NCBI GenBank assembly: GCA_050298595.1
Contig: JBNKUM010000067.1
Coordinates: 2,976 to 66,975, forward strand
Direction: 5' to 3'
Length of the DNA: 64,000 nucleotides
Source of the DNA: Gammaproteobacteria bacterium
Lineage (GTDB): Bacteria; Pseudomonadota; Gammaproteobacteria; GCA-001735895
The first letter of the stretch is position 1, and each line of letters opens with the position of its first letter. A program made the position numbers and the translations under genes. Below are positions 1 through 64,000 of the stretch, in pieces. The notes beneath the pieces were generated by a model that ran no database searches, was not told the DNA's origin, and saw only the letters and a list, made by a program, of their open reading frames with translations.

Positions 1-215
1 TCGTGACGATATTTGTTATCTTCCAGGCAATTAAAGGTGCTCACATTAGTTTTTAACCAACTGTATTTAAAGGATTAATTCGAAAAGGCGAGATTCGACA
101 TAAATTATGGAGCAAATTGTCATTGGATCATCATCGAAAAACCATCAATCTTCAGACTGATGCGATAACACCATCATGTTGTCATTTAAATCCACCTGAT
201 AAGAGCTTGAACGAC

Positions 216-2015
216 ATGTCTGAATATAAAGTCCCTCATCGAGATATGAGCTTTGTACTGAATGAAGTACTCGATTTACCGGCCCACTATAGTGAGCTAC
301 CCGATTGTGAGGAAGTCACACCAGATCTGGTAGAAGCTATTCTTGAAGAATGCGGAAAATTTTCCGAACGCGTACTTTCACCCTTAAACCAGATTGGCGA
401 CCAGCAGGGTTGCAAATTCAATGATGGCGAAGTTACCACGCCTGACGGTTTTAAAGAAGCATACCAGCAATATTGTGAGGCTGGCTGGCCTTCACTCCCA
501 CATAGCCCCGAATGGGGTGGCCAGGGTCTTCCTGAATCACTAGGTATCTTAGTCAGTGAAATGACGGGGACCGCTAACTGGTCCTGGAGCATGTATACTC
601 ATTTGAGTCATGGCGCCATGAACACTCTGGAGCAGCATGGCACGCAGCAACAGAAGGAAACCTACCTGCCTCCTCTGGTAAGCGGTGAATGGACCGGCAC
701 CATGTGCCTGACTGAACCACACTGCGGCACCGATCTGGGTATGTTGCGTACCAAAGCCGAACCTCAGGAAGATGGTAGCTACACTATCAATGGCAGCAAA
801 ATCTTTATCTCGGCCGGACAGCATGACATGTCCTCCAACATCGTGCATATAGTGCTGGCGCGTCTACCCGGCGCACCCGAAGGTACCAAAGGTATCTCGT
901 TATTTGTAGTGCCCAGACAGTTACCCGACGAACAAGGTAATGCAGGTGCAGCAAACGGCGTTAGCTGCGGCTCTATTGAACATAAGATGGGGATACATGG
1001 CAATGCAACCTGCACCATTAACTTCGATGACGCAAAGGGCTTTTTAATTGGCCCACCGAATAAAGGCCTCAACTGCATGTTTACCTTTATGAATGGTGCA
1101 CGTATAGGCACAGCTGTGCAGGGTCTGGGGCATGCTGAAATGAGTTTCCAGAACTCTTTGACCTATGCACGCGAACGCCTGCAAATGCGCGCACTGACAG
1201 GCCCCAAAGCACCCGACAAAGCGGCCGACCCCATCATTGTGCATCCTGAAGTCCGCAAGATGCTGCTGATCCAGAAATCAATCGCCGAAGGTGGTAGAGC
1301 CATGCTGTACTTCCTTGCCATGCAGGCAGATAAAGCGCTGCGCCTGAAAGATGAAAAGGAGCGTACCGAAGCAGATACCTTATTATCCTTCATGACCCCT
1401 ATTGCAAAAGCTTTTCTGACCGAAATGGGCTTTGAAGCAGCTAATCATGGACTGCAGGTTTTTGGTGGTCATGGCTATATCGCTGAACACGGCATGGAAC
1501 AAAATGTACGCGATTGCCGTATCTCCATGCTATACGAAGGTACCACTCAGATACAGGCGCTAGATTTACTGGGACGTAAAGTTCTGATGACCAAGGGCGA
1601 TTCATTAAAGATGTTCACCAAAATCATCCACCTGTTCTGTAAAGAGCATGCCAAAGACAAGGCGATGAAAGAATTCATCAAACCGCTTGAAGAGCTGAAC
1701 AAGGAATGGGGCTCCATCACCATGAAGATTGGTATGAAAGCGATGATGAACAAGGATGAAGTTGGTGCCGCCTCGGTGGATTACCTGATGTACTCTGGCT
1801 ATGCAGTACTGGCCTATTTCTGGGCGAGAATGGCCAAAACTGCGCAGTTAAAACTTGCCGAAGGTAGTTCTGAGACAGGCTTTTATCAGGCAAAAATCAC
1901 CACTGCTCGTTTTTATTATCAGCGTATGTTGCCGCGCACCCGCAGTCTGGTGGAAACCATGCAGTCAGGCGCAGATAACCTGATGTCGCTGGATGAAGAG
2001 AACTTTTCATTTTAA
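216..2015 (+). CDS. fadE: Acyl-CoA dehydrogenase, ~600-aa FadE type
   Basis: ORF 117..2015 with ACAD-like motifs (GWPSLPHSPEWGGQG, CLTEPHCGTDLG, YEGTTQIQALDLLGRK). Start moved to the in-frame ATG at 216 (MSEYKVPHRDMSF) because this class typically begins M-x-x-Y-K-x-P. First gene of a fadE-SCP2-fadB-fadA run. Confidence 0.85.
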   Translation: MSEYKVPHRDMSFVLNEVLDLPAHYSELPDCEEVTPDLVEAILEECGKFSERVLSPLNQIGDQQGCKFNDGEVTTPDGFKEAYQQYCEAGWPSLPHSPEWGGQGLPESLGILVSEMTGTANWSWSMYTHLSHGAMNTLEQHGTQQQKETYLPPLVSGEWTGTMCLTEPHCGTDLGMLRTKAEPQEDGSYTINGSKIFISAGQHDMSSNIVHIVLARLPGAPEGTKGISLFVVPRQLPDEQGNAGAANGVSCGSIEHKMGIHGNATCTINFDDAKGFLIGPPNKGLNCMFTFMNGARIGTAVQGLGHAEMSFQNSLTYARERLQMRALTGPKAPDKAADPIIVHPEVRKMLLIQKSIAEGGRAMLYFLAMQADKALRLKDEKERTEADTLLSFMTPIAKAFLTEMGFEAANHGLQVFGGHGYIAEHGMEQNVRDCRISMLYEGTTQIQALDLLGRKVLMTKGDSLKMFTKIIHLFCKEHAKDKAMKEFIKPLEELNKEWGSITMKIGMKAMMNKDEVGAASVDYLMYSGYAVLAYFWARMAKTAQLKLAEGSSETGFYQAKITTARFYYQRMLPRTRSLVETMQSGADNLMSLDEENFSF

Positions 2016-2066
2016 AGCACAAAACACCCGCTTTAATGATGACACTAAACCCAAAAGGAGAACCCT

Positions 2067-2384
2067 ATGAGTGATGTAACAACGCTATTAGACACCATGC
2101 AACAGCGATTCAGCCCAGACGCAGCAGCCGGAATGGACGCTATTTTTCAATACGATATTACCGATGAAGGTAGCTGGCATATCTCGGTTAAGCAAAATCA
2201 ATGCGAGATTGCACCCGCCGATACCAGCGAAGCCACAGTCACGTTAAGCATGAGCAAAGACACTCTGGCTGAGGTTATCAGTGGTGAAACCGATGGCATG
2301 CAGGCATTTATGATGGGCGATATCACCGCCACTGGCGACGTGATGCTGGCTACACGCCTAAGTGATCTTTTTCCGCTGACTTAA
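2067..2384 (+). CDS. SCP2 (sterol carrier protein 2)-like lipid-binding domain protein
   Basis: 105-aa ORF with a good RBS (aaaaggagaaccctATG). SCP2-like C-terminal pattern GETDGMQAFMMGDITATGDVMLATRLSDLF. Confidence 0.7.
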   Translation: MSDVTTLLDTMQQRFSPDAAAGMDAIFQYDITDEGSWHISVKQNQCEIAPADTSEATVTLSMSKDTLAEVISGETDGMQAFMMGDITATGDVMLATRLSDLFPLT

Positions 2385-2442
2385 GGCAGTCAGTTACTAA
2401 CACATTTTATAAATAACTACTCTGATAAAGGAGACATATGCC

Positions 2443-5783
<3,341 letters not shown>

Positions 5784-5795
5784 GCAATATCCACT

Positions 5796-5825
5796 GGTGA
5801 CTATGGCCCGAAAGCCATGGTCACC
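5796..5825 (+). terminator. Stem-loop after fadA (putative terminator)
   Basis: ggtgactatggc-ccgaaa-gccatggtcacc: 12-bp stem with one mismatch, 13 nt after the fadA stop. No clear T-tract follows. Confidence 0.45.
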
Positions 5826-5960
5826 ATTTACAACTTATATCACCAAAACTGCACTATCCTCCCACGGACTGGTTGCTATCAGCTTGACCGGGCATTCAAG
5901 CTAGATATTTGGAAACATAGTCTCTATACTTTCCAGATTAACAAATCGGGCTAAAAAGCT

Positions 5961-6662
5961 ATGGACTTCAACGCTTTATCTAAACGACTTATCACAATTG
6001 GTTTGCTTATCTTTTTAAATGCCTGCGCAGAAGATGGGGCCGAAAAAGATTCAAGGGTTGTTATTTCAGATTCTGATGTAATTTCTGATCTTACTGACTT
6101 ACAGTATCAACTGCCCATAGTCGTTCAGGTAGCTGACTCAGATGGATCTCCTCAGGCAAATGCAGAGGTGAAAATAACCTTAACGACCCTGGGCTACTAC
6201 AAAGGCTACTATACTTATCAGGATATCAAGCTGCCACTTGACGGCACCCCTGAGCAATGGGCAGAATTTACATCATCCGTCCTGTGTCCTGCTGAAGACA
6301 TTAACAATAATTTAATGATGGATGCGGGAGAAGATCTCAATGGAAACGGCCTGTTGGAACCAGAAACACCCACCATTACCACACACCCTTCCGAGATACC
6401 AACCCTGATAGCCGGCACATCTACCCTGATCACTGACAGCAATGGCTTTGGGTATTTCACTATCACTTACCCTAAATCTGAAGCCCATTGGGTTAGATAC
6501 AGGCTGACAGCAACTACTCAAGGTGGTTTATCTGAAAATAGAGATGTTTTCGAACGTAATTTACCAGTCTCTGTAGCCGATTTGGAAAAACCGCAGAATG
6601 AACCGCCAGCCTTTATGAAAAGTCCTTATGGTATCACCGCCAACTGCGCCAGCACTAACTAA
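5961..6662 (+). CDS. Hypothetical lipoprotein
   Basis: 233-aa ORF with a signal peptide and lipobox (LLIFLNAC). No recognisable catalytic motif. Confidence 0.6.
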   Translation: MDFNALSKRLITIGLLIFLNACAEDGAEKDSRVVISDSDVISDLTDLQYQLPIVVQVADSDGSPQANAEVKITLTTLGYYKGYYTYQDIKLPLDGTPEQWAEFTSSVLCPAEDINNNLMMDAGEDLNGNGLLEPETPTITTHPSEIPTLIAGTSTLITDSNGFGYFTITYPKSEAHWVRYRLTATTQGGLSENRDVFERNLPVSVADLEKPQNEPPAFMKSPYGITANCASTN

Positions 6663-6849
6663 AACAACCCAAAAGAAACCGAACTCGACATAATTTAACA
6701 GCCATTTAATCTAATTAAATAGCTATTAACTGGTAGATTCAGTCATTTCATCCAGCAGCTTTTTGGGATGAATCAGGGCATCCAGCTGGTTATCGTAAAT
6801 CTTGCCCAATAACTGAGCCACATGTTAAATCTTTATTTTTTATCTGACT

Positions 6850-7091
6850 TGAACCTAGAATCCGCAGTTGGACGAATTGTAGTGCGTTTGTGGTGGTAAC
6901 GCAGAGATACGCCGCCTCAAACGTGCAATTCAGCTCGTAGCGGGACTCACCTGTTGGGTTTTCAGCATGGATGCTGTTATTTCGCGAATGCATGGAAGCA
7001 TAGGAGCGTGAAAATACAAACTGACTATGATCGTTTACGAAACAGTGGGTTACTCTCCAATGCGAGCGGTTAACTGCGGAATCCAGGTTAA
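6850..7091. repeat. MITE-like element with ~20-bp terminal inverted repeats and a conserved ~100-bp core
   Basis: Left end gaacctagaatccgcagttgg (6850-6870). Right end ttaactgcggaatccaggtt (7070-7089) is its imperfect reverse complement. Internal core 6896-6996 recurs at 40246-40346. Confidence 0.7.
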
Positions 7092-7152
7092 AGGGAGTTG
7101 CTATCACCTAAGAGATTATGACCCTTTGATGCTATTGATCAACTACTAAAAG

Positions 7153-7215
7153 ATTATCCACGAAGCACACGAATATAAACCTCTATTAATCTTCTTGCTC
7201 TTCATGGTTAATAAT
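7153..7215. repeat. REP-like imperfect palindrome (CCACGAAG variant)
   Basis: attatccacgaagcacacgaa...aacctctattaatcttcttgctcttcatggttaat. Shares its left arm and the aacctctattaatcttc segment with the element at 12643-12772. Confidence 0.6.
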
Positions 7216-7279
7216 ACTTTCTAACCATGAGAAAAGTATTCAATATAGGTTGTCCATGTTTGCATTAAATCCCTGAAAT

Positions 7280-7696
7280 TTATACTCCACTGTGTGAGTC
7301 ATTACTCGGCAGCAGGCTAGCAATAATCTTATCAACATCGTCGTAATCCTTTCCTTCATCCTCTACCGGGCAATTGTAGGTTACGAAGAGCATCAGCTGT
7401 CCACAGCAGAGATACCATTCACACCAATATTCTTCTTTAGTTGAATAGTCAAACCAGAATCCATGAAAATCATCCAGATCCAGCTCCTGTGGACTCGCGC
7501 CAGCTTGAAGATCTTCTTCTGCAATATGCATGAGATCATTCGGGGTTAATTCTTTATCGTGAATCACCGAACTGATGTGAACTTCGCCATGAGCGTTTTC
7601 GCCAAACAATACATCAATGCCTTCCTCATTGTCGTACTCCGAGTCCCAGGTGTCAGGTATGCTGACGGTAAAGTAGTTGCCTTGATGGATTTTCAT
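7280..7696 (-). CDS. Hypothetical acidic protein
   Basis: 138-aa ORF in its own intergenic context. Very acidic, no signal peptide, no recognised motif. Confidence 0.5.
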   Translation of the reverse strand: MKIHQGNYFTVSIPDTWDSEYDNEEGIDVLFGENAHGEVHISSVIHDKELTPNDLMHIAEEDLQAGASPQELDLDDFHGFWFDYSTKEEYWCEWYLCCGQLMLFVTYNCPVEDEGKDYDDVDKIIASLLPSNDSHSGV

Positions 7697-7818
7697 AATG
7701 TGAATCTAATGATTGGGAGGAATGATCTGCATATTGTACAGCAGCTTGTTCACTCGGGCGAAATATCACAGCCGGTATGAGCGACTATTCCTGTATCATC
7801 TAAGGCTTTTAGTCTACC

Positions 7819-8829
7819 TTGATTTGTGTGATTCTCGCTCCCGAAAATAGCCCTGTGCCAGATTCTATTACTCCGCCTGCAAGAATTTTACTTGCACCTA
7901 TGGAAAGTGTGATCGATTTTAATATGCGCCACTTGTTGACGAAGATTGGGAGCTTTGATCGATGTGTGACTGAATTTATCCGGGTCACAAACACCGTATT
8001 GCCTGCTCGGGTATTCCAGCGTTATTGTCCCGAGCTGCATCAGGATAGTCGTACCAGCAATGGCACACCCGTATTTGTACAACTGATGGGTGGCGATCCA
8101 TTGATGATGGCAGCAAATGCCAAACGAGCCTCAGAACTGGGTAGTGCCGGTATTGATCTTAATTTTGGCTGCCCGGCAAAAACTGTCAACCGAAAAGACG
8201 GTGGCTCTATTTTGTTACAGACACCCGCACGAGTGAAGGCTATCGTACAGGCTGTGCGGGATATTGTTCCTGAGACCGTGCCGGTTAGCGCAAAAATCAG
8301 GTTGGGTTTTGATGACAGTCGTTTACTCACACAGCTCTGCACTGGAATAGAGCAGGCTGGTGCCGATGAACTCTGTATCCATGCCCGTACAAAGCAGGAT
8401 GGTTACAAACCGCCTGCATACTGGTCTCAAATAAAACCTGTCCGTGAGTTGCTTTCCATACCTGTAGTGGTCAACGGTGAAATATGGAATCCACATGATG
8501 CCGATAAGGCAATCTATGAAAGCCAATGTAGCGACCTGATGCTCGGCCGTGGCGCTATTGCCTGTCCCGATCTGTCGATGCAAATCCGCGCTCGCTTATC
8601 AGGAGTCGAATATACGCCATTACAATGGCCAGAGATTGTGGAGTTATTGCAGCAATCATTCGATAGTACCGTACATGTACGACAGAAACATACCGGTAAT
8701 CGTCTTAAACAATGGCTGGTTTATCTTAAACGACAATACCCCCAGGCTGGAGAGCTTTTGCAATCCATTAAGCCACTCAAGGAAATTCATGCGATTAATG
8801 TTGCAATCGAAAGGCATCGTTCACGGTGA
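7819..8829 (+). CDS. dusC: tRNA-dihydrouridine synthase C
   Basis: Collinear with E. coli DusC (ILLAPMESV, CVTEFIRV, DLNFGCPAKTVN, IHARTKQDGY, VVNGEIW). Exact start uncertain: TTG 7819 or GTG 7828. Confidence 0.8.
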   Translation: MICVILAPENSPVPDSITPPARILLAPMESVIDFNMRHLLTKIGSFDRCVTEFIRVTNTVLPARVFQRYCPELHQDSRTSNGTPVFVQLMGGDPLMMAANAKRASELGSAGIDLNFGCPAKTVNRKDGGSILLQTPARVKAIVQAVRDIVPETVPVSAKIRLGFDDSRLLTQLCTGIEQAGADELCIHARTKQDGYKPPAYWSQIKPVRELLSIPVVVNGEIWNPHDADKAIYESQCSDLMLGRGAIACPDLSMQIRARLSGVEYTPLQWPEIVELLQQSFDSTVHVRQKHTGNRLKQWLVYLKRQYPQAGELLQSIKPLKEIHAINVAIERHRSR

Positions 8830-8889
8830 ATTCACTTAACTCAGTGCCAAACATAAGGTCTGCCACCTAAGGACATACTACTTTCACCA

Positions 8890-11800
8890 TTATTTTAAAT
8901 ACTGTTTTATAAAAGTACTTATCCCCTCAAGATCAAACCCTTTGGCCAGTTTGTTAAGCTTTCGGGCAAAAGAAATGTAAACCTCATTCTCTGCTTGCAG
9001 ACGAGAGGCCAGCTCCTGTATTTCAAAGACTTGTCCTATATCGGCTAACTGATACAACTCACGCAGCTGGTCGCTGGGCGGTGCAACCAGTGCTGCCTCG
9101 TGGTCGCTTTCTTCCTCAGCGTATACCAGGGTCAATCCCAGTTGCTTTTCCAGGATGTGGTAGATCTCATCGAAGCGGTAGGGCTTGCTGACGTAGTCAT
9201 CCATGCCTGATGCACGTAAGGTTTCCTCCTCCTCTTTTAGGGCGGATGCGGTAACGGCGACGACCTTCACCTGGTCCCCACCCGGCAATTCGCGAATGCG
9301 ACGGGTGGCCTCGTCCCCATCCATGACTGGCATGCGTCTATCCATCAAGATCAGGTCTGGCCTCCATTGCTGGAATATCTGTATACACTCTTCGCCGTTC
9401 TGCGCCACCTTTACGTCCAGGCCGAGGTCAGTCATCACCCTGGCGAGCAGGATTTGACTGTCCCGCTGATCCTCGGCGATCAGGATGCGGCGGGTGGCCT
9501 GCCCCGGCGCGAGGCCTGCCACTGCTCCGTGAGTTTCAGCACTGAGGCGGATCATCTCCGCTTCATCGGGCTCATTCAGCGGCAGATCGACGCGAAACAG
9601 CGAGCCCTGGCCCGGTTTGCTTTCAACGGAGACACTTCCACCCATCAGTTGCACGAACTGGCGCACGATGGCAAGTCCCAGGCCGGTCCCCTCCTGCGAA
9701 GAAGTGCCTGCGGACAGCTGTTCGAAAGGCTTGAACAGACGCCGTTGATCCTTTTTGCTAATCCCTGGGCCATTATCCTCGACCTCGATCAGTAGATGGT
9801 GATGGGCATTGTGTTTGCTGCGCAGGCGCATGGTTACGCTGCCCTGTTTGGTGAACTTCACCGCATTGCTCACCAGGTTGACCAGGATTTGCCGTAGCCG
9901 CGCCTCGTCGCCCTTGATGTAGCGAGGAAACGCTGACGACTGATCCAGCTCTAGTTGCAGCCCCTTCTGTTGCGCCTTCAGTCTCATCATGTCACTTACC
10001 TCACGCACCAGTTCATGCAGGTCAAAGGTGGAGATCTCCAGTTGCTGTTTACCCGCCTCAATCTTGGAGATCTCCAGTACATCGTTGATCAGCTTGAGCA
10101 GGTGATCGCCACTTTTGTTGATGATTTCCAGGTTTTCCCGCTGGCTGGAATTCAGAGACTGGTCCTTACGCATCAGTTGCGAGAAGCCGAGGATGGCGTT
10201 GAGTGGGGTGCGCAACTCATGGCTCATGTTGGCGAGGAAGGTGCTCTTCGCTTTGTTGGCCGCCTCTGCCGCATCACGCGCCAGGCGCAGCTCATCAGTA
10301 CGTTGCTGCACCAGCTCTTCCAGCTCATCCTTGTGCCGACGTAACGTCTCCTCTGCCTGTTTTTGATAGGTGATGTCGTGTGCAATCCCCAGCACGCTGA
10401 CCACCTTGTCCTCCTCATCGTGCTCTGGCGCATACAGGACTTCAAAAGTGCGCGGACCGTCGACCGTTTGCCATTGCATCTGAAGCTTCTGTGTTTGTGC
10501 GGTCGCAAACACCTGAAGGATGGATTGCTCAAGTTCGTAATTTATTGCGTCATCACCCGGCTTACCAATTTGTGTCGGGCTTTTGCCGATGAAGGTCTTG
10601 CGCGGGATGCCAAACGTTTTTTCTACAGACGGATTGACGAACAGGTGACGGCAGTCAGGGGCGAAACGGGTGATACAGTCAGGCAGGTTCTCGATCAGTG
10701 TGCGATAGTCTCGCTCTCGCGCTACCAGTGTCTGTTCTGCAAGTTTGCGCTCGCTAATATCCCGTACCAGGGCAAGATTATAACTCTGTTCGGCATATTC
10801 AATGAAATTGGCGCTAATTTCGACCGGTATGATACGCCCATCCTTTGCTCTATGCCGTCCCTCGAAGGTGATTGATCTCTTTTCCTGCAGATCCCGCCAA
10901 TGCTCCGGCCAGCGAACGGCCGGCCAGTCAGGGTCGATATCCTCCACGCCAGAAGCAAGCAATTCATCGTGAGAATAGCCCAGAATGCGACAGGCCTCCT
11001 CGTTCACGAAGTGGAATCTGGCCCTTTCGTCGATCAGGAATGCCGCTTCATGCACACTATTCAGGGCAAAGCTCAGCAGAGTGACCTGATGTTCGGTCTG
11101 CTTACGCTCTGTGATATCTTCCGAAATCCCCAGTAGATAGACAGGTAGTCCCTCTTTGTTACGCAGGGCAAGTTTTCTGGTATGCAGAATGCGGGTGCCG
11201 TTTACCGTTTCGACAGGCTCTTCCGGGATGTCCACTACACCCGTCTGAGTCAGCACATCACGGTCCTTGCTAATGAAGAAATCGGCCTGTTCCTTCGGAA
11301 AGAAGTCGTAATCATGCCGTCCCAGCAACTCTTCGCGACTAAGTCCCAACAGTTCCTGACCTGTACGGTTGAAGCGGATGAAGCTGAGATCTGATGCACG
11401 TTTCAGAAAGACCATTACCGGGAGATTGTCGACGATGTCGTCGAGCAGGTTTCGGCTCTCCGTGAGGGACCTGTTTAGTAGCAGCATGCCGATGCCAAAG
11501 AACAGCAGTAGCGTAAACACCACCGCGACGGCAACAACCTTGTCTCGGTAAAGTTCGTAAAAGTTTACCGGACGGTTAATAACGACCGAACCTTCAGGCA
11601 GAGACTTATCTTGCAGGTCGAAGCGCTGCAACTGCTCGTAATCGAAGAGGTAACGGTTCGCACTCTCCCATTCGATCGGGATTGAGTCTGCTTCTTCACC
11701 ATTGAGGATACGTATAACCTGCTGGGCTGCCACTTCGCCGTGGGCCTCGCCAGAGGTCAGCTTTCCACCGACAATACCATCGCCAAACATGTAATCCCAG

Positions 11801-12552
11801 ACCGAAAAGACTGGCTGCCTGCTGGCGTCACTGATGGCACGTACGGCAGTACTGCTGTCGATGGTCTCGCCATCATCGTTGGTGGGCCGGTTCAAGATGA
11901 AAACAACTGTATCTGACCCAGCGAGCCTGACTCTCTCCTCAATGTGCGAGAGTACTGGATCATCGAAAAGTTCAAGTTCAGAGGGCCTGCTCCGTTGTTC
12001 ATTGTCCTTTTGCAGACTCGCGAAGTTTCCACGGAAAGTCGGCGACTGCTCACCGAGTACAAGTACACGCCGCCCGGGCAGCAACTTATCAATGATCTCC
12101 AGCGTTTCCTTGAACGCAGCCTCTTCGGCAACACCCGTCAGGTTTTTGTATCGGTCCCGAATGTTGGGACTGAGGCCATTAATTCCACAGAAAACCACAG
12201 GTACGTCGGGCGCCAGCAGTGGACGCACGTCCAGCACAAAATCCAGAGCATTGTTGTCCGTTACCGCAATGACCTCAGGGGGATTCCTCTTGAATTTGCT
12301 CTCAAGGGTCTGCAGGAGATCCTGACGCATGAGATCCTTTTGCTCGCGGTAGCGTAAGGAATCGAGATACTCGATGTGCAGGTCAACCGGTATACCGTTA
12401 TTGGCAAGGGCGTTGATGAACCCCTGATGCTGAGAATCGGTCCAGGGCATGCCGCTGTGATAGGAATGGATTAATAGCACACTGTGACTCTGAGCGACAG
12501 CCGTTGCCGACAGCCCCAGCAGAGCAATGAACAAGACAAGTAGTCGAATCAT
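8890..12552 (-). CDS. Hybrid sensor histidine kinase with fused periplasmic ABC-SBP-like domain, PAS repeats, HisKA-HATPase, receiver and a C-terminal extension
   Basis: 1220 aa. Order: signal/TM, ~330-aa SBP-like periplasmic domain, TM (VVAVAVVFTLLLFFGIGMLLL), three PAS-like blocks. Then [19 protein letters not shown] (H-box), [12 protein letters not shown] (G2), and receiver ILIAEDQRDSQ...MDRRMPVMDG. Confidence 0.9.
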   Translation of the reverse strand: MIRLLVLFIALLGLSATAVAQSHSVLLIHSYHSGMPWTDSQHQGFINALANNGIPVDLHIEYLDSLRYREQKDLMRQDLLQTLESKFKRNPPEVIAVTDNNALDFVLDVRPLLAPDVPVVFCGINGLSPNIRDRYKNLTGVAEEAAFKETLEIIDKLLPGRRVLVLGEQSPTFRGNFASLQKDNEQRSRPSELELFDDPVLSHIEERVRLAGSDTVVFILNRPTNDDGETIDSSTAVRAISDASRQPVFSVWDYMFGDGIVGGKLTSGEAHGEVAAQQVIRILNGEEADSIPIEWESANRYLFDYEQLQRFDLQDKSLPEGSVVINRPVNFYELYRDKVVAVAVVFTLLLFFGIGMLLLNRSLTESRNLLDDIVDNLPVMVFLKRASDLSFIRFNRTGQELLGLSREELLGRHDYDFFPKEQADFFISKDRDVLTQTGVVDIPEEPVETVNGTRILHTRKLALRNKEGLPVYLLGISEDITERKQTEHQVTLLSFALNSVHEAAFLIDERARFHFVNEEACRILGYSHDELLASGVEDIDPDWPAVRWPEHWRDLQEKRSITFEGRHRAKDGRIIPVEISANFIEYAEQSYNLALVRDISERKLAEQTLVARERDYRTLIENLPDCITRFAPDCRHLFVNPSVEKTFGIPRKTFIGKSPTQIGKPGDDAINYELEQSILQVFATAQTQKLQMQWQTVDGPRTFEVLYAPEHDEEDKVVSVLGIAHDITYQKQAEETLRRHKDELEELVQQRTDELRLARDAAEAANKAKSTFLANMSHELRTPLNAILGFSQLMRKDQSLNSSQRENLEIINKSGDHLLKLINDVLEISKIEAGKQQLEISTFDLHELVREVSDMMRLKAQQKGLQLELDQSSAFPRYIKGDEARLRQILVNLVSNAVKFTKQGSVTMRLRSKHNAHHHLLIEVEDNGPGISKKDQRRLFKPFEQLSAGTSSQEGTGLGLAIVRQFVQLMGGSVSVESKPGQGSLFRVDLPLNEPDEAEMIRLSAETHGAVAGLAPGQATRRILIAEDQRDSQILLARVMTDLGLDVKVAQNGEECIQIFQQWRPDLILMDRRMPVMDGDEATRRIRELPGGDQVKVVAVTASALKEEEETLRASGMDDYVSKPYRFDEIYHILEKQLGLTLVYAEEESDHEAALVAPPSDQLRELYQLADIGQVFEIQELASRLQAENEVYISFARKLNKLAKGFDLEGISTFIKQYLK

Positions 12553-12642
12553 CTGATGGTTCTCCGTCTAGACCGATACACCTTTACCAAAGGTGAAAAG
12601 TTCTTTGATTTAGGTTCCTAATAATTTTTCGCCTGTCAAAAG

Positions 12643-12772
12643 ATTAACCACGAAGTACACAGAGCGCACGAAGAAAAACCTCTATTAATCTTCGTGACCT
12701 CGGCAACTGCTCGGCTCAGGCTTCCTGCGTTGTTCTAATTACGGGCATCCTGCCCTAATTCGTGGTTAATTA
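12643..12772. repeat. REP-like palindromic element (CCACGAAG variant, long form)
   Basis: Begins attaaccacgaagtacacagagcgcacgaag and ends ctaattcgtggttaat, so the termini are inverted. Shares aacctctattaatcttc with 7153-7215. Confidence 0.65.
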
Positions 12773-12908
12773 GATTTTCGAGTCATTGCATTCACAACGA
12801 CAGCCTTGAACGAATTAATCGAAGACTCCTTGGTAGTAAAATATATCACTCCGTCATCTAACAATTTAAAATTCAAGAGTTCAGACGCGTGGGTCAATGC
12901 GCCAATAG

Positions 12909-13973
12909 CTACAAAACCACCGGGAATTCCCCATGATGGTAAAAGGCATCTAGCTGATTGCTGCAGGATTCCAGATCAAAGTTGTTATCCGCCAGCCATT
13001 CATCATTGTAGTAGGTATGCTGGTAGCGCTCGCCACTATCGCACAACAGTGATACCACGCTGCCACTTTGACCCTTTTTATGCATCTCTGCCATAACCTG
13101 GAACGATGCGTAAACATTTGTCCCTGTCGATCCTCCACAACGTCGGTTGAGTAATTTCTGCAGGTAGTGGATGGTGGCTATAGAGGCTTCATCTGGAACC
13201 TTTATCATGTTGTCGATAACGCCAGAGATGAATGATGGCTCTACCCTTGGACGACCGATGCCTTCTATACGCGAGCCGCTGTTGATGGCGATGGAAGTAT
13301 CGCCGGTTTTGAAGTAATCGTAAAAAACCGAGTTTTCAGGGTCGGCTACACAGAGCTGGGTATTATGTTTTTTGTAGCGCACATAGCGGCCTAAAGTGGC
13401 CGAGGTGCCTCCGGTGCCAGCACTCATGACCAGCCAGCTGGGTTCGGGAAAGCGTTCGCAGGACATCTGCGCGAATATCGAATCAGCAATATTGTTGTTA
13501 CCGCGCCAGTCGGTGACACGCTCGGCATTAGTGAATTGATCGACATAGTGTCCGTTTAAATCCTCTGCCAGTCGTCTGGCTTCGGTATAGATATCGCCAT
13601 TGTCTACCAGATGGCATTCGCCCTGATAGAAACAGATCTGGCCGATTTTTTCCTGCGAGGTGCCGCGTGGCATTACCGCGATAAAACGCAGGCCTAACAG
13701 CTTGGCAAAATAGGCTTCGGAAACCGCCGTACTACCGGATGAGGATTCAATAATTGCAGTATCTTCATTGATGTTACCGTTACACAGCCCATACAGGAAC
13801 AGGGATCTGGCGAGTCGATGTTTCAGACTGCCGGTAGGGTGAGTGGATTCGTCTTTCAGATAAAAATCTATCTCCGGCAGGGCGGGTAGATCGACCCGGA
13901 TCAGATGGGTATCGGATGAGCGTTGAAAATCGGCTTCTATGGTAGCTATAGCCTGGTTGACCCATTCTCGCAT
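12909..13973 (-). CDS. PLP-dependent fold-type-II enzyme, cysteine synthase / cystathionine beta-synthase family
   Basis: 354 aa with the PLP-lysine region [12 protein letters not shown] and a glycine loop [14 protein letters not shown]. Specific reaction not assignable. Confidence 0.7.
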
Positions 13974-14041
13974 TTTTGTCCTCGGTTTGTATACTGACTA
14001 ATTTTTAATTGCAATGATCTTTTATTGCAACTCAGTATAGT

Positions 14042-15244
14042 ATGCCCGCTAACGAAACTAAACAAGAACGCTATATGTTTAACCGCAATCAATTAATCAT
14101 TGTTTATTGCACCATCATTGCATTTGCGATTTTGTACGAGCATCAACCCCTGCTGCCGCTGCTCGCCAAACAATGGGGCCGCTCCTTGAGTGACGCTGCA
14201 CTGCTGACTACGGTAACTATGATTCCACTGGCCCTGGCCCCTTTGATTTACGGTTACTTTCTGGAACGTATTTCATCGCGCCACATGTTGATAGGCGGCT
14301 TTTCTCTATTACTGATCACTCAGGCAATTCTATCAACTGCGCCCGGTTATTCATGGTTTCTGGTATTACGTGCGCTTGAAGGTCTGCTTTTGCCCGCTAT
14401 CTTTACTTCACTGATGACCTATACCTCGGCCAGTGGAGGCTCTCATCATTCGCGCCGCAATATCAGCTTTTATATCGCAGCCACTATCATAGGCGGCTAT
14501 TGTGGTCGTACTCTGACCGGTCTGGTGACCGATCTGTATAACTGGCAAACCTCGTTCTGGATGTGGTCAACCCTGGCTCTGGTCGCTGTCCTCAGTCTAC
14601 TCAAGCTGGATACCGATCCTCGCGGTCAACTGGTTAAGATATCCCTGCCCGAAATACGAAAACTGATCCGTAAGCCGGTGAACCGAGAAGGTCTGATCGG
14701 TGCATTCCTGCTATTTTTTGTCTCAGCCGCGATGATGAACTTCCTGCCCTTTCGCATCTTTGAACTCAAGCCCGATATAACTACAGGTACCATGTCGCTG
14801 GTATATACCGGTTATCTGATAGGTGCTGTTATTTCTGTATTTTCTACCCGTATCATTCCCTTATTCGGTAGTGAAAAGCGTACGCTGCTCACTGCAGCGG
14901 TTATATACGCCACAGGAGCCTTGCTGTTTATGGCTGAACAGATTGCAGTACTTTATCTCGCCATGTTTGTGATGATGGCTGGGATGTTTAGTATCCACAG
15001 CGTGCTTTCAGGCTATCTCAATCATCTGGAATCTTCGCGCAAGGGTATGATTAATGGTTTGTATGTATCCTGTTACTATAGCGGTGGTGTTCTCGGGTCT
15101 TTTGTTCCAGGCCTGCTATACCAATCGGCAGGATGGGTCGCTTTTTGCCTGCTATTGATTAGCCTGATTGGCCTGCTGGGTGTTATGATCTTGCTGATGC
15201 CGAGTTCTGGCAATCACGCAAGTGATAAACTGGTGAGCAGATGA
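14042..15244 (+). CDS. MFS transporter
   Basis: 400 aa with about 12 hydrophobic segments. An alternative start at ATG 14075 (MFNRNQ) is possible. Divergent from the PLP-enzyme gene. Confidence 0.8.
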   Translation: MPANETKQERYMFNRNQLIIVYCTIIAFAILYEHQPLLPLLAKQWGRSLSDAALLTTVTMIPLALAPLIYGYFLERISSRHMLIGGFSLLLITQAILSTAPGYSWFLVLRALEGLLLPAIFTSLMTYTSASGGSHHSRRNISFYIAATIIGGYCGRTLTGLVTDLYNWQTSFWMWSTLALVAVLSLLKLDTDPRGQLVKISLPEIRKLIRKPVNREGLIGAFLLFFVSAAMMNFLPFRIFELKPDITTGTMSLVYTGYLIGAVISVFSTRIIPLFGSEKRTLLTAAVIYATGALLFMAEQIAVLYLAMFVMMAGMFSIHSVLSGYLNHLESSRKGMINGLYVSCYYSGGVLGSFVPGLLYQSAGWVAFCLLLISLIGLLGVMILLMPSSGNHASDKLVSR

Positions 15245-15306
15245 TCTGCCTCATTTTCAAGCAACTACATGCGCCTAAACTGGCGTTTTTCTCTGGGAAC
15301 TGAGCT

Positions 15307-16518
15307 ATGGATTACGATTTAGCTATCATCGGAGCTGGCCCGGCCGGTCTGAGTTTTGCCCTTTCGCTACGCGACAGCGGGCTTAAAATCGTCGTTATTG
15401 AAAAATTGTCTCGCAAGGAACTGGCCGATCCACCGATAGATGGCCGTGATATCGCGCTCACCCATTTATCGCGCCGCCTGATGCAACAGCACGGTAGCTG
15501 GCAAAGAGTCGATGAGCATCAGATTTCACCGATTATCCGCGCCGAGGTTTTCGATGGCGATTCACCCTATACCCTGGGCTTTGATACCCCCTCTGACGAT
15601 ACCGATGCACTCGGCTTTATCATCTCTAACCACCTGATCCGCAAAGCCATCTATGAAGAATTCAGTACGCTGGACAATGCAACCCTGCTGGATGAGTGCA
15701 TGGTCAAACAGGTATCCACTGATGACAACTGCGGCAGTCTGGTGCTGGATAATGGACAAACTCTGCAGGTTAACCTGATTGTCGCTGCGGACACCCGTTT
15801 CTCTGATACGCGTCGCCAGATGGGCATCTCTGCCGGTTCATACGATTTTGGTCGTAGCGCGGTACTGTGCTGGATGGATCATGAACTCAGCCACAACAAC
15901 ACTGCATTTGAATGTTTTCATTATGGGCAGACCCTGGCGATCCTGCCACTGAGCGGCAACCGCAGCTCGGCAGTCATTACTATGCCCTCCAACGAGGTCA
16001 ACCAGATGCTGGGTATGAGCGAAGAGGATTTTAGTCTGGAGATAGAAAACCGTCTGGGTGGAAAACTCGGCAAGATGACTCAGGTTGGCGAACGCTTTAC
16101 CTATCCTCTGGTTGGTGTGCATGCAAACCGTTTTGCCGCCAGACGTTACGCACTCATCGGCGATGCTGCAGTCGGTATGCATCCGGTGACCGCGCATGGT
16201 TTTAATCTGGGGCTAAGTGGCCAGGACATACTCAAGGATGAAATCATCCACGCCATCCAGCATGGACATGCATACTGGGATATCAGTGTGCTTAGACGCT
16301 ACCAGCAACAACATATGCTATCCACCAGACCTCTATATCATGGCACCAATAGCGTGGTGACCCTGTTTACCAACGATAGCTTCCCTGCCACCCTGATTCG
16401 TAAGGCGGTACTACGCTTGAGTAATAACCTGCCACCAATCAAGTGGGCAATAACTCAGAAACTGATGACCAAGAATCATGTAAAACTGACATTGCCGGGG
16501 TTATTGGGACGCAGTTGA
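15307..16518 (+). CDS. UbiH/UbiF/VisC/COQ6-family FAD-dependent monooxygenase
   Basis: N-terminal dinucleotide fold DLAIIGAGPAGLSFA. Family motif ALIGDAAVGMHPVTAHGFNLG. Confidence 0.85.
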   Translation: MDYDLAIIGAGPAGLSFALSLRDSGLKIVVIEKLSRKELADPPIDGRDIALTHLSRRLMQQHGSWQRVDEHQISPIIRAEVFDGDSPYTLGFDTPSDDTDALGFIISNHLIRKAIYEEFSTLDNATLLDECMVKQVSTDDNCGSLVLDNGQTLQVNLIVAADTRFSDTRRQMGISAGSYDFGRSAVLCWMDHELSHNNTAFECFHYGQTLAILPLSGNRSSAVITMPSNEVNQMLGMSEEDFSLEIENRLGGKLGKMTQVGERFTYPLVGVHANRFAARRYALIGDAAVGMHPVTAHGFNLGLSGQDILKDEIIHAIQHGHAYWDISVLRRYQQQHMLSTRPLYHGTNSVVTLFTNDSFPATLIRKAVLRLSNNLPPIKWAITQKLMTKNHVKLTLPGLLGRS

Positions 16519-16712
16519 TCGGGCAGATGCAAATATAACTACCTGTCACCAACCATTGTCGCGAACGCAAGTGAATCGGTCTAACACAGCCAAGTTAAAA
16601 TCCACTGGCTTCGATAACCACCAACAGACTGCCGCGCCTGTCAATTCGTAGTAAAAACAGGAATTCCAGATAGTGTTCGTGAATCACCCTTTGAATGAGT
16701 TATCATTGATTC

Positions 16713-17099
16713 ATGATCACCAAGATACTTTTCACCATTACTATCATCGTTGCAGTTATATTTTATCTGCGCATGAGGAACACTTCAGAAGACTCTACTC
16801 CTGCCAGCGGCAGAGTTCACAGTAGCAAACCCACTGCACCCAGCGAAAATGAGAAAATGTTCCGTCAGGGTGCCTGGCTGTTCCTGATTTTTATGGGCAT
16901 TAGTGCGCTGGTGGTGGTCGTATTTGGCCTGAATGATCAATATACCACTGCCAATGTGCATGTGGTGAATACCCAGACCGGCCAAACAAAGACCTATCAG
17001 GCTGAGATGAAGGATATTAAATCCAACCAGTTCACGACGCTTGAAGGCCGTACCATCTACATCGCAGATATCGAAAGAATGGAAGTTGAACGCGATTAA
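16713..17099 (+). CDS. Hypothetical membrane protein
   Basis: 128 aa with two hydrophobic segments. Ends 44 nt before the likely lipase start, so it is probably co-transcribed with it. Confidence 0.5.
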   Translation: MITKILFTITIIVAVIFYLRMRNTSEDSTPASGRVHSSKPTAPSENEKMFRQGAWLFLIFMGISALVVVVFGLNDQYTTANVHVVNTQTGQTKTYQAEMKDIKSNQFTTLEGRTIYIADIERMEVERD

Positions 17100-17142
17100 C
17101 TTTTGATTGTCGAATTCACTTTATATCCACTACTTTGCATGG

Positions 17143-18045
17143 ATGTTTATGACTACAAAATTTTTCAGGTTTTCGCCCTTTCTGTTTTTCATCTTACTGG
17201 TTAATGTTCATATCTTTCAGTCGGCTAATGCCCAGCAGATTGACTTCAAACAGATTCGACAATTTGCCTCTTTGGCAAAAGCAGCCTATGAACCCGAAGA
17301 TATAATCAAACAGGCGGGGTATTTAGAAGGTTATACCCTAAAGCAGTATCGCAATATTCCTGAGGTTGAAGTCACCTACCTGATCGCTATTGATAAGCTT
17401 ACAAAGCAGCCCGTTATCGCGGTACGTGGCACTTCAAATGTCGAAAACGCCCTGGTCGATATCGCCGTTAAACTGCGTGACGATGAACATGCTGGCATCA
17501 AGTTGCACGAGGGTTTCTCACTATCTGCCAGTAAAATCTATCAGGATATTCAACCCCTGCTTGATAAATCTGGCAAAGTCCATTTAACCGGGCATAGTCT
17601 GGGTGGGGCTGTTGCCGTGATTCTGGCTATGTATCTTGATCATGATGGCTTTAATGTGGGTAAAGTTATTACCTTTGGTCAACCCAAGGTCACCAATATT
17701 GCGGGTAGTCGACAATATACCGATATCAATTTAATCCGCGTGGTAACGCCCAGAGATCTAGTGCCACTGGTACCGCCAATGGATCCATTGGATATTCAAA
17801 ATCTGGATGTCTACTGGCATGGTGGAACAGAAGTATTGCTCAACACCGATAACAGCTATTCAATTCTGCAAGGTACGGCCAGTATGTTACGTGCGACCAA
17901 ATTCACCCAACAGATGCTGGATGAGCAAAATCTGGTGAATCATAAGATGGATTTATATTTAAAGCTGATTGATTCGATGATAAAACAGTCTAAGCAGGTT
18001 CCCTTTGAGAATGACTTCAATCTGTTTAATTTGTTTGGTCAGTAA
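17143..18045 (+). CDS. Secreted class-3 lipase family protein
   Basis: ORF 17107..18045. Start set at ATG 17143, which gives a signal peptide (MFMTTKFFRFSPFLFFILLVNVHIFQSANA). Nucleophile elbow GHSLGGAVA. Confidence 0.75.
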   Translation: MFMTTKFFRFSPFLFFILLVNVHIFQSANAQQIDFKQIRQFASLAKAAYEPEDIIKQAGYLEGYTLKQYRNIPEVEVTYLIAIDKLTKQPVIAVRGTSNVENALVDIAVKLRDDEHAGIKLHEGFSLSASKIYQDIQPLLDKSGKVHLTGHSLGGAVAVILAMYLDHDGFNVGKVITFGQPKVTNIAGSRQYTDINLIRVVTPRDLVPLVPPMDPLDIQNLDVYWHGGTEVLLNTDNSYSILQGTASMLRATKFTQQMLDEQNLVNHKMDLYLKLIDSMIKQSKQVPFENDFNLFNLFGQ

Positions 18046-18079
18046 ACCGCTTTAAACCAGGTGACTTGATAACTAATAT

Positions 18080-18553
18080 CTACGACTGCGCTGCCTGCTC
18101 TTCTCTCAGTTTATCCCGAATCCCCATCAGCAACTTGCCAAAGGCGTTATTGCCGCGCATATCGCGGCCGCTGCCCCAGAAGTAGTCGTACTGGCTTACA
18201 TCAACAATTTCTACCTCGCCTGAATCCAGTAACATTTGCGCAACTTCCGGATGAGTGCGGCATTTGATATACATACCGCGTGTCATATAGGTCACCTTGA
18301 CCATATCCCAGTCCTTGCGCCTTTGGTGTTTTTTGCTTTTGCCCAATTTGGCTGCTTCTTTGGGATGGCTCGTCTGACGGATCTGCGCACTGTATTCGGC
18401 ATCTCCGAATTTCATCGCCTGATAGTAATGCTCAACCGAAGGCCACTCAAAACCATCAAGTTCGAATGCGTGTTTAGAGTAGGAAGCCAGCAGGTGATTG
18501 GGATCATTACGCGTGAGGGTCAGGAGTTTTTTCTCTTTTTGGTCAAAAAACAT
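18080..18553 (-). CDS. NADAR (YbiA/DUF1768) family protein
   Basis: Collinear with E. coli YbiA (WPSVEHYYQAMKF, YFWGSG). ORF extends to 18622, but ATG 18553 (MFFDQKEKK) gives the family-typical ~157 aa. Confidence 0.75.
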   Translation of the reverse strand: MFFDQKEKKLLTLTRNDPNHLLASYSKHAFELDGFEWPSVEHYYQAMKFGDAEYSAQIRQTSHPKEAAKLGKSKKHQRRKDWDMVKVTYMTRGMYIKCRTHPEVAQMLLDSGEVEIVDVSQYDYFWGSGRDMRGNNAFGKLLMGIRDKLREEQAAQS

Positions 18554-18740
18554 TATGCTTTTCCAAATTAGCCATGTGTGGGTAAAATACCATAAAGATT
18601 CCTGATCCAGATTGTTATTCAATTATTGGAGCAAGAATGTCTGAGGCTTTAAACTCCATATTTGAATTTTAACGAATACCTGTTCTCAGTTATTGTCACT
18701 AAACAGGCGTTTATGTCAGTCACCGCTTCAAACAATAAGC

Positions 18741-20369
18741 TCAAGTTTTAACGTCACAGGTTTGACCGGCGATCTTATCTAAATAACTTCTAATATCTCT
18801 TAAAAATTTCTCAAATTTATTTCCAGGCATCTGCTTCAACTGCTCATCCATTACAAAAACAAGGCTTTTTCGGTAAGCATTTTTCGCCAGTCTTACCCTT
18901 TTCTGAAACGCAAAAAATTCATTTTGATCCGGTATTAGTATATGGCTTTTCTGACTATCCTGCTGTAGACGAATCTTGTGAGTAAGAACAAGATCATAAA
19001 TCGAAGATTTAACCGACAGGTTCATTATTTTGACAGGATTACCCGCAACAAAAGGATTTACTTCACCACTATTGTTAGTAATTTTAATAAATCCATCATC
19101 CGTTTCACTTTGTAATTCAACGTATCGAATAGTCTTCCACTTTCCTAAAACAACTAATAGCAACCAGGCAAGAAATGATGGCTTGAGCGGCTTTATTTCA
19201 ATTGCAGTTGCACTAATTTGACTATCACTGGATACAAAAAAACGCAGGAATACTCGTTTACCTAAATACGGCTTGAATCCTTTTGGCTCAAAATCACCCA
19301 ACTTTAAGAAACCCATCTTTTTAATTTCTTTTTCCACTTTATCACAGAATTTTCGCGCAGCCTTATCAAGCTTAGTCGGAGTGAAATCGGCATTCGGGTC
19401 ACGCACATTCTTTGGAATATTCTGAGCGATACTATTCGCAATTTTCTGGTCTGGATTATCCTGCATATCTATATTAATTAATGCGCTGTCTTTTGCTTGA
19501 GTTAATTGATTTTCCTTAACATCTGGTAAATTATTTGCTATAGCACTGTCCTTTAAAACTTCACTCTTTGCTTTAATGTTAAGCAACTCTCCGCGTAGTG
19601 GATTTTCAATCTCCTCAGCGTCATTAAGGCTAACATTCAGACAGTCGTCTCTTTCCTGCTGGATGCTTATTCTAAACTCTTCTGCCTCACTACTAAGAGC
19701 GCTTAAAGCGCTGTCGTATGTGAAAATGGCTAGTTCGAAATCTTTCAGTTGTTTATATAAGCGGGCAATCTTCAGTGGTATTCTGAAATCCTCTTCGTCG
19801 CAATCCATCGCATCATTTAAATCATTTATTGCTTTTTTCAGAGGCCCGACTGCGTAAACTATGCCACAACAATCTTTTAGCTGCTCTTCTGCATCATCAG
19901 GGTGAAGGGAAAGACGTTGGTAAATCGATGCGCGTTCAATGAGTAGATCTTTTTTATTGTCTGGATGCTTTTTGATGGTAGCGTCAACCAGTGATCGCAT
20001 CTCATCGACTCGGTCTAAATCAGCAAGCAAATGAGATTTCTGGGCCAGCAGGGGTAAATTGTTCGGATTATAAAACAGTCCTTTATTAAGCGCTTTAAGC
20101 GCAGTTTCCAGATTTTTGTCTGCCTGATAGATGCGGGATAAACGAATCCATAAACCATAATTTTGTGGGAAAAGCCTGATGCCTTTGCTCAGCATGGCTC
20201 GGGCTTTTCCACGTTCGCCCAAATTTTCGAAGCCAGTAACTACTTCCAGGATGATGTCTAAATTGCTGGCATCTAATTTATACAAATTCTTGAGTATGTT
20301 TAATGCTGCTCTTGGTTTGCCCTCTTTATTCAGCGACCTCGCTTTTTTTAATTCCGCAATACTACCCAT
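18741..20369 (-). CDS. TPR-repeat protein with uncharacterised C-terminal half
   Basis: 542-aa ORF. N-terminal ~230 aa read as TPR-like helical repeats; C-terminal ~250 aa are unrecognised. Markedly AT-rich (spot count 20/60 GC at 19021-19080). Confidence 0.6.
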   Translation of the reverse strand: MGSIAELKKARSLNKEGKPRAALNILKNLYKLDASNLDIILEVVTGFENLGERGKARAMLSKGIRLFPQNYGLWIRLSRIYQADKNLETALKALNKGLFYNPNNLPLLAQKSHLLADLDRVDEMRSLVDATIKKHPDNKKDLLIERASIYQRLSLHPDDAEEQLKDCCGIVYAVGPLKKAINDLNDAMDCDEEDFRIPLKIARLYKQLKDFELAIFTYDSALSALSSEAEEFRISIQQERDDCLNVSLNDAEEIENPLRGELLNIKAKSEVLKDSAIANNLPDVKENQLTQAKDSALINIDMQDNPDQKIANSIAQNIPKNVRDPNADFTPTKLDKAARKFCDKVEKEIKKMGFLKLGDFEPKGFKPYLGKRVFLRFFVSSDSQISATAIEIKPLKPSFLAWLLLVVLGKWKTIRYVELQSETDDGFIKITNNSGEVNPFVAGNPVKIMNLSVKSSIYDLVLTHKIRLQQDSQKSHILIPDQNEFFAFQKRVRLAKNAYRKSLVFVMDEQLKQMPGNKFEKFLRDIRSYLDKIAGQTCDVKT

Positions 20370-20458
20370 TTAAATATCCTGATACAAAAATCTATGGATT
20401 TATATCAAAGCCTTATTTGATAACATTGCTTGTCCTGAAGATAGCCCATGCTCTAACT

Positions 20459-21217
20459 TCAAAAATCATTACTAACTTCTATAATGTCACTCTCCTGAAT
20501 CAAATCACTATAGCGGTCAGTCTCTATTATCTCTATTGCCAGTCCGGCAAAATGTGCAACCTGCTTCTTGTCATTGATGGTATAAGCAACCCATTGCCAT
20601 TCGCCCGGCCAGAGGGCTGATTTTTCATTCGGGCAGATTTCTTCATCAACAAATAAAAATTCTGGTTCCAACTCCTGTGCCATGATGCGATTCTCATCAC
20701 TCCACTCGGGCAACACCCAGCCAACACGTAGATCCTTATCTTTCTGTTTTGCGTAGGCCAGGGCATCATATTCATAAGAAATTAGCACAGCCTGTGAGTG
20801 AATTTTATTGAGCTGTTTTAGAACGAGCTCGACTGCCTTTAATCCAAAGTTATTCAGGCTGGCTTCTTTCAATTCAATAAAACAGATGGCATCCGGCCAC
20901 TGTGACATGAGTTCAATAAACTGCTCTAGCGTTGCAATTCGGCAATCCTGATATTTATTGCCAAAACGCTCAGCATGCCCTGCGGGGAGATCTTTAATCA
21001 CACTATACGCATGATCAGCAACTATGATTTGCTTCCCGGTCACTTTTAGCAGATGAGCGTCATGACTTAGAACCGGGATCGCATCGGCGGTGATCTGTAC
21101 ATCAGTTTCAACATATTTAGCACCAGACTTGAGTGCATGGCTGAAGCCCTGCAGGCTATTTTCAGGGAAAGTTGAGGGTTGGCCTCTATGTGCCACTAAA
21201 GAAACTCGACCCATCAT
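20459..21217 (-). CDS. Glycerophosphodiester phosphodiesterase family protein
   Basis: N-terminal GDPD signature VAHRGQPSTFPENSLQGF...ETDVQITADAIPVLSHD. Confidence 0.8.
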   Translation of the reverse strand: MMGRVSLVAHRGQPSTFPENSLQGFSHALKSGAKYVETDVQITADAIPVLSHDAHLLKVTGKQIIVADHAYSVIKDLPAGHAERFGNKYQDCRIATLEQFIELMSQWPDAICFIELKEASLNNFGLKAVELVLKQLNKIHSQAVLISYEYDALAYAKQKDKDLRVGWVLPEWSDENRIMAQELEPEFLFVDEEICPNEKSALWPGEWQWVAYTINDKKQVAHFAGLAIEIIETDRYSDLIQESDIIEVSNDF

Positions 21218-21423
21218 GGGGCATACTCCTCTTTTATAGTTTCAGGTTGTTTTTTTAGAGAGTATTCAGTATAGCGACAAATCACATGATCTAGTTCAAG
21301 AATGCAGATATTTGTGAATTTTTTTAGAGTGCGTTTAGGTTAAGGGCGAAGCGGGAAGCCAGAGCCAAGCAAAAATCTGTCACTGCGCTCGTGATATACA
21401 GTACATCCTGTACATAACAATGG

Positions 21424-21765
21424 TTAATTCATATAGGCTCTGGCTTCTTCGCCGGGATTGGGTAATCCAGCCATTTTCCACAGATTCAGACAGCTACCAA
21501 ACTGCTGCTTAAGCTCACGTTTATCGAGACCAGCCGACTTACATACGCTACGCATGGGCGGTAATGCACCTAGTCTCATGTATTTATCTCGAATAATGTC
21601 GATCAAATGCCAGTGCTGTTGAACCAGTTCGATGCCAGCTTCTTCCGCTCTACGTACAGTAAAGGATTCGGTCCAGTCGACTGGATTAATCAGATAACCG
21701 TCTTCGTCCAGTATTTGCTTATTCTGCAAATTTTCTATGTTGTTTTCAGTTTGTATATGAAGCAT
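21424..21765 (-). CDS. DsrC/TusE-family protein lacking the C-terminal cysteine
   Basis: 113 aa, collinear with E. coli TusE. It ends MAGLPNPGEEARAYMN where TusE has IAGLPKPVKCI. Confidence 0.7.
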   Translation of the reverse strand: MLHIQTENNIENLQNKQILDEDGYLINPVDWTESFTVRRAEEAGIELVQQHWHLIDIIRDKYMRLGALPPMRSVCKSAGLDKRELKQQFGSCLNLWKMAGLPNPGEEARAYMN

Positions 21766-21869
21766 TTTGGTGCCTCCAATATGGGGTGAGGAGATTATAG
21801 TCAGGCTGCATATATTAAATAAAATAATAAATAATGATTCAATATCATAGTTATTGATACACTCCGCTT

Positions 21870-22790
21870 ATGGAAATCCGTCAACTACAGACTCTGATCA
21901 CCCTGATCAATAATGACTTCAATGTTTCGGTCACTGCTGAAAAGCTATTTCTGGTTCAATCAGCAGTATCTCAACAGTTAAAACGTCTGGAGCTGGAGCT
22001 GGGTAGCGGTTTATTTATACGCAAGGGTAAGCGTATGACCGGCCTCACCCCATTTGGCGAACAGGTCGAACAACTGGCGTATGAAGCAATTCAGGTATTT
22101 AAAAATATTGAACGCCTGGCAGAGGATCAACTGCAACACAGCCAGGGCATACTACGTATTGGCTGTACGCATACTCAGGCGCGCTATATATTGCCAGCCG
22201 TAATCAATCTGTTCAATCGCAGCTACCCGGATGTTGAGCTACAGATGCATCAGGGCAATCCGCAACAGCTGGTTGAATGGGCCGTCCACGATGTAGTGGA
22301 TTTTTCTATCTGCACGGAAGAACTTGCTCAATCAGATAAGCTTGAGAGCATCCCCTGTTATCGTTGGAATCGTTGTCTTATCACTCTGCCTGATCATCCG
22401 ATTCAGCAACTGCAAAAGCCCACACTGGCTGACCTGTGCAAATATCCCATTGTTACCTATGTCGTGGGGTTTACCGGGCGTAAAAGTTTTAATCAAACCT
22501 TCGAAAAAGAAAAGCTTAAACCCAACACCGTACTCAGTGCTGCGGATACCGATATCATCAAGACCTATGTGCTGGATGGATTAGGCATTGGGGTCATCGC
22601 CAGTATGGCTTACAATGAAAACATTGACAAACAGCTTTGCTTTAAAGATTTAAGCCATCTTTTCCCCTGGGAAACCACCCGCATCGCCTACCTGAAAAAT
22701 AAGTATATTCGACGTTATCAGCAAACCTTTATCGATTTGTTTCTGGAAACCATCCGCAAAGATCAAAGCTCCCGGTTCGAAGCCTTATAG
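21870..22790 (+). CDS. LysR-family transcriptional regulator, CysB/Cbl subfamily
   Basis: Strong collinearity with E. coli CysB (THTQARYILP, PCYRWNR, YPIVTYVVGFTGR, TDIIKTYVLDGLGIGVIASMA). Confidence 0.85.
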   Translation: MEIRQLQTLITLINNDFNVSVTAEKLFLVQSAVSQQLKRLELELGSGLFIRKGKRMTGLTPFGEQVEQLAYEAIQVFKNIERLAEDQLQHSQGILRIGCTHTQARYILPAVINLFNRSYPDVELQMHQGNPQQLVEWAVHDVVDFSICTEELAQSDKLESIPCYRWNRCLITLPDHPIQQLQKPTLADLCKYPIVTYVVGFTGRKSFNQTFEKEKLKPNTVLSAADTDIIKTYVLDGLGIGVIASMAYNENIDKQLCFKDLSHLFPWETTRIAYLKNKYIRRYQQTFIDLFLETIRKDQSSRFEAL

Positions 22791-22791
22791 G

Positions 22792-23217
22792 TTAATCAGT
22801 ATCGCGCACCTTCGAACGCAGATTTTTGATCTGTCCTTTATGAGTTTTTGAATCCATACGTTTTCGTTTTGCCGCTCTGGAGGGTTTAGTTGCAATTCGC
22901 TTCTTCTGACTGATGTTGACACTCTTTATCAATTCAGCCAATCGAGCGAATGCATCATCACGATTTTTTTCCTGAGTCCGATATCGTTGCGCCTTAATCA
23001 CTATGACGCCTTCTTTACTGATACGTTTATCCTTCAGATTAAGCAGGCGCTGTTTATAAAAGTCAGGCAGGGACGAACTTTCAATATCAAAGCGGCAATG
23101 TATCGCACTGGAAACCTTATTGACGTTCTGGCCACCTGGACCCTGTGCGCGGATGGCTTCGAGCTCTATCTCGGTTTCGGGCAGTGAAACGTTAGAAGAA
23201 ATCTTTAACGCAATCAT
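22792..23217 (-). CDS. arfB: Alternative ribosome-rescue factor / peptidyl-tRNA hydrolase ArfB (YaeJ)
   Basis: 141 aa with GGQ motif (GPGGQNVNKVSSAI) and a basic C-terminal tail (KPSRAAKRKRMDSKTHKGQIKNLR). Confidence 0.9.
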   Translation of the reverse strand: MIALKISSNVSLPETEIELEAIRAQGPGGQNVNKVSSAIHCRFDIESSSLPDFYKQRLLNLKDKRISKEGVIVIKAQRYRTQEKNRDDAFARLAELIKSVNISQKKRIATKPSRAAKRKRMDSKTHKGQIKNLRSKVRDTD

Positions 23218-23271
23218 ATTGTTCGCATGGGAGGTTAGATATTAATACCTGTATAGCCTTTTGTAGGTTGG

Positions 23272-24741
23272 TCATTCTCCACGCTGTTGATCAATACGTC
23301 GTCTGAACGAAGCCATAATGCTTTTATATAACTGATGCCCCAACACCTTGTCTTCTACTTCGGAATCTATACTGGGGTTATCATTCACTTCGATCACAAA
23401 TACACCCGCATCGGTTTCTTTTAGATCTACTCCATATAGACCATCACCAATCAGGTTAGCTGCTTTGACTGCGGTCTTAACTACCTTTTTGGGTGCAGCT
23501 TCTATGGTCATAGTTTCAAAGTCACCGCTATAGTTTTCACCTGCCGCATGATCGTAGATTTGCCAATGTCCGGAAGACATCATGTATTTACACACAAACA
23601 GAGGTTTACGATCGAGTACTCCTACGCGCCAGTCATAATCTGTGTACATGTATTCCTGCGCGAGGATAAGGTCAGAATCGCGAAACAGCTTTTGACAGGT
23701 AGATTTCAGCTCTTTTAAGTTTTCAGCCTTGTAAACACCACGAGAAAAGGAGCCGTCGGGTATCTTTAGAATAATAGGGAAACTAATATCCTTACTGAGT
23801 TGCTTTTCCTGACCCTTGCTCAGGATTAATGTCTTTGGTGTCGGCACCTTATTGGCACGTAATAATTCTTCCAGAAACACCTTGTTAGTACAGCGCAATA
23901 TCGAATCAGGATCATCCATCACCACCAGTCCTTCATTCTGCGCCCGGCGCGCAAAACGAAAGGTATGGTGATCTATGGAAGTCGTTTCACGAATAAACAG
24001 GGCATCATATTCAGCAATGCGACCGTAATCTTTTTTAGTGATCAATTCTGCGGACATGCCTGACTCGTTTGCCGCCTTAATAAAGCACCCGAGTGCCTCT
24101 GCATCTGATGGCGGTAATTTCTCCGCTGGATTGTGCAAGATTGCCAGTTCATATTTATATTGGCGCTGAGCTTTTGGTTTACGCCAGGGTTTACTCAGAT
24201 AAGCCTGTAACGCTGAGACAAAAGTAATCTTTTCCTGATCATCAAGAGACTTGAGTGAAACTGGCCGAACATCTTCTATCCTCCAACCTTTTTTATACCT
24301 GAAATCTACTCGCAGTAAAGGCGTACTAAAGATCTCAAAAATCTGTTGCCCCAGTTCCTGTAACTCAGGAATAGAGGAACGACCAAACATCACTTTGATT
24401 TTCAGGCGTGTTATTTCCGAAGATAGTCCTTTTTTACTGATGGCTTTTTCCACCTGGTTTTCAAGATTTCGTGTCATCAGGCTATAGATAGAGCGTCGAC
24501 TCAAATCCTGAATAGTGCGCACCGACGGTATTACCTTATGGTTCCTGGCTTCGGCTAGCAGTGAACAGTAATAGCCCAGACTGGCATAGCGATGACTGCG
24601 ACACAGATTGACGATGCGCAAGCGCTGCTCGGGGGGATAGCTTTTGCCTGTCAGGTATTCATTTACGGTAATCACTTTCAGATCCGGAAATTGCTTAGGC
24701 CAGTGTGACAGCTTTTCGACGATGACTATGTGCTCTGACAT
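23272..24741 (-). CDS. RimK-like ATP-grasp ligase with long N-terminal domain
   Basis: 489 aa. The C-terminal ~290 aa look like a RimK/glutathione-synthetase-type ATP-grasp (PIILKIPDGSFSRGV, LILAQEYMYTDYDWRV, GVDLKETDAGVFVIEVNDNP). The N-terminal ~200 aa fit the RimK-like N-terminal (RLAN) position; this needs an HMM check. Confidence 0.75.
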   Translation of the reverse strand: MSEHIVIVEKLSHWPKQFPDLKVITVNEYLTGKSYPPEQRLRIVNLCRSHRYASLGYYCSLLAEARNHKVIPSVRTIQDLSRRSIYSLMTRNLENQVEKAISKKGLSSEITRLKIKVMFGRSSIPELQELGQQIFEIFSTPLLRVDFRYKKGWRIEDVRPVSLKSLDDQEKITFVSALQAYLSKPWRKPKAQRQYKYELAILHNPAEKLPPSDAEALGCFIKAANESGMSAELITKKDYGRIAEYDALFIRETTSIDHHTFRFARRAQNEGLVVMDDPDSILRCTNKVFLEELLRANKVPTPKTLILSKGQEKQLSKDISFPIILKIPDGSFSRGVYKAENLKELKSTCQKLFRDSDLILAQEYMYTDYDWRVGVLDRKPLFVCKYMMSSGHWQIYDHAAGENYSGDFETMTIEAAPKKVVKTAVKAANLIGDGLYGVDLKETDAGVFVIEVNDNPSIDSEVEDKVLGHQLYKSIMASFRRRIDQQRGE

Positions 24742-24762
24742 TCTTTTTCTCAGCCCGGGTAA

Positions 24763-25866
24763 TTATTTTTTGTGGTTATTCGAAATCAATACGACAGCCT
24801 GCAGGCCAGAACGACCGAAACGTGCCATGCGTGAGAACTCCCTGCGCGGGATAGCGATATTGATTGAGTCAGTTGGTGTTTCTCCTTCCTCACGATCAAC
24901 AAAAGGGTCATTCACGTATACCAGATGCTGGTCAAATCCACAAACGACTACCCAGTGAGGATTCTTTTCACCATAAATACGGTAAGAACTGATCAGTACA
25001 ATCGGAATCGCACCTGAGTTAAGCCTGGCTTCCATCTCCGGTTGTTCCAGGTTCTGGTAATGCACCGGGATCTGGTAATCTTTGATCTCCCCCAGCATCT
25101 CTTCATGTACCAGACGCATGACTTCTTTCTTTTCTGGGCTACGTACTGTTTCCACAAATGGCACGCCCTGATCATTAACATGAATAACTGCATTGAATCC
25201 ACGCTTATGAGCCGCTAGCGCCAGACCAAAGGGGCCGCAGCCGCCATGGCCGGATGTCATAAATATCGTAGTCGCTTCACGCCATAGACGGATTTCCAGT
25301 GTTCTATCCAGTGTCAATTCAGGTTGCAGACTTTTCATTGCCATCATCAAAGCAGAAGCACCGCAGGTAAATTCCAGTGTCTGCTCGTAAAAAGGCATAT
25401 TGGCTAATTGTGGAGGCTGATCTGGTTGCAGGCTTTTCTCGAAGCGTAGTGCGGGCATATGATCTTCATAATAATCTGCCAGTACGCCAAAGCGATGGTA
25501 GCCCAGTCCTTCAAACAGTCGCAATGACGCAGCATTGTCTTCTCGTATTTCAAGGCGAATATAAAAACGTCCCTGATCACGTGCCGCGGTTTCGGCAGCA
25601 TTGACCAGCCGCCTGCCTATTCCCATGCCACGAGCGCGTTCCTCGATGGCAATAGAATACAGACGTGCAACCGAGGTTGCCCGGTTATATAGCACCATGA
25701 CATATCCAGCCAGCCCTTCATTATCTTCAGATAACAGTATATCCGCATGAGAGCGGGTCAGCAGATAACGCCATTGTCGACGTGAAATCAGGTCTGTCTC
25801 GAAACAACGTTTTTCTATACCCGTGAGCTGGTCAATATCAGAAAGTTTGGCAGGGCGGATCAACAA
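24763..25866 (-). CDS. GNAT N-acetyltransferase fused to papain-like (C39-like) peptidase domain
   Basis: 367 aa. N-terminal half is GNAT (ARGMGIGRRLVNAAE). C-terminal half has Cys (LEFTCGASALMMA), His (NPHWVVVCGF) and Asp (VYVNDP) in papain-fold order. Start is TTG. The 21-nt gap to the ATP-grasp gene suggests an operon. Confidence 0.75.
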   Translation of the reverse strand: MLIRPAKLSDIDQLTGIEKRCFETDLISRRQWRYLLTRSHADILLSEDNEGLAGYVMVLYNRATSVARLYSIAIEERARGMGIGRRLVNAAETAARDQGRFYIRLEIREDNAASLRLFEGLGYHRFGVLADYYEDHMPALRFEKSLQPDQPPQLANMPFYEQTLEFTCGASALMMAMKSLQPELTLDRTLEIRLWREATTIFMTSGHGGCGPFGLALAAHKRGFNAVIHVNDQGVPFVETVRSPEKKEVMRLVHEEMLGEIKDYQIPVHYQNLEQPEMEARLNSGAIPIVLISSYRIYGEKNPHWVVVCGFDQHLVYVNDPFVDREEGETPTDSINIAIPRREFSRMARFGRSGLQAVVLISNNHKK

Positions 25867-26155
25867 AGTATCGCAATTGGGATATTTAGAAATCTTATCT
25901 TAGCAACTTTGAATAAAAAGGAAATGGATATTTTTTAAAGTTGGAATAGCTACTATGACTGTTATTTTTGGCATTAAATTGAATTCCTGACCAATATGAA
26001 AATCCGATAAAACTACTTTTTTGTGATCGTGCTCGTTAAAATACAGCCTTAACCACCAGATGAACCACAACAGTGATCAGTTTTTTTATCTGTTACATGA
26101 TGCCGTATCGTAAGCAACCACACACTTTACTTGCAAAAGAACATCGGGGTTCCTG

Positions 26156-27283
26156 ATGAGTTTCTGCCGCTTTTACGATAATGCAGACTGCCGTTCCTGT
26201 TCGTTGCTTGAGCTCTCCTACCCAATGCAATTGCAACAGAAAGAACAACAACTGCATCAGATTCTCGATCACTTCAAACCAGCCCACTGGCTTGCGCCGA
26301 TAACCGGATCTCAAACAGGTTTCCGCAACAAAGCAAAAATGGTCGCTACAGCGTCACCCCAGGGTATCGTACTCGGATTGTCTGGTGGCATTAGTCTGAT
26401 CGAATGTCCACTGTATGAAAGCAACATGCAAAGGGTATTGCAGCAGGTGCAGCGCTGGTTGAATACTATAGGGGTCAAAGCATATGACGTAAAACGTAAA
26501 AGCGGTGAATTAAAGTATGTATTATTCACCCGCAGCACATACGATAACTCGATGATGCTGCGTTTTGTATTACGCTCGACGTCCAGTATTGATGTTCTGC
26601 GCAAATCTCTCAACTTACTACTCAATAGCGCAACTGAATTAAAAGTAGTCAGTGTCAATCTACAACCTGTACACATGGCGATACTCGAGGGTGATGAAGA
26701 GATTTTTCTCACAGAGCAAACTGTGCTGGAGGAATCCCTGAATGGAATCCCGCTGTTCATCCGGCCCAAAAGCTTTTTCCAGACCAATCCTGAAGTAGCG
26801 GCAAAGCTATACCAGAGCGCAGCTGAATGGGTCGACTCTACCGGCGCTAAAACTATTATGGATCTGTTTTGCGGTGTCGGCGGATTTGCCCTGCATGTCG
26901 CGAATAATGATCGTAACGTCATTGGCATTGAAATCGAAGAGGAAGCCATCATCTGTGCGTCCAAATCTGCCAGGCGACTCGGCATCAATACTCTGAGCTT
27001 TAAAGCACTGGATGCAACGAGTTACAGCACAGAAACATCTACTCCGCCTGAGGTACTCATTGTCAATCCTCCGCGCAGAGGATTAGGCCAACAGCTATGC
27101 AACTGGATAGAAAGCAGTTCGCCTCAGCATATTATTTATTCAAGCTGTAATGCCGCCAGTCTCGGCCAGGATCTGACTGCAATGGAATCTTACAGTGTTG
27201 CCAAAGTACAGATGTTTGATATGTTCCCTCACTCGCGGCATTTCGAGACACTGGTTTATCTGGTAAAAAAAACAGGTAAATGA
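26156..27283 (+). CDS. rlmC: 23S rRNA (uracil747-C5)-methyltransferase
   Basis: 375 aa, the same length as E. coli RlmC and collinear with it (CRSC cluster, GFRNKAKMV, GELKYVLFT, FFQTNPEVA, DLFCGVGGF, NPPRRGLG, YSSCNA). Confidence 0.9.
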   Translation: MSFCRFYDNADCRSCSLLELSYPMQLQQKEQQLHQILDHFKPAHWLAPITGSQTGFRNKAKMVATASPQGIVLGLSGGISLIECPLYESNMQRVLQQVQRWLNTIGVKAYDVKRKSGELKYVLFTRSTYDNSMMLRFVLRSTSSIDVLRKSLNLLLNSATELKVVSVNLQPVHMAILEGDEEIFLTEQTVLEESLNGIPLFIRPKSFFQTNPEVAAKLYQSAAEWVDSTGAKTIMDLFCGVGGFALHVANNDRNVIGIEIEEEAIICASKSARRLGINTLSFKALDATSYSTETSTPPEVLIVNPPRRGLGQQLCNWIESSSPQHIIYSSCNAASLGQDLTAMESYSVAKVQMFDMFPHSRHFETLVYLVKKTGK

Positions 27284-27286
27284 TAT

Positions 27287-30100
27287 TTAGTCTTTCAATG
27301 CTTTTAATATGGTCGTGTAGTCAAAGTTCCTGGCGAGCTGAGTCAGTTTGCTCTGTAATTCCTGGTCGTGCATCGAAACCTGCTGGATGACCGCCTCAAT
27401 GCGCTTGGACTCCAGGCTTTCTAGCACTTCAACGAACTCATTGCGCAGTGCTTCAGGCAGGCTATTCAACATCTGCGGCGTTAACGATATATCCGGTTCT
27501 ATTACGTCTGATTCCACAGCGCTCTCATAAAGATATTTCACGCCTAGCTGTCTTGAAAGGCAATCATAAATCTCGCCCGGTCGGTAGGGCTTGCGCACAT
27601 AGTCATCCATGCCACTAGCAAGCATTTCGTCCCGCTCTTCGTCAAACGCCGATGCAGTCACTGCAGCAATCTTAACCTCCTTGCCACCCGCTAATTCACG
27701 GATGCGCCGTGTCGCCTGTATGCCATCCATCACAGGCATGCGTCTATCCATCCAGATGAAATGTGGATGCCAGCTCTCAAACAGTTGTACCCCCTGCTCA
27801 CCGTTCTCGGCTATCCTGACCTTAAAACCAACAGATTCCATAAACCTGCTCAGTAGCAACTGATTATCACGCTGGTCTTCCACGATCAAAATACGATACT
27901 CGCCCTGGTCAGGGGCCAGCGCCATCACTTCGTCCTTGACGATCACCTGCTCTGCCATAGTAATATCTGCCTCCTGTGCTTCAATCAGGGGTAGGTCGAG
28001 CCTGAACAACGAGCCTTTACCTGGAGCACTTTCCAGCCAGATATTCCCGCCCATCATCTTTACAAATTGACGCGTAATCGTTAATCCCAGCCCGGTGCCT
28101 TTATTGGTACCCTGTTCGCCAAGTTGCACAAAAGGCTCGAAAACCTTTTGCTGGTCTTCAACCGCTATGCCAATGCCAGTGTCCTCTACATCGATCAGCA
28201 GATGAGAGATCTTATTATCCTTTGTGTCCAGGCGTAGCGTGACCCCCCCCTGCTCAGTATTTTTGATGGCGTTGCTTACCAGATTGATCAGAATCTGCCG
28301 TAGACGGGCCTGATCACCGACAATGAAACGTGGGAATAGAGAACTCTGGTCGATCCTTAATTGCAGGCCTTTGTTGAAAGCACGTTGCTGCATCATGTCA
28401 ATAATATCGCGCACCAGAGTACCCAGATCGAAGGCTGCATTTTCCAGATTCACCTGTCCCGCTTCGATCTTGGCCATATCTAGCACATCGTTAATCAGCG
28501 CCAGCAGATGTTTACCGCTACGACTAATAATTTCGATGTTCTCACGCAGGGATTCGTGTAGTAATGGATTATTGGTCATGAGTTCGGAGAACCCGAGGAT
28601 GGCGTTCAGAGGTGTGCGAAGTTCATGACTCATATTGGCCAGGAAGGCACTCTTGGCACGGCTGGCTGATTCAGCGTGTTCCTTGGCAGATAGCAACTGC
28701 CGATTTGAATCGGCTAACTCGTGAGTACGTTCATTCACCTTTGCCTCCAGGCCCCCAATTAATGCATGCAATTGACCTGCAATATTATTAAAGACGGATG
28801 TCAGCTCACTGATTTCATCTTCCGATTGGGGTGCTATTGGATGCTGTAGATAACGTCTCAGAGCAATACGCTGGCTATACTCTCTATCTACTTCTTCTTC
28901 CACCATCTCAGGTTTCTCCAGACCCATCGCAGATACTGCCCTGGTAAGCGCCCTGATCGGTGCAACGATTCTACTGATCAAGGAGTATCCGACGGCACCT
29001 CCCAACACAAGAATAAACACAGACGCGGCAATAATGCCCATGACGGTTTGGCGGATGGTGGCAATGGTGTTTTCCCTCGAAAGTGCCTGACTCAGAATAA
29101 GCGAGCTACCATCCTCTGCTATCTGCCAGGGCATAGAAGCCTGGTAGTAGGAATCCCCTCCTATATTTACGGTATGCAACTGGATAAGCGGGTCTCTTTG
29201 CGCAGACAAAACTTCAGTTGGTGTAGCCAGATCTACCAATTGAACACGCTGCTGCCCATCTGCGGAGATAATAGCCGGCAACAAACCCGTCTTCTCAGTA
29301 AGATTTTGCAGAAAGCCTTTGTCAAATACCTGAGTAAAAACAAACATACCGATCCTGACCGGTAAGTCCTCCTGCGTTAGCTGGGCTTGCAAAGCTGTCG
29401 TAGGCGTGGCTATGCTCAGGTTTTCGGCAATGACTTCGTTAAAAGACTGGCGAATCATACCTTGAATCGGCACTATCACGTGCAGCTCGATAACCTCTTG
29501 TGCAGGAAAATCGAAGCTTACCGTCACCCTGTCCACATTGGGAAAGTGGCGATGGATTGATCCTGGCAGTGGGATTTCTGACCAGTTACGCCAGTCATCC
29601 AGCGGTACCTTACCATTTCTGTACTGCTGAATCCCAACCACCCTAGTTTGACTATCGTGTCGCTTTATCATGCCCGCCGCCTGCGGCGTCACAAAATGTG
29701 ACAGGTCATCATCTAGATACACCGCCACACTGGACAGGCGTGCGGAGAGCAGGATTAACTGTAAGCGGTTTAAGGATGTGACCCGGTTAAGACTTACAGC
29801 GCTGTCGAGAGGAGCGCTAGGTTGATTTTTCAGCTTGAGTAGCTGGCTGTATAAAACAGCCATATCGCTAAGATTCTTTTCGTCACGCGCGGCTTGCATA
29901 GACACATTAGACATACGGTTGCGCATTTCCTGTAGATCGTTTTGAAATACGATCAACTCACGTGACAATCGGTTATAGGCTTCTGCCTGACTCTCGCGGT
30001 TAATCAGGTATGAAGCCAGCAGGGCATTAAGCAGCGTAACCGCTAACAGAAATGCCGCAAAGATAGCCAGTAGCTTGTATTTAATACTTACAATTTTCAC
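27287..30100 (-). CDS. Hybrid sensor histidine kinase (HK1): periplasmic domain, HAMP, HisKA-HATPase, receiver, C-terminal extension
   Basis: 937 aa with two TM segments flanking a ~330-aa periplasmic region. [20 protein letters not shown]; GTGLGLTITRQF; receiver ILIVEDQRDNQ...MDRRMPVMDG. Paralogue of 31766..34588. Confidence 0.9.
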   Translation of the reverse strand: MKIVSIKYKLLAIFAAFLLAVTLLNALLASYLINRESQAEAYNRLSRELIVFQNDLQEMRNRMSNVSMQAARDEKNLSDMAVLYSQLLKLKNQPSAPLDSAVSLNRVTSLNRLQLILLSARLSSVAVYLDDDLSHFVTPQAAGMIKRHDSQTRVVGIQQYRNGKVPLDDWRNWSEIPLPGSIHRHFPNVDRVTVSFDFPAQEVIELHVIVPIQGMIRQSFNEVIAENLSIATPTTALQAQLTQEDLPVRIGMFVFTQVFDKGFLQNLTEKTGLLPAIISADGQQRVQLVDLATPTEVLSAQRDPLIQLHTVNIGGDSYYQASMPWQIAEDGSSLILSQALSRENTIATIRQTVMGIIAASVFILVLGGAVGYSLISRIVAPIRALTRAVSAMGLEKPEMVEEEVDREYSQRIALRRYLQHPIAPQSEDEISELTSVFNNIAGQLHALIGGLEAKVNERTHELADSNRQLLSAKEHAESASRAKSAFLANMSHELRTPLNAILGFSELMTNNPLLHESLRENIEIISRSGKHLLALINDVLDMAKIEAGQVNLENAAFDLGTLVRDIIDMMQQRAFNKGLQLRIDQSSLFPRFIVGDQARLRQILINLVSNAIKNTEQGGVTLRLDTKDNKISHLLIDVEDTGIGIAVEDQQKVFEPFVQLGEQGTNKGTGLGLTITRQFVKMMGGNIWLESAPGKGSLFRLDLPLIEAQEADITMAEQVIVKDEVMALAPDQGEYRILIVEDQRDNQLLLSRFMESVGFKVRIAENGEQGVQLFESWHPHFIWMDRRMPVMDGIQATRRIRELAGGKEVKIAAVTASAFDEERDEMLASGMDDYVRKPYRPGEIYDCLSRQLGVKYLYESAVESDVIEPDISLTPQMLNSLPEALRNEFVEVLESLESKRIEAVIQQVSMHDQELQSKLTQLARNFDYTTILKALKD

Positions 30101-30184
30101 TATTAATTAGCATCAGTAATCGATGCACGTCCCTCAATCAATCAGCTGATAAAAAACAGGGGCTCGTTGCACATCCGTTCAACA

Positions 30185-31546
30185 CTACCGATGAGCATAA
30201 CCGTTATGATCTTGAATGTCCTGATCAATCTTTTCGGCTGCTTTACTGAGTTCGGCCTGCACATCAGCCCCTTTAATTATATTATCTACCGCCTCGGCGA
30301 AGACTTTGGTGATAGTTGCATAGGCTGGCGTGAGGGGACGAGGCACAGCCCAACCGGCTTCTATCTGTTGAACATACACGTTTAAAGGGCCACCTGGCTG
30401 GTAAAGCTCTGACCTGGCAAATGCCGATTTACGCGCCGGTACACCAGGGTGAATACCTGTCCAACGCACAATCTTGTCGGGTTGCAGAATATAGTCCAGG
30501 ATCGCCCAGCTCCCTTCAGGATTCTGGCAGGAGCTGGTGATACCAAAATTCCAGGCACCCAAACCAGTTTTGGGTCCATTGCCAAAGTCAGGCATGGGGA
30601 TGACAACCAAATCTTCGCCCAAAGCATCCGCATAGCTGCTATAGGTCCAGTGTCCTACCCAGGAAAGCGCCGCTTTGCCAGAAGCAAAATCCGTATCTCC
30701 CTGTGGGCTGGGGTTAGCCCAGCCCTTCTGGAACCAGCTCTGGAAATGCTGCATAGCTGTGACGGATTGAGGTCCATCCAGTACGCCTTTGGCAGACTGG
30801 TAGTTATTGCGATCAATCAAGTCACCGCCGAAAGACTGCAGGATGGGTGAAAAACCATAGGTAAAGAATTCACCGCGCCCATAGTTGATTTTCATATCCA
30901 GTGGATATTCAACGTCTGGGACGGCGGCCAGTTTTTCTAAAGCCGCTTCAAACTCAGCCAGATCCCATGGCTGCTGGATGGTAGGTATGCGCACGCCAGC
31001 TGCCTTTAGGTACTGGCGATTGCCATACATCGCCAGACCAGAGTCAACTATACCCAGTGTATACAGATTATTATTGTAGGTTCCCTGGGCAATGATAGAG
31101 GGCAGGAAATCGGCCTTCATCTGTGCTGACACAAAGCGGTCTATGGGTTGCAGGTAACCCAGCCAGGCCAGATATGAGACCATAGGTCCGTCAAAGAAAA
31201 GCAGGCAGGGCAGATCACCTGTGCGCCCGGCAGCCAGGATGCGGTCGGTGTAAATGCCTTCTGGCACCAGTGTCATCTCGGCTGAGTAGCGATCCTGCTC
31301 CTTGTTAAAGTCCTTCAGATTGAGTTCCATTGCTTTTAAGGCATTACCGGTACCGGCATTGAACCATACCGTCACGATTTGATTCCTGCTAACTGCGGCT
31401 GATGGAGGCTTAATCTTAGTGGGCGCTGGTTCAGGCGCTATACTGGCTGGTGGGCTTTTAGCAGTGGGTTCACTGGGTGGATCGCAAGCCGTTAGCACGG
31501 ATGCTAGCATGAATAAAATTATTAGATAACTAACCTTCTTGTGCAT
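30185..31546 (-). CDS. Orphan ABC-type (family 1, sugar/MalE-like) substrate-binding lipoprotein (SBP1)
   Basis: 453 aa. Lipobox LTAC followed by Asp at +2 and a Pro-rich linker. No permease or ATPase gene adjacent. 84 nt upstream of HK1. Confidence 0.8.
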   Translation of the reverse strand: MHKKVSYLIILFMLASVLTACDPPSEPTAKSPPASIAPEPAPTKIKPPSAAVSRNQIVTVWFNAGTGNALKAMELNLKDFNKEQDRYSAEMTLVPEGIYTDRILAAGRTGDLPCLLFFDGPMVSYLAWLGYLQPIDRFVSAQMKADFLPSIIAQGTYNNNLYTLGIVDSGLAMYGNRQYLKAAGVRIPTIQQPWDLAEFEAALEKLAAVPDVEYPLDMKINYGRGEFFTYGFSPILQSFGGDLIDRNNYQSAKGVLDGPQSVTAMQHFQSWFQKGWANPSPQGDTDFASGKAALSWVGHWTYSSYADALGEDLVVIPMPDFGNGPKTGLGAWNFGITSSCQNPEGSWAILDYILQPDKIVRWTGIHPGVPARKSAFARSELYQPGGPLNVYVQQIEAGWAVPRPLTPAYATITKVFAEAVDNIIKGADVQAELSKAAEKIDQDIQDHNGYAHR

Positions 31547-31765
31547 GACTTTTCACCTGTAAATGAATCGAATACCTTTTCAATCGTCGAGCTCTAATGA
31601 TCTGCCTGTCAGCAGCGGGATGCATGCGCTACTGCTTTTACTTTTATCTTCATACCCTTCAGACTCCTGAGTGTGAAAACCTATTTCTTACTTACGCGAT
31701 ATATAGCCCAGTTTGCACAGCGGTGTATGAATAATAAACGCCTCAGCCTTAGATCGACAGGCCAA

Positions 31766-34588
31766 TTATTCAGCCTTATTTAGTGCTCTTAATATAGCAG
31801 GGTAATCAAACTTACTGGCGAGCTGGCTGAGTGCCCTGTGTAACGCCGGGTCAATCGCCTCGGTGCGCTGGATCACTGCCTCAATGCTCTCGGGCTCCAG
31901 ACTTTCCAGTACCTCAATAAGCTCACTACGTAACACTTCTGGTAACTTTTCCAGCATCTGTGGCGTTAATACTACATGCTCATCTTGCGCCTTTGACGCA
32001 GTACTTCCGTACAGATATTTAACGCCCAGGTGTTTTGATATCACATCGTAGATTAGCGTCGCTCTGTATGGTTTGCTCACGTAATCGTCCATACCGATTT
32101 TTAGAATTTCATTGCGCTCCTCTTCAAAGGCCGAGGCGGTCACCGCGACAATCTTTACCTCTTTGCCGTCAGGCAATTCCCGGATACGTCGTGTTGCCTG
32201 CATGCCATCCATCACCGGCATATGTATATCCATCCAGATTAAATGTGGATGCCAGCTCTGAAACAGTTGTACACCCTGCTCACCATTTTCCGCCAGCTTT
32301 ATCTGGAAACCAACACTCTCCATAATTTCAGAAAGAAGGAGTTGATTGTCGCTCTGGTCTTCGACGATCAGGATACGGTATTCGGGTTGTCCCGGCGCAA
32401 GGCTAGTCACAACCCCCCTGCCAATCTGATCCGGTTTGCTGATATCCTGTTCCAGTGCTTCCTGCAAGATCAGTTCTATGCTGAATACCGTGCCTTTATC
32501 AATCTCGCTTTGCAGGCTGATACTGCCACCCATCATTTGCACGAACTGGCGCGTAATAGCCAGCCCGAGTCCCGTGCCCTTACTGCTATCCTTTTCACCC
32601 ACCTGTACGAAGGGGTCGAAGATAAGTTGTTGATCTTCAGGGCTGATACCTATGCCTGTATCCTCAACCTCGATCAGCAGATGAGATATTCTGTTTTGCT
32701 TTGTGGCCAGACGCAGAGTCACGCCCCCCTGCTGGGTAGCTCTGATGGCATTCCCTATCAGATTGATCAGAATCTGGCGCAGGCGCGACTCGTCGCCTAC
32801 GATGTAACGAGGGAACTGCGATGACTGGTCGACATGTAATTGCAGATCCTTATTTTCCGCGCGTATGCGCATCATATCGATAACATCTCGTAGCATACCG
32901 CCCAGATCAAAAGGCTCATTCTCCAGTTGTACCCGCCCGGCTTCTATCTTGGCCATTTCCAACACATCGTTGATCAGCGTTAGCAGGTATTCGCCACTAC
33001 GATTAATAATATTATTATTGTGCTGTAATCTTTCAGGCAGTGATGGATCCTGGTTCATCAGGTTGGAAAACCCGAGGATAGCGTTCAATGGGGTACGCAG
33101 TTCGTGGCTCATGTTGGCAAGGAAAGTACTCTTGGCTCGGTTGGCAACTTCGGCCTTTTCTTTGGCCGCCTGTAACTCCTGAGTGCGTTCGTCAACGCGT
33201 TGCTCCAGTGTTTCAAACGATTGCCGCAGTTGCCTGATCATGGCATTGAAGGCGGCGGCCAGTTGCCCTACTTCATCACTGGCTTTAAGGTCAATCTCGA
33301 TCAGCTTATCCGAGACTACAGGCGTATCTTTCGCTGTGGAACTATTAATCTGGGTGTTCAGACCGATGCGTGAAACGCTTTCCGTTAAGGCCACAATCGG
33401 TTTGACCAGACGATCTAACAGTATATAGCCCAATATCCAGACCACGATCAAAACCAGAGTAGCCAGGCCAATGAGTGCAGTAACGGTTTCTCGTATCTTC
33501 TGGGAGGCGCTCGCCCCTGATTGCGTAAACCCGATAATCAGCCGGGCTTTATCGCCATAGTGCAACAGGGTCAGGGCCTGGTAATAGGTTTCATCATCCA
33601 CGCTCAGAATCCTTTGTTGCATCGGTTGTTCAGGTGTCGCCTGACTCTGTTGCACCCATTGCACCAGATCTTCCGGCTTCATCTTCATTTTGACGATTTC
33701 GATTTGATGCATCCCATCTAACGAATACAGTGCTGGTAATAAACCACTTTTCTGCGCAATGCCTTGCAAAAATGCCTGGTCAAAGACCTTCTTGAATACA
33801 AAGGCACCAATGAGAACTGGTTTGATTTGGTCGGGATTTTTCTGGTTAAGCGCTTCCTGAGAAGCGATGACTGGATTGTTGACCACAAATCCTTCGGAGG
33901 AACCCAGGGTAATATTGTTTCGCATTACCGTTCGAGTAATTGCCTGTACCGGGACAACGATTTGCAATACCAACGCCTGCTGTTCAGAAAAATAAAAGGA
34001 AATCATGGGTTGCCTGGGTAATGTAATTTGAGATGAGATTAATGGAGGAGGGGTACCCAGCGGCCATATTGGCCAGTTATTGAACTTCATCTCTCCGCTC
34101 TGATCTGGATCAGTTTTAATCAGCCTCTGCTGCCCCTCCCGAAACACACTGATGCCAGCCTCAGTAGTAGTCACGAAATGACTTAACTCATTGCCCGTGT
34201 AAACGGCGGCGCTGGAAAATCCGGCCGTACGCAGAATAATCTGAAACCGATTCAGTGAAATGGTTTTATCGAACAGGAATCCGCGTTCATTCTTTGATGC
34301 TAGCTCAGGATAGTTCTTAAATTGCTGTGTTTTTGCATACAGCGTAGCCAGATCACTCAAGTTATCGATTCCGGTAACATTTTTTTCGGCAACCCTGCGC
34401 AGATCAGTTATCGTTTCCTGCAACTCGTACTGTAACAGGTCGGTCTGTTTGGTCAGGCTGCTAAACGCCTCTCGCTCGCTTTGTTGCGTGGTCAGGTAGA
34501 TGGCGAGTGCTACATTAAGCCCAGCGATAATGATCAGGGCCGTGCTAAACGCCAGCAGCAATTTCGTCTTGATACCCGATATGTTCAC
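31766..34588 (-). CDS. Hybrid sensor histidine kinase (HK2), paralogue of HK1
   Basis: 940 aa with the same architecture as HK1. [20 protein letters not shown]; [13 protein letters not shown]; receiver [11 protein letters not shown]...[10 protein letters not shown]. Confidence 0.9.
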
Positions 34589-34614
34589 TGTAACTTGTCA
34601 GCTTTTTCTGTGCA

Positions 34615-35982
34615 CTATTTGATCGGATAGCCGCCGTGATCTTTTATATCCTGGTCAATTTCCTGCGCCGCCCGGTGAAGTTCCGTTTTGACGTCTGCGC
34701 CATTAATAATATTCTCCATCGCTTCGGCAAAGACCTTTGAGATCACGGCATACGCTGGAGTGATCGGACGAGGAATGGCGCGCTCGCTTTCCAGTTGTTG
34801 TGCAATCAAATGTAAGGGGCCTGATTCACCATACAATTTTGACTGTGCCAGCACTGACTTCCGGGCCGGTGGGCCTCCGTTTTCGTTCGTCATACGTAAC
34901 ATTTCCTGCGGGGATAGCAGGAACTCGATGAATGTCCAGGCGCCAGTGGGATCCGGGCAATTGCTGGATATCCCCCAGCTCCAGCTACCCATCGCGGTTT
35001 TTGACCCATACCCAAAATCAGGCTGCGGTAACAACACCAGATCTTCCCCCAGAGCCTCGGCATGCGGTTTGTACATCCAGTGCCCCACCCAGGCGAGGGC
35101 CGCTTTTTTAGATCCGTAAAAATCGTCGTCCGTGGTCCTGGATTTGCCGGCCCAGCCCTTTTCAAACCAGCTCTGAAAGTGTTGCATGGCCTCAATCGAC
35201 TGGGGACTATCCAGCACGCCAGTTGCATGCTGGTAGCTGCTGCGATCAATCAGATCACCACCAAATGACTGGATGATGGGCGTAAAACACCATGAATAAA
35301 ACTCGCCAGGACCATAATTAATTTTCATATCAATTGCATACTCTACGTCAGGCAGGGCGGTCAGTTTTGCCAGCGCCTCTTCAAATTCGACCAGATTCCA
35401 CGGTTTTTCAAAGGTCGGTATGCGGATTCCAGCCGCGTTCAGATAGCGGCGATTGCCGTAGATTACCAGCCCTGAGTCAAACTGTCCGAGGCTATAGAGC
35501 TGTCCGTTGAAGGTTCCCTGGGTGAGAATCGAGGGCAATAAGTCGGCTTTTAGATCTGCTGAAACAAAACGGTCAATCGGCTGCAGATAGCCTGGCCATG
35601 CAAAGTTATAGAGGTATGGACCGTCAAACTCCAGGGCGCAGGCCAAACTACCAGACTGTGCGCTGCCAATGATCCGGTCAGCATAGATTTCCGGTGCAAT
35701 CGGCACATATTCTATGGTGTATTTATTTTGAGCCTGCTCAAAGGCTTCCACCGACTTAGCAAACACATCACCTTCTATGCTGCCAGGTAACATATGCGTC
35801 CAGACGCTGATCACTTTGCGCCTGTCTGTCTGGGGCGAGGGTGTTGAAGGTAGCGCTGTTGGTACTGAAGAGGGAGCGGCTAAAGCAGTGGATGTAGTCA
35901 AGTCCGAAATCCTGCAAAAAGTTAGTATCATGGCCACCAGAATCAGCTTATTTTGATAAAGTATTTTCTTTCTCATTTTCAC
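34615..35982 (-). CDS. Orphan ABC-type (family 1) substrate-binding protein (SBP2), paralogue of SBP1
   Basis: 455 aa with a signal sequence and a Pro/Ser/Thr-rich linker. Long blocks shared with SBP1 (DMKINYG, IQSFGGDLIDR, MQHFQSWF). 26 nt upstream of HK2. Confidence 0.8.
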   Translation of the reverse strand: MKMRKKILYQNKLILVAMILTFCRISDLTTSTALAAPSSVPTALPSTPSPQTDRRKVISVWTHMLPGSIEGDVFAKSVEAFEQAQNKYTIEYVPIAPEIYADRIIGSAQSGSLACALEFDGPYLYNFAWPGYLQPIDRFVSADLKADLLPSILTQGTFNGQLYSLGQFDSGLVIYGNRRYLNAAGIRIPTFEKPWNLVEFEEALAKLTALPDVEYAIDMKINYGPGEFYSWCFTPIIQSFGGDLIDRSSYQHATGVLDSPQSIEAMQHFQSWFEKGWAGKSRTTDDDFYGSKKAALAWVGHWMYKPHAEALGEDLVLLPQPDFGYGSKTAMGSWSWGISSNCPDPTGAWTFIEFLLSPQEMLRMTNENGGPPARKSVLAQSKLYGESGPLHLIAQQLESERAIPRPITPAYAVISKVFAEAMENIINGADVKTELHRAAQEIDQDIKDHGGYPIK

Positions 35983-36121
35983 TCCCCTCTAATGTACTTC
36001 AATACCAATGAGTAATTTCGGGCTCCTGACAAGCCGGCTCTGCTTATAATTAGGGCACCTCCGATGTAAATATTATGCCTTTCATATGTATCCAAATTAT
36101 GATTTGCCTGCTACATCATTA

Positions 36122-37927
36122 TTATTTCTGGAAATTTTCGGGTGAAATCCCCTTGCTGCACATCTCCAGAATTTTGTCTCCTGATACGGACTTGCTGTAA
36201 TAAAACCCTTGCGCAACATCACAATCCACGGATTTCAGAAATTCCTGCTGAGTACCCATCTCAACGCCTTCAGCAACCACTTTCAGATTCAGGCTATGGG
36301 CCATGGCAATAATGGCCAACGGAATCGCATTGCCATGCTCAGTACCAATGTTTTTTATAAAGGACTTATCGATCTTCAGTTCGTTGACGGGGAAATCCTG
36401 CAAATAGGCTAGACTTGAATATCCTGTTCCGAAATCATCAACTGAAAGCCCAACACCTAAATCATGCAGCTTGTTTAGAATATCCAGATTAGTTTTACTG
36501 TACTGCATCAGCAGACTTTCGGTTATCTCCAGTCCAAGCCTGGAGGGCGGTATCTGAAACTCTTCAATAGTACGATGCACGGTATCTTCAAAGCCATCTG
36601 AGTGTAATTGCGGCACTGAGATATTTACCGAGATAGATAAATCATCATAACCAGCATCATGCCATCGTCTTAATTCTGCACAACTCTCACGTAAGCCAAA
36701 CGCTCCAAGTTCCTTGATCAGTCCATTCGCTTCTGCTACCGGGATAAATTCTGCCGGGGATATCAACGTTCCATTGGCGAGACGCCATCGCATTAGCGCT
36801 TCAGCACCTATGATTTTATTTGTAGTTAAATCAATCTGTGGTTGATACTCCATAAACAGTTCCTGATTATGAATCGCATCTATGAGCAAATTGGAAAGGT
36901 TAAGATGATCCTGCACAGTCCTGTTTAATTCGCTGGTATACAGTTTGATTTCGGCTCGACCAGATTGCTTGGCGTGATACATGGCGGTATCGGCATTGCT
37001 CAACAGGGTATCCACATCCGTGCCGTCCTCCGGGTAAACAGCTATACCAATGCTAGCACCTATATGAAAATTCAAATCATTCATTTGAAATGGTATTCGA
37101 AGAGAATCAAATATTTTTCTGGCCATAGCCATGATATCTTGATTTTTCTGATGCAATGGTAGACAAATTACAAACTCATCTCCACCCAGCCTGGCAACAA
37201 TATCTTCATCACGTATGGCACTTTTAAGTCTATCGGCAACTTTACTTAGCAGCTTGTCGCCAGCATGATGTCCTAACGAATCGTTAATAATTTTAAATTG
37301 ATCCAGATCGAGAAACATCAATGCAATATTCTCATCACATCGTTTCGCTCGAGTGATTAGCTGGTTAAGTCGCTCCACCAACAATATACGATTGGGCATG
37401 TCGGTTAACGAATCATGAGTAGCGATATACCTGACCTGTTCTTCAACTCGCTTTCGCTCCTCAATTTCATGGCGTAATAAAACGTTAGCATCAACTAGCT
37501 CCTGAGTGCGCTCGCTAATACGTATATCAAGCTCTTTGCGTAAACCCGAAAGCTCGAGATGAGTATTGATTCGAGCCATTACTTCCGCAAAATTGATCGG
37601 TTTGGTAATGTAATCGACAGCACCCACGGCAAAACCATGCACCATATCGGATGTTTCTGTAGCAGCGCTTAAGAATATGATAGGGATATCTATCAGATCC
37701 TGTTCTAATCTGATGCGACGACAGGTCTCATAGCCATCAATACCCGGCATCATAATATCAAGCAGAATAAGGTCTGGCTTAGGGAGATTGGCCAGTTTTA
37801 GGCGTCGAAGTGCCTGTTCTCCACTTTGCGCGACTGCTATCTTGAGATTCTGCCCCTCAAGACCGTCAACTAGCAACTTCAGATTGGCAGGATTATCGTC
37901 AACTAGCAGGATAATTTTACTTACCAT
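36122..37927 (-). CDS. Response regulator with GGDEF and EAL domains (c-di-GMP turnover)
   Basis: 601 aa. Receiver ILLVDDNPANL...LLDIMMPGIDG. Intact GGDEF (RLGGDEFVI). Intact EAL domain (GAEALMRW, DDFGTGYSSL). Confidence 0.9.
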   Translation of the reverse strand: MVSKIILLVDDNPANLKLLVDGLEGQNLKIAVAQSGEQALRRLKLANLPKPDLILLDIMMPGIDGYETCRRIRLEQDLIDIPIIFLSAATETSDMVHGFAVGAVDYITKPINFAEVMARINTHLELSGLRKELDIRISERTQELVDANVLLRHEIEERKRVEEQVRYIATHDSLTDMPNRILLVERLNQLITRAKRCDENIALMFLDLDQFKIINDSLGHHAGDKLLSKVADRLKSAIRDEDIVARLGGDEFVICLPLHQKNQDIMAMARKIFDSLRIPFQMNDLNFHIGASIGIAVYPEDGTDVDTLLSNADTAMYHAKQSGRAEIKLYTSELNRTVQDHLNLSNLLIDAIHNQELFMEYQPQIDLTTNKIIGAEALMRWRLANGTLISPAEFIPVAEANGLIKELGAFGLRESCAELRRWHDAGYDDLSISVNISVPQLHSDGFEDTVHRTIEEFQIPPSRLGLEITESLLMQYSKTNLDILNKLHDLGVGLSVDDFGTGYSSLAYLQDFPVNELKIDKSFIKNIGTEHGNAIPLAIIAMAHSLNLKVVAEGVEMGTQQEFLKSVDCDVAQGFYYSKSVSGDKILEMCSKGISPENFQK

Positions 37928-38508
37928 ACTGAGTTAATCCCGACAGCACAAAACAGATAATTTGAGAGACAATATAGTTTTATTTTTTTCACAAAACTGC
38001 CTGCATAATTGATGAGTTCCTTATTTATTAAGCTGACGCTGTAAAACCCCGGATATCTATGCGCTCTGGAAGCGCCACCTTTTTGAGGACTTATCTATCA
38101 TTAAAAAAAGGTGAGAAAAACAACATCCTGCTATATTGTTTTCCTGTTAACCCTGAGATTCTTATACTGCAATATACTTTATAGCAAAATTTCAGGGAAT
38201 TCGCCTAAAAGGATTTTAAAGATTATTCAGGTAGTCTAAATCAAGTACATAGATTGAAATATGAGCCTGTTTATATTTTTATATTCAATAACTTATAGGA
38301 AATAGTTAGCTTTCTGATCAGTATTTTCAGGTTTATACAGGCATCCCAAAAAATTCAACTATGCGTGAGTCTGTCGGTACTTTTTCAGAGCTTCCTTAAA
38401 TGATGTTGTTCAAACCCACCACTGGAAAGCCAAATGTACTTGAAAAGTAAAAGCCAGGGATAGATCATCAGGGTTTAATTTTCATCCATTCCCAGAGAGC
38501 GGAAACCC

Positions 38509-38934
38509 ATGCATCATAATTCCAGCAAAGCTTATCGTGGTTCCTGCCTGTGTCGAGCTATTCAATTCGAAGCAAGTAACCTGTCACCACAAATGGGGCA
38601 TTGCCATTGCAGTATGTGCCGTAAGTTTCACGGTGCGGCTTTTGCTACCTTTGGCGAAACAACCTCTGAAAATTTTCGCTGGCTAAACGGAGCAGAGCTT
38701 CTTAAGAGTTATCAGGCCCCCAATGGAACCACCCGTCAGTTTTGTAGCGTCTGTGGCTCCAGTCTTACCTTTAAACCCAGTGGCGAGGATACCGGCCTGG
38801 TTGAATTTGCTCTGGGTGCACTGGATGGTCCAATTAGCGAACGGCCGGATGCTCACATCTTCACCGCCTACAAAGCTGACTGGATGGATCTTTGTGATGA
38901 TCTGCCTAAATTTAAGGAAGGCAGAGATGGTTGA
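38509..38934 (+). CDS. GFA (glutathione-dependent formaldehyde-activating / CENP-V-like) family protein
   Basis: 141 aa with zinc-ligand cysteine pattern CLC...CHCSMC...CSVCG. Confidence 0.8.
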   Translation: MHHNSSKAYRGSCLCRAIQFEASNLSPQMGHCHCSMCRKFHGAAFATFGETTSENFRWLNGAELLKSYQAPNGTTRQFCSVCGSSLTFKPSGEDTGLVEFALGALDGPISERPDAHIFTAYKADWMDLCDDLPKFKEGRDG

Positions 38935-39430
38935 CGCTAATACCATCAAGATTCGTGATTTTCATCCTTCTGATGTAAACCTGATTGTTACGTTAAATTA
39001 TCAATCGGTTGCGGTTTTAAGTGCGATGGATGAACAGCGTTTTGATCTTTTGCGGGAACAAAGCAGTGTATTGTGGATTGCCGAACTTAACCAGCAGCCG
39101 GTTGGATTTTTGATGGGTTTTGGCGATGGAAGCAACTACGACAGTGTTAATTATCAGTGGTTTAATGAGCGGTATGATAGTTTTGTGTATATCGACCGAG
39201 TGGTAGTTGGGGTCGAAGTGCGTAGTGCTGGCATAGGCAGCGCCTTTTATGCCCGGCTTGAGCAATGGGCATATGAGCAACAAAAGTCCTGCCTTGTAGC
39301 TGAGGTAGATATTGTTCCTCTTAATCAGGGTTCTCTCAATTTTCATCTGCGCCTGGGGTTTGTTGAAGCTGGGCAGCAGGTGTATGGAAATCCGCAAAAG
39401 AAGGTTTCATTGATGAGAAAAAATCTATGA
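38927..39430 (+). CDS. GNAT-family acetyltransferase
   Basis: In-frame ATG at 38927 with RBS aaggaaggcagagATG, overlapping the GFA stop (ATGGTTGA). Motif A-like VRSAGIGSAFYARLE. The longer ORF 38723.. is only an upstream extension. Confidence 0.7.
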   Translation: MVDANTIKIRDFHPSDVNLIVTLNYQSVAVLSAMDEQRFDLLREQSSVLWIAELNQQPVGFLMGFGDGSNYDSVNYQWFNERYDSFVYIDRVVVGVEVRSAGIGSAFYARLEQWAYEQQKSCLVAEVDIVPLNQGSLNFHLRLGFVEAGQQVYGNPQKKVSLMRKNL

Positions 39431-39533
39431 GCTTTCACAGCCGATTGATTTTCAGGCTTTGGGGTCACGAAACCCTGCGATAAGCTTAAATTCTATACGT
39501 AAGATAATCTGACTTACCTTCTATCCATTAATA

Positions 39534-40202
39534 ATGAAACGAACCATTAAGTCACTATCATTCAGGGCTGAATTTTCAATTGTGATCCTTATCGCTTTTG
39601 GATACTTCATGTTATCCAGCCTGCTTTTCATTTTTATCCCATACACTAACGCACCTGTTTCTGAGTCTCATCTCAGGTTTTTATTGGTCTACGAAACTTT
39701 GGTAACCATAGCGCTTTGGAAATTTTTATCTTTTCGAGGGTGGAAGATTCAACAGTTAGGATTAGTGCCTTCGATTCGAGATACTCTTATCGGTATTGGA
39801 CTTTTCGTTGTAGCGTACACTGCCTACCTGGTTGTATGGCTAATTTTTAACAACATAGTCACTGGGTTGGAGGATCAATCACGCGGACTTGTTTCTTCCG
39901 GACTAAGTCTGACAACCGTGCTGATAGTTTCCATTCTGAATCCGATCTTTGAAGAGGTCTTTGTGTGTGGCTATATCATCACGGCTCTAAGAAAAATGCG
40001 AAGTATCTCATTCGCTATTAACATGAGTATAGGTATAAGACTTGTTTACCACCTTTATCAAGGTTCGGTCGGGGTTATTGGTATAATCCCGCTGGGATTT
40101 ATCTTTGCGTATTGGTATGCAAAGACGGGACGTTTGTGGCCTGTAGTTATCGCACATGGTCTAATTGACTTTCTGGGCTTATTTGCCTATACGCAAAAGT
40201 AA
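39534..40202 (+). CDS. CPBP (CAAX/Abi) family intramembrane glutamic protease
   Basis: 222 aa, polytopic. Motifs NPIFEEVFVCGY, HLYQG and AHGLIDF match the three CPBP motifs. Confidence 0.8.
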   Translation: MKRTIKSLSFRAEFSIVILIAFGYFMLSSLLFIFIPYTNAPVSESHLRFLLVYETLVTIALWKFLSFRGWKIQQLGLVPSIRDTLIGIGLFVVAYTAYLVVWLIFNNIVTGLEDQSRGLVSSGLSLTTVLIVSILNPIFEEVFVCGYIITALRKMRSISFAINMSIGIRLVYHLYQGSVGVIGIIPLGFIFAYWYAKTGRLWPVVIAHGLIDFLGLFAYTQK

Positions 40203-40245
40203 GGCTTCCGCGTCCTGCTCACGCCCCTTGCCAATGTCCCGACAG

Positions 40246-40440
40246 GTAAGGTAGAGATACTCCGCCGCAAACGAGCAATTCAGCTCGTAGCAGAATTCAC
40301 CTATTTGGTTTTCAGCATGGATGATGTTATTTCGCGAATGCATGGACGCCTACATGGACGTAGGTGGTACGAGCTCAGGGGTGAGCGAAGGTAGGACAAT
40401 GCAGGACGCCTAAAGGGATTTAGGTGATAGAGCGAAAGCT
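40246..40440. repeat. Second copy of the ~100-bp repeat core (no terminal inverted repeats)
   Basis: 40246-40346 aligns with 6896-6996 at roughly 85-90% identity by hand alignment (about 12 mismatches in ~101 nt). The downstream aaaggga + ttaggtgatag segment is inverted relative to copy A (ctatcacctaa). Confidence 0.7.
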
Positions 40441-40697
40441 GGATGCCAGAGCAAACCGGTATCCAGAGAGTCAATTGCTGGATTGTCATACCCTGTGGTT
40501 GCACCAGCAAAGGCATAATCGGAAAGGATGGCGGAATAATGATTAACCAAATGCTCGACCCAGATGGTACCGTCAGAAAATCTCTTTACGTTGCCGTTAT
40601 CCGTAAGACTGTCACCGAATGTCAAACAGTACTATAACCCAGAGCACTCCCTGAGGTAAAAAGAGAAAAAAACAGAACAAGTACTAAATATTGCATA
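40410..40697 (-). pseudogene. GDSL/SGNH lipase gene remnant (frameshifted and 3'-truncated)
   Basis: Block-I motif FGDSLTDNGN in ORF 40410..40625. A signal-peptide-like ORF (MQYLVLVLFFSLFTSGSALGYSTV*) starts at ATG 40697 in a different frame. Homology stops where the repeat core begins (~40440). Confidence 0.65.
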
Positions 40698-41330
40698 TGA
40701 TTCAGGCCCATACGCGGTCCTCTTTCAACATTATTTGGATATCCAGGAACTTCTGGTCTCGCAGGATCCAGCTCCTGGTACTCTGCAGATTATTTTTGTC
40801 ATTTATGAGTAGCCTTCGTTTAGTAAATCTATATAAACTGATTGTGATTGATGCGATATGTAGGCAGGTTCAAGAACAAACGTAACCCACCCCGTCTTTA
40901 TCATTTTTTGCCCGATTCAAAGTGCTAAATGCTTTGAAATTGACACCATTACCAGGATTAATGGAATCTGCTTGCGTTGCGACGAGAAATGCCGTTGTAA
41001 TGACGGTAACTTGATATGTATTCATCTTCTTTCCATAAGTACTATTGACACTTAGTTAACAGATATTGAATAGGCATACTCTAACGTAAGAGACAAAAAA
41101 CAATAAAAATGGTTGATCTAGCTTGATAGAATAAAAGTTGAGAAGCCGATATTCTAGCAACTCCTTATAACGTTTAACTGCATTAATTCAGAGCTGCTTA
41201 TTCCGCGCGTGTTTTGATTAAAAAAAGTGTCATTTTTGTAGATGACAAGAATCAGGTACACATAAAGTTATTCTTTGAGTGATTCGAAGTGTACCTATCT
41301 AAATACTCAGTACATGTGAACGGCTGCTCC

Positions 41331-43027
41331 TGGCACAGCCTGTGTGAAAACCCTACTTAGGAGTATAATAAGTCATTCAAATAGACAGGTGAAACAATGA
41401 CTGGATTCATTGAAGGCGTAGCCAGAATACAAGCCACCTTATTTCCTGAATTACTTGACGATTACATCAGCGAAGAAAATCCCGTTCGCGTTATTGATGC
41501 CTTTGTCGATAATCTTGACCTCGATAAATTGGGTTTCAAAACCTACCCAGCAATAACCGGTCGTCCTGGTTACCACCCATCCAGCATGCTCAAGCTGTTT
41601 ATCTACGGTTACCTCAATCGTATCCAGTCTTCTCGTCGTTTAGAAAGGGAGTCGGGGCGTAATGTCGAGTTAATGTGGTTACTCGGTCGTCTATCTCCCG
41701 ACTTTAAAACCATAGCTGACTTTAGAAAAGATAATGGTAAAGGCATTAAAAATACCTGTCGAACCTTTATCGATTTGTGCAGACAATTAAATATGTTCAC
41801 CGATGCTATTGTCGCCATTGATGGCAGTAAATTTAAAGCAGTCAATAGTAAAGAAAATAATTACACACCCAAGAAACTACAATTTCATATAGACCGGGTT
41901 GAGAAGCATATCGAAGACTATTTACAACAACTCGATACCGCTGACAGGGCAGAAAAACCAGAGACTGATGGCAGGTCTATCGAAGATAAAATCACCTGGC
42001 TTAAGAAAAGACTCGCTGAGTTAAAGGCACTGGAAGGTGAGGTGGACAATCATCCTGACAAACAACTATCAACAACGGATCCGGACTCTCGATTAATGAA
42101 AACACAAGGGATGACCAGAGTGGTTTGTTACAATGTACAAACGGCCGTTGACCCCAAAAACCACCTGATTGTAGCCCATAAGGTAACGAATACACCTGAT
42201 CGTGGACAACTCTGCGGTGTAGGTAAACTGGCTCAAGACGCACTGGATACTAAAGGGATCACTGTTATTGCTGACAAAGGTTATTACAGTGGCCAGGATA
42301 TCAAAGATGCTCAGGATGCGGGTATGACGGTACTTGTACCCAAAGGTGATACTTCTGGCAGCGAGAAAAAAGGCATATTTAACCGATCCCGGTTCGAATA
42401 CGATGCAGAGCAAGATAGATATATTTGCCCCGCCAAACAAGAGTTATCCTATCGATTCACTTCGGTTGAGAAAGGACTATCGTTAAAGAAGTATTGGGCC
42501 TATGAACCCACTTGTAGGGCTTGCTCGATGAAACCACAATGCTCTAACAGTAATCAGGCTCGTAGAATCACTCGTTGGGTTCATCAGGATAGATTGGATC
42601 AAATGGACAAGTTACTCTCTTCTCAGCCAGAGTGCATGCTCATCAGAAAGCAAACCGTTGAACACCCTTATGGCACGATTAAATGCTGGATGGGATCAAC
42701 TCATTTTTTAACGAGACAATTCAAAAATGTCAGCACCGAAATGAGTCTGCATGTTTTGGCTTACAATTTAAAACGCATGATGTCGTTATTTGGACAGGCT
42801 GGATTAGTCGCCGCAATGACAAAGGTATAGGGATTAATGGCCCATAGTAATTGCATCTATAAAATACGTCGATATGACGTGTTTATTCTTTTGTGTAAGC
42901 CAGACAATTTTCTTATTCATAAAAAGGACTCTGAAAATAAGGAAGCTCAGGACTTAGCATAAGAAGTCTGAATAATGACTGGAGGACGAAATTATTAAGA
43001 TAATAGTTTTTACACAGCCTGGGCACA
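41331..43027 (+). mobile_element. IS1182-family insertion sequence
   Basis: Imperfect ~21-bp terminal inverted repeats: tggcacagcctgtgtgaaaac (41331-41351) versus the reverse complement of gtttttacacagcctgggcac (43006-43026), 16/21 matches by hand. They flank a single transposase ORF. Confidence 0.75.
41397..42830 (+). CDS. IS1182-family DDE transposase
   Basis: 477 aa, uninterrupted. N-terminal pattern LFPELLDDYISEENPVRVIDAFV...GRPGYHPSSMLKLFIYGYLNRIQSSRRLERE is typical of IS1182/IS5-like transposases. Confidence 0.85.
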   Translation: MTGFIEGVARIQATLFPELLDDYISEENPVRVIDAFVDNLDLDKLGFKTYPAITGRPGYHPSSMLKLFIYGYLNRIQSSRRLERESGRNVELMWLLGRLSPDFKTIADFRKDNGKGIKNTCRTFIDLCRQLNMFTDAIVAIDGSKFKAVNSKENNYTPKKLQFHIDRVEKHIEDYLQQLDTADRAEKPETDGRSIEDKITWLKKRLAELKALEGEVDNHPDKQLSTTDPDSRLMKTQGMTRVVCYNVQTAVDPKNHLIVAHKVTNTPDRGQLCGVGKLAQDALDTKGITVIADKGYYSGQDIKDAQDAGMTVLVPKGDTSGSEKKGIFNRSRFEYDAEQDRYICPAKQELSYRFTSVEKGLSLKKYWAYEPTCRACSMKPQCSNSNQARRITRWVHQDRLDQMDKLLSSQPECMLIRKQTVEHPYGTIKCWMGSTHFLTRQFKNVSTEMSLHVLAYNLKRMMSLFGQAGLVAAMTKV

Positions 43028-43154
43028 TACCTCCCTTTGCACGGCACATCTTGAACGTCCTCAATTGCATCCCTGTCCCCCACCACCGCCGGGGAGATAC
43101 AAAATCAAACGCAGATGTGCAATCCAGGTATATTTATATCCCTAAACTATTGGC

Positions 43155-43200
43155 TTGACATTGGAGTAAACTGGAATAGTATATCTGGATATCCGTATAT
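43155..43200 (+). promoter_or_regulatory. Putative sigma70 promoter plus palindromic ArsR/SmtB-type operator
   Basis: TTGACA (43155-43160), 16-nt spacer, TAGTAT (43177-43182). A 20-bp imperfect palindrome atatctggatatccgtatat (43181-43200, 16/20 self-complementary) overlaps the -10 region and ends 24 nt before the regulator ATG. Confidence 0.5.
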
Positions 43201-43224
43201 GCGTATTACCACAACAGATCTACT

Positions 43225-43566
43225 ATGAATGAATTCTTTAAAGTTCTGGCCGATGAGACAAGATTAAGGTGTCTGGCATTAATTTTTGAAAACGATGAGC
43301 TTTGTGTATGTGAATTAATACATGCGCTGGATCTACCGCAATCTAAAATATCGCGTCATTTATCCATCATCAAGTTGAATAATCTAATCACCCAGAGGCG
43401 TGAAGGTCAATGGGTGTTATATTCAAAAGAACCGACGTTATCAGACTTCAAGACAGGTTTGATCAAAATGACTATCGATGAGTTAAGTAAAACCAGCATC
43501 TTCAAGCAGGATAAGAAAAGATTAGCCACTATGAATAATCGACCAGCCTTGAGTTGCTGTAAGTAA
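43225..43566 (+). CDS. ArsR/SmtB-family metalloregulator
   Basis: 113 aa. ELCVCEL matches the As(III)-binding CVC site of ArsR. HTH region: QSKISRHLSIIKLNNLI. Confidence 0.85.
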   Translation: MNEFFKVLADETRLRCLALIFENDELCVCELIHALDLPQSKISRHLSIIKLNNLITQRREGQWVLYSKEPTLSDFKTGLIKMTIDELSKTSIFKQDKKRLATMNNRPALSCCK

Positions 43567-44519
43567 TGTTTGAGTTATTAGCCGACTTGATAGCCTACCA
43601 ATTACTGGGCCTTTCGACAGAATCCCAGTTTGGACAGAGCATGCACTTTTTTGTTATGGATGTAACCAAAATCTTCTTCATGCTGATTGCAGTTATTTAT
43701 GTGATGGGTTTATTTCGCTCCTTTGTTTCTGCGGAAAGAGTCAGGGATTATGTACGCGGAAAATCAAGCTTAGTCGCCAGGATTTTAGCAATATTTCTGG
43801 GAGCGATTACCCCTTTTTGCTCCTGTTCATCGGTTCCTTTATTTATCGGTTTTGTAGAAGCAGGTATACCGCTAGGCGTCACCTTTTCTTTTCTGATTGC
43901 CAGTCCGATGATTAATGAAATCGCGGTCGTGATGCTGTGGGGAATTGTCGGTTGGAAAATCACCGTGTTGTATGTAGTGTCGGGTATGTTCGCCGCATTT
44001 TTTGGCGGCATGGTGATGGAAAAATTCAAACCCGAAAGATGGGTTGAAGATTATGTGTGGAAAATCAAGGTGGGTGAGGCTGCAAGATTAGAGCAGGATA
44101 ACTCACTCAAAGCGAGACATTATTATGCTTATGCACAGGTCGATGAAATTGTCACGCGTATCTGGAAGTGGGTAATCCTGGGGGTTGGTGCAGGAGCCTT
44201 ATTTCATGGCTATTTTCCAGAAGCATGGGCTACAAACCTAAGCGATAGTAATAATTTCTTCGCGGTACCGATGGCAGTGCTTATCGGCGTTCCGCTCTAC
44301 TCGAATGCTGTTGGTGTTATCCCCTTAGCCGAAGCGATGTTGTTAAAAGGTGTTGCGATTGGAACAACGCTCAGTTTTATGATGAGTATTGCGGCCATAT
44401 CATTGCCAGAATTATTGATTCTAAAGAAGGTCATAAAATGGCAGGCTCTGGCACTATTTACTGCTATAGTGGCTATATCAATTATTTTAGTTGGCTGGTT
44501 TTTTAATATTATTCTGTGA
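43566..44519 (+). CDS. Permease of the UPF0718/ArsP-like family
   Basis: 317 aa, polytopic. Conserved TPFCSCSSVPLF motif. Start overlaps the regulator stop (TAATG). Confidence 0.7.
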   Translation: MFELLADLIAYQLLGLSTESQFGQSMHFFVMDVTKIFFMLIAVIYVMGLFRSFVSAERVRDYVRGKSSLVARILAIFLGAITPFCSCSSVPLFIGFVEAGIPLGVTFSFLIASPMINEIAVVMLWGIVGWKITVLYVVSGMFAAFFGGMVMEKFKPERWVEDYVWKIKVGEAARLEQDNSLKARHYYAYAQVDEIVTRIWKWVILGVGAGALFHGYFPEAWATNLSDSNNFFAVPMAVLIGVPLYSNAVGVIPLAEAMLLKGVAIGTTLSFMMSIAAISLPELLILKKVIKWQALALFTAIVAISIILVGWFFNIIL

Positions 44520-44527
44520 GGTGAAAA

Positions 44528-44794
44528 ATGATAGAAGTTAAGGTTTTAGGTTCTGGTTGTGCTAATTGTAAAAACACACAAAAGTTGATCGAAGAGGTTA
44601 CCGATGAAAATGGCATAGCCATAAACCTGCAGAAGGTAGAGGATATGGCTGAGATAATGTCGTATGGCATTATGTCAACGCCGGGTGTCATCGTTGATGG
44701 TAAAATAGCTCACGCAGGTGGCGTGCCAGATAAAAAAACAATCCTGTCCTGGTTTAAGGCATCCTGTTGCCCAGGTGATGATAATTGCTGTTAG
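44528..44794 (+). CDS. Small thioredoxin-fold protein (redox-active disulfide protein 2 type) with Cys-rich tail
   Basis: 88 aa with a CxxC motif (GSGCANCK) and STPGVIVDG. The tail SCCPGDDNCC is unusual. Confidence 0.7.
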   Translation: MIEVKVLGSGCANCKNTQKLIEEVTDENGIAINLQKVEDMAEIMSYGIMSTPGVIVDGKIAHAGGVPDKKTILSWFKASCCPGDDNCC

Positions 44795-44804
44795 TTAAAA
44801 AAAT

Positions 44805-44927
44805 TTACCACAGAGGGTTAAAAAAGGTGTTCTTAAAATTAAGGAACATTTCAAAATTCTGATAACTAGTGAATTTAAATGGCAATATTACGCTAATAGC
44901 CCTTCTCTGTGTCCTCTCTGTGGTTTT
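44805..44927. repeat. REP-like element (CCACAGAG variant)
   Basis: ttaccacagaggg ... ccttctctgtgtcctctctgtggtttta. The termini are inverted. Related to the hairpin at 63897-63952. Confidence 0.55.
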
Positions 44928-44935
44928 AAAAGCTT

Positions 44936-47001
44936 TTATAGGTTGTTCCGTAACCCTTCAATAGCCAATTTAAACTCATTAATGTCAGTAACGGGTTCAC
45001 GGCAGATCATGCCTTCGCAAAGATATGCTGATACCTGATCATTAATCGGTTTCTTATCATGGAATATGTCTGAAACTTCTGCCTGTTCGTCTACTGGAAA
45101 ACACAGAACATCAGGCAGGTAATATTGGTTAACTATCTGCTGCCATTCCTTTATTGCCTTGTGCTCACCACGAAGAATGACAATGGTAACAGAGTGAAGA
45201 TGGATATCGACCGCATTAAGCATAGAGGCATAGGCTATTGGTTGTTTGGCCAGCTGTAAAGAAGCTGCGCTTATGGTTTTTTCTGCGACATCAAGATAAC
45301 GGGGTTCAGTGCACAGATAACCCAGATAGTATAAAGCCTGAGCAGCAATCGCGTTGCCAGAAGGCATGGCATCATCATTAAATGTCTGGCTGCGCAGAAT
45401 CAGGTTTTCATGGTCATTGCGGGTGAAATAAAACCACCACTTTTCTTATTGGCAAAATCATCGATTAGGCTATCTGCCAGTTCAACACACCATGTAAATA
45501 TATCTTTATCCCATTTTGCCTGTAGCGCTTCGATACAGCTGAGCAACAAGTAGGCGTAATCATCCAGATAGGCATTCAGATGAGCCTTGCCATCTTTCCA
45601 GGTTGCAAGCAATCGGCCATCATGCCAGATATATTGGCGCACAAAGTCGAGTGCGCGGAATGCAGATTTTGCATAGTCAGGACGATTGAGTATACGTGCG
45701 GCAATCAACATGCCACGTATCATCAGCGCATTCCATGAGGTTAGTACCTTGTCATCGGTGCCAGGTTTGATACGCCGATTACGGTGTTCAAACAATTGAT
45801 GACGCGAGCTTTCCAGTGATTCAATTATTTCAACTTCTTTCAGGCCGAATTTTTGACTGAGTTGTGTGTAGGTACGGTAGATGTGCGGATACCAGCTACC
45901 CTCAAAATTCGCTGGGCGATCCAGTCCGTAGGTTTTTATAAAAATATCAAACTCAAATTCGGATAGCAGGTGCTTAACCTCCTCTACCTGCCAGATATAA
46001 TATTTACCTTCCTCACCTTCAGAATCTGCATCCTGTGAGGAATAGTAACCACCCGCAGGTGATTGCATTTCACGCATAAGCCAGTCAGCGGTTAGAGATA
46101 TTGCCCGTTCATAATAGTGGTTTCGTCGTAGTTGATTAGCCCAGACATATATCGGCATCAACTGTCCATTGTCATAAAGCATTTTTTCAAAGTGCGGTAT
46201 CATCCATTGATCGTCAGTAGAGTATCGACAGAAGCCGCCGCCAATCTGATCGAATAAACCACCCTGAGCCATTTTTTCTGCTGTAAATAAACCGGCCTCA
46301 AGTAAGTTAGCATAATCACTCCCATAGAGTGAAAACTGACGCAGACAGCGTTCAACAAAACAGGCATGTGGGAACTTGGGTCTAGGCGTAAAGCCGCCAT
46401 CATCCGCATCGAATTGCTCCAGCAATTGTTGGGACATTACTGCAAAAATATTATCGCTTAACTCGGCCTGATGCTTCGCTGGTTGATTGATATGTTGCAG
46501 TTGTTCAAGTAACGACCGGTTTTGAAATTCGATATCGTTGCGTTTTGTATTATAGGCATTGTGCACAGCCTGAATAATGGACCTGAAAGATTGCATGCCA
46601 TAACGTTCCTGCGGTGGAAAGTAGGTACCCGCAAGAAAAGGCGTCTGGTCATCTGGCATCAGGAACAGGGTTAGTGGCCAGCCACCGCCGCGATGGGTTA
46701 ATACTTGATGCGCCAGTTGATAGATCTTGTCCAGATCCGGGCGTTCTTCACGATCAACCTTGATATTGATGAAATACTCATTCATCAATGCTGCTGTTTG
46801 TTCATCTTCGAAAGATTCATGCGCCATCACATGGCACCAGTGGCAGGCGGAATAACCAATGGATAATAGTACAGGCTTATCCTGTTCTAGAGCTAGTCTT
46901 AAGGCTTCATCTCCCCAGGGGTGCCAGTCCACAGGATTGTGTTTGTGCTGTAAAAGATAAGGACTGGTTTCATCGGCCAGTCGGTTTTCATGCGTATTCA
47001 T
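44936..47001 (-). pseudogene. Thioredoxin-domain / N-acylglucosamine-2-epimerase-fold protein (YyaL/DUF255 type) split by a -1 frameshift
   Basis: ORFs 45400..47001 (533 aa; [11 protein letters not shown] thioredoxin-like motif) and 44936..45367 are consecutive parts of one protein. Reading ggtggttttatttcaccc with one extra T restores [30 protein letters not shown]. The break lies at an A4/T4 run near 45431-45434. Confidence 0.75.
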
Positions 47002-47640
47002 GATTCAGTTTCATCCGCAGGGCCTGAACTGGAACCTTGCTGTGACTTTAAAGTTTCAGTGTGTCTTCCTGGAGGTGGCGTCCAGCCTCGTTCGCTACCA
47101 TCATGAAACTGATTGTGATCTTTTTCTAGCAGGCCGCTCAATGTGTCCATATGCTCTCTGCTATGGGAAAGAAAATCATGTTCTTTGAGACCTCTTCGTG
47201 TTCATCCTAAAGTTCATACAGATGTTCTATGCCATGATAGTCGTGTTCGTGAAACGCCATGACCATTTTCTCCACCTTAGAAGGGGTAATCCGAGAAGTT
47301 TTAAAGCCAGCGGTCCTGTTTCAACAAGGCTATCAAATAGTTCTCGAAACGCATAATCAACGCTGGCTTTTTTAGTAAATAAAGATGCCCTACATCAAAG
47401 GCTCTGGCGAGAACCTTTATGTGAGGGTGATGTCGTTTTACATGCTCAAGCAGTTCTACAGCACGATCTTTGTCATCTATGGCAACAATAAGCGATAATG
47501 TTTTACCTGGTTCTACTGAGATTACGTGATATAGAGCAATTATCGTTTTCCCTGGTTGATGAATTTTGATTCTATACCGACATACCAGCCTCAACAAAAA
47601 CAGTGCGGTTAAACCGCGCCACAGTTCGGACATATAATCT
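46998..47640 (-). pseudogene. Remnant of a KefB/KefC-type K+ efflux protein (C-terminal RCK/ancillary part only)
   Basis: ORF 47301..47633 contains IVAIDDKDRAVELLEHVKRHHPHIKVLARAFDVGH (compare KefC [34 protein letters not shown]). Downstream homology continues across frameshifts and stops. The membrane domain is absent. The old stop overlaps the yyaL-like ATG (ATGA). Confidence 0.65.
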
Positions 47641-47833
47641 ATCCATCAGTTAAAAATTGGTAAATCATGCTAGTCCTGGGGACAAAAATCGATTTGAGAG
47701 CAGGATAAAGGTAAAAAAGTATTAATTTGCAGTAAAAATAGTAAATATTTCTACTTTTGTTGTTTATTAACAGGAGTATAAGGAACGAAAAACATAAAAC
47801 AAACATGGCAGGCATTTGGCTAGGGAGATCGCA

Positions 47834-48295
47834 ATGTTACGTTTAACAGGCTTTATTCTTCTATTTCTGACTTTCAACACATGTTTCGCAGACAGGTTGT
47901 GTGACACGGGATGCCGTCTGGATATAGACTTTCCAACAGGCGGGGATATACAGGCAGTTAATGATCTGACCATTGTTTTTGGGCAGTCGGGTCTGATAAA
48001 TACTGTTGCTACCACTGTAGGCTTCGTTAACAGGGATAGTCTGGTTTTACACGCTGGCGAACGACTTTTGTTTTTACCGGGTGGCAGCTTCAACCTTGGG
48101 GAAGGCGGAAATCTGGATTATTCACAGTTAATCATTCAAAGCGATGGCGAAATTCAGTTATCAGCGATAGGTGGAACAAGAACACTCTTCATATCGGCTG
48201 GTTCAAGTTTTATCTTATCAGGAAAGGCGAGAATTGAATTTGATGCATATAACCTCATTCTTGATGGAATCCTGACCCGTGTCGACAAAGAATAG
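47834..48295 (+). CDS. Hypothetical secreted protein
   Basis: ORF 47816..48295. ATG 47834 has RBS agggagatcgcaATG and gives a signal peptide (MLRLTGFILLFLTFNTCFA). No recognised domain. Confidence 0.55.
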   Translation: MLRLTGFILLFLTFNTCFADRLCDTGCRLDIDFPTGGDIQAVNDLTIVFGQSGLINTVATTVGFVNRDSLVLHAGERLLFLPGGSFNLGEGGNLDYSQLIIQSDGEIQLSAIGGTRTLFISAGSSFILSGKARIEFDAYNLILDGILTRVDKE

Positions 48296-48420
48296 AGGTC
48301 ACAATAAAGTAGTTACCGATATAGGATATGGAATGTAGTAATAAGTCGCAGCGCTTATCTTAAAAATTAGCCTTTATACATTTCGCGACAACACTTTTTA
48401 TACAGCAGGAGTTACCACTG

Positions 48421-48834
48421 ATGAATCTATTCGCGTATGGGACATTGATGGATGAGGCCATTATGCACAATGTCTGTGGTGAGCGGTTTCAATCACGAGT
48501 GGCTACTTTATCAGGCTATATGCGCAAAAAACTATGCGGTGAGGTTTATCCAGGGATTATTAGGCAGGCCGATTCAAAGGTTAAAGGGCGGGTATATCTT
48601 GATGTGACCGCGCAGGCTTTGCAGTATCTAGACCAGTTTGAAGGTTCGTTTTATCAAAGACAGCTCGTGTCAGCTGTTTTTGATGATGGCGCAAGCATGG
48701 AGGTTGAAACTTATGTGCTAACCAAAAGCTGTGCCAAACTGCTATCTGCGGAAGACTGGAGCCTGGAAGAGTTTCTAAACCGTGATAAGCCACTATTTGT
48801 GGATAAATATGGCGGTTATGAAAAGCTGGTTTAA
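48421..48834 (+). CDS. Gamma-glutamylcyclotransferase (AIG2/GGACT-like) family protein
   Basis: 137 aa with the N-terminal family signature LFAYGTLM and a YPGI motif. Confidence 0.7.
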   Translation: MNLFAYGTLMDEAIMHNVCGERFQSRVATLSGYMRKKLCGEVYPGIIRQADSKVKGRVYLDVTAQALQYLDQFEGSFYQRQLVSAVFDDGASMEVETYVLTKSCAKLLSAEDWSLEEFLNRDKPLFVDKYGGYEKLV

Positions 48835-49050
48835 ACACAAAAACAAGCACCTTTAGGCTGAAGGCTAAACTGACCAGGCTATTTATCTTAGTGTAATAAA
48901 GTCCTTACAAATAACTTGCTAAAATCAGAATTTATCCTAGAATTCGCGCCACTTTAATATCCATCGAGGATTTATGTTATTTCGCTAACCGTGCGCTAAT
49001 TCAAAACAGCGCCGGAACTATTTTTTCTGACGTTATTTTGAGGCTCTTTA

Positions 49051-49353
49051 GTGGAACACTTAACTTCTCAGGCACTGGATCGTGTGATCCAGATGTTGAT
49101 TCATCTCTCAATTCCTGCCATCGCCTACTCAGCTGATGATGAATTTGAGAATCATTTCATGACACACAATGGTATCGAATATGCTGGTATTCCTATCAGT
49201 GTGCCTGGCTTACCGGAACACAACTACGCGGCTTTCGATGCGTTTACTTGTACAGATGGCTGTCCAGAGACAGTGCTGCCCGTATTAAAACCACCTTTCT
49301 TCCCTCGGAGCATGGAAGTCACCGAGCAGCCACGTGGTATTATCCGAGATTAA
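49051..49353 (+). CDS. Hypothetical protein (coding status uncertain)
   Basis: 100-codon ORF with a GTG start, immediately upstream of speE. No recognisable motif and no obvious RBS. Confidence 0.25.
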
Positions 49354-49370
49354 AATTGGAGAATAGACCT

Positions 49371-50225
49371 ATGAAAGAATTCGAAGAAACTTTGTACGAT
49401 GCACTGGCACAGACCTTTCGTATCGATAAGCTGTATTTTGAACATAAAACCGATCATCAGCATCTGATGATTTTCCACAATGCTTTTCTTGGTCGTGTGA
49501 TGACCCTGGACGGAGTAGTTCAAACTACGGAAAAAGATGAGTTTTTCTATCATGAAATGCTGACACATGTGCCTGTTCTGGCGCATGGTAATGTAAAAAA
49601 GGTATTGATTATTGGTGGTGGTGATGGCGGCATGCTGCGAGAAGTGTTAAAGCATGCATCTGTGGAGCAGGTTACTATGGTCGAGATTGATGACAAAGTA
49701 ATCGAGATGGCGAAACAGTATTTACCCAACCACTCAGCCGGTGCATTTGACGATGCGCGAGCTAACATTGTGATTGCCGACGGTATAGATTTTGTGCGGA
49801 ATACTGACGAATGTTTTGATGTCATTATCTCTGACAGCACCGACCCTGTGGGTCCTGGTGAAGTACTGTTTACGGATAATTTTTATTCCGCCTGTCAGAA
49901 AATCCTGAATTCAGGTGGCGTTATGGTGACACAAAATGGCGTTCCTTTTTTTCAAATGGATGAATTAATTAATACGCAGAAGCGTATGGGCGCACAATTT
50001 AAGGATCAAACCTTTTATAGCGCCGCAGTACCTACCTATTACGGTGGGATTATGACATTCGCCTGGGGTAGCGATGATGAAACACTGAGACAGCAGGATA
50101 TCAGTGTTCTTCAACAGCGGTTTATTGATAGCGGTATTAAAACCCGTTACTACACACCGCAAATTCATCAGGCATCTTTTGCTTTACCAGCATATGTACT
50201 GGATAAACTGGAGAAAAACAGTTAG
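49371..50225 (+). CDS. speE: Spermidine synthase (aminopropyltransferase)
   Basis: ATG 49371 preceded by ggag. Motifs [35 protein letters not shown]. The 5' part of ORF 49248.. is only an upstream extension. Confidence 0.9.
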
Positions 50226-51367
50226 TGAACAAACGCTCTGTCAGATATGGTGCCAGTCCCGAAGAGAATGAATATTTCCAGGGGCTAGTGTCAAAGTATG
50301 GTTCTCCTTTATTGGTCATCAGTCGTAGTAAACTGATTCAACAGTATCAGAGTCTTAAAAACTACCTGCCCGGCGTGTCGCTATATTACGCCATCAAGGC
50401 TTTTCCTCACCCTGATGTGATTCGAATTCTGGCTGAACAGGGGTGTAATTTTGATGTGGCTTCAGAAGGCGAGATTGAGTTACTTAAGCCACAGCAAATC
50501 AGTGGTCGCAAAACTATCCATACTCATCCTATTAAGAAGGAAGCTCATATCAAGGCAGCATTGCGTGGCGGCTCAACCACTTTTGTAGTGGATAATATTG
50601 ATGAACTGAAAAAAATGATTCCATTTCGACAGCGAGTCGGTGTACTACTACGAGTTAGTTTTCGCAGTGATACCGCGAGTGTCGATCTATCGCGCAAGTT
50701 TGGTTGTAGCCCCGCCCAGGTCAGGGATCTGGTATTAGAGGCACAACAGTATGATATTCATATACGTGGACTGTCATTCCATGTAGGCTCACAGAGCCTG
50801 TCTTCAAATACGCATGTCGATGCGATTCAAAAATGTGCACAACTCATTGAAGAGATTAACGAAGATATTCCGAACCCGATGAATGTACTGGATATAGGCG
50901 GAGGTTTTCCAGTGGATTATGCTCAGGAAAATCCAGATCTGGAAGGATTCTTTAAGCCGATTCAACAGGCACTGTCTGAACTGCCAGATTATCTGGACAT
51001 TATCGCTGAGCCCGGACGTTATCTGGTGGCACCTGCAGTAACCGGCATCAGCAGTGTCACCGGTATCGCCAGGCGAGGGGAGTATATGTGGTATTACCTG
51101 GACGACGGTGTATATGGTTCTTATAGTGGGCAATTGTTTGACCATGTTCTGTACCCCCTGCAAATTCCGAATGATGCCGAACCACGCACTCTATCAATTC
51201 TATCTGGACCAACCTGCGACAGCATCGATATCATCTCCGAAGATATCATGCTGCCCGACCTGCGCGAAGGCGAACTGGTTATAGGCCACATGATGGGCGC
51301 CTATTCGGCAGCCACATCGACGCATTTTAATTCATTGTCGGGTGCCAGGATTATTCTTGAGGACTAG
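50225..51367 (+). CDS. PLP-dependent ornithine/lysine decarboxylase (alanine-racemase-fold Orn/DAP/Arg decarboxylase family)
   Basis: 380 aa. YAIKAF (PLP-lysine), HVGSQ, GGGFP, EPGRYLV, GPTCDSID. GTG start overlaps the speE stop by 1 nt. Confidence 0.85.
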   Translation: MNKRSVRYGASPEENEYFQGLVSKYGSPLLVISRSKLIQQYQSLKNYLPGVSLYYAIKAFPHPDVIRILAEQGCNFDVASEGEIELLKPQQISGRKTIHTHPIKKEAHIKAALRGGSTTFVVDNIDELKKMIPFRQRVGVLLRVSFRSDTASVDLSRKFGCSPAQVRDLVLEAQQYDIHIRGLSFHVGSQSLSSNTHVDAIQKCAQLIEEINEDIPNPMNVLDIGGGFPVDYAQENPDLEGFFKPIQQALSELPDYLDIIAEPGRYLVAPAVTGISSVTGIARRGEYMWYYLDDGVYGSYSGQLFDHVLYPLQIPNDAEPRTLSILSGPTCDSIDIISEDIMLPDLREGELVIGHMMGAYSAATSTHFNSLSGARIILED

Positions 51368-51624
51368 GCAAGTGGGCCAACAACAGGTGCATTTTGTTAT
51401 CCCCTTTTTTTTATTCATATTTATTTTTCACTGCTATACTTTGAGGACTAAAAATACCCAGGGCCAGGCGTATTGTTTTACATCAGCCAGGAATATGAAA
51501 TCTAATAAATAGAACGGAGTAGTCAGGTGCTATCTATCTCCTTAATTAAACTGGGTTATCTCAAAGACAATTGTTGTGACTTTTTACATTCACAGGCTGT
51601 GAGCTGCAAAGTACTTTTGTCGCA

Positions 51625-53700
51625 ATGAATAGCTGGAAGTTATGCATTTTGCTCTGTGCATCCGCCTTTTCTTTATCGGCTGTGGCAGGTAGTGATGACA
51701 GGCTCGATCACTTTCTTTCCTTAAGTTTTGAAGATCTGGTGAATCTGGAAACCAGTATAGCCACAGCATCTCGTCAAACCATTTCTCGAGCACCAGCAGT
51801 TGTTTCAGTAATAACAGCAGATGATATCAAGGCAACTGGAGCGGTAAATCTGGTTGACGCTTTACGTACAGTGCCGGGTCTTCACATCAGGACAGACCCC
51901 TTTGGCAACCGCCCCCTCATCCACTTCCGTGGTTCAAAAGCGGTAAATACTTTGTTAATGGTCAACGGAAACCCAATGAAAGATCTTATGTGGGTATTTG
52001 GCATATTCTGGAAAGGATTACCCGCCAGTATAATTGATCGCATAGAGATTATCCGAGGACCTGGTTCAGCACTATTTGGTGCCGATGCAGCTGCCGGTGT
52101 TATTAATGTGATCACTAAAACAGCAGGCAAGACCGAAGGTACAGAAGCAGGCTTACGTATCGGCAGCTTTAACAGCAAAACCAGCTGGCTACAGCATGGT
52201 GGTAACCTTAATGGCTTCGATATTGGGCTCACGGCCAATATTCATGATACGGATGGATATAGTCCGTTTATCTCAAGCGACAACCAAACCCTCTATGATC
52301 AGGCGCAGACAAGCAATGTTTCGCTTGCACCATCCAATGTGCATTATGGTTGGCATGGCGAAGATCTTCGGCTCTCTATTGGCAAAGGAAACTGGCGATT
52401 ACTGGCGGATTATATGGGTCATAACGATATTCAAACCGGCATGACTGGAACTGCTGTGATCGATCCGCTTACTGTGGCCAGTGATAGCAGATATAACATT
52501 GATGTACTGTATAGCAATGATAACCTGTATGAAGACTGGTTGATCAATGCTGATTTTGGATATGAGCATTTGCAGTATGATTCCGGTGAAGGGTTTCAGG
52601 AACGGCCACCAGGCTTTGTTGATTCCAGTGGCGTTTACCCGAACGGTCTTATCAACCAGATGGAATCGGCTGAGCGTAGTCTGTCTTTTGAAGCCAGCGG
52701 TTTGTATAGTGGTTTTGAAAACCATGTACTTCGCGTCGGTGCGGGTTATTCGGTAAAAGATTTATACTCAGTCGTGCAACGGGTGAACTTTGGACTGGGA
52801 CCCGATGGCAATCAGTTGCCCGCTGGTGGACCGCTGGTTGATGTATCGGATACGCCGTACGCATTCGCCCCTGAAAAAAAACGTGAAATTGCTCATCTGT
52901 TTATTCAGGATATCTGGACTATTACTGACGACTGGGAGCTGACTGCTGGTGCGCGCTACGACGACTATTCTGATTTTGGCGATACGCTGAATCCACGTCT
53001 GGCTCTGGTATGGCAAACTACCGATAAACTAACTAGTAAGTTCATGTATGGAAAAGCATTCCGGGCGCCTTCTTTCCAGCAGCTTTTTTCTGAAACCTCT
53101 CGCGCCCTGCCTAACGACCAGCTTGATGCAGAAGAGTTTGATACGACTGAACTATCACTTTCATATGCCGCAACACAAAAACTTCAACTATCGATGAATA
53201 TGTTCCACCTTAATCAGGAAAATATTATTCAGCGTGTGGCAGTCAGCGGTCTAACCAAGAATCAATATAATAACATTGGAGATCACTGGACCAGGGGCTT
53301 CGAACTCGAAATGAAGTGGCAGACACTGCCGGATCTTAGAATGTCGGCAAACTATGCAGTTCAGCAGCAGAAAGATGATGAGTTTCGATATTTTCTGGTT
53401 CCAGAACAGTCTGCCTACCTGCGTGCTGACTGGTCATTTCACCCCAAATGGAACTGGGATTTTCAGGCAAACTGGATTGGTGAGCGGGTACGCCCATCTA
53501 CTGACACCCGCCCCTCACTTGCCGCTTATACGATTAGCGATACAACGCTTCGTTACACCGATTCAAACTCCTGGTCATTTGCCGCTTCGGTAAGAAATCT
53601 TTTTGACGAGGAGGCAAAAGAATATAGTTCGGGTTCTCTTGAGGATGACCTGCCATTACCAGAACGTAGTTTTTATGTTGAGATGCAATATAAATTTTAA
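51625..53700 (+). CDS. TonB-dependent outer-membrane receptor
   Basis: 691 aa with a signal peptide. Plug motifs (VSVITADDIKATGAVNLVDALRTVPGL, IEIIRGPGSALFG). The barrel ends in a terminal aromatic residue (EMQYKF). Confidence 0.9.
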   Translation: MNSWKLCILLCASAFSLSAVAGSDDRLDHFLSLSFEDLVNLETSIATASRQTISRAPAVVSVITADDIKATGAVNLVDALRTVPGLHIRTDPFGNRPLIHFRGSKAVNTLLMVNGNPMKDLMWVFGIFWKGLPASIIDRIEIIRGPGSALFGADAAAGVINVITKTAGKTEGTEAGLRIGSFNSKTSWLQHGGNLNGFDIGLTANIHDTDGYSPFISSDNQTLYDQAQTSNVSLAPSNVHYGWHGEDLRLSIGKGNWRLLADYMGHNDIQTGMTGTAVIDPLTVASDSRYNIDVLYSNDNLYEDWLINADFGYEHLQYDSGEGFQERPPGFVDSSGVYPNGLINQMESAERSLSFEASGLYSGFENHVLRVGAGYSVKDLYSVVQRVNFGLGPDGNQLPAGGPLVDVSDTPYAFAPEKKREIAHLFIQDIWTITDDWELTAGARYDDYSDFGDTLNPRLALVWQTTDKLTSKFMYGKAFRAPSFQQLFSETSRALPNDQLDAEEFDTTELSLSYAATQKLQLSMNMFHLNQENIIQRVAVSGLTKNQYNNIGDHWTRGFELEMKWQTLPDLRMSANYAVQQQKDDEFRYFLVPEQSAYLRADWSFHPKWNWDFQANWIGERVRPSTDTRPSLAAYTISDTTLRYTDSNSWSFAASVRNLFDEEAKEYSSGSLEDDLPLPERSFYVEMQYKF

Positions 53701-53761
53701 GGATTGATATCATCAGGATGAAAAGACAAAAAAGAATGGCAAGGCATCTGGCCAACCGGGA

Positions 53762-54334
53762 ATGGAGTATCTGTTGAAGCCTATGATAAGGACATGGATG
53801 CTGTGGCTTCTACTATGCCTGTTGTCAGGCATGAAAAATATTGCTGTTGCTGAACAATACCCCGCTGAGGTTCATTTATTTAAAGCTGCTTACATCTACA
53901 ATTTTGGCAAACTGGTGAGTTGGCCAGAGGGAACCTGGCAATCTCAGGAAAGCCCCTTCACTCTATGTACTCTTGGTCAGGATGATGTTATCAATGCGCT
54001 AAATAAATTAGGTGGAAGGAAAATTCAAGGCCACCGTGTCACTATTCAATCGTTTAAAAATAATTTCCCTACAGGTCATTGTCAGATACTGTATATCGCT
54101 AAGAGCAGCGCCCACAACTATCCAGATAAACAGGATAAAGCCTCCCAGCAGGCACTATTAACGGTTAGTGAAATTCCTGGCTTTATAGATCAGGGTGGCA
54201 TTATCGAGCTCTATCGAGAAGATAATCGAACCCGCTTTAAGATTAATCTTGGCAAAGCTCGTGAACTGGGTCTCGAGATCAGTTCTCGATTGTTGACCCT
54301 GGCAACATCTGTTGAGGATAAAATAAAACAATGA
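53762..54334 (+). CDS. YfiR-family (DUF4154) periplasmic protein
   Basis: 190 aa with a signal sequence. Family pattern [16 protein letters not shown]...FTLCTLG...CQILYIAKS. Confidence 0.75.
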
Positions 54335-56232
54335 TCCTCAGAAATGCCAAAATACAGCAAAAGCTGGAAGCTATCATGCTCATCACCACGGCAGCTGTAT
54401 TAGTGCCGTGTATCCTTGCATTCATGTTTCTTGAGGCCTCATCGGCACGTGATGAGGCCATCATACGTTTAGAATCTCTGGCAACTGTTTTAGCGGTCAA
54501 CAGTAGTGCCGCAATTGCTTTCAGGGATGAGAAGGCAGCATCCGAAGTTATCAACAGCCTTTCTTCTCAGGGTGATATCATCTGGTCAGGCATTCGACTG
54601 ATGAATGGGGAGCTGTTTATCGTGACTAAATCCGGAAGTTTCGAGAAAACCCGTATCCCAAATATCTGGCTTTCAATGTTCAAATCTTTACTGGGTAATA
54701 TCGAGGTAAAAAAAGCGATTGTATTCGATGGGTCCAAGCTTGGTGATTTCATCATTATTGGTGATATGAGTCGGCTGTATCATCATCTCATTCAGCAAAT
54801 ATACGTCGGCCTGGGCATGTTTGTTATCGCCATGCTAATAGCTCTGGTTCTGGCTGATCGGCTGCAACTGGTAGTTTCTGTGCCGGTAAAGAGATTGCTA
54901 GAAACCATGGAAAAAGTCATAGCAGGAAAAGGTTTTGGCTTTAGAGCTGAACGAGTCAGTAATGACGAACTTGGTATTTTGGTCGATGGGTTCAACGAGA
55001 TGCTGCAAAAGATTCAATCCTATGATGAAGAACTGAATAGTCAGCAGAAAAATCTTGAGCTGCAGGTTATAGAGAGAACCCAGCAGCTACAGGAGTCAAA
55101 GATACAGGCTGAATCAGCCAATAAGGCAAAAAGTCTTTTTCTTGCCACCATGAGTCATGAGATACGAACGCCTTTGAATGGTGTGGTGGGGATGATTCAG
55201 GTGTTACGCGAAACGGCGCTGGATAAAGAGCAGCAAAAGTATATCGAGACTCTGGATAGCTCAAGTAAGAGTCTGATGATGCTGATTGATGACCTGCTTG
55301 ATCTTTCAAAAATCGAGTCGGGGAAACTGATATTGGACATTGAACCTTTCTCAAGTAGACAGTGGATAGGCGATATTAGAAATCTGGTCAGCCCTCTTTT
55401 TGACGGTACTCAGGTCGAATTCGACATTAAAGTAAGCAATAACTTGCCGGCCTATCTGCAAGGAGATGCTGCCCGACTGCTTCAGATCGTAGTGAATCTT
55501 GTGACTAATGCGGCCAAATTTACCCGATTTGGAAGGGTGACATTAGATATAGGCGGCCAGCCAGCAAAACAGGGTTATTATGATTTGAGGCTATCCGTTG
55601 AAGATACCGGAATTGGCATACAGGAAGATAAGCTGGATCTCATCTTCAAAGCTTTTCAACAATTAGAAGTGGACCAGATCACCAATAAAGGGGTCGGCCT
55701 TGGGCTTGCGATATGCAAGAGGTTGGCAGATATCATGCAAGGAAGCCTGCGCGTTACCTCTCAACCTGAAGAGGGAAGTTGCTTTACCTTAGAGGTGACT
55801 CTGGCTGAAGCTGAAGTAGGCAGTGATAGCGTCAATAGTGACAATATGCTGGTCATAAACCGGAACCTTTCGGTTCTATTGGTTGATGATGACAATATAA
55901 ATCGTTTTGTTGCACGGTCATTACTGGAAAATGTCGGAATAAAAATCACTGAAGCTCAGAATGGTCAAATTGCCTATGACAAAGTCAAACAGCAGGCATT
56001 TGACCTGATTTTAATGGATATTCAAATGCCTGTAGTGGATGGCATAACAGCGACAAAAATGATTCGAGAATCCGAGGGTGAGGCTCATCGAGTTCCTATC
56101 ATCGGTATAAGTGCCAGCGTCATGAGTGATGAAAAAATTCGCTATCTTGATTCGGGTATGGATGCTGTAGTTGAGAAACCATTGGTGGTCGAGAAGCTGT
56201 TTAAAACTATTCAATCCCTGCTGTATAAGTAG
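54331..56232 (+). CDS. Hybrid histidine kinase with small periplasmic (CHASE8-like) sensor, HAMP, HisKA-HATPase and receiver
   Basis: 633 aa. N-terminus [23 protein letters not shown]...[24 protein letters not shown] resembles the CHASE8-type sensor found in YfiN-like proteins (needs an HMM check). [16 protein letters not shown]; receiver [11 protein letters not shown]...[15 protein letters not shown] overlap with the YfiR-like gene. Confidence 0.85.
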
Positions 56233-56236
56233 TCGT

Positions 56237-56256
56237 CCCTGAAAAAGTTTTCAGGG
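56237..56256 (+). terminator. Stem-loop after the kinase gene
   Basis: ccctgaaa-aagt-tttcaggg: 8-bp stem beginning 5 nt after the stop. No T-tract follows. Confidence 0.4.
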
Positions 56257-56280
56257 CGCGTTCCATAGTGTTGTGAATAA

Positions 56281-56412
<132 letters not shown>

Positions 56413-56745
56413 TCAGTTAGAAAAAGAGCAAACAGATAACTTGTTGAAAAATAGGTAAAAATCAATGCGATTGCCTGCAAATTCTGTTCACTCATTGGGC
56501 AACCTGATAAAGCTATAAGCATTTGTGAAAAATACATGTCCAACTGCGGAATCCAGGATTATTTTGCCAATCCTCGAATTGTCCGTAGAGAGCTATACGG
56601 AATAGCTACTTATCGCTGCTTTACCAAAAAGTAATTGCTGAGTTTAATTGACGCAATATGCATATATCTTAAATAATTAATGCGACATGATATTTAATAA
56701 GCTACAGTACGCAATATAAACAACAATTACACATATGTCGACATC

Positions 56746-58236
56746 ATGAAAGATACGAATCTACCTCCATCTGTCCTCCACAATCGGCTCGATAGCCATG
56801 GCAAAGCTATAGCCTGGGACACTCAGTCATTTCATGACGCACTGATCGCTGCTGGTGCCAACCACTCGTTGCGGACTTCGGAAAGAGAGCTGGAGAATCT
56901 ACTCCCTGCTGCCGTATCGGTGGACAATCTGATCGATGAGACAGGTCGTCAAGCTCTGAAGCTGGTCGTCAGGCAACTGCTGGATGATGTTAAACGCAAG
57001 CGCCACCAGTCCTTGATCCTGCAGCTTGTTGCCTTGCCTGAATCCGGATATCTGTTGCTGGCAAACGATGGTCGTTCTGGCAGGAGATGGATTTTTATTA
57101 ATGAGCTGGATCATCAGACGCTGATAGATGCACTGGACTTATTGGCCGCCGGAAAAACTACATTGTTCTGGCCACATGGCGAGGTGACAAAATATTGCAG
57201 AGATCTGGTGCGGGTACAGGGCAGCATCAAACTCGATTTAGCATCAGGAACTGCTGCATCTCTGGCTACCGTAATATACCGTGAGCCCCTTACGCTACAG
57301 ACCCAGACTCGCCAGAGTGCCGAGTTGATCGAGAAGGCACAACTCTCGCACCTGGACAGGTTAGAGGCCGAGAGCATCTATATCATCCGGGAGGTTGTTG
57401 CCCAGGCGGAAAACCCTGTCATGCTCTACTCAATCGGCAAAGACTCATCTGTGATGTTGCATCTGGCCAAAAAGGCGTTCTACCCCAGCCCGCCTCCATT
57501 CCCGTTGATGCATGTAGATACGCGCTGGAAATTCACCGCTATGTATGACTTTCGGGATCGCATGGCAGAAGAAGTAGGTATGGATCTGATTGTTCACACC
57601 AATCCTGAAGGCATAGAAAAAAATATCAACCCCTACGACCATGGCAGTGCGCTACACACCGACGTGATGAAAACTCAGGGCCTGAAACAGGCACTGGACA
57701 AATACAAATTTGATGCTGCCCTTGGTGGGGCCAGAAGAGACGAGGAAAAAAGCAGAGCGAAGGAAAGGGTCTTCTCGTTCAGATCCACAGCCCATCGCTG
57801 GGACCCGAAGAACCAGAGGCCAGAGCTGTGGAATCTATACAACGGGTACAAGAAAAAGGATGAAAGCATCCGCGTGTTTCCTTTGTCCAACTGGACAGAG
57901 CTGGATATCTGGCAATACATATATCGAGAGAGCATACCCATCGTTCCTCTTTATTTCGCGGCAGAACGGCCAGTTGTTATGCAGGATGGCATGCTGGTGC
58001 TGGTGGACGATGACAGAATGCACCTGTTTGAAGATGACAAGATTGAAATCCGCAAGGTACGTTTCCGTACACTGGGTTGCTATCCGCTGACCGGTGCCGT
58101 CGAATCAGAGGCGGACAATCTCTCCTCTATCGTTCTTGAACTGCTACAGAGCAGAACCAGCGAACGAGAGGGTCGAGCCATAGATAGTGATTCATCTGCA
58201 TCCATGGAAAAGAAAAAACAGGAGGGCTACTTCTGA
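56746..58236 (+). CDS. cysD: Sulfate adenylyltransferase subunit 2 (CysD) with ~190-aa N-terminal in-frame extension
   Basis: Residues ~196-496 are collinear with canonical ~305-aa CysD ([66 protein letters not shown]). The frame stays open upstream to ATG 56746. An internal TTG at 57325 would give a canonical-length protein. Confidence 0.85.
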
Positions 58237-60104
58237 TGAACGAGCTTATTAAACAGGTCGATGACTACATAGAAACTCAGTCAAAACTTGACCTTCTCAG
58301 ATTCATCACTTGCGGTAGCGTGGATGACGGCAAGAGCACACTTATCGGCAGGATGCTGTATGATGCTCAGTTACTCTTTGAAGATCAGGTTAGCGCTCTT
58401 CAGAGCGATTCCAGAAAGATGGGAACCCAGGGGGGCGATATAGACTTCGCGTTGCTGGTCGATGGACTGGGAGCCGAACGGGAACAGGGAATTACCATTG
58501 ATGTAGCCTACCGCTACTTCAATACCGACAGACGAAAGTTTATCGTGGCGGATACACCGGGGTACGAACAGTACACCCGTAACATGGTAACCGGGGCCTC
58601 TACTGCAGACGTCGCTGTGATACTTGTGGATGCATCGCAGGGGATTCTTAGTCAGACCCGCAGGCACTCATTCATCGCTTCGCTGCTGGGTATCAAGCAT
58701 GTGGTCCTTGCGATCAACAAAATGGATATAGTCGACTATAAAGAAACGATATTCGATCAAATCCATGAAGCCTACCTGAATTTTGCCGAGCTACTGAACT
58801 TTGAGGCTATCACAGCCATTCCGCTATCGGCACTGAAGGGCGACAACGTTATTCAGCGCTCCAAAATGACAGACTGGTATCACGGCCCAACCTTGCTGGG
58901 TTTCCTGGAAACCGTTGATGTTCGAAAATCCCAGCTAGACTATCCATTCCGCTACCCGGTTCAGTGGGTTAATCGTCCAAATTCTGAATTCCGTGGTTTT
59001 TCTGGTACTGTCGTCGCTGGCAGTATTGCGCGCGGCGAAGCAGTCAGAGTGCTGCCTTCTGGAGAAGTCGCCAATGTGAAGGAAATCGTACTGTATCAGG
59101 ATCAGCTCAGCCGCTGTGTTGCTGATCAGTCCGTTACCATTACCCTGGACAGGGAGATCGATATTTCACGCGGAGACATACTCGTTACCGCTGATGACCC
59201 CTGTGAAGTATCCGACCAGTTTGAGGTTACCCTCGTCTGGATGGATCAGGAAGAAGGTTTTGCCGGTCGCTCCTACCTGATGAAAATTGGCACCCAGCTG
59301 GTTAATGCCACAATCACAGACATCAAATACAAGTACGACATCAATACACACGACCGGCTCTCCTCCAAGACATTGCACCTCAATGAAATTGGTCGCGCCA
59401 CCATAAGTCTCGACAAAGCAGTACCTTTTGAGGCCTACGAAAAATGCAGGCAAATGGGAGCCTTCGTACTAATTGACCGCTACCGTTTCGCCACGGTATC
59501 AGCCGGGATGATTTCTTTCGCCCTGCGTCGCGCGAGTAATGTACACACCCAGGCCCTCACTGTTGACAGAGCAGCACGGGAACGGCTGAATAATCACAGC
59601 GGCAAGGTCATCTGGTTTACAGGGCTGAGCGGATCAGGAAAGTCGACGCTGGCTAACGCCATGGAACAACAGCTGTACAAACGGGGTATTCGCACCTACA
59701 TACTGGATGGTGACAATGTCCGACAGGGACTCAACAAGGATCTAGGCTTTACCGATGCAGACAGAGTCGAAAATATCCGGCGCATTGCCGAGGTGGCCAA
59801 ACTCATGGTTGATGCTGGTCTGGTGGTGATGACCGCCTTCATTTCTCCATTCCGTTCAGAGCGCGACATGGCGCGCTCTCTGTTCGGCGAAGGTGAGTTT
59901 ATAGAGGTGTTTGTCGATACGCCACTGGCGATAGCTGAGGAGCGAGATCCGAAAGGACTGTACAGGAAAGCTCGTCGTGGAGAACTACCCCACTTTACCG
60001 GCATAGACAGCCCTTACGAAGCACCGGAAGCGCCCGAACTTGATTTGAATACAGGAAGCTTATCGATTGACGAATGTGTCGAGAAGTTGCTGAAATTATT
60101 CTGA
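58236..60104 (+). CDS. cysNC: Bifunctional sulfate adenylyltransferase subunit 1 / adenylylsulfate kinase (CysN-CysC fusion, NodQ-like)
   Basis: 622 aa. GTPase part: [28 protein letters not shown]-kinase part: [17 protein letters not shown] overlaps the cysD stop (TGATG). Confidence 0.9.
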
Positions 60105-60109
60105 TGAAT

Positions 60110-60636
60110 AAGTCCTACTACAGAGAAACGCATCTCTAAAGCATGGCAAAAGTACTGTCCTGGTGGGTGACGGCAACGCTCACCAGGGGCCTCATTGCGT
60201 TCTTTATAACCAGTGATTTTATACGGCTCTGACCATCCAGTGATCATGGCAAAGGATACCCTTGAAATGAGGCAGGATGCCGGTTTCATCGGCCTGAGCC
60301 AGTTTGTCTTTAGTCAACTGTTCAAATTGGAATAAACTCGACGATATAGGGATCATCCGTCTTTTTCAGCATCTTGCCCATATACCCTGTTTGAGCTCCT
60401 GAGGGTTTGTCTGATTTCTTGTGTGAGGTCTTTAAACGATTTGGATCACTCGACGGTGGCTTGCTGCTGTTTTTACTGGTCAGTGTTGTGCGGTTTATCA
60501 GCACAGAAACTAACAGCAGCAGAACCTTTAAAGCGGCTCGAACAGAAGATGACAGTCCAAGTTCCTGGTCAATCAGTTGCCGGGCATTATGGAGAGTCTT
60601 TTCAACCTCAATCGAATCTATTTTCAATGGATACAC
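60110..60636 (-). pseudogene. Decayed IS66-family transposase (TnpC) remnant
   Basis: ORF 60322..60636 has the IS66 N-terminal hallmark KNSSKPPSSDPN...KPSGAQTGYMG. Downstream fragments read ADETGILPHFKGILCHDHW and then shift frame. Internal deletions are evident and there is no tnpA/tnpB. Confidence 0.65.
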
Positions 60637-61154
60637 CCGTCCCTTTCAGTACAGGGGTATTCTCGTATGACTTTTCAGGGGCGACTTTTTCTCTTTGTAT
60701 AGCTCTGTGCGCCGTTAAAAAAATGAATTCATGAATGGGGTCACTGTCATGCTGTTAAAGCAATTAAACATTATCAGGTACGACCTGAGTACGCTTTATT
60801 ATACGATTGATAATTCTTGTGAAATTTTCAAAAAACCTATGAAATCCACCCAAGCTTTTTTTATGATTAATTTACGGTGAGTAGTTACACTTAAATTTTA
60901 AATAAGTGTTATAAATCTGTGCATAAATATGGGGCAGAGAGCATTATTCTCTAATGCTGGAATCAATGGCTCTATGCTCCGGACTTTAGCAGTAATCTTT
61001 CACCAGCTCTGAATAATATTAAGCGCGCTCGGTTAGAACTTGATTTTGTCCATGTTTCTATATAAATACACTGTATTGAGTATTTGTATAGAAAGAATTT
61101 GATTATTGAGTAGTATCGTGGCCACAATGTTCCTATTCACTAAGATCTTAAGCT

Positions 61155-62648
61155 ATGGCAAATAAAAATATAGACGTCCTTTTAGTCGGTGCGGGAGCAA
61201 TGAGCGCGACTTTAGGCTCTATGCTCAACCAGCTCGATCAAAACCTTACTATCACCATGGTAGAAAAGCTCGATAAGCCATTACAGGAAAGTAGCGATGG
61301 CTGGAATAATGCAGGCACTGGACATGCCGCTTATTGCGAACTCAACTACACGCCAGAGAAAGAGGACGGAAGTATCGACGTCCATAGAGCCTATGGTATC
61401 AATGCGCGCTACGAAGTAAGCCTGCAATACTGGTCACATCTGGTTAAGAGTGGAGCACTACCATCGCCAGAAAAGTTCATTAACCCTGTCCCGCATATTA
61501 GTTTTGTATGGGGTGAGGCAAACGTAGAGTTTTTACGTAAACGTCATCAGTTATTAATTGAACACCCGATGTTTGAACAAATGGAGTTTACCGAAGACCA
61601 CGAAGTTTTAAAGCAGTGGCTCCCTTTAATGATGAAAAACAGAGATCCTGCGCAAAAGCTCGCTGCTACCAGGGTTTCTTATGGAACCGATGTGAATTTT
61701 GCTGCCGTAAGTAGAGGCATGATTAATCACCTGAAAACTCAGGATAGCTTCAACCTACTACTTAACAGCTCGGTTGAAGATTTAGTACAAAACCCTGACT
61801 CAAGCTGGCAAGCCACTATAAAGAATATTCAGACTGGAGAGACTGAAAAAATTAACGCAAAATTTGTATTTATAGGAGCTGGTGGGGCAGCACTTCCTCT
61901 ATTGCAAAAATCAGGGATTGAGAATATTAATGGTTATGCCGGTTTTCCGGTGAGTGGTCAGTGGCTGGTGTGCAAAAATCCGGATATTGTTAATCAGCAC
62001 ATGGCGAAGGCGTATGGTAAAGCACCGTTAAACGGGCCACCGATGTCTGTACCCCATCTGGACACGCGAATAATCGACGGTGAAAAAGCCTTATTATTTG
62101 GCCCTTTTGCCGGGTTCACTACCAAATTTTTAATCCATGGTTCTATTTTTGATTTATTTAAATCTATTCGTTTAGACAACCTCTGGCCGTTATTAAATGT
62201 TGGCTTAAGAAACTTTGCCCTGATTAAATACCTGATCACTGAAGTCCTGCAAACACATAAGTCGCGCATGGTTGCTTTACGAGATTTCTATCCTGATGCC
62301 AAAAGTTCTGACTGGAAGCTGGCTAAAGCTGGCCAACGCGTTCAAATCATCAAAAAATGTCCCGAAAAGGGTGGCAAATTAGAGTTTGGAACAGAGGTTG
62401 TACACTCGAATGATGGCACATTAGCAGGCTTACTGGGCGCATCTCCTGGCGCATCATTACTGGTACCAATTATTTTAGAAGTTATTGAAGATTGTTTTAG
62501 CGAAAAGCTGGCGACACCGGAATGGCATAAAAAGATTAGACAAATTATCCCATCCTATGGAATATCCATCGTTTCCCATAAGGATTTATTTATGTCGATT
62601 CGTGAAGACACTTTATCTACGCTAAAATTAAACAGGAATTTAAATTGA
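61155..62648 (+). CDS. mqo: Malate:quinone oxidoreductase
   Basis: 497 aa. DVLLVGAGAMSATLG and ESSDGWNNAGTGHAAYCELNYTP are typical Mqo N-terminal signatures. Confidence 0.9.
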   Translation: MANKNIDVLLVGAGAMSATLGSMLNQLDQNLTITMVEKLDKPLQESSDGWNNAGTGHAAYCELNYTPEKEDGSIDVHRAYGINARYEVSLQYWSHLVKSGALPSPEKFINPVPHISFVWGEANVEFLRKRHQLLIEHPMFEQMEFTEDHEVLKQWLPLMMKNRDPAQKLAATRVSYGTDVNFAAVSRGMINHLKTQDSFNLLLNSSVEDLVQNPDSSWQATIKNIQTGETEKINAKFVFIGAGGAALPLLQKSGIENINGYAGFPVSGQWLVCKNPDIVNQHMAKAYGKAPLNGPPMSVPHLDTRIIDGEKALLFGPFAGFTTKFLIHGSIFDLFKSIRLDNLWPLLNVGLRNFALIKYLITEVLQTHKSRMVALRDFYPDAKSSDWKLAKAGQRVQIIKKCPEKGGKLEFGTEVVHSNDGTLAGLLGASPGASLLVPIILEVIEDCFSEKLATPEWHKKIRQIIPSYGISIVSHKDLFMSIREDTLSTLKLNRNLN

Positions 62649-62650
62649 AC

Positions 62651-62682
62651 CTGAATCCGCAGTGGCTCAACTGCGGATCCAG
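62651..62682. terminator. Bidirectional stem-loop between convergent mqo and prpF; sequence-related to the MITE terminal repeats
   Basis: ctgaatccgcagt-ggctca-actgcggatccag: 13-bp stem with one mismatch, 6-nt loop. The left flank ttgaacctgaatccgcagtgg nearly matches the left end of the 6850-7091 element. Confidence 0.55.
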
Positions 62683-62697
62683 CTTGAAAGAAGTTTC

Positions 62698-63876
62698 CTA
62701 AAAACAATCCCCCGGCACACGAACCCAGCCTTCCATCAATACTCGTGCACTGCGACTCATAGCGACTTTCTTTACTGCCCATAGTCCATCAACTTCAGTG
62801 GCTTCTGCGCCCACCTTTAAGGTACCTGAAGGATGTCCAAAAACAACAGAATCCCGTTCACCGCCACCGGCGGCCAGATTAACCAGCGTACCGGGTATGG
62901 TTGCAGCGGTACCGATGGCAACTGCCGCTGTGCCCATCATCGCATGGTGTAATTTGCCCATGGATAAGGCGCGAACATTAAGGTCAATATCTGTGGCATT
63001 AATCTGTTTGGCGCTGGATGAGGTATAAGCCTGGGCTGGTGACACAAAAGCCACCTTGGGTGTATGCTGGCGCGCAGCAGCATCTTCCAGTTTCTCAATC
63101 AAGCCCATTCTGATCGCGCCATGTGCGCGGATGCTTTCAAACATCGCCAGTGCTTTTTCGTCGCTATTAATGCTGTCCTGTAATTCGGTGCCAGAGTAAC
63201 CGATATCGGCGGCATTCAGGAATATAGTCGGGATACCGGCATTGATCATAGTGGCGTTAAATGTGCCAATGCCTGGAACCTCAAGTTTGTCGACCAGATT
63301 TCCAGTGGGGAACATATCGCCTTCACCATCGGCGGGATCGAGAAACTCAACCTTCACTTCGGCAGCAGGGAAGGTGACGCCATCCAGCTCAAAATCTCCG
63401 GTTTCCTGAACCTCACCATTGGTCATGGGTACATGCGCAATAATGGTTTTTTTGATATTGGCCTGCCAGATGCGCACCACTGCGGTACCATTTACAGGTA
63501 CTCGCTCAGGGTCTACCAGTCCACTGCTGATGGCAAATGAACCAACCGCTGCGGTCAGGTTGCCACAGTTACCACTCCAGTCTACGAAAGGCCTGTCGAT
63601 GGAGACCTGTCCGAACAGGTAATCCACGTCATGCTCCGGCTGGCTGCTTTTGGACAGGATAACGGTCTTGCTGGTGCTTGAAGTCGCACCACCCATACCA
63701 TCGGTTTGTTTGCCGTAAGGGTCCGGGCTGCCGATAACACGCAATAATAATTTATCGCGCGCTTCACCGGGAACCTGTGCCGATTCGGGTAAATCACTCA
63801 GGTTAAAGAAAACGCCCTTGCTGGTACCGCCACGAATATAGGTAGCAGGTATCTTAATTTGTGGTACGTGGGTCAT
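62698..63876 (-). CDS. prpF: 2-methylaconitate cis-trans isomerase PrpF
   Basis: 392 aa. N-terminus PQIKIPATYIRGGTSKGVFF and overall length match PrpF of the AcnD-type methylcitrate pathway. Confidence 0.85.
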   Translation of the reverse strand: MTHVPQIKIPATYIRGGTSKGVFFNLSDLPESAQVPGEARDKLLLRVIGSPDPYGKQTDGMGGATSSTSKTVILSKSSQPEHDVDYLFGQVSIDRPFVDWSGNCGNLTAAVGSFAISSGLVDPERVPVNGTAVVRIWQANIKKTIIAHVPMTNGEVQETGDFELDGVTFPAAEVKVEFLDPADGEGDMFPTGNLVDKLEVPGIGTFNATMINAGIPTIFLNAADIGYSGTELQDSINSDEKALAMFESIRAHGAIRMGLIEKLEDAAARQHTPKVAFVSPAQAYTSSSAKQINATDIDLNVRALSMGKLHHAMMGTAAVAIGTAATIPGTLVNLAAGGGERDSVVFGHPSGTLKVGAEATEVDGLWAVKKVAMSRSARVLMEGWVRVPGDCF

Positions 63877-63896
63877 AGTTATTTGATCTCTTGTTT

Positions 63897-63952
63897 AACC
63901 ACAGAGGGCACAGAGGTAATTAATAAATAAAATCTCTGTGTTCTCTGTGGTT
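63897..63952. repeat. REP-like hairpin (CCACAGAG variant)
   Basis: aaccacagagggcacagag (63897-63915) pairs with ctctgtgttctctgtggtt (63934-63952) across an AT-rich loop. Confidence 0.65.
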
Positions 63953-63962
63953 GATATGTTTT

Positions 63963-64000
63963 TTAATGATTCGATTCAAGAAAGTCCTGTGCGAAGCGCT
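63963..64000 (-). CDS. 3' end of a gene running off the window (acnD expected from prp-cluster synteny; not verifiable)
   Basis: The minus strand reads ...RFAQDFLESNH* with its stop codon at 63963-63965. Only 12 codons are visible. Confidence 0.3.
   Translation of the reverse strand, partial: RFAQDFLESNH

Follow-up and report, generated by a model that had tools for sequence, protein, structure and literature searches.

The activation of sulfate by CysD and CysN is textbook biochemistry. How dedicated operons that supply PAPS for sulfated surface polysaccharides are regulated is, to our knowledge, poorly understood. A group of metabolic enzymes, the trigger enzymes, double as DNA-binding regulators of their own pathway. 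Their DNA-binding modules are a winged helix in BirA, a ribbon-helix-helix in PutA and an Xre-type helix-turn-helix (HTH) in NadR. In the ROK-family repressors NagC and Mlc, an HTH is fused to a sugar-kinase-like ASKHA sensor, which has an RNase H-like fold. The window, by which we mean the whole stretch of 64,000 nucleotides that was analysed, contains a cysD gene whose product has 496 residues and exceeds the canonical CysD of about 300. An earlier note on this DNA had described the surplus as an N-terminal extension of about 190 residues in frame with CysD. Full-text literature searches yielded no account of a CysD with such an extension.

The long cysD gene and its N-terminal extension

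The long cysD gene is a single reading frame opening at ATG 56746, and the CysD models match its C-terminal part only, which bears out the in-frame fusion. NCBIfam NF009214 covered the residues 183-496 with 532.1 bits (cutoff 413), TIGR02039 the residues 203-496 with 497.2 bits (cutoff 396.6) and Pfam PAPS_reduct (PF01507) the residues 223-450 with 198 bits. The PP-loop S-I-G-K-D-S, which contains the SxGxDS motif, is found at residues 228-233. By homology, the core is shown to be an ordinary small subunit of ATP sulfurylase, which makes PAPS with the fused CysN-CysC. The stop codon of cysD and the ATG of cysN-cysC (58236-58238) overlap by one base; the Pfam domains of cysN-cysC were read from the identical gene in L002-L004. 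For the residues 1 to about 190, no match was found in Pfam, NCBIfam, PHROGs or PADLOC. Up to about residue 180 the protein matched no family, in agreement with the description of the extension as unrecognised.

Table 1. Coordinates of the long cysD locus, given as positions of the window
Feature	Position	Strand	Basis
Distal operator-like site TTGACGCAATATGCAT, 22.7 bits	56648..56663	+	PWM scan
Proximal inverted copy ATGTCGACATATGTGT, 9.7 bits, degenerate	56729..56744	-	PWM scan
Long cysD gene (N-terminal domain, linker and CysD core), 496 aa	56746..58236	+	ORF list
Predicted helical head of the N-terminal domain, residues ~24-87	56815..57006	+	AF2 model, 44- and 10-sequence alignments
Predicted RNase H-like body of the N-terminal domain, residues ~88-175	57007..57270	+	
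Variable linker, including in-frame TTG 57325	57271..57333	+	Length and sequence vary across the family
CysD core, ATP-PPase fold	57334..58233	+	NF009214 532 bits, TIGR02039 497 bits, PF01507 198 bits
Fused cysN-cysC (GTPase and APS kinase), 622 aa	58236..60104	+	ORF; Pfam GTP_EFTU and APS_kinase

The GC content was 0.50-0.54 within the gene versus 0.35-0.38 across the 450 bp upstream, so the AT-rich turn reported ahead of the ATG was found again. Between the upstream stop codon (56698-56700) and the family-conserved residues P7 and N13, which sit shortly after ATG 56746, this ATG is the sole start codon. The translation has no methionine from residue 2 to the PP-loop region, and the earlier claim that no internal ATG precedes the ATP-PPase core held. 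A start at the in-frame TTG 57325 would give the canonical CysD N-terminus. The earlier note had left two alternatives, either a novel domain with a regulatory or partner role on sulfate adenylyltransferase or the relic of an upstream gene that was joined by the loss of its stop codon, with TTG 57325 as the functional start of a CysD of canonical length.

The relationship of the extension to other sequences was then considered. Compared with the sister locus L005, the extension was 79-81% identical and had a dN/dS of 0.124 at a dS of 0.93, while the value was 0.21 for the linker and 0.049 for the CysD core. In 23 further loci, the identity of the extension was 30-43%. These values confirm that the open frame is not a product of chance. 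A protein identical to the long CysD of the window is found on 6 public contigs. Each of the 9 genome loci and 15 metagenome loci had the extension in frame with CysD; the metagenome scan was made with a 10-sequence alignment. An exhaustive profile search with the extension yielded 150 clusters at E<=1e-3 and 75 at E<=1e-10; the cluster counts were taken from this search, the recall of a word-indexed search being too low (1 match with the extension, 3 with the 44-sequence profile). All representatives of sufficient length run on into CysD, and the partner of the domain is CysD in about 150 clusters and an APS kinase once. The CysD cores of the long forms group as one clade, and the domain was found in none of 362 plasmid-borne cysD genes.

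Several apparent exceptions were examined and rejected. P0133 is a 1367-aa NHL-repeat protein in which only the beta-hairpin segment was matched, five times, and is a spurious carrier of the domain. The seemingly stand-alone P0128 comes from an assembly with very many split genes and represents a long cysD broken by a frameshift. P0015, P0114 and P0141, which looked like stand-alone forms or forms with other partners, are assembly chimeras, and P0117 has a CysD motif followed by adapter-derived sequence at its end.

We conclude that the N-terminal domain is a conserved and previously unannotated family under selection, and the extension is almost certainly a genuine translated domain of CysD. 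Of the two alternatives, the novel domain is supported by this conserved, selected and well-folding family on CysD and, once, on APS kinase. The relic with a start at TTG 57325 has hardly any standing left. It is true that this codon is in frame and that the RefSeq annotation of the Hoeflea poritis orthologue gives 307 or 399 aa, with the N-terminal domain trimmed off. However, the fusion is kept in all loci throughout the clade, the extension has a dN/dS of 0.12 and a confident fold prediction, and no stand-alone homologue was found, the apparent ones being contig fragments, frameshifts or assembly chimeras. In addition, the promoter scan detected nothing promoter-like ahead of 57325, and the variable linker showed no conserved internal start in the family alignment. 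The trimming of the RefSeq entry may account for the domain having escaped notice.

Homologous long forms of CysD, which had been raised as a point to check, do exist and are always in frame, and their constant partner is a fused cysN-cysC that follows the long cysD in all related loci with enough sequence. Most of the relatives have the operon within surface-polysaccharide clusters that also encode sulfotransferases, a PAP phosphatase and Wzm/Wzt exporters; sulfotransferase and polysaccharide neighbours were found in L001, L007, L008, L011, L013, L019, L025, L028, L044 and L045. From this context, the operon in the relatives would serve the supply of PAPS for sulfation, as NodPQ does. In the window, no sulfotransferase or polysaccharide genes were seen beside the long cysD, and its neighbours are a hybrid sensor kinase and IS and RM genes. 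The constant partner, like the fold and the upstream motif pair described below, goes beyond the earlier note.

Predicted fold of the N-terminal domain

The AF2 model of the N-terminal domain, based on 44 sequences only, had a pLDDT of 94.6 and a pTM of 0.87, and a single-sequence model of the whole long CysD had a pLDDT of 35.6. The predicted helical head consists of W24-D-T, a helix at 26-35, a second at 42-52, the stretch D64-E65-x-G-R and a helix at 72-84 ending with K-R-K-R86. The first two helices follow the HTH-like pattern S-x-[KR]-T-x-E-R-x-L, and E46 and R47 in the second are invariant or almost so. Judged from this pattern and the secondary structure only, the head looks like a helix-turn-helix. 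No HTH family gave a consistent sequence match; a GntR match was obtained with 1 of the 44 members (E 0.15). A weak PDB-profile match of the head to H. pylori HP0242 (E 0.005, single-copy chain) was judged compositional.

The body has the topology beta1-beta2-beta3-alpha-beta4-alpha-beta5, which is that of the RNase H-like fold. Foldseek with the domain against the PDB and BFVD returned nothing at E<=1e-3. Many of the weaker matches belong to the same RNase H-like fold class, and the fold searches aligned the body only and not the helical head. Conserved in the body are the beta2-beta3 hairpin A-N-D108-G-R110-x-x-R113-R-W115 and the P-H144-G145 after beta4. The near-invariant residues of the whole domain are E46, R47, D64, R86, D108, R110, R113, W115 and G145, and among the acidic residues of the body only D108, in the hairpin, reaches this level of conservation. 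A DDE triad is absent: beta1 has no conserved acidic residue (consensus xLFxQL), and P-H-G follows beta4. Among the 44 members, no match to a transposase or integrase family was found in Pfam, NCBIfam, PHROGs or the PDB sequences. According to the model, the domain is laid out like a DDE transposase or integrase that lacks the active site, with an RNase H-like body that is predicted to be catalytically dead.

The domain is not notably basic. Its pI is 6.65 in the protein of the window, and the family median is 8.2. The conserved basic residues R47, K/R83-86, R110, R113 and R114 would suit contact with nucleic acid.

An inverted motif pair upstream of long cysD genes

Upstream of the long cysD genes, a 16-bp motif, TTGTCGCAATATGCAW, forms an inverted pair around the promoter. 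In the window, the proximal copy lies 81 bp from the distal one and ends 1 nt ahead of the ATG. A site like the distal one arose in none of 20,000 simulated intergenic regions. Across the family, a site on the + strand with an inverted copy 80-83 bp downstream was present in 20 of 28 non-redundant loci; one locus had a spacing of 103 bp, corresponding to about two extra helical turns. The proximal copy ended 0-29 nt ahead of the start codon. G3, C5 and G6 of the motif were invariant in both copies, and the spacer between the copies showed no conservation. Besides the pairs, only 2 matches of at least 16 bits were found in 332 kb. The proximal copy is degenerate in the window (9.7 bits) and in the sister locus L005 (12.9 bits), and the PWM scan detected no clear sites in L044. 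The motif was absent from 10 canonical cysD/nodP loci, sulfation-linked ones included, where the best score was 7.9 bits; since the long forms make up one clade, the events behind this contrast of 20 of 28 with 0 of 10 are not independent. The APS-kinase fusion gene has a 19.4-bit site upstream in the same orientation, with its end 19 nt ahead of the ATG of that gene. These results show that a conserved, operator-like pair of motifs is present and accompanies the domain.

In the window, the promoter scan predicted TTGACG-18-AATAAT at 56648-56677 as the only promoter-like site on that strand, and its -35 element corresponds to the first six bases of the distal site. Scans of five other loci gave inconsistent predictions. 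When the upstream regions were re-registered on the proximal site, a partial -35/-10 pattern appeared, and several gammaproteobacterial loci have a predicted TTGAxA-N16-18-xATAAT promoter abutting the proximal site. With such a promoter, the distal site would stay untranscribed.

This bears on whether the motifs act in the mRNA, by pairing into a long-range stem in which the ribosome-binding region is masked, with the domain possibly an RNA-binding translational autoregulator. The copies are mutual reverse complements, the proximal one lies close to the start codon, and a Shine-Dalgarno sequence is missing at many long-cysD loci. Within a locus, the copies paired at 12.8 of 16 positions versus 12.0 for shuffled partners (P = 4e-4), an excess of 0.8 pair only, and the would-be helices are interrupted, with a longest clean run of typically 5-9 bp. 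The sequence itself is conserved, with its three invariant bases, and not merely the complementarity. Also, the fixed spacing, with the one case of +21 bp, fits DNA geometry and is hard to derive from a limit on the length of an RNA loop. The promoters are predicted at the sites or in the interval between them, which would place the distal copy outside the transcript, and Rfam gave no match over 56000-57500. We therefore regard an action in the mRNA as improbable.

The 16-mers are laid out like terminal inverted repeats and start with TG, which is common to the ends of many DDE elements. The extension could then be an active transposase or nuclease domain that still mobilises these repeats as transposon ends. 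This is very hard to reconcile with a body that has no conserved acidic residue at the two positions named above and with repeats that are both upstream of the gene instead of flanking it. Moreover, the position of the repeats relative to the gene is fixed over a deep clade, unlike that of a mobile element.

A possible autoregulating enzyme and its relation to known systems

With a probability of roughly one half for the mechanism as a whole, we propose that the domain binds DNA, which would make the long CysD an autoregulating enzyme of the PAPS-supply operon of long cysD and cysNC. The N-terminal domain would recognise the motif in its two inverted copies about 81 bp apart. Since the copies bracket the promoter and the start site, an oligomeric CysD-CysN(C) could occupy both, probably looping the DNA, and control how strongly its own operon is transcribed. 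The enzyme part would sense the state of the pathway as the load of ATP, sulfate, APS or PAPS, and the long CysD would be a trigger enzyme comparable to BirA, PutA or NadR. That the domain is the binder of the motif, and the direction of the regulation, we infer.

Some observations weigh against this mechanism. The HTH assignment is a pattern-based call, the domain is not especially basic and the promoter predictions are inconsistent between the loci. The weak proximal copies in the window and L005, and L044 without clear sites, fit the mechanism poorly, and the APS-kinase fusion gene could be a member of the same regulon with a different factor in control.

The main competing explanation is that the domain is a ligand-sensing or protein-docking module that does not bind DNA and that a different, unlinked transcription factor uses the motif pair as its operator and controls this clade of PAPS genes. 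The ligand of the domain might be APS, PAPS or PAP, or the domain might anchor the PAPS-making enzyme to sulfotransferases or to the machinery of polysaccharide export. The conserved arginine cluster could hold sulfate or phosphate groups, the charge of the domain is near neutral, both fusion partners (CysD and APS kinase) are enzymes of the PAPS pathway, and the loci sit in sulfation clusters. As the long-form cores are one clade, motif and domain could simply be co-inherited without interacting. However, no conserved separate regulator gene was found beside the loci across alpha- and gammaproteobacteria, and any such factor must have been retained, or transferred along with the genes, in all these lineages. 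The motif is also missing from canonical cysD/nodP in sulfation contexts, and an HTH-like helical head precedes the body. We consider a ligand-sensing or docking module rather unlikely, but it deserves serious attention.

The autoregulating enzyme may have a particular origin. The domain could be a captured and domesticated transposase-like module, catalytically dead, that binds two operators resembling former terminal repeats on either side of its promoter, and the self-regulating CysD would then couple PAPS synthesis for polysaccharide sulfation to its catalytic state. We offer this origin tentatively, as a conceivable though somewhat doubtful scenario. If it is true, the long CysD would represent a new class of transposase-derived prokaryotic transcription factor that was hidden by start-codon trimming, and the N-terminal domain may exemplify transposase domestication in bacteria. 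In any case, a new domain family with a predicted RNase H-like fold but without a nuclease active site is described here. Together with the accompanying operator pair, this conserved domain leads to a concrete and cheaply testable hypothesis, in which CysD monitors the pathway it belongs to and determines how strongly it is itself expressed. The trimming in Hoeflea poritis is a systematic annotation artefact, and it may be common for well-known enzymes to have N-terminal domains hidden in a similar way.

Compared with known systems, the long form resembles canonical CysD/NodP in containing a full-length, high-scoring CysD with a PP-loop at residues ~197-496. The cysN fused to cysC directly after it corresponds to NodQ, and the sulfotransferase and polysaccharide genes nearby in relatives resemble a PAPS supply of the nodPQ type. 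It differs from canonical CysD/NodP by the ~190 extra N-terminal residues, predicted to be a separate folded domain, and by forming a separate clade with an operator-like pair that is missing at the canonical loci. In contrast to the DDE transposases and integrases (rve, IS21 IstA, mariner Mos1), the domain has neither sequence similarity to them nor a DDE triad; and unlike in these transposases and the regulators domesticated from them, the repeats are upstream at a fixed position and a metabolic enzyme is the fusion partner of the domain. From the ROK repressors it differs in having no sequence match, a single RNase H-like lobe instead of the ASKHA pair, and a conserved beta2-beta3 hairpin instead of the beta1-beta2 phosphate-1 loop. 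The fungal PAPS reductase A, which belongs to the same ATP-PPase superfamily and pathway, activates transcription via an added terminal peptide (PMC4848566). There, the added part is a short C-terminal activation peptide and not a folded DNA-binding domain (PMC4848566); here it is predicted to be a folded domain. The long CysD is like the trigger enzymes BirA, PutA and NadR in that one polypeptide joins an enzyme of the pathway to a putative DNA-binding module, with conserved sites at its own promoter. Its module would differ from the three types found in those enzymes and be a new one, composed of an HTH-like and an RNase H-like part and putatively binding DNA.

The long cysD gene and its N-terminal domain

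The earlier note had described an unrecognised, in-frame extension of about 190 residues on CysD, and this was borne out. The gene is a single open reading frame, and the CysD models match only the C-terminal three-fifths of its product (NCBIfam NF009214, residues 183-496, 532 bits with a cutoff of 413; TIGR02039, residues 203-496; Pfam PAPS_reduct, residues 223-450). This enzyme part is an ordinary CysD/NodP. For residues 1 to about 180, no family was found in Pfam or NCBIfam. The abrupt AT-rich turn upstream of the ATG and the lack of an internal ATG before the ATP-PPase core were also confirmed: GC is 0.35-0.38 in the 450 bp upstream vs about 0.50-0.54 within the gene, and the translation has no Met from residue 2 to the PP-loop, with TTG 57325 in frame.

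A word-indexed search with the extension alone returned one relative, P0001 from a Hoeflea MAG, which is 36% identical, likewise fused to CysD and broken up by two IS elements. At this place (L001 10001-14052, the same as L010), two DDE-transposase IS elements lie inside the long cysD. What remains is an N-terminal piece of 326 aa and a C-terminal one of 122 aa; an intact cysNC (fused cysN-cysC), ABC transporter genes and a sulfotransferase come next.

That homologous long forms might exist, as the note had considered, proved correct. Pattern scans found 9 loci in the genome collection (Gammaproteobacteria MAGs, Azotimanducaceae, Neptuniibacter, Hoeflea, Nitratireductor and one alphaproteobacterial MAG) and 15 in the metagenome collection, and an exhaustive HMMER search of 1.84 billion representatives gave 150 clusters at E<=1e-3, 75 of them at E<=1e-10. 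A CysD-like core comes next in all sufficiently long members except the APS-kinase fusion P0037; short members stop at contig edges, and the few odd-tailed ones are frameshifts or assembly chimeras. The frame is open for about 490-590 codons in all untruncated loci except the IS-split Hoeflea copy, and the start codon of untruncated loci lies about 20 residues (9-25) ahead of a conserved Trp. None of 362 plasmid-borne cysD genes carries the extension.

The alternative in the note was a relic upstream gene fused to cysD, with the real start at the in-frame TTG 57325. This was rejected, since the fusion is conserved, no stand-alone extension was found among the 150 clusters, dN/dS of the extension against the 79-81%-identical sister locus L005 is low (0.124, dS 0.93; core 0.049), the linker (residues ~176-196) has no conserved start and differs between members in length and sequence, and the sole promoter-like site on the + strand lies 5' of ATG 56746. 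A relic with an internal start is very unlikely to be correct, and we are nearly certain that the translated protein includes the extension as a genuine domain.

Neighbour-joining groups the long-form cores in one clade, separate from ten canonical CysDs. The clade holds alpha- and gammaproteobacterial members together, which suggests that the long form arose once and then spread.

The Hoeflea poritis orthologue (L008 7992-9470, NZ_JAPJZH010000008.1) is named in RefSeq as a CysD of 307 aa (WP_425499155.1) or 399 aa (WP_271090425.1); the start codon chosen by the pipeline cuts off the conserved N-terminal domain. Such trimming probably explains why the domain was overlooked.

Predicted fold of the domain

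The N-terminal domain is real, conserved and folded. AlphaFold2, run with a 44-sequence alignment, gave a model with a pLDDT of 94.6 and a pTM of 0.87. In this model, a helix-turn-helix-like head, assigned by pattern only, precedes an RNase H-like body, so the predicted layout matches that of a transposase or integrase lacking its active site. A Foldseek search with the model returned no significant match; many weak ones share the fold class. In a separate fold comparison, where the body aligned, lower-ranked matches were ParM/ASKHA proteins, RuvX and PIWI domains. The 44 members gave no consistent match to Pfam, PHROGs or PADLOC, and no described family includes the domain.

R47 and W115 are invariant, and at least 90% of members share E46, D64, R86, D108, R110, R113 and G145. 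The second helix has the conserved pattern …[KR]-T-x-E-R-x-L. Other conserved spots are a D-E-x-G-R loop, the basic end of helix 3, the beta2-beta3 hairpin (A-N-D-G-R-x-x-R-R-W) and P-H-G directly after beta4. Since no member position in beta1 or after beta4 holds a conserved acidic residue, the DDE triad is absent, which makes an active transposase extremely unlikely.

Positions of the features (window nucleotides unless a locus or residues are named)
Feature	Position	Strand	Remarks
Long cysD	56746-58236	+	single ORF, 496 aa, ATG start
Helical head	residues 24-87		helices 26-35, 42-52, 72-84; AlphaFold2 model
Body	residues 88-175		beta-beta-beta-alpha-beta-alpha-beta unit; AlphaFold2 model
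Distal motif site	56648-56663	+	22.7 bits
Proximal motif copy	56729-56744	inverted	9.7 bits; degenerate, likewise in L005
Extra motif match	43199-43214	-	16.2 bits; ends 10 nt before ATG 43225, ArsR-family regulator and ArsP permease operon
Extra motif match	48376-48391	-	16.1 bits; ends 29 nt before ATG 48421
P0037, domain fused to APS kinase	L030 197-1327 (JGI 3300043540)		376 aa; only non-CysD partner

An inverted motif pair upstream of long cysD

Alignment of the upstream regions revealed two inverted copies of a 16-bp motif with the consensus TTGTCGCAATATGCAW. Scanning with a weight matrix covered 26 sequences (332 kb in total, window included) and later four more loci; the counts that follow are for 28 non-redundant loci. 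In 20 of these, a + site of 14.8-24.8 bits lies 88-126 nt before the start, with an inverted copy 80-83 bp downstream. In one locus, the pair lies 103 bp apart, wider by about two helical turns, and another has a weak pair at 82 bp; five have a single copy above threshold only and one has no clear site. Elsewhere in the 332 kb, only two matches reached 16 bits, and the distal site of the window occurred zero times in 20,000 simulated intergenic regions. Both copies have G3, C5 and G6 without exception; the AT-rich centre is variable and the spacer is not conserved.

For a control, about 700 nt upstream of each of ten canonical cysD/nodP loci from the plasmid collection, including S. meliloti nodPQ and copies adjoining sulfotransferases, were scanned, and nothing scored above 7.9 bits. 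Upstream of the APS-kinase fusion gene, a 19.4-bit site with the same orientation stops 19 nt short of the ATG; no other site in the 7.3-kb locus exceeds 10.5 bits. No distal copy was found there within the 196 nt of available upstream sequence. The motif pair exists and goes with the domain.

The two copies can pair in a transcript, as an RNA-level mechanism would require. However, within-locus pairing is 12.8 of 16 vs 12.0 for shuffled partners, and breaks in the would-be helices typically leave 5-9 bp as the longest uninterrupted stretch. Conservation falls on the motif sequence itself, beyond complementarity, and the spacing is fixed apart from the one shifted case. Action at the RNA level is therefore improbable, and we favour the copies as putative DNA operators. 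When several gammaproteobacterial loci are aligned on the proximal site, the pattern TTGAxA-N16-18-xATAAT extends up to the first base of this site. In these loci, transcription would start within the proximal site, and the distal site would stay untranscribed. In the window, the predicted -35 is supplied by the distal site. This step stays tentative because the promoter predictions are inconsistent across loci.

We infer that the N-terminal domain would be a DNA-binding module recognising the inverted 16-mers. CysD would thereby be an autoregulating trigger enzyme of the PAPS-supply operon, with the direction of regulation likewise inferred, and the oligomeric enzyme would probably bridge both sites. 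We give this full mechanism a probability of about 0.5. Against it stand the library searches, which gave no sequence-level HTH match for the domain, its near-neutral charge, the degenerate proximal copy in the window, and the possibility that motif and domain are co-inherited within one clade. The main rival, possible though rather unlikely, is that the domain binds a ligand or partner and the motif serves a separate factor.

In L027 (5864-5982), the locus with the 103-bp spacing, the proximal copy abuts the ATG. The window spacer holds an extra half-site, TTAATGCGACATGA (56697-56712), corresponding to the motif's GCGACA end, and similar internal half-sites occur in L007 and L017. In the whole window, 3 matches reached at least 16 bits vs 0.26 expected. 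The two extra ones, of which that at ATG 48421 precedes an operon of GGACT, AdoMet decarboxylase and spermidine synthase, share the inverted orientation of the cysD proximal site. The same factor may act on them as well, or they may have arisen by chance.

Genomic setting and known systems

Long CysD has recurring neighbours, a point that the earlier note had left to be checked. Fused cysN-cysC follows directly 3' in every locus with room (a frameshift splits it in L014), hence the module makes PAPS. The others are mostly surface-polysaccharide genes, and the neighbours comprise sugar nucleotidyltransferases, GDP-mannose dehydratase, epimerases, glycosyltransferases, Bac_transf, Wzm/Wzt, Wzz, UDP-glucose dehydrogenase, sulfotransferases, CysQ-like PAP phosphatases and TauE. 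The context is assimilatory in one locus, which has a LysR regulator, cysteine-synthase-like genes and an ABC transporter. This sole case, L014 (GCA_038143515.1, JAYQMB010000003.1), has many split genes, with LysR, PALP, cysD and cysN/cysC each in pieces, which suggests sequencing frameshifts or pseudogenisation.

The window copy is flanked by a DUF4154/CHASE8 hybrid sensor kinase and IS/RM genes. The cysD-cysNC block (56746-60104) has a GC of about 0.50 vs 0.35-0.44 in the flanks, compatible with horizontal acquisition. IS-type genes lie near the block, including a DDE transposase (41397-42830). The region 3' of cysNC varies between strains of the same organism (window 60104-60640, L002 13359-14307). 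In L002, a DUF2061 gene overlaps the cysNC stop and a Y1-transposase-like ORF follows, whereas the window, L003 and L004 have a 104-aa DUF6444-like ORF (60322-60636, - strand). Downstream in L002 (15721-21491), type I restriction-modification genes (HsdM, HsdS) and, after them, a SLATT_5 protein and a reverse transcriptase (RVT_1) look like a defence island.

The noted finding is real, and richer than sequence alone could show: a textbook enzyme carries a new domain family, accompanied by a conserved operator-like pair. Full-text literature searches gave no account of an extended CysD. Long CysD is a CysD variant and possibly a trigger enzyme. Nearest in structure are the DDE transposases and integrases, whose defining catalytic triad the CysD domain lacks. 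For the proposed function, the nearest analogues would be BirA, PutA and NadR. The closest one from the same superfamily and pathway is fungal PAPS reductase A, where transcription is activated via an added terminal peptide (PMC4848566).
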